Source: a virus. Taken from it: a stretch of 22,166 nucleotides of DNA. The stretch is from the UHGV virus genome UHGV-0117806. One strand, 5' to 3'. The notes under the pieces are model-generated. The model saw nothing but the letters and a program-made list of their open reading frames with translations. It had not been told where the DNA came from and did not search any database. Every line of letters starts with the position of its first letter. Positions within the stretch are counted from its first letter, which is position 1. Shown here piece by piece: positions 1 through 22,166 of the stretch. The position numbers and the translations under genes were made by a program.

Positions 1-159
1 AAAATCGATACTGGAAAAACTCTAACTCGGTGGCCAGTTTTTGTTGACCACTTCATCTACACTCGCGGCATTGGAAGCAAAGATATGGTCGTCTGGCACC
101 TGATGCACATTGATAAGGCTATCAACCACACGCTGGAGAAGTTCTTTCCACCAGCCTGA
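1..159 (+). CDS. C-terminal fragment of an unidentified protein (gene starts left of the window)
   Basis: Frame 1 is open from base 1 to TGA at 157-159 (52 sense codons ending ...HIDKAINHTLEKFFPPA); no start codon visible in window. Confidence 0.3.
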   Translation, partial: KIDTGKTLTRWPVFVDHFIYTRGIGSKDMVVWHLMHIDKAINHTLEKFFPPA

Positions 160-227
160 ACACAATGATTGTGCGCCTTATAGCGCCCATTAAGATAGAT
201 AAGTACTTACCAACAAGGAAAAAACAC

Positions 228-503
228 ATGAAGACTTTGGTTCGCATTTCATCTAGTACCGACTATGACGTTTACCCGTTGTTCATGATCAAGTGCGACG
301 GGCTGAACGATGAAGAAATTCAAGCGGCAATTGAACGCAATCTAGTTGAATACACAGGAATGGATGCGGATTCTATTTATATCGATGATGACGGTGTTTG
401 TTGGCACAACGGTAGCTGCTGGTACGTTGACGACACAATGCTGGTAAGCGATGAAGACGCGGCCCATCTTGAGCGCATTTTGGGTATCAGCACTTTTAAG
501 TGA
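228..503 (+). CDS. hypothetical protein (91 aa)
   Basis: ATG 228 preceded by AAGGA (216-220); same frame as track ORF 165..503, whose earlier start at 165 has no SD. No recognisable motifs. Confidence 0.55.
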   Translation: MKTLVRISSSTDYDVYPLFMIKCDGLNDEEIQAAIERNLVEYTGMDADSIYIDDDGVCWHNGSCWYVDDTMLVSDEDAAHLERILGISTFK

Positions 504-542
504 TATTTACAGCAAAAATATATAAGTTAGCATTTACCTATC

Positions 543-722
543 ATGAAAATTTCATTAGATATCACGTTACTTATTATCTCGATAGCCTTTGTGCTCGACT
601 GCATCTTCACAGGGGCAATCCGTAAAGCGCTGGCGCCTGTTAATGATGTGATGATCAATGCGCTGGCCGTAGTACTGGTCTTCGACTCAGCATTAGGCGT
701 TTTCAAAGGAGTCGTGGCATGA
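543..722 (+). CDS. small hydrophobic (membrane) peptide, 59 aa
   Basis: Below ORF-track size cutoff. ATG 543; stop TGA 720-722 overlaps ATG 719 of next gene (ATGA coupling). Hydrophobic sequence MKISLDITLLIISIAFVLDCIF... Weak SD. Confidence 0.35.
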   Translation: MKISLDITLLIISIAFVLDCIFTGAIRKALAPVNDVMINALAVVLVFDSALGVFKGVVA

Positions 723-1054
723 AGAAAACAGCCCTGGTACTGGCGCTGCTCACTCTCCCCGTCTTTGCGGACACACATGTCTATGAGTGCGAAATGTTTG
801 TGGTCGAAGCGAAAAACGGCCTGATCCGCAACGTCGTCAAAGCTAATTACGGCGCGATGGTTGTGGACCGCGGCGAACAGTTTTATGTGGTACGCGATAA
901 TCGTGTCCTGTCTTCCCCGTTTCTCACTAAACGTAACGGCGAACTATCTGGCGTAGGTAAAGATAGGTTCGTTTACAACAAATCGGGTGATGTATACGGC
1001 GTTCACGCGAAGAACGACAGCTACCTTTTCGATGACTGCAAGGAGATTAGTTGA
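719..1054 (+). CDS. secreted/periplasmic protein with N-terminal signal peptide (111 aa)
   Basis: AAGGAG 705-710 then ATG 719; N-terminus MKKTALVLALLTLPVFA is signal-peptide-like. Confidence 0.7.
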   Translation: MKKTALVLALLTLPVFADTHVYECEMFVVEAKNGLIRNVVKANYGAMVVDRGEQFYVVRDNRVLSSPFLTKRNGELSGVGKDRFVYNKSGDVYGVHAKNDSYLFDDCKEIS

Positions 1055-1266
1055 TGGCGGTTACACTGACAGGTCTGGAAATCGAAAAAACAAGCGGCTA
1101 CTGGCGTGCCAAAGGGTTCAAGCAGTCCGGCGTACTGGAACGACTGGAACGTGAAGATGGGTATATTGTCCACCAGCGACGTGAATGGCGCATGTACGAT
1201 CCGGAAACAGGTAAGCTCGCAACGAAGGCCGGGACACTCTGGGGTCTGCTGAAGAAAATCCACTGA
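1051..1266 (+). CDS. hypothetical protein (71 aa), coupled to upstream gene
   Basis: ATG 1051 overlaps stop of 719..1054 (ATGA); ORF ends just before the iteron array. Confidence 0.55.
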   Translation: MMAVTLTGLEIEKTSGYWRAKGFKQSGVLERLEREDGYIVHQRREWRMYDPETGKLATKAGTLWGLLKKIH

Positions 1267-1275
1267 TAACACTAT

Positions 1276-1996
1276 CCACTGCGGTGAGTAGCCAGCTCAC
1301 CGCGTGTGAATCCGGCTCATAACCACTGTAGCGAGTAGAACACCCTTCAGGTATGCACCCCAACCACTGTAGTGAGTAGAACACCATTCGGGTATGCACC
1401 CCAACCACTGTAGTGAGTAGAACACCATTCGGGTATGCACCCCAACCACTGTAGTGAGTAAAACACCATTCGGGTATGCACCCCAACCACTGTAGTGAGC
1501 AACCCCCCTGCCACGATATCAACTATCCACTGCAGTGAGTAAATTGGTGATTATCGGGGTCGCTATACACTGTAGTGAGTAAACAGGCGTTCACTGACTA
1601 CAAACAACCACTATAGAGAGTGATGGAATGCCCCCTCCAGCGGATATCCACTATGGAGAGTAAATCTTCGCTGTTTTAAACGGATATCCACTCACTACAG
1701 TGGATAGAGGTCAAGTCAGCCAATTCTGCTCTTCACAGTGGATAGTCAACAATGAGGAGAGCGACGATAACCGCTGTAGAGAGTAGACTTAACAGAGATA
1801 CCCAGTGACCGCTAACCTCTCAGCCCTTGTTTTATCTATGTTTGCAACCACTAACATTTACTTCGCGATTTGTGCGCACTGCCTACAGTGGTTATTCTTC
1901 GGTTTCTTTTACTCACTACAGTGGATATTGCATTTCCGATAAACAAAAAGGCTCACTACAGTAGATAGTGAGCCTTTTTACTCTCTACAGTGGTTG
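1276..1996. repeat. iteron array downstream of repA (about 17 copies of a CCACTGTAGTGAGTA-type core; incA-like control locus)
   Basis: Core copies at 1276, 1323, 1364, 1405, 1446, 1487, 1527, 1567, 1608, 1648, 1771 in direct orientation (1323-1501 are exact 41-bp tandem units); inverted copies (CTCACTACAGTGGATA) at about 1691, 1731, 1880, 1911, 1952, 1982. Confidence 0.85.
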
Positions 1997-1998
1997 GG

Positions 1999-3054
1999 CT
2001 ATTTGCGAGCCTTTGCCTTGCGCAGCTCTTCGAGAATCGCTAGTTCTTCCTTGCTCAACATGACCATTTCCCCGTCTTTTTCTTCAGGGGCAACATCGAT
2101 AATGTCCTCCGGATCATCACCTGGCAAAATATCTTCTGGCTCTTCAGGCGTAGCCATAGATGGCGGCAGTGCCGAACGTAACTTCGGCCGTCTATAGTGG
2201 ATGACGAAGTAGACCGAGCTGCCGCGTTTCACTTCAGTGTAATCGAGATAGCCGATCTCTCGCAGCTGCTCCATCGCCTTCCTGACTGTCGCATTCTGGG
2301 TAATGGTGCGGCTGGTTAAGTTAAGTCTGGCGCGTAAGCGAGCCAATGAGATTGGCGCCGGGTCTGGTGGCAAACTTTCAATGAAGGTGTAGAGCGCCTG
2401 CGCGGATTCTTTTCTGGAGAGTTCGTTGATGGCCCGAAGTTGCAAAAGCACCTTTTTGTCGAACTGGTAAAGTTCGAAAATCTTAGGATCGGCCTTCAGT
2501 TCGACCGTGTCATTCTTGGTACTGTACTTTGCCGTCTGCACAAGGTGCGTAACGTAATACTCTTCAGAGCCTTTGCTGCGGAATGAGATGGTGTTTGTGG
2601 CGATACGACTTAGAGAGCTGTCCAGGCGCTTACGTAACTTCGCGGACGATCTGGCTGTTGGTATGCCACAAAGTCTGACGAACTCGACGAACGGCAACGT
2701 GACGGTGTCACCAACAACCTTGTGCTTGGCGAACGCGTGGATGATGCCCACCCATGTTTTGAAATCGTTATCCATATCAAGACGAAGACCAGCAATCCTT
2801 ATATCCTCGTACCCTTCGGCTTTGGCCAGAGACAGCTGTTTGAGTTCAGCGGAGGCGTCCATAGAGACCATTTGCCCCTTTCTACCCCTGGATGTCGATT
2901 TCAGCGTCGGAACGAAGAGACCAAGACGCATCAGAGCAACAGGCTGAACTGTGTTGTTGGTGTTAGGAACTAACGTAACAACTTCGCCGGTCTTTTTGTC
3001 TGTTTCGGAAAATGCTTCGCTTATCGCAATGTTTTTATTGTCGTTTACGCTCAT
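1999..3054 (-). CDS. repA: iteron-binding replication initiator RepA (RepFIB / phage P1 RepA family)
   Basis: 351-aa ORF with blocks recognisable from RepFIB/P1 RepA ([58 protein letters not shown]); flanked on both sides by iterons. Confidence 0.92.
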
Positions 3055-3097
3055 TCCAAATGTCTCTTTTTATTCGACGGCTTGGGTGCCTTTACTG

Positions 3098-3217
3098 ATT
3101 ACAGTGGATAGTAGCACCCATCACAGTGGTTATCCTACCGCCTACAGCGGTTTTTCTACTCTCCATAGTGGTTGATTTACTCTCTATAGTGGTTGTTATT
3201 CTCACTATAGTGGATAT
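3098..3217. repeat. iteron set 1 upstream of repA (6 copies, TACAGTGG-type orientation)
   Basis: ttACAGTGGATA 3100, tcACAGTGGTTA 3121, CTACAGCGG 3143, CTCCATAGTGG 3160, CTCTATAGTGG 3181, CTCACTATAGTGGATA 3201. Confidence 0.8.
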
Positions 3218-3254
3218 CGATAACCTCTAAAGCCATGTGGCACAACGGTTTGCA

Positions 3255-3335
3255 GGGGCCGGGGATCTCTTTGGGTCTTTGTGGTTCTCTTTGGTTCTAA
3301 CAGGGATCTGAATTACTGGATCGGGCCTGTGTATA
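3255..3335. other. candidate origin module 1 (GGGGATCTCT...TGGATCGGGCCTGTG; 3 GATC sites)
   Basis: GATC at 3264, 3305, 3319 in an AT-rich gene-free stretch between two iteron sets; diverged duplicate of 3636-3712. Confidence 0.45.
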
Positions 3336-3495
3336 AAAATCAGATAATTACAAAATCAGGCATCACTCCCCTTCTGGGGATAATGTGTGATCGAAATAAA
3401 CACGCCGCAACGCAAAATTTACAATATTTCCAAGAATATCAGCCATCTGCCGCAGAAAAACAGGCTCGGAGTTATCCAGTTAAAACATTGTCTCC

Positions 3496-3600
3496 TACTC
3501 ACTACAGTGGATACCGACTACTCTCCAGAGAGGTTGTTTTGCTCTTCATAGCGGTTATTATGCTCTCTACAGTGGTTATTTTGCTCCCTATAGTGGATAG
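3496..3600. repeat. iteron set 2 upstream of repA (5 copies)
   Basis: CTCACTACAGTGGATA 3498, CTCTCCAGAGAGG 3521, CTCTTCATAGCGG 3543, CTCTCTACAGTGG 3563, CTCCCTATAGTGGATAG 3583. Confidence 0.8.
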
Positions 3601-3635
3601 TAACCCCTTCTCAAGCCAGTAACCGCAAGCGCTGG

Positions 3636-3712
3636 AGACGATCGGGGATCTCTTTTGATCTTCTGTAGGATCTCTCTGGGGATCTAAATATTGGATCGGG
3701 CCTGTGAATAAA
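3636..3712. other. candidate origin module 2 (Dam-site cluster: 6 GATC within about 60 bp)
   Basis: GATC at 3640, 3647, 3657, 3669, 3681, 3694, followed by TGGATCGGGCCTGTG as in module 1. This density is far above chance and typical of Dam/SeqA-controlled origins. Confidence 0.5.
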
Positions 3713-3796
3713 GTGAATAAGTAAACAGGCATTTGCAAACTCCGGTGCGCCTTATCCGTTATCGTTGCCCCGGACAAAATTATTTGAACAAGAATT

Positions 3797-4441
3797 ATGG
3801 ATCTTAAACGCACGCGCTGGGTTCGCCGTCTTGAAGATGGCTCCTACACCATTGAATCAAACACTAGTCTGAACAAACAGAAGTTGCTCTGCGACCTTTG
3901 CGGCATTGCTTCGAAATGCCCGATTAACGAAACCCGGCTTAAACTCCACGACGCCGGTGCGCATTTCCACCTAAACAGCTGCATACGTTACGTGCCACTA
4001 CTAGCATTTCGTAAACCGATCATCGGATTGGATGCTCCCTACTTCAACACACTGCGCTCTGGTGTCACTTGGCGAGATCGTGTCGAACCTGGCAAACTCG
4101 TTTGTCTGGTTGAAGCTGATACCGGAAATATCATCCGGTTCGGGAGAGTTGATAAGGTCTACTCAGGGCCGGTGGATGAAATGCTGCGGAAACACAGCCG
4201 ATTTAACCATCTCTGCATGGGCGGAGAGAAGATTGAGAAGGTTGGCGAAGTAATTCGCAAATCTTACGGACACTTTCTGAATGATAACAGCCTTCTGACA
4301 GCCATTTACATTCGCCATGTCGATCGGGAGTTCGACACGGAGTATCACAGTGTTGAAGAGTTGAATCTTGTAGACCCTCGTCCAAAAGCTGGGGTAATAG
4401 ACATCAGCAGAGCGCGTCAGAAGCCCTCAGAGACGTTTTAA
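3797..4441 (+). CDS. hypothetical protein (214 aa)
   Basis: Long ORF with ATG 3797 (no clear SD); no family recognised. Confidence 0.6.
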   Translation: MDLKRTRWVRRLEDGSYTIESNTSLNKQKLLCDLCGIASKCPINETRLKLHDAGAHFHLNSCIRYVPLLAFRKPIIGLDAPYFNTLRSGVTWRDRVEPGKLVCLVEADTGNIIRFGRVDKVYSGPVDEMLRKHSRFNHLCMGGEKIEKVGEVIRKSYGHFLNDNSLLTAIYIRHVDREFDTEYHSVEELNLVDPRPKAGVIDISRARQKPSETF

Positions 4442-4837
4442 AGGCAAACTCATGCTTTTTACCGGGCATAAAATATGGTGTCTTAGAAAGACACTGAGAG
4501 CTTTAGGGATTAATGCATGAGTGAATTTTATTCAAGAGCAGAAACTGTGGCCGACGGATGCGTTTGAAGACGACGCACGCAAACGCCGTAAATGTCATCT
4601 CACAACTTCACCGTCCGTTCTCCTTTTTCATTTCTTGTCATCAGTAAATGACTGCTCTCATAAAATTGCTTGTGACGTTTAGAAATCGTTGCTGCTCTAT
4701 CTGATAAGTATTTACTTACTTATTTTTTTATCATTATCATGTACCTTTATATTCTTTTGTATGCCGTTTTGTATGGGTTGTACGCCTCTTATGCACGCTT
4801 AGAATTTGTATCAAAATAACCACAAAGGAAAAGACAC

Positions 4838-5268
4838 ATGACATTGCCATACGGGGTAATATCAGATCCCCATTATCATCGTTGGGATGCTTTTGCGACA
4901 ACCCGCCCTACTCCAAAATCACCCCCTGGATAGACGCAGCCATTCGCGAGCAGGCGCGTGGAGTGACGACGGTCATGCTGATACCACAATCCCTCGATAC
5001 GCAGTGGTACGAGCGTGCGGCTGAATGCGCCAACGAAACCGTCATCTTGTCTGGCGGCCGCGTGGCGTTCGTTGAGCCGGATGTTGAACTTGGGCTGGTG
5101 GAGGTGAACATCAACCCTGGTGGCAGCATGTTGCTTATCTTCCGTGGCTACTGTCAGGAAGCTGGGCACACCATCAGCAAGATACCGCTGGCGGTGATGA
5201 AAAAGCTGGGTGGTTATGATCCTGCCAATGTTGTCAGGAAGAAGAGACCACGTAAAAAGGCAGCGTAA
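4838..5268 (+). pseudogene. phage-type N6-adenine DNA methyltransferase (small Dam family), apparently frameshifted/N-terminally truncated
   Basis: Good start (AAGGAA 4825-4830, ATG 4838) opens frame 2 and stops after about 31 codons. The DNPPY catalytic motif and the rest of the domain (…DNPPYSKITPWIDAAIRE…GGRVAFVEPD…) are in frame 1 (track ORF 4882..5268, TTG start, no SD). Confidence 0.5.
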
Positions 5269-5470
5269 ACACCAGTCTGGGAGTTAGTTTGAGAACCTGC
5301 TTCCGTATATATAAATAACTAAGTACTAATTATTAATATATACAGACGCAGGCTTTTTAAGACGTTATTTCCAAACAACTCCCAGACCGTTTTACACCTC
5401 CAGAACCCACTGGAACCCCTCTTCAGACGCTCTAGAATCGATTTTATGAACCACAGTAAGGAAAACTATC

Positions 5471-5701
5471 ATGGTATACCCGACGAACGTCGTAGCGCTC
5501 GTTGAGAGCGATTTTCTGGCCACAGTGCGCGACATGATGAAAGATCGCGATAAGGCTTTCAGTCTCTACGAATGGTCGCTCAGATGTCTTCATTCAGGCG
5601 AGCACAAAGAGCTGGTGGAACAGCTGTTAGGGGAACTCATCAATGAGGTGTTTGCCCTGAACGTCCAGCTTCATGGGCGAGAAATTAATCAATCAATATA
5701 A
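5471..5701 (+). CDS. hypothetical protein (76 aa)
   Basis: AAGGA 5458-5462 then ATG 5471; no family recognised. Confidence 0.6.
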   Translation: MVYPTNVVALVESDFLATVRDMMKDRDKAFSLYEWSLRCLHSGEHKELVEQLLGELINEVFALNVQLHGREINQSI

Positions 5702-6294
5702 TAGGTAAGTACTTACCATTCAAAACGCCACTAACCAGTGATACAATCTATCCGCTTCCGGATACTTTCGGCAGCTCGACCTGATGGGTGGGGGATAGCG
5801 TCACTGGCGTCAGGTTTAAAAAAGCTCACTACCAGCGTAGAACCGGCACCGTTTAGGGGTTGGGGAAGGGGGAACCAAAGTGGGCAGAGAGAAGGGTCAC
5901 TTTATGATTGTCGAGTCTGGAGTGTTTCGAGAGGTTGAATCCAGTACTCCCCTTCATAAAGTGTGGGAAGATCTCGGTTCTGGGGTGCTGTCATCCATAA
6001 CTTCCCAAGCCTAAGCTGGCAGTAGACTTAGGTCATAACTTTTCAGGTTATGAAACGACCAGGTTGGTGAGGAAATTTTGTACTCACCTCACTGGGAGAG
6101 TATTACTTGAAAAGACAACCTCTCACTTCGTTCGAGGTGAACTTCACTCACTTCGTTCGTTCAGTTCAGGTTTTATTAAAACCTGTTCTGGGAAGTAATT
6201 TTTCTTTTCTAAAAAATTTTTAATATTTACACGCACGCGTGCGCACACGCGCGAGGGAAAAAAAATCGTCGCGGCGCGCGATTCTGGAGCCAAA

Positions 6295-6903
6295 ATGACG
6301 ACCAAGAACCCAGTCCGGCAACGCACTGGCTGCCGCACGAAGTCTAAAGCCAGATGCCAAACCCACCAGCATTCCTGTACCAATTTCAACACACCCGTAG
6401 TCGAGTTCAATCCCCAGCTCAAAACCGTAAAAGTATTCAGTGATGGCTCCTGCCTCAAAAATCCGGGCGGGCCGGGCGGTTACGGTATCGTTCTCCAGTA
6501 TCGAGGCGAAGAGCGCGAGCTTTCTGAGGGCTTCCACAGCACGACCAACAATCGGATGGAGATGATGGGCGCCCTGATTGCGCTGGAGCGTCTGAAGTAC
6601 CCCTGCAACGTGATCCTGCATTCCGACAGCCAGTATCTTAAAAACGGCATGACGCTCTGGATGAAAGGCTGGAAGCGTAACGGATGGATCACGTCTGAGA
6701 AGAAGCCAGTCAAAAACGTGGATCTCTGGAAACGTCTCGACGTGGCCGCCAGTCGTCATAATGTCCGCTGGAAGTGGGTTAAAGGCCATGCAGGTCATCG
6801 CGAGAACGAAATGTGTGACCGTCTGGCGAAGATCGCCGCCTATTCCGCAGCTGATATGCCTCACAAGCATGACATTGGGTTTTTGTCACAAAAGTATAAG
6901 TAA
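6295..6903 (+). CDS. rnhA: ribonuclease HI with about 45-aa N-terminal extension
   Basis: RNase HI catalytic-core motifs in canonical order: [40 protein letters not shown] 6286-6289 then ATG 6295; no alternative in-frame start before the core. Confidence 0.85.
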
Positions 6904-6995
6904 GTATTTACCTACTATAATAAATCAGGTATCTTATAAATCGTCAGGATGACGAAGTACCGGTTAGGTACGGTTCCAGGATGGAACGCCAAAAG

Positions 6996-7026
6996 GCGGC
7001 TGGCTTGGCCAGCCGCAACTCTTTCT
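6996..7026 (+). terminator. hairpin terminator after rnhA
   Basis: GCGGCTGGC-ttg-GCCAGCCGC (6996-7016) followed by CTCTTTCT. Confidence 0.5.
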
Positions 7027-7045
7027 GACACTGAATGGAATCCAC

Positions 7046-7546
7046 ATGGCCCGTCAAACGTCTTTCACTTCTTTCAATAAACGTCCCCGTTCAATTCGCC
7101 TGGTGCTGACCGAGCTGTTTAGTGGTCGTGTTTCCGCACGCCTTACGGAACTGGAAGAACGAGTGTTTGAACTGGAGAAGCGCATTAATGTGCAAGCTAC
7201 CGCCATAGCTAATCAGGGCACGACAGTAGGCATGGAGAAGGTGCGTAATAGCGTCGCTTCTCGTGTGTTGCGTGAAACCCGGACACACAAGAACAGTTCT
7301 CATGGAAAATTTTCAACGAAATCGACTGAAGTCAATGGCCTACGGAGTGATTTTGGCAACTCTGGCAGCGGTTACCGTACCAGCCGGTCAGAGCCTTTTG
7401 ATGCCGGGCACAACTACTTCCACTGCCACCACAGCCTTGCAGATGACACCCCTGCCCGAACGACCTCCTGTCTCTCTGGATGGGATGCTGATGGACACGA
7501 TTCCAGCTCGACCTGCGACTCCGGATCTTCCTTCTACAGTGACTGA
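7046..7546 (+). CDS. hypothetical protein; only the first ~70 codons look protein-like
   Basis: ATG 7046 with weak SD; N-terminal part is coiled-coil-like (LTELEERVFELEKRINVQ). From about 7260 this frame becomes Ser/Gly-rich and overlaps 7302..7559 in another frame. Confidence 0.25.
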   Translation: MARQTSFTSFNKRPRSIRLVLTELFSGRVSARLTELEERVFELEKRINVQATAIANQGTTVGMEKVRNSVASRVLRETRTHKNSSHGKFSTKSTEVNGLRSDFGNSGSGYRTSRSEPFDAGHNYFHCHHSLADDTPARTTSCLSGWDADGHDSSSTCDSGSSFYSD

Positions 7547-7559
7547 GGCTATTGTATGA
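7302..7559 (+). CDS. hypothetical Thr/Pro-rich protein with hydrophobic N-terminal segment (85 aa)
   Basis: ATG 7302 (MENFQRNRLKSMAYGVILATLAAVTVPAG…); stop overlaps ATG 7556 of next gene (ATGA). Start uncertain. Confidence 0.4.
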   Translation: MENFQRNRLKSMAYGVILATLAAVTVPAGQSLLMPGTTTSTATTALQMTPLPERPPVSLDGMLMDTIPARPATPDLPSTVTEAIV

Positions 7560-7744
7560 AATGGAACTTCCAGAAATTCACCTTGATGATTGTTGGCTTT
7601 ACCGTTTTTTTGTTTAACGGCTGGATCATGAATCTGGTGAAACTTGTGAACGATGGCGATCTCCAGTCTCATGCCGGAGTGACACTTGCGCGTGTCGTGG
7701 GAGTTTTCATTGTTCCAGTGGGCGGCATCCTCGGGTTCTTTTAA
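7556..7744 (+). CDS. small membrane protein (62 aa)
   Basis: ATG 7556 coupled to upstream ORF; two hydrophobic segments (FTLMIVGFTVFLF, VVGVFIVPVGGILGFF). Confidence 0.5.
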   Translation: MKWNFQKFTLMIVGFTVFLFNGWIMNLVKLVNDGDLQSHAGVTLARVVGVFIVPVGGILGFF

Positions 7745-7779
7745 CCGACGAATAGGGGGGGGCATTAGCCCCTCAATCT

Positions 7780-8739
7780 TCACTCCGGCGCATCCAGCCA
7801 ATTATTAATGGCGTCTATTATTAAGTGTATATCTTCATGGTGATACAGATAAACGTCCAGTTTTTTGGCTGCTTGTCTGGCGTGAGGGGTAAACTCGCTG
7901 TTGCTGACTACTATTGCGAGGGAGCAATCGTAGAACTGTTTCGCGGAAAATGCTTCCTGAATAGCTTTGTTGCCTACTTTAGACTGGTAGTGTTTGCACT
8001 GAACAGCCATTCGAACTTCTCTATAGGTTACAAGGATATCCAGACCGTGATCGCCGCTGCCCTTAGTTACTTGGGTGTCGGATCCATACTTCATAAACTC
8101 CCCAGCGACAAAATGCTCATATTCGTGCCCGGTCAGTAGCGAAGTGTACTCAGGTAATTCAGGTTCTGGTGTATTGTCTACCACCGTCATAATGTGATTT
8201 ATTGCGCAGCGATCAAATTGTTCAGGCAACTGGAATTTAAAGTAAACTGGCCGCCCCCAGGCATTCTTGTCCTCCGACTCTGCCAACCAAAGGTTGTTGA
8301 GCCGGCCTGTGTTCTCTTCGATCCAATCGTAAACTTTCTCTTTTACTACCTTGTCATAAAAGTAGTCTACTTCATCAAACCACTTGTCAAAGTTCCAGAC
8401 CCCGTATTCATCCTGTGTTGTGAGTGTTTTTTCTTTTCTTTTCAAAGTGGTGAGATGCATTTCATAGAACTGAGGTAAAACTTTTATGAGTAGGTATGAA
8501 GTGAAGGCGCTTTGAATAAGCTTCTCTTTGGCTGACTTATAGTAAAAATCGTTACGATCGAACGCGCCGTTTTGCGTGATGTAGCTTCTAACTTCCATAT
8601 TTCGAAAAATGATATTGCGTGTTTTTTCCCATGCTTCATGTAGATCATTTTCAGCAACGAAGCTCATGACTTTCTGATAATGAGACTCCAAGCCCTCCCG
8701 GGCCTTAGTTTCTTCCGTTTTGAAAAGATTACCAAACAT
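7780..8739 (-). CDS. Mrr-like PD-(D/E)xK restriction-endonuclease-fold protein with unrecognised ~200-aa N-terminal domain
   Basis: C-terminal ~110 aa match the Mrr_cat pattern: GHEYEHFVAGEF…GSGDHGLDILV…VQCKHY…AIVVSNSEFTPHARQAA. N-terminal domain has no motif I recognise. Convergent with 7046-7744. Confidence 0.85.
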   Translation of the reverse strand: MFGNLFKTEETKAREGLESHYQKVMSFVAENDLHEAWEKTRNIIFRNMEVRSYITQNGAFDRNDFYYKSAKEKLIQSAFTSYLLIKVLPQFYEMHLTTLKRKEKTLTTQDEYGVWNFDKWFDEVDYFYDKVVKEKVYDWIEENTGRLNNLWLAESEDKNAWGRPVYFKFQLPEQFDRCAINHIMTVVDNTPEPELPEYTSLLTGHEYEHFVAGEFMKYGSDTQVTKGSGDHGLDILVTYREVRMAVQCKHYQSKVGNKAIQEAFSAKQFYDCSLAIVVSNSEFTPHARQAAKKLDVYLYHHEDIHLIIDAINNWLDAPE

Positions 8740-8912
8740 TTTGCTCTCTCTTAGGGACTGACGTCTGAATAGAACTTCGGCAATGAGAACATTCTGCTAT
8801 GAATGCCACTTTAAATAAATGTCTGGTATGCCTGATTTTTCCTTTTGCGTGTCTTTTCGCCTTAATGCAACTCTTCACATCATCATAGAATTTGAGACAA
8901 TTAAACAATTAA

Positions 8913-8930
8913 GAAAACAACTTGTTTAAA
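8913..8930 (+). promoter_or_regulatory. palindromic operator-like motif (AAAACAA-C-TTGTTTAAA) 18 nt upstream of ATG 8948
   Basis: Member of the recurring AAAACAA-N(1-3)-TTGTTT family (see findings). Confidence 0.5.
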
Positions 8931-8947
8931 AGAATAAGGAAGAGCGC

Positions 8948-9526
8948 ATGTGTGAAAAATGCAAAAAAACTAATGCCAAAGTTGAAAGCGTGATTAAAAA
9001 AGTTGGTGCGGCCGAACTGGTTGAGATCATGGGTCTTGTGGTTGGTCACGAAGACGACGCCTCCCCTATTGACCGCCTTTTCAGCGTTCTCAAGTTCTCA
9101 AGCATGATTGATGATCCGATTGAAATTGTGATGCTGGCGCGTCATTTCGGCGAAGCGTATCTGGAAGAGAAAGAACGCGCCGACAAACTTAAGGCAACTC
9201 TGGAAATGGTAAGCAAGCCGAAGTGCTCACCGGATTCAGTCAAGGCAGATGAAACCAACGCCAGCAAAGATCGTGAAATCGCCGGGCTGAAGTCTTCTCT
9301 GGCGATGTTGCTGGCCGCTTTCAAACTGATGTCTTCCCAGGCTGGGTTCAAAATGCCTGAGCTGAACAGCGACGATCCGATGGCCCTTCGCCAGCTGTTG
9401 GGGGCAATGGCCGACCAGCTTGACGACACCAAGAGCCGTCTTGAAGACATGATGCGCGAGCTGACCCATCGCCACGACCTGAACAAACAGCCGCAGCCGC
9501 AAAAGATGCAGCCTTTACATCATTAA
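8948..9526 (+). CDS. hypothetical protein (192 aa)
   Basis: AAGGAAG then ATG 8948; preceded by the palindrome motif; followed by hairpin GGGGC-aaa-GCCCC (9534-9546). Confidence 0.7.
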   Translation: MCEKCKKTNAKVESVIKKVGAAELVEIMGLVVGHEDDASPIDRLFSVLKFSSMIDDPIEIVMLARHFGEAYLEEKERADKLKATLEMVSKPKCSPDSVKADETNASKDREIAGLKSSLAMLLAAFKLMSSQAGFKMPELNSDDPMALRQLLGAMADQLDDTKSRLEDMMRELTHRHDLNKQPQPQKMQPLHH

Positions 9527-9551
9527 TATATATGGGGCAAAGCCCCCTACT

Positions 9552-9971
9552 CTACTTTGCGGCGTCTAACAATAAGCCGCAATTTTCGCTCATGTATGCC
9601 GCAGTTGCCGGATTGCCTCTGTCATTATTCGAATTGTTCATTTCAGGGTGAGCGTCCCAGGCCACTGATTCCTGAGATGATAGATAGACGGCAAAGTCGA
9701 CGATTTCATCATCTCCGGTTTTAACGTTGCCAAGCAATTCATTTGCCTTTCTCCAGTGCTTCAGCGCGAGAATTCTGAACTGTTTTGCATTTTCAGCAGG
9801 CACTGCACTGGATTTGTCTGTGTAGATATTCGATATGTCGGCATAAAGAGCGCATTTAACATAGCTGGTTGCCCTGCCGGTCTCTTTAAAACCTTGCTCT
9901 GTGTTGTTGGCGTAGACATTCACAGCAAAAGCGCTGGCAATTCCCAGCAATATAATTTTCTTCATCATCAT
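9552..9971 (-). CDS. secreted protein with signal peptide (139 aa)
   Basis: N-terminus MMMKKIILLGIASAFAVNVYA is signal-peptide-like; no SD seen and exact start among three ATGs is uncertain. Confidence 0.55.
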   Translation of the reverse strand: MMMKKIILLGIASAFAVNVYANNTEQGFKETGRATSYVKCALYADISNIYTDKSSAVPAENAKQFRILALKHWRKANELLGNVKTGDDEIVDFAVYLSSQESVAWDAHPEMNNSNNDRGNPATAAYMSENCGLLLDAAK

Positions 9972-10096
9972 TACTCAATAAGGAGGCGACAAATATCTTA
10001 CGTGTAGTTGTCAGTTGAGTATTAAGCAAACTCAATAAACTTATAAGTATCTCCCTGTGCAGCTTGTGAATCCTTATTTATTACCTACTCAATTTT

Positions 10097-10130
10097 GAAA
10101 TAATAACACCAACAAAAAAACAATTTGTTT
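10097..10130 (+). promoter_or_regulatory. conserved promoter-operator module (TGaAATAAT extended -10-like box + AAACAATTTGTTT palindrome 10118-10130)
   Basis: gaaATAATAACACCAACAAaaAAACAATTTGTTT, 12 nt upstream of ATG 10143. Confidence 0.55.
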
Positions 10131-10142
10131 AATGGTGCAATC

Positions 10143-11828
10143 ATGAATACAGCCCTTTCCATCATTGACGCTATCACTCCAAACACTGATATCGACTACC
10201 GGCAGGAAATGAACGTTATCCACGAAATTGTGGCCGAGTGCGAGAAAGAGATCGCATTCATGCATCAGGTTCACGACTTCGTTTATGGCGACGAACGCCA
10301 CAGCATGATTAACCGCCTGCTGCGACTCAACCACCGGCCGGATGACGAGCGCACACGCTTTAACAGAGCCTGGTTGGACAAAGTCGACCTGGAATGGGTG
10401 AAACAGAACATCTGGGCTGAATACTGGAAGAAGGTCACGGATATGACCAACGTTCTGCTGATCATGCCAGCATCCCGCCGCGACGAGTGGCGTGAACAGT
10501 TTATCGAGGGCAAGCAGGAAACGATCAAGACTGACAGAACTGGCTATCAAATGAAGGTTAAAGAGTTCGTTGGTGTACCTGAGTTCAAAGCAGAAACGGT
10601 CATACCAACGATGCTTAATTTGCTGAATGACAGGCACAAATATCTCTCTGAGCGCGTGTATGGCTTGTTTAAGGCGTTGAGTCCTGCTCACAAGACCAAT
10701 AAGACGAACGGCTTCAGCGAGCGTCTGATCATCGCCGACTGCATTTCCGATTTCTGGCGGGACAGCGTCAGCGTTAACTACCGGAAAGAGGATTACATAG
10801 ACGACCTGCGCGTCATGTTGCATTTCTTTGCACACAAAGAATTTATCACCATCAACCGCACGGCCGAGATGCTGTCAGCTGCGTATCGAGCAAATGACTG
10901 CCAGACCGGCGACTGGATGAATGTCGACGGAAACCTGATGCGTGTGAAGATGTTTAAGAACGGCAACGTTCACTTTGAAATACATCCTGACGTAGCCTGG
11001 AAGCTGAATGAGGTGCTGGCTTACAGTATGCCTGCAGCAATCCCGGCGCCATGCCGTACTGCACCCAAAACACGGGCACCAAAAGAGTTCGGGTTAATCC
11101 AGAAGACGATCTCCGAGCCGGTTCGTACCGCGCTGCGCAACGGGCGATTCAGCAAAGATAAAGGCGTCTGGTACTTCTCTGATTCCAACCTCCAGAAGTC
11201 GCAGGTGGAAGAGCTTGAGCGCACACTGAACTTCATTGGCGGCGTGCAGGAGAAAAGGCACTGGCAGTTCCCGTATGAGATCGGCCATACGCTCAATACG
11301 ATTGTGGCCACCGGCTTAATACCGGATACAAAATCACACCAGTTCTACCCTACCCCGCGTTTGATAGCGGAGTACGTTGCCAGAGCCATCGAGCTGAAGC
11401 AAGGTGAGAAGCTGCTGGAGCCTGAAGCCGGGCGCGGAGATCTGCTGGCCTGCATCGACGCCAATCCGGAAGACGTTACCTGCATAGAAGTCGCACCTCT
11501 CTTCGCTGATATCCTGCTTGGCAAGGGGTACACAAATACGGTCTGCTGCGACTTCATGAAGTGGTCTGAGGTCAACGCAGGTTATCAGTTCGACAAAATC
11601 GTTATGAACCCGTCCTACTCTCTTGACCGTCACAGAGAGCATACGCTGGCCGCGCTGGAGCATCTTAAAGTCGGCGGGCGACTGGTGGCTGTATTGCCGG
11701 GTGATGCGCCAGTTCTGAACTGGATGTCGCTGGATAATTACGTTTATGCCAAAGGGAAGTCGTTTACTGACGAGTTTGAAGACACCGGAATCACTGTCAG
11801 CGTATACGTTTTCAAACGTGTAAAATGA
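10143..11828 (+). CDS. putative orphan DNA amino-methyltransferase with ~380-aa unrecognised N-terminal region (561 aa)
   Basis: C-terminal motifs in gamma-class order: FYPTP (motif X), LEPEAGRGDLL (motif I, SAM-binding), VCCDF, IVMNPSYS (motif IV variant NPSY). ATG 10143 in frame with track ORF 10125..11828. Confidence 0.8.
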   Translation: MNTALSIIDAITPNTDIDYRQEMNVIHEIVAECEKEIAFMHQVHDFVYGDERHSMINRLLRLNHRPDDERTRFNRAWLDKVDLEWVKQNIWAEYWKKVTDMTNVLLIMPASRRDEWREQFIEGKQETIKTDRTGYQMKVKEFVGVPEFKAETVIPTMLNLLNDRHKYLSERVYGLFKALSPAHKTNKTNGFSERLIIADCISDFWRDSVSVNYRKEDYIDDLRVMLHFFAHKEFITINRTAEMLSAAYRANDCQTGDWMNVDGNLMRVKMFKNGNVHFEIHPDVAWKLNEVLAYSMPAAIPAPCRTAPKTRAPKEFGLIQKTISEPVRTALRNGRFSKDKGVWYFSDSNLQKSQVEELERTLNFIGGVQEKRHWQFPYEIGHTLNTIVATGLIPDTKSHQFYPTPRLIAEYVARAIELKQGEKLLEPEAGRGDLLACIDANPEDVTCIEVAPLFADILLGKGYTNTVCCDFMKWSEVNAGYQFDKIVMNPSYSLDRHREHTLAALEHLKVGGRLVAVLPGDAPVLNWMSLDNYVYAKGKSFTDEFEDTGITVSVYVFKRVK

Positions 11829-11886
11829 TAGGTAAATACTTACCTAATTTATGTAAGAATAGAGCCACTTTATCAGAGGTAAACAC

Positions 11887-12576
11887 ATGAGCGAAAAATC
11901 GAGAATTACATTCGCCAGCGTTGATCAGGCGAAGCTGCCATTTAATTTAGTGCTACAGGGGAATGCAGGCGCGCCTGCCGGAACCATCAAAATCGACAAG
12001 GAGCTTGTGACGTTCGAAGGTAACTTTGATGAATCGGCGCAGGTTTTTATCGACCATCTGGCACGCCGTTGGAGCCAGCAGTGGAGAGACCTTGAGAAAT
12101 GCGCCAATGAGTTTGACCGGTTCATGGACGCAATGGACACAGCAAAAGAGGCTCTGGCTGCCGGCACTCCGTTAGATTTGGAGTCTCTGTTTAAAGGTGA
12201 AATGGCCTCTGCGATGTTCGCAACCATGTTTGCCGGTGAGTTTGTTCGTAGCGGGGCCAGAAACTACCTGGAGCTGGAGTACGACGTTCCTGAAATGGGT
12301 GAGTTTACCGTCACCATTCAACGCAAAGAAGGTAAGACTCCTGGCGAACGTATCGCTGAACTTGAGGCCGTTGTGGATCAGCGTAACGGCGAGTGCGTCC
12401 GTTTGATTAATGAACGTGATGCGCTGCGCGAAGAGCAGCTAAACAAAGGCTCGAACACACGCGCGGCCGCAGACATCTACTTCCAGTTGGTTGAGGAATG
12501 CCAGATCCCGCCAGGTGGCTCTTTGGTCGAGTTCGTTCGCGAATTGCAGGAGAAAGCAGAGAGGTGCGCGGCATGA
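11887..12576 (+). CDS. hypothetical protein (229 aa)
   Basis: ATG 11887, 58 nt after the methyltransferase stop; intergenic near-palindrome AGGTAAATACTTACCT (11830-11845). Confidence 0.7.
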   Translation: MSEKSRITFASVDQAKLPFNLVLQGNAGAPAGTIKIDKELVTFEGNFDESAQVFIDHLARRWSQQWRDLEKCANEFDRFMDAMDTAKEALAAGTPLDLESLFKGEMASAMFATMFAGEFVRSGARNYLELEYDVPEMGEFTVTIQRKEGKTPGERIAELEAVVDQRNGECVRLINERDALREEQLNKGSNTRAAADIYFQLVEECQIPPGGSLVEFVRELQEKAERCAA

Positions 12577-12812
12577 ATGATCTGCTTGTCGAGCGAGTCT
12601 CCGCTTTTGTTAAGTCCCCGCTGAATAATCCCCTCACCCGCGGTGAGCAGATGGAGCTGGCAAGGTGGTTTCTGCGTATCCATGAGCAGATGGAAGTTTT
12701 TAAACAGTTGCCGGATCTGCCCATTACAGACGGCCAAATTCAGTGTGCCACTTCAGTACGGTCGACGATGACAACGACGCAAACCTGCTTTTCGTCAAAT
12801 CCGAAATCATAA
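12573..12812 (+). CDS. hypothetical small protein (79 aa)
   Basis: ATG 12573 overlaps stop of 11887..12576 (ATGA). C-terminal ~20 residues look low-complexity, so a frameshift or shorter product is possible. Confidence 0.45.
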   Translation: MNDLLVERVSAFVKSPLNNPLTRGEQMELARWFLRIHEQMEVFKQLPDLPITDGQIQCATSVRSTMTTTQTCFSSNPKS

Positions 12813-12858
12813 AGTTGCCCAGGGAGAGAGAGAAATCGACGCAGAGCAGGCCCGCAAT

Positions 12859-13074
12859 ATGTGGGACGAGGCAGAAAACGCTGATGACGTAAAAGAAAGT
12901 TGCTGCTGTTTCGGTGTCGGTAACGAACTGCTGAGTCTGTTTGGTGACGATCCGTGGTATGCCGGTTGGCCAACAGTGCCAAACCCCAGATACCAATACC
13001 TAGAACGTATCATGAACGCGGTACGTGATGGGCTGAAAGAGCTTCACAATCAGATGAGAGAAGCAATTGGTTAA
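12859..13074 (+). CDS. hypothetical small protein (71 aa)
   Basis: ATG 12859 with weak SD; frame is open upstream to 12772 without an alternative start. Confidence 0.4.
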   Translation: MWDEAENADDVKESCCCFGVGNELLSLFGDDPWYAGWPTVPNPRYQYLERIMNAVRDGLKELHNQMREAIG

Positions 13075-13112
13075 GTGCTATAGTCAGGCGCTTTTATATT
13101 TATGGAGTGAAT

Positions 13113-13811
13113 ATGAAAAATATCCTACTGGCATCATTGTTGGTGGCATCGCCGGCTGTATTTGCAGCCAGCTTTGACTGCCAAAAGGCTTCGGCAGAAA
13201 TCGAACACAAAATCTGCGATAACGAACGCCTGTCAAAATTAGACGAACAACTTAGCTCTACCTATTCCAACGCACTCAAAGCAAACCCGGGGGACGCAGA
13301 CGCCTTAAAGACGGTTCAGCGTCAATGGGTAAGTATGCGTGGAAAACTCACTGGTGATAAGGCTCTGGAGTTGGCTTATCTAATCCAAATTAATGGCCTC
13401 AAGAGTTTGGATGGTTCGGCCAGCACTGCGGTGGTCAATGAGACACCAAAGCCTGTGCAGAAACAGCCTGAAGTTCAGGAAAAGACAAGCAAGGCAGACA
13501 CAAAGCAGGCTGAGAGCGGTAAAAAGCTAACTCTGGAGTCATTCCGAGCTAAGTATATTGAAGTTGACGGTGAATACTACAGCACGACATCCCTTCCCAG
13601 AGGGAGTTCGTTCTTGTTCACCTGCGCAAGTCGTATCGCAGATGACCAGGTGAATATTTGGAAGAAGGTGGCAGCCAAAGAGGGCAAGATCGATCTCTTC
13701 TTTGAACTTGAGAATCGAATACATACCGCAATGCTGAATGCCAATTTTCAGAAGCTGAATAGTGATTTAACTAAAACAGGCATTTGCGATCTGATTACCG
13801 CTGTTCCGTAA
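13113..13811 (+). CDS. secreted DUF1311 / LprI-like protein (232 aa)
   Basis: GGAG 13104-13107 then ATG 13113; signal peptide MKNILLASLLVASPAVFA; DUF1311-type pattern C-x2-A-x4-E-x2-IC…L-x2-LD…QRQWV. Confidence 0.7.
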   Translation: MKNILLASLLVASPAVFAASFDCQKASAEIEHKICDNERLSKLDEQLSSTYSNALKANPGDADALKTVQRQWVSMRGKLTGDKALELAYLIQINGLKSLDGSASTAVVNETPKPVQKQPEVQEKTSKADTKQAESGKKLTLESFRAKYIEVDGEYYSTTSLPRGSSFLFTCASRIADDQVNIWKKVAAKEGKIDLFFELENRIHTAMLNANFQKLNSDLTKTGICDLITAVP

Positions 13812-13818
13812 GCCAGAT

Positions 13819-13840
13819 AAGGCCACTAGTTGTGGCCTTA
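13819..13840. terminator. bidirectional hairpin AAGGCCAC-tagtt-GTGGCCTT
   Basis: Sits between convergent genes 13113..13811 (+) and 13867..14070 (-); immediately followed by palindrome AAACAATTTGTTT (13840-13852). Confidence 0.55.
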
Positions 13841-13866
13841 AACAATTTGTTTTATAGATGGTGAAA

Positions 13867-14070
13867 TTAATAGAACCCCAGGCGAACCAAATCCATTGGG
13901 CAGAATAGACCTTCCACACCTTCGATAGACACGCAGTCAGAGCGGCGTAATTGTTCTTCTGATTTGCCTTCTCCGCAGATTTCCTTGATGACTCCCGTTG
14001 CACCATTCGTTGCCACCATCACTCGGCTGCCGGTAGTGATAGCGTTACGGTTGCGATCATAGGTCTTCAT
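13867..14070 (-). CDS. hypothetical small protein (67 aa)
   Basis: Strong SD on minus strand (AAGGAGG, 5 nt before ATG at 14070). Confidence 0.65.
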
Positions 14071-14154
14071 CGTTTCCTCCTTTCACATGGGTCAAATCAG
14101 GTTTCAAAAATTGCCGTTTTCCATGTAGGTGCGATTTGCAAAATCTCAAGTGCC

Positions 14155-14169
14155 AAAACAAATTGTTTT
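14155..14169. promoter_or_regulatory. perfect 15-bp palindrome AAAACAAATTGTTTT in divergent intergenic region
   Basis: Same motif family as upstream of the small-gene array; about 85 nt from minus-strand ATG 14070 and 89 nt from plus-strand ATG 14258. Confidence 0.5.
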
Positions 14170-14223
14170 CACCATCTTGTTATTCAATTAACCCGTAAAG
14201 TTGACCAGTACCGTAATAAATAA

Positions 14224-14243
14224 TACTGTTTATATGTACAGTA
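14224..14243 (+). promoter_or_regulatory. LexA (SOS) box overlapping a sigma70-like promoter
   Basis: TACTGTTTATATGTACAGTA matches CTGT-N8-ACAG. TTGACC (14201-14206) + 17-bp spacer + TACTGT places the box over the -10; 15 nt upstream of ATG 14258. Confidence 0.65.
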
Positions 14244-14257
14244 TTGCGAGGCGAGCA

Positions 14258-14524
14258 ATGGGCAGCAAGAATTCTAAATATGTGATCGTCTATAGGGGCG
14301 AAGCACTCAAGCACCTAATACCCGGACAGTTCGTTTTCTTCCAACGTGAAAAAGAATACGGTGGGGGGTTCTGGCTTGGTAAAACGCATGAGGATGGGTT
14401 CGAATTTGTGCTGGAGCAACCCACTTCACTAAGTTACGGGCTTGCGTATCTGATCAGATTGTCGAGTGTCGAAGCCAGGTATATGGAGTTTGTTGATGAC
14501 ATAGACGACTTCAAACTCACCTAG
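14258..14524 (+). CDS. hypothetical SOS-box-associated small protein (88 aa)
   Basis: GAGG 14247-14250 then ATG 14258; track ORF 14201..14524 begins at a TTG that is the putative -35. Confidence 0.6.
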   Translation: MGSKNSKYVIVYRGEALKHLIPGQFVFFQREKEYGGGFWLGKTHEDGFEFVLEQPTSLSYGLAYLIRLSSVEARYMEFVDDIDDFKLT

Positions 14525-14564
14525 TCATCCCTTAAACATTTTGTTTTCTACCTTTTGTTATTTG

Positions 14565-14597
14565 AGATAATAACACAAATAAGAAAACAAATTGTTT
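14565..14597 (+). promoter_or_regulatory. conserved promoter-operator module (TGaGATAAT + AAAACAAATTGTTT)
   Basis: gaGATAATAACACAAATAAGAAAACAAATTGTTT then AAGGAG and ATG 14610; a second degenerate palindrome AAACATTTTGTTT lies at 14534-14546. Confidence 0.55.
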
Positions 14598-14609
14598 AAG
14601 GAGTTGATC

Positions 14610-14846
14610 ATGTTCGGAACCGCAAAAGACATCATCGAAAAGCTGGAGAACTACCCAGAAGATGAGCCGCTGCTGATGGTGATGTGGCACAAGGAAGATG
14701 TAGGTGAAGTGCGACCAGACCTGACTGACGAACAGTGCGTTCAGGTTTTGCGAAAAATCAAAGAGTGCCATGACACCAGCGTCGGCGTGAATTGGGATGT
14801 CATTTCTGACACGGCCAACATACTGTTTCCAAAGGAGAAGGCATGA
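14610..14846 (+). CDS. hypothetical small acidic protein (78 aa)
   Basis: AAGGAG 14598-14603 then ATG 14610; stop overlaps next start. Confidence 0.7.
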   Translation: MFGTAKDIIEKLENYPEDEPLLMVMWHKEDVGEVRPDLTDEQCVQVLRKIKECHDTSVGVNWDVISDTANILFPKEKA

Positions 14847-15163
14847 TGCTGAAAATCACCGAATCGTATAAGACGGCGGTGATCAGCACCGCCCACGTAA
14901 CGGCAGCGGATTCAGAACGGCTACCCATTGCCTGCTTCGACCCACTTACTGATCGCGGGTTGAATTGGGTACACGGTACACAGTACGGCTGGATTGTTCG
15001 TGCTGGAATGCGAGGGAATGACTGGAAGGAAGAACTGCGTGAGTACGGCATTTCCCAAGAGGCGATCTCCAACATACAGACCATACTGGATGACGGCTTT
15101 GACGTGGTTCACTTCGATTGCGACGCCGAGCTGGTGGATGGGCTACCTGCATGGGAATGGTGA
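14843..15163 (+). CDS. hypothetical acidic protein (106 aa), coupled
   Basis: AAAGGAGAAGGC then ATG 14843 overlapping upstream stop (ATGA). Confidence 0.7.
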   Translation: MMLKITESYKTAVISTAHVTAADSERLPIACFDPLTDRGLNWVHGTQYGWIVRAGMRGNDWKEELREYGISQEAISNIQTILDDGFDVVHFDCDAELVDGLPAWEW

Positions 15164-15239
15164 TCGCCCACTCGTTGAGTAATCATGTCATATAAGCGAA
15201 GAAAATTGGTAACATAGTACCGCTTTTTAATCTGATGGA

Positions 15240-15809
15240 ATGGATGTGATGGAAACCCAGAACCAACAAACAAAACCTCTGAATAATGCTTATGCGTGGC
15301 TTCTAGCTTTACTGCCTCTCTTCTTTGGAGCACCGCCAGATGAGTATTTGAATTATGCAATAGTGATAGGTGGAGTCGCTGGACTCGGCTTTCTGGTGGC
15401 TGACAGAATGGCATTGTCTGATGCAGGGTATGAACCACCGGCCATCCTGTGGGGAGTATTTCTCCTTCCGGTCTATCTCTGGAAACGTGCCACCGTTACA
15501 AAAGGCAGTCGACTTCCTTTTATCGTAATCGTCGCGTTGCTTGCTGGTAACATCTTCATCGGTATCACACACCAGGAAGAGGTTGCTCTTGAAGAAGCGG
15601 CTTGTCCTCTCGTAACGACCATTCTGAAAGAGAATAACGGAACCACAGCGCCGAAATGTATGAAGGTGACAATTCAGGACAAGGTGACGGACAAGTTCTA
15701 TAAAGCGACGGCTACGCTGGATAACGGCAACGACATAAACGTTACTCTGGAACTGACCGGCGAAAGAAACTTTTATGTGCGCGTTCCGGATGCCTATCTG
15801 AACAACTAA
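15240..15809 (+). CDS. hypothetical membrane protein (189 aa; start 15240 or 15249)
   Basis: Two or three hydrophobic segments near the N-terminus (AYAWLLALLPLFFGA, AIVIGGVAGLGFLVA, ILWGVFLLPVYLW) then a soluble C-terminal domain. Confidence 0.6.
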   Translation: MDVMETQNQQTKPLNNAYAWLLALLPLFFGAPPDEYLNYAIVIGGVAGLGFLVADRMALSDAGYEPPAILWGVFLLPVYLWKRATVTKGSRLPFIVIVALLAGNIFIGITHQEEVALEEAACPLVTTILKENNGTTAPKCMKVTIQDKVTDKFYKATATLDNGNDINVTLELTGERNFYVRVPDAYLNN

Positions 15810-16883
15810 CGGCTGCAGCTCGTTGATATTGGCGGTCACAAATTGAGGATTTCTATAAGAGTCCGTTGATCGCCACTTTCCCCACCACCCTACCCCACTC
15901 AATCCCAGGCGTGACAAGGCATTTAAGCCAATTACACCCATAAGAAAACAAATAAATAACACATCAACGTAAAGTCAACGCTTTCCCCTGATTTGGTCTA
16001 AAAAGTTGATGTTTTCGCACGCCATCTCTTATACCCAAATCCAGCGTACCAGAATCCATCTCCCTGCGACCAAAACGTCAAAAACGACTCGTGATACCAC
16101 CCAAAAACAGACACGCTCAGAAGCGCTCCCGTTGCGTTATATTGGACATCTAAACAAGTTGTTTTCAGACACAAGAAAACAAGCTAACCACACCCACAGG
16201 AAACCCAGAGACGCCATTACCCACATTCCCAAAAACAACCAACCTCTTTATGGCAGGCTACTGAAAAGACCCACCTCTTCTTCCCAGGCTACCGGACAAC
16301 CAACCTAACTTTCACAGGCAACTCGAAACATTCATACATGCGATACCCACTATACGCCATTCCCCAAACAGCGAATAAACACCAGAACCACTGAAACTCT
16401 AACGAAGCCTGTTACCGCAAGGACTCCCTCAATCACCAAAGACACGAAACAGAACATTCGCGGGGAAACGCCATTACTCAATACACGAATAACCACAAAA
16501 GCCTTTCACGCTCTCAAGGTAAACAACTCAAATACAATAACGAAAGGAATCGCCCACCTGCCATTACTCCATACACAGAGAAGAACAATCACCAAAACAA
16601 CGAGAACAACCCTGACGAAAACACAGAGATTAATCACCTCAAGAAGAACGAAACCACATACGCCGGTAGAGAGTACAACCCACCCATTTCACCCACAGGA
16701 ATAGTCGCCGTATTGAGCGTTATCAGAGAGAAGGTTTATACCCACATAAGAGAGAAAATTCGTGGGAGGTATAAGTGGGAAGGGAAGGAGGGGTATCGCC
16801 ACTTTCTTCGTATAAATTCAAGCCATAGTTTTCGTCCCCCGTAACGTCCCTATCCACCCCTTCGGTCAGCCTTCGGGCCATCC

Positions 16884-17063
16884 AGGGAAAAGGCCATGTC
16901 CCTTTTCAGGAACGGGAACGTCGCCGCAGGGAAAAGGCTGGAGGTTTTTCAGGGAAACGGTGGGAATCCCGCTATACGAACCGGGAAAAGGCTGGCTGCC
17001 GGTCGGGAAACGGGTACATCCCGGTACAGAGTGAGAGACGACTGCGGGAGCAGTGCGGGAAAT
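16884..17063. repeat. array of about 7 direct GGGAAA(A/C)GG-type repeats
   Basis: CAGGGAAAAGG 16884, CAGGAACGGGA 16908, CAGGGAAAAGG 16927, CAGGGAAACGG 16950, CGGGAAAAGGC 16982, CGGGAAACGGG 17004, CGGGAAATC 17055; spacing 23-32 bp. Track ORF 16896..17339 here is non-protein-like. Confidence 0.6.
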
Positions 17064-17330
17064 CTTCGGGAGTGCGCCTTACTCTTCACTCGCCTGAAAA
17101 TCGCGGGGGAGTGTCATTCCCTCTCGTGCAGCTACTGGACTCCAGTCTGCCAGACCATCATCGGATCTCAAGCGATTTCAGTAGGTTTTCGGGGAGAAGG
17201 ATATTCTGCCCACCAGCCCCGCGGCGCGCGTAGAGCAGAATATCGTAAATACTGGCTCCCGTGTCGTTCCCGGATATTCACTGCCCAGCCTGGCTTTCCC
17301 GACATAAAATCCTTTTTCGCCTTTGTCTTA

Positions 17331-17368
17331 TTGCGATAATAACACCAACAAGTAAACAACATATTTAG
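17331..17368 (+). promoter_or_regulatory. conserved promoter module (TGcGATAAT + degenerate palindrome)
   Basis: TTGCGATAATAACACCAACAAGTAAACAACATATTTAG upstream of ATG 17399. Confidence 0.5.
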
Positions 17369-17398
17369 ACGTTATAGAAACGAAGTGAGGATGAAGAG

Positions 17399-17617
17399 AT
17401 GATTAAGATGCCTGTGACGGTTGAGGTGTGGGGCGTGGATTCCCTGGCTGAGTGTCTGGATGCAGTGGGGCCGGAGTTGTACCGCAAGTTGTGGTCGTTC
17501 GTCCCGGCAGAAGGGGAATCGCCCAAAGGGAAGGATATCTGGCACCTGCTTAGTGAAGATGAAAAGCGGGAGCTGGTGGACGCGGTACACAGCGAGTTCC
17601 CGGACGACGAAGATTAA
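17399..17617 (+). CDS. hypothetical small strongly acidic protein (72 aa)
   Basis: GTGAGG then ATG 17399; about 18 Asp/Glu versus 7 Lys/Arg by my count, ending …EFPDDED. Confidence 0.7.
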   Translation: MIKMPVTVEVWGVDSLAECLDAVGPELYRKLWSFVPAEGESPKGKDIWHLLSEDEKRELVDAVHSEFPDDED

Positions 17618-17688
17618 GAGTGAGACCACCAGCACGGTGGCTTTTGTCGCTATTAACCTCCGGGGCAGCGCAGCACCGTAACGATATA

Positions 17689-17746
17689 CTTTGTGGCCGT
17701 TTTCTTACTGGTATTGTTTACGCAATTCAGAAAACAACATGTTTAA
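17689..17746 (+). promoter_or_regulatory. conserved promoter-operator module, class II (TTGTGG…TGgTATTGT + AACATGTT palindrome)
   Basis: CTTTGTGGCCGTTTTCTTACTGGTATTGTTTACGCAATTCAGAAAACAACATGTTTAA; near-identical to the 18180-18236 module. Confidence 0.55.
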
Positions 17747-17756
17747 GGATTGCTTT

Positions 17757-18086
17757 ATGTTTGCAAATATCGACATCAACCAAATCAAGAAAATGACTCA
17801 AAAAGAGTTTGACCAGTTTTATGAGTTAGAAGGTTGGTCTTCCACGCTGATCAATTCGCGCTGGGTGCTTGAGCTGATGACTCGTGATGATGCTCCTGCT
17901 TTGATTATTTGCGACATGGGTGAAGATGCTGACTTTATGGATATGAGCGAATTTTGTGTGGACACATACAACCGCAGCCAGAAGTACTACTTCACATGCG
18001 ATAGCGAGAATGACGTGATTTCTAAGCTCTATCTTCACCTTGTCCAGCATTGGGACGTGCAGGAATTCCTTGAGTTATTCGCGTAA
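17757..18086 (+). CDS. hypothetical acidic protein (109 aa)
   Basis: AAGGA 17745-17749 then ATG 17757; followed by hairpin AAGCCAGC-accgcct-GCTGGCTT (18096-18118). Confidence 0.7.
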   Translation: MFANIDINQIKKMTQKEFDQFYELEGWSSTLINSRWVLELMTRDDAPALIICDMGEDADFMDMSEFCVDTYNRSQKYYFTCDSENDVISKLYLHLVQHWDVQEFLELFA

Positions 18087-18179
18087 GCCCAACCAAAGCC
18101 AGCACCGCCTGCTGGCTTAACTTCTCTGTAGCCGCAGGGAAGAACCACCTTTAGATAATTCATGTGCCTGAGCAATATG

Positions 18180-18236
18180 CTTTGTAGCCGTTTTTACACT
18201 GGTATTATTTACGCCATTGAGAAAACAATTTGTTTA
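18180..18236 (+). promoter_or_regulatory. conserved promoter-operator module, class II (TTGTAG…TGgTATTAT + AAACAATTTGTTT)
   Basis: CTTTGTAGCCGTTTTTACACTGGTATTATTTACGCCATTGAGAAAACAATTTGTTTA; palindrome 18223-18235, 12 nt before ATG 18247. Confidence 0.55.
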
Positions 18237-18246
18237 CGGAGTGGTG

Positions 18247-18558
18247 ATGAATACTTCATTGGTGCTGGGTCTTGCTGAAGGCCAGGAGAGAAAAGAAAAA
18301 CCAACCTTAATGGGGCATCTCACATTGCTGGATATCGTAGCGAATGGGACTTCTATCCGTCTGTTTCGTGAAAAAGCCATTACCTTCGACGCGGGCAATT
18401 TTACGCGCTATGTGATGGTAGTTCGTCGCCAGCGTGGAAGAGGGTGGATGTCGGTCCAGAAAATGTGGCCAGAGGACCAGCTTGAACTGGCGCTGATGGA
18501 AGCCAACCGTGTCGCCCAACAAGAGATCCAACGAGCGTCTGTTCAGGCGGTAGCTTAA
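18247..18558 (+). CDS. hypothetical basic protein (103 aa)
   Basis: GGAG then ATG 18247; Arg-rich (VMVVRRQRGRGW), unlike its acidic neighbours. Confidence 0.65.
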   Translation: MNTSLVLGLAEGQERKEKPTLMGHLTLLDIVANGTSIRLFREKAITFDAGNFTRYVMVVRRQRGRGWMSVQKMWPEDQLELALMEANRVAQQEIQRASVQAVA

Positions 18559-18593
18559 ACATGTGCAAGCAGTAGTTAGTCGAATGTACGACA

Positions 18594-18620
18594 GCCCCGC
18601 CAATCCTTCGGGGCTTTTTT
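18594..18620 (+). terminator. Rho-independent terminator
   Basis: GCCCCG-ccaatcctt-CGGGGC followed by TTTTTT. Confidence 0.75.
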
Positions 18621-18679
18621 GTATTGTAAGTACTTACTTATGATAATAAAATTAAAAATTAAACACTAAGGAGAGTGAA

Positions 18680-19075
18680 ATGACCGTTAAACGCGAAAAT
18701 CTGACCCTGGATATGTATTATGCATCAGAGACGGAAAATGGAGACAAAGTTGCAAAAATTACAATTGTGCTACGCGATAATGCCTCCGGCGAAGAAGTTC
18801 ACACCAGTACCTTAACTCGCACCGGCGAGGCGACAAAGGGGAAATATTCGGTGCGTTACCAAAGCATCAGTAATGCTTCTGACCCTTTACTGATAAAACT
18901 GGAAACTCATTTCCGTGGCGCGGATCAGACGTTGTTTGAAAATTTGATGAAAAAGGTCGATACGGTTTATACATCGAGTTTAAATACCAATAGTACCTGG
19001 ATGGGACAACACGGTCTGCGAATAATCTCCGGCGAAAAGATCGACACCATTGTCCCTGAAAGCGTATTCGCTTAA
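18680..19075 (+). CDS. hypothetical protein (131 aa)
   Basis: AAGGAG then ATG 18680; preceded by TGTAAGTACTTACTTA (18625-18640) and a TTGTAA-17-TAAAAT promoter-like pair; followed by terminator 19088-19110. Confidence 0.7.
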   Translation: MTVKRENLTLDMYYASETENGDKVAKITIVLRDNASGEEVHTSTLTRTGEATKGKYSVRYQSISNASDPLLIKLETHFRGADQTLFENLMKKVDTVYTSSLNTNSTWMGQHGLRIISGEKIDTIVPESVFA

Positions 19076-19087
19076 TCCTCTTTGAAT

Positions 19088-19110
19088 GGCGCGTAAACCG
19101 CGCCATTTTC
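19088..19110 (+). terminator. Rho-independent terminator
   Basis: GGCGCG-taaac-CGCGCC followed by ATTTTC; then palindrome AACAATTTGTT (19122-19132). Confidence 0.65.
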
Positions 19111-19192
19111 TTATGCCCGATAACAATTTGTTTTCTGCCTTATCTGATTTGTGAAAATGATTTCACTGAAGCAACTTAATAAGGAAACCATC

Positions 19193-19567
19193 ATGGGACT
19201 TGATATCTATATCGAGACGCAGCCTAAAAACGATCTGAATAACGAGGCATCCAGAAAGCAGGTTGCTTACTTCCGTAAGTTCAATGCGCTCGTTGGGTGG
19301 ATGGAGCGCAACGTAGGTGAAGTCGAAAATTGTGAGCTTTTAGAATTAACGATGAATGACATTTGTTTTCTGAAGACTCATTTGATGCACATAAACGAAA
19401 GTAATTGCGAAGAGTACTTGCCTACCCAGGAAGGTTTTTTCTTCGGCAGTCAGGAGTACGATGAAGGTTACTGGCATGACGTGGGGGAGTTGAAAGAGAT
19501 TGTGGAAGATCTGATTAAGAACCACGACTTTCACAATAATAGACTGACCTTCTGCGCCTGGTGGTAA
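19193..19567 (+). CDS. hypothetical acidic protein (124 aa)
   Basis: AAGGA 19181-19185 then ATG 19193. Confidence 0.7.
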   Translation: MGLDIYIETQPKNDLNNEASRKQVAYFRKFNALVGWMERNVGEVENCELLELTMNDICFLKTHLMHINESNCEEYLPTQEGFFFGSQEYDEGYWHDVGELKEIVEDLIKNHDFHNNRLTFCAWW

Positions 19568-19569
19568 AT

Positions 19570-19713
19570 ATGGGCGATTTCAAGAAACGCCTGAAGGAGA
19601 GAGCCGAGATGGTCAGAAAGCGAAACGCCTCTTCTGTCATAAGATACGCAAGGCAGTTTAGTCGCAACAACAAATCAGTTGAGGAAAAGATCCTTAGCGT
19701 AATCGGGCGATAA
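19570..19713 (+). CDS. possible small basic peptide (47 aa; alternative start 19609 gives 34 aa)
   Basis: Below track cutoff. ATG 19570 two nt after stop of 19193..19567; internal ATG 19609 has AAGGAG 9 nt upstream; ends just before hairpin 19719-19742. Confidence 0.3.
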   Translation: MGDFKKRLKERAEMVRKRNASSVIRYARQFSRNNKSVEEKILSVIGR

Positions 19714-19718
19714 TTATT

Positions 19719-19742
19719 AAGGCCACCAGCATTGGTGGTCTT
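19719..19742 (+). terminator. hairpin terminator AAGGCCACCAG-catt-GGTGGTCTT followed by AAATGAC
   Basis: Near-identical to hairpin 20190-20213 and related to 13819-13840. Confidence 0.6.
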
Positions 19743-19850
19743 AAATGACTTTTAATAACCGAAGGTTAGTTTGAAACCTGGCTATCAACTTCCAGAACCT
19801 TTCTTGTGTATTCAGCCTGTATTAACTTCTTTTATGCCTTATCTACACTG

Positions 19851-19883
19851 CGATAATTACACCAACAAGAAAACAATATGTTT
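19851..19883 (+). promoter_or_regulatory. conserved promoter-operator module (TGcGATAAT + AAACAATATGTTT)
   Basis: CGATAATTACACCAACAAGAAAACAATATGTTTACG, then GAGG and ATG 19897. Confidence 0.55.
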
Positions 19884-19896
19884 ACGCAGTGAGGAT

Positions 19897-20184
19897 ATGC
19901 TCATGACTGATTTCACCATTACCCCTAAAGCACAAAATGTATTCCTTGAATCATGGCTGGACTTGCCGGAAACAGAACAGCAAGAAATGGATCATGTGGA
20001 ATATGACGAGCAGGTAAGCACGCGATTCTTCCACTTTGAGGGCTGCGTTTACGACATTGCCGACTTCATGCGAGATGACCGCTTCCCTGAATGGCACGCA
20101 AGCTATCCACTAAACGCCTTCGCCATGCTGATGATCCGTGTGGATGATTCAGGGGATACCATCGACATCGGTCTGCTCCACTAA
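19897..20184 (+). CDS. hypothetical acidic protein (95 aa; start 19897 or 19903)
   Basis: GAGG 19891-19894 then ATG 19897. Confidence 0.65.
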   Translation: MLMTDFTITPKAQNVFLESWLDLPETEQQEMDHVEYDEQVSTRFFHFEGCVYDIADFMRDDRFPEWHASYPLNAFAMLMIRVDDSGDTIDIGLLH

Positions 20185-20189
20185 AGAGT

Positions 20190-20213
20190 AAGGCCACCAA
20201 TGCTGGTGGCCTT
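20190..20213 (+). terminator. hairpin terminator AAGGCCACCA-atgc-TGGTGGCCTT followed by AAATGAC
   Basis: Perfect 10-bp stem directly after stop of 19897..20184. Confidence 0.65.
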
Positions 20214-20334
20214 AAATGACCATCCTGTTTCCCGCAGGCTAAAAACACCAACCTCTTACCTCCAGGCAACCGACAAACCCACCTGTTCCCGTCCGGCTAC
20301 CGCAACTTTCCACTTTGACGCCTTATTCGTACAA

Positions 20335-20367
20335 CGATAATTAACACCAACAAGAAAACAATTTGTT
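20335..20367 (+). promoter_or_regulatory. conserved promoter-operator module (GATAAT + AAAACAATTTGTT)
   Basis: CGATAATTAACACCAACAAGAAAACAATTTGTTATTTA, then AAGGA and ATG 20389. Confidence 0.55.
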
Positions 20368-20388
20368 ATTTACGATAAGGAATTAATC

Positions 20389-20871
20389 ATGAATTTTATC
20401 GCTACTGTAAACGCACCCGCACATGGCAATATCGCTGTAACGTTCTCTGATATTGAAAAACGAGTACTTGGTGCATGGCGCGACAATGAGACGGTAGAAC
20501 TGTCAGCACAAGAAAAATGCATTATTGCACGCGACATCATTTGCAATCGTCGTTACTCACGGGTAATTGAGAAAGCGTATGTCGCAAATTCTGGCTTCGG
20601 AACATTTGTCTTCCCGGTGCGCTCCGGGCGATTCTGCCAGTCCAAGCTGATTGAGTTCGCTACGCAGATTTCTGTCTGGATTAAAACTCAATCGTCGTTC
20701 AAATTTTCCGACGATGAAGCAGTATCGCAGGGGATGCGGATCGCCAACAATGCGATAAAATGCAAAAACATTACGTATGCCGCTGGCGTTGACACATGGA
20801 AACTGTTTTGCGCTAACTTTATGCTGAATGTATACGCAAGCAACCGCATCCACATCCTTGATGGCGTGTAA
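20389..20871 (+). CDS. hypothetical protein (160 aa)
   Basis: AAGGA then ATG 20389; followed by hairpin GGGCCAGAAACGGCCC + TTTCTCT (20881-20903). Confidence 0.7.
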   Translation: MNFIATVNAPAHGNIAVTFSDIEKRVLGAWRDNETVELSAQEKCIIARDIICNRRYSRVIEKAYVANSGFGTFVFPVRSGRFCQSKLIEFATQISVWIKTQSSFKFSDDEAVSQGMRIANNAIKCKNITYAAGVDTWKLFCANFMLNVYASNRIHILDGV

Positions 20872-20920
20872 CTGAGAAGAGGGCCAGAAACGGCCCTTTC
20901 TCTATAGCCACCAGCTGCCG

Positions 20921-21036
20921 CAGGGAAATTTTCAGAAACGGCGAGGAACGCATTCATGAGCCGACGGGAAACGGCCAAGATTTTTTCGGGAAACGGCGGG
21001 GGTCGCCTTTATGTAGAAAACTGAGCGGGAGAAACC
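20921..21036. repeat. second, shorter array of GGGAAA(A/C)GG-type repeats
   Basis: CAGGGAAATTT 20921, CGGGAAACGGC 20966, CGGGAAACGGC 20987, CGGGAGAAACC 21026; same motif as 16884-17063. Confidence 0.55.
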
Positions 21037-21470
21037 CGGAATCGCGCCAGAAATTGCGTAGCGGCGCTGGGGTAGCGCTGGTGGGGTTTCAGCCCCTGGG
21101 CCATCCAGATAGCTTTCGCTATGTGATTATGTGAATCCGTGGGTAAATCACTGTAAGCGCGTACACGTTGCCCAACGTGGCAATCATATGCGAGCGGATA
21201 CAAAACAACACAAAGAGCCGATCCGCGCCGACAAATAAACGCGGATCACATAGCAAGACTAAAAGCCAATGATTAACCATACTCTATAGCGCAATATAAC
21301 GCGTTTTAAGCGCGTTAATGTGTTAAGTAATGGGTATGTACTGACAAGGATATAAAAGCGCGTCTATGGCGTTATTTTGGTGCTTATTTTTATGTTGTTG
21401 GAGCGAGTTAAAGACAATAAAAAACGCGCCAATGATGGCGCGTTATGGTGGGAGTATTGGAAACGAAAAA

Positions 21471-21489
21471 AGCGCCCATAGTGGGCGCT
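21471..21489. repeat. 19-bp hairpin AGCGCCCA-tag-TGGGCGCT (copy 1)
   Basis: Identical copy at 21736-21754; the two flank the small minus-strand gene. This copy has A/T runs on both sides (terminator-like in both orientations). Confidence 0.6.
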
Positions 21490-21494
21490 CGATT

Positions 21495-21716
21495 TTATTT
21501 GTGTAAACTAATTTTGAATCCCATTTCTACAAACGCTTTTAACATTAAAAATATATCAGCGTCATTCACGTCTGCTTTTTTTCGCTCCTGGTCGTTCAAT
21601 AAGTCAATTTTGCGCGTTGTTTCATTTATAAACTCGACTGCGCGCCCAGCGATCCCAGCGATGCGATTAACATAATATTCATTATGGACGTTAACGCCAG
21701 CGATAAGAACAAACAT
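21495..21716 (-). CDS. hypothetical small protein (73 aa)
   Basis: Minus-strand SD AAGGAG 7 nt before ATG at 21716; flanked by identical 19-bp hairpins. Confidence 0.55.
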   Translation of the reverse strand: MFVLIAGVNVHNEYYVNRIAGIAGRAVEFINETTRKIDLLNDQERKKADVNDADIFLMLKAFVEMGFKISLHK

Positions 21717-21735
21717 GATTAAGCTCCTTAAAACT

Positions 21736-21754
21736 AGCGCCCATAGTGGGCGCT
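21736..21754. repeat. 19-bp hairpin AGCGCCCA-tag-TGGGCGCT (copy 2)
   Basis: Identical to 21471-21489; sits just upstream of the small gene's SD on the minus strand. Confidence 0.6.
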
Positions 21755-21798
21755 ATATCCATCTAATTACGCTTTGAAAGTATCAGCCAGATAGTTAT

Positions 21799-22166
<368 letters not shown>

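Follow-up and report, generated by a model that had tools for sequence, protein, structure and literature searches.

Conserved two-part arrays of phased GGGAAAMGG direct repeats in SSU5-type phage-plasmids as candidate protein-binding sites

Two clusters of a short direct repeat, GGGAAAMGG, in the virus genome UHGV-0117806 raise the question of what kind of site they form and which process of the element this site might serve. The window examined was the whole stretch of 22,166 nucleotides, the features of which are listed in Table 1. It contains seven exact copies of the motif, all on the + strand, against 0.34 expected, and none of 100 shuffled windows reached this number. With one mismatch allowed, 17 copies were found against nine expected, which is the background level; therefore, only the clustered copies were taken to count.

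An earlier, sequence-only reading of the window had reported seven copies in array 1 and four in array 2, spaced 23–32 bp. The repeats themselves are real, but the exact copies number five and two, respectively, the others being degenerate, and the distances between neighbouring sites were measured as 22, 31, or 44 bp. Start-to-start spacing in array 1 is 22, 22, 23, 31, and 22 bp if the degenerate site at 16907 is included. The extended consensus of the array 1 sites reads Y-M-GGGAAAMGG-C-Y-R. The presumed seventh copy of this array, GGGAAATCT at 17057, shows an identity to the window of ~0.2–0.4 across relatives; it is thus poorly conserved and probably not a member of array 1. The degenerate pair of array 2 is located inside a highly conserved block, CCACCAGCTGCCGCAGGGAAATTTTCAGAAACGG, with identities of 0.9–1.0 across relatives.

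Table 1. Coordinates of features in the analysed window that bear on the two repeat arrays.
Feature	Position	Strand	Details
RepA, Rep_3 initiator	1999-3054	-	
First gap, 1.6 kb, non-coding, conserved	15810..17398		Array 1 at 3' end
A/C-rich, G-poor stretch, 820 bp	15880..16700	+	A 37%, C 32%, G 14%, T 17%
Repeat family GCCATTACYC, four copies	16213..16569	+	At 16213, 16356, 16470, 16560
Three 31-bp direct repeats (ACCAACCTCTT..CAGGCTAC)	16235..16328	+	Repeat also in SSU5
Highly conserved G-rich block directly upstream of array 1	16768..16845	+	GGTATAAGTGGGAAGGGAAGGAGGGGTATCGCC ... ATTCAAG ... CCCCCGTAAC
20-nt element TCAGCCTTCGGGCCATCCAG, abuts array 1	16866..16885	+	Other copy 21089-21108
Array 1	16885..17013	+	Exact sites 16885, 16929, 16952, 16983, 17005
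Array 1, degenerate site	16907-16915	+	CAGGAACGG in window; CAGAAACGG in relatives
Seventh array 1 copy of the sequence-only reading	17057..17065	+	GGGAAATCT, poorly conserved
Seven small genes, conserved module	17399..20871	+	72, 109, 103, 131, 124, 93, 160 aa; plus 47-aa ORF
Second gap, 0.6 kb, non-coding, conserved, between convergent genes	20872..21494		Contains array 2
Intrinsic terminator hairpin after 160-aa gene, directly upstream of array 2	20874-20902	+	Conserved
Array 2, proximal degenerate pair	20923..20941	+	GGGAAATTT at 20923, CAGAAACGG at 20933, 10 bp apart
Array 2, core	20966..20996	+	Two exact GGGAAACGG sites (20966, 20988), 22 bp apart
20-nt element, second copy TCAGCCCCTGGGCCATCCAG, downstream of array 2	21089..21108	+	
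Inverted GCCATTAC core (GTAATGG on + strand), second gap	21327..21333	-	Invariant in 8 genomes
Terminators of convergent genes, second gap	21248-21219, 21444-21423, 21490-21470	-	

By its matches to plasmids, to phages including SSU5, and to plasmids of the PLSDB collection, the window is assigned to an SSU5-type phage-plasmid, that is, to the family of Salmonella phage SSU5. The region around the arrays matches plasmids of 100–240 kb in 210 complete E. coli genomes and, with 71–84% identity, Salmonella phage SSU5, the Escherichia phages Cyrano, PhiR41_1, and CMS-2020a, and several Klebsiella phage-plasmids. Comparison of the array 1 region with PLSDB yielded 718 plasmids, nearly all of them non-mobilisable and ~100–120 kb in size, from Klebsiella, Escherichia, Enterobacter, Salmonella, Citrobacter, Cronobacter, and other hosts. 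The arrays occur in 12 phages as well as in these 718 plasmids, with at least 10 enterobacterial genera represented. No public record was collinear with all 22 kb of the window; the best partial match, NZ_AP027577.1, is mosaic and combines P1-like with SSU5-like parts. A search of the replicon for further copies of the array, as suggested by the sequence-only reading, could be made in the complete genome of SSU5 (103,299 bp), where six exact copies, all on the + strand, are confined to the two homologous clusters.

A pattern scan of IMG/VR revealed 108 loci, most of them SSU5-like, which gave 47 non-redundant array 1 and 62 non-redundant array 2 sequences. Matches in this database that shared no homology with the window were discarded as coding sequences or as tandem repeats, the periods of which were 7, 12, or 21 bp. 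The spacings in array 1 were 22 bp (78 cases), 31 bp (28), 44 bp (29), and seven others; those in array 2 were mainly 22 bp (60) and 34 bp (13). All homologues share descent, so that the conserved spacing is partly inherited. In some lineages, four exact copies follow one another at intervals of exactly 22 bp; others have lost one 22-bp unit relative to their relatives. Column identity in motif versus spacer positions was 0.85 versus 0.68 in array 1 (46 homologues) and 0.997 versus 0.78 in array 2 (61 homologues). The conservation of the motif columns was equalled by only one of 42 shifted registers in array 1 and by none of 60 in array 2.

A sample unbiased with regard to the motif was obtained by recruiting 79 loci with the neighbouring 160-aa protein as anchor. 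In 75 of these loci, one or more exact copies were present within 300 nt downstream of its gene, and in 62 there were two. Copies corresponding to array 1 were located 2–4.6 kb upstream in 62 of the 70 loci with enough upstream sequence, the distance between the arrays being 2.9–4.5 kb (median 3.2 kb). Only nine exact + strand copies were found outside the arrays across all these loci. One divergent lineage (L019, L032, L079, L089, and L113), which has almost no DNA similarity to the window, has kept both arrays, the skewed gap, and, between the arrays, a comparable series of small genes. A scan of 185,579 species genomes for motif pairs produced, among the matches listed, only chance pairs in unrelated phyla.

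The arrays are, therefore, conserved two-part, same-strand direct repeats of the SSU5-type backbone. Their unit is 22 bp long, or about two helical turns, and consists of a conserved core of 9–13 bp and a free spacer; the arrays grow and shrink by whole units. The sequence-only reading had made its case depend on recurrence of the array in related replicons, and the arrays are indeed kept across the whole SSU5 family. It is scarcely credible that they have no function and represent slippage products or relics in a non-coding spacer. The whole-unit indels do show that slippage or unequal recombination happens, but the motif positions are kept while the spacers drift, the layout is retained in the divergent lineage, and hundreds of isolates have kept the 1.6-kb non-coding stretch despite the compactness of the phage genome.

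With 1.6 kb of non-coding DNA, the first gap is out of the ordinary for a phage. The ORFs annotated in it vary between records, and no ORF is conserved there. Only 16–32% of the indels in this gap are multiples of three. A coding role for the gap, including the spurious ORF 16896-17339, was accordingly rejected, as frames are not conserved and indels do not come in threes. The base skew of the A/C-rich stretch was also found in L032 of the divergent lineage, and RNA folding of this stretch revealed nothing unusual; its composition may be likened to that of a Rho-utilisation region. GTTGAT/ATCAAC motifs were noticed near the start of the gap. Three motif families are common to both gaps: the GGGAAAMGG arrays, the 20-nt element, and the GCCATTAC core.

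Both arrays had been described as lying between a terminator and the next module. This holds for array 2, which begins ~20 nt past the hairpin at 20874-20902; the stem of the latter displays compensatory changes (GGGCC/GGCCC in the window versus GGGGC/GCCCC in SSU5). It does not hold for array 1, since no canonical terminator was found before it and the 820-bp C-rich, G-poor stretch is located there instead. Both arrays reside in non-coding DNA and are shielded from transcription that enters from outside.

Whether the sites act as DNA or as RNA was addressed by several approaches. A search of Rfam at a permissive threshold returned nothing relevant for the arrays. For array 1, neither strand yielded a consensus structure with RNAalifold (-4.2 and -1.0 kcal/mol), and for array 2 only the upstream terminator was recovered; the arrays fold more weakly than shuffled sequences (z-scores of +0.93 and +1.15). 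In RNA-seq data for E. coli LF82 with Cyrano, transcription of CYRAN_103, the ORF over the A/C-rich stretch, was at the detection floor; in the Cyrano lysogen, CYRAN_104, the ORF over array 1, was low in all five conditions, and the first gene past array 1 rose to log2 7.8 (PMC9928086, S1 table). A structured or sponge RNA of the CsrB type was rejected, as there is no promoter–terminator pair of its own, no GGA motifs in hairpin loops, and no abundant lysogen transcript.

We regard it as very improbable that the arrays work after being transcribed, for example in the lytic cycle, as an unstructured GGA platform that serves as a CsrA sponge or as the target of a phage factor. In favour of such a role, every copy lies on the + strand, the strand that also codes for all neighbouring genes, GGA is present in each unit, in many cases within AGGGA, and a 22-nt spacing falls within the range that a CsrA dimer bridges. 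However, half of the sites read CGGGA and not ARGGA, the conserved terminator just upstream of array 2 leaves no room for a promoter, and strict 22-bp phasing with unit-sized indels is unexpected for a sponge. The folding results, the lack of an Rfam match, and the low array 1 reads in five conditions of Cyrano lysogens also speak against it. These last three findings and the terminators on either side of array 2 favour a function on double-stranded DNA.

The sequence-only reading had regarded the repeats as typical of protein-binding arrays, and in this general form its proposal is borne out. The copies share one orientation, the 22-bp phasing survives spacer divergence and unit indels, the motif columns are better conserved than the spacers, and neither coding potential nor RNA structure was detected. 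For these reasons, the arrays are very probably phased DNA docking sites for a candidate sequence-specific protein encoded by the element. We infer that they act as double-stranded DNA, with the protein docking on about one face of the helix.

Contrary to the sequence-only reading, the window does contain the gene of an initiator. The Rep_3-type RepA encoded on the - strand is accompanied by 21-bp iterons with the core ACAGTGG at 3100-3215 and 3495-3600, and these cores also occur inverted within 41-bp tandem repeats at 1321-1499. Together with DnaA-like boxes and GATC clusters, the locus at 1.3–3.7 kb represents a complete RepFIB-type origin, and its features at 3.1–3.7 kb served as an internal control for how an iteron origin looks in this element. 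GGGAAAMGG was rejected as a RepA iteron, the core ACAGTGG being unrelated to it. As the iterons of RepA are of this unrelated kind, RepA is not an obvious partner of the arrays; since it has its own, different iterons, the arrays are not part of the plasmid replicon. Unlike the RepA origin, the arrays are not accompanied by DnaA boxes, an IHF consensus, or a GATC cluster. Neither of them has a rep-like gene next to it, RepA being 14 kb away. The G+C content of the arrays is 58–61%, and no AT-rich unwinding element is adjacent to them. Chi orientation was considered as an origin marker for the arrays and dismissed: in SSU5 it flips at RepA instead.

Iteron-type theta origins have direct repeats of 17–22 bp phased at ~22 bp, a format that the 22-bp phased arrays match, and two clusters of the same motif kilobases apart match the layout of two-part phage origins of the P4 ori/crr type. 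SSU5 encodes a DnaB-like helicase, a primase, the Pol III alpha subunit, and a ligase, none of which has an assigned origin. We tentatively favour the reading that the arrays form a candidate iteron-like, two-part site of replication or copy control, apart from the RepFIB-type origin, while holding this to be somewhat doubtful. It is favoured because of the 22-bp unit, the whole-unit indels, the two-locus layout, and the repeat-rich gap, as well as because of the set of phage replication genes without a known origin; that no initiator was found for the arrays, that accessory elements of an origin are absent, and that Chi flips at RepA all argue against it. Such a site would recall ori and crr of satellite phage P4 or the origin and control iterons of phage P1. 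A putative binder would load cooperatively on array 1, inside the 1.6-kb repeat-rich region, and would bridge it to array 2 by looping, and the site might serve the phage's own replication genes, namely those for the DnaB-like helicase, the primase, and Pol III alpha.

Partition is a further function commonly associated with repeat arrays of this appearance. The statement that the window holds no partition gene was confirmed; an apparent ParB at its left end was dismissed as a frame full of stops. The suggested search for parA/parB-like genes in the rest of the replicon was in part successful, since relatives of the SSU5 type encode a ParF-like ParA and a small partner. The ParA of SSU5 (SSU5_033, 221 aa) matches PDB 4dzz (E 5e-11) and is present in 11 of 12 SSU5-like phages. 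The partner (SSU5_034, 96 aa), a putative ribbon-helix-helix (RHH) protein, carries a basic tail at its N-terminus and matches an RHH family (aCcr1, E 1e-4) below the cut-off. Features of type Ia centromeres (parS/sopC) are absent, given that the array sites are asymmetric direct repeats, not palindromes, and that the window contains no parAB genes. Sodalis phage phiSG1 proved unsuitable as a guide to the centromere of this ParA family: the partner encoded there shares no homology, and the search revealed Rep iterons only.

The arrays could thus be a remote type Ib centromere, in which the SSU5_034 partner would coat the arrays and the ParF-like ParA would segregate the complexes; this is nearly as plausible as the replication reading, though rather unlikely in itself. 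Centromeres of type Ib consist of short repeats arrayed with fixed spacers, and in the phage-plasmid N15 the centromere sites are scattered away from the partition genes. The wide occurrence of the ParA, the basic tail and weak RHH match of its partner, and the shielding of the arrays from transcription fit such a role. So does the fact that a 70-kb derivative devoid of virion genes retains both the arrays and ParA. The par operon of SSU5 is itself an orphan with no repeat array adjoining it, and a scan of this genome for 7-mer clusters, which is blind to boxes of 4–6 bp, found no repeat-dense loci apart from the RepA origin and the two gaps. The same scan would, however, have missed short boxes at the operon, and four boxes of the TCAC type are present upstream of parA. 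No copy of GGGAAAMGG occurs there, and the arrays of SSU5 are ~60 kb from the par operon, whereas type Ib sites normally adjoin the operon and double as its operator. Finally, the RHH assignment of the partner is weak, and RHH partners usually bind contiguous units of 7–11 bp, so that a 9-bp core every 22 bp would be unusual for them.

The conserved module between the arrays comprises seven small genes, the order of which is the same in L032 of the divergent lineage. The encoded proteins had no match in Pfam or NCBIfam and belong only to PHROG families of unknown function. Five of them are acidic and two are basic. The basic proteins of 103 aa (18247-18558) and 160 aa (20389-20871, adjoining array 2) are universal in the family, and both protein families are limited to SSU5-type elements. 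Each gene of the block carries a palindromic motif, AAACA-N3-TGTTT, which is distinct from GGGAAAMGG. Sigma-70-like promoters are scarce over 15500-22166 (one found versus 9.7 expected), and inspection of the arrays by eye for sigma-70, sigma-54, ECF-type, and T7-like promoters gave no consistent fit.

Long-range regulation of this block, with a phage regulator binding both arrays cooperatively and looping out the 3–4 kb of small genes between them, appears unlikely. Such looping would silence or insulate a block of small, early-type genes in the lysogen. The arrays flank the conserved block in every lineage, and the scarcity of promoters suggests special transcriptional control. Relatives encode regulators in the vicinity, namely an FljA-family protein (E 3e-81) and an HTH protein. 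The spacing of 22–24 bp and the separation of a few kilobases recall OL and OR of phage lambda, which have comparable site spacing, are also a few kilobases apart, and are bridged by CI. On the other hand, the sites are asymmetric direct repeats and overlap no promoter. The first operator-like motif comes ~310 bp past the end of array 1, array 2 is preceded by a terminator and has no + strand gene ahead of it, and the AAACA-N3-TGTTT palindromes are the more obvious operator of the block.

It is conceivable, though we regard it as doubtful, that the first gap together with array 2 is the vegetative origin and control locus of the family, with a novel initiator among the proteins that lack annotation, or else a distant, two-part centromere of the ParF-like system, 60 kb away from the par genes. 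Klebsiella, E. coli, Enterobacter, and Salmonella commonly harbour SSU5-type phage-plasmids, which carry resistance and accessory genes. The cis-acting sites of these plasmids beyond the RepFIB-type origin, that is, the vegetative origin, the centromere, and the switch region, are unmapped, and the arrays with their large non-coding surroundings are the strongest candidates for a site of this kind. If either the origin or control-locus reading or the distant-centromere reading is true, the arrays would represent a new class of cis-acting element in a clinically widespread plasmid family. If they titrate a replication or partition factor, cloned arrays could cure or destabilise these plasmids.

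Our survey of the literature found no paper that mentions the motif or repeats in this region, nor experimental data on whether both clusters are needed in cis or are bound by a replication protein. Phased, protein-binding direct repeats are of a familiar kind, but the arrays described here lack defining features of each of the families with which they were compared. They resemble the iterons and control arrays of plasmids (P1 incC/incA, RepFIB, RK2, and R6K) in having same-strand repeats of ~22 bp with a core and a free spacer, in varying by whole units, and in possessing a second, smaller cluster some kilobases off with which the first could pair. In contrast to these systems, they have no adjacent rep gene, DnaA boxes, AT-rich element, or GATC cluster.

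With type Ib centromeres (TP228 parH, pB171 parC1/parC2, and pTAR parS) and with N15, the arrays share short repeats at fixed spacing, sometimes at two or more loci, and the SSU5 family encodes a ParF-like ATPase with a small, putatively DNA-binding partner. Unlike the type Ib sites, they are ~60 kb from the par operon and absent from the par promoter, and unlike the centromere sites of N15 they are not palindromes. The operator triplets OL and OR of lambda likewise consist of several sites 20–24 bp apart at two loci that are a few kilobases from each other and bracket a gene block, but the lambda operators are near-palindromic and overlap divergent promoters, whereas the arrays are asymmetric and overlap none. 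In the satellite phage P4, the alpha primase-helicase binds repeats that are found in either orientation; in the SSU5 family, all copies are direct, helicase and primase are separate genes, and the binder is putative. What the arrays have in common with P4 ori/crr is the presence in a phage-plasmid of two clusters of one short motif ~4 kb apart, which may cooperate in cis.

The window contains a complete RepFIB-type plasmid origin, in which the gene for a Rep_3-family RepA is flanked on one side by 21-bp iterons with the core ACAGTGG. On the other side lie four 41-bp tandem repeats (97% identical), each of which contains an inverted copy of the iteron core. GATC clusters and DnaA-like boxes occur in two near-duplicate blocks of the origin. 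This origin does not appear in the sequence-only reading.

Positions of features in the window and in the Salmonella phage SSU5 sequence (L009, L010)
Feature	Position	Strand	Remark
RepFIB-type origin	1321-1499, 1999-3054, 3100-3720		complete
Rep_3 RepA	1999-3054	-	part of the RepFIB-type origin
AAGAAAACAANNTGTTTA copies	8911, 10114, 14581, 17350, 17728, 18219, 19867	+	window scan
AAGAAAACAANNTGTTTA copies	14533, 16151	-	window scan
AAGAAAACAANNTGTTTA, further copy	L009 30445-30462		upstream of SSU5 parA
G-poor stretch	15880-16700		820 bp
Chi	17210	-	3' of array 1
Chi	17626, 19723, 20202		inside terminator hairpins
Chi	20908	-	flanks array 2
Chi	21077	+	flanks array 2
47-aa ORF	19570-19713	+	very basic (pI ~11); 100% identical to CYRAN_109 of Escherichia phage-plasmid Cyrano
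IS5-family fragment	~21946-22128		cuts off the region right of array 2
SSU5_033/034	L009 30497-31521		outside the window
SSU5_121	L010 46897-47343	-	outside the window

Chi (GCTGGTGG) is strongly enriched in the window, with 13 sites in 22 kb (range 148-21077) versus ~0.7 expected, and some of these sites lie next to the GGGAAAMGG arrays or inside terminator hairpins. The whole genome of SSU5 carries 31 Chi sites versus ~3 expected. All those at 47-59 kb are on the minus strand and those at 63-95 kb mostly on the plus strand; Chi orientation therefore flips at the RepA origin.

A second over-represented motif, AAGAAAACAANNTGTTTA, includes the inverted repeat AAACA-N3-TGTTT. Nine copies with up to three mismatches were found in the window versus 0.06 expected, and nearly all of them precede the start codon of a small plus-strand gene by 10-30 nt. 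One inverted copy is located inside the conserved 1.6-kb non-coding gap and is kept in all relatives. The motif has the appearance of an operator for a global phage repressor, or else of a promoter or translational operator that the genes share.

In SSU5-type elements, the operon SSU5_033/034 encodes a ParF-like type Ib ParA together with a 96-aa partner; a search for a repeat array adjoining this operon revealed none. To the right of array 2, SSU5 relatives encode a regulator (SSU5_121 in SSU5) of the FljA family (Pfam, E 3e-81), whose members are phase-1 flagellin repressors. Via this regulator, the phage-plasmid may control host flagellin.

The 47-aa ORF has no counterpart in SSU5 or the Klebsiella relatives, and no family match in Pfam (above threshold) or PHROGs. 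CYRAN_109 is one of a small number of Cyrano genes whose expression in lysogens lies well above background (PMC9928086).

Among E. coli sequences, NZ_AP027577.1 matches the array region most closely (99.7%); it is a 214-kb mosaic plasmid with SSU5-like and P1-like segments, the latter with C1 repressor, Ref, and Lpa. It also carries genes for cellulose synthase and DMSO reductase as well as many IS elements. The arrays are intact on this plasmid, although IS5 truncates the SSU5-type terminase.

The region 15500-22166 has fewer sigma-70-type promoter-like sites than expected (1 versus 9.7) and more terminator-like hairpins (20 versus 7.3). Within the G-poor stretch, G accounts for just 14% of the plus strand, and this skew is kept in the divergent lineage with almost no sequence similarity. 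The composition of this stretch resembles that of an oversized Rho-loading region, but the stretch also contains conserved repeat families.
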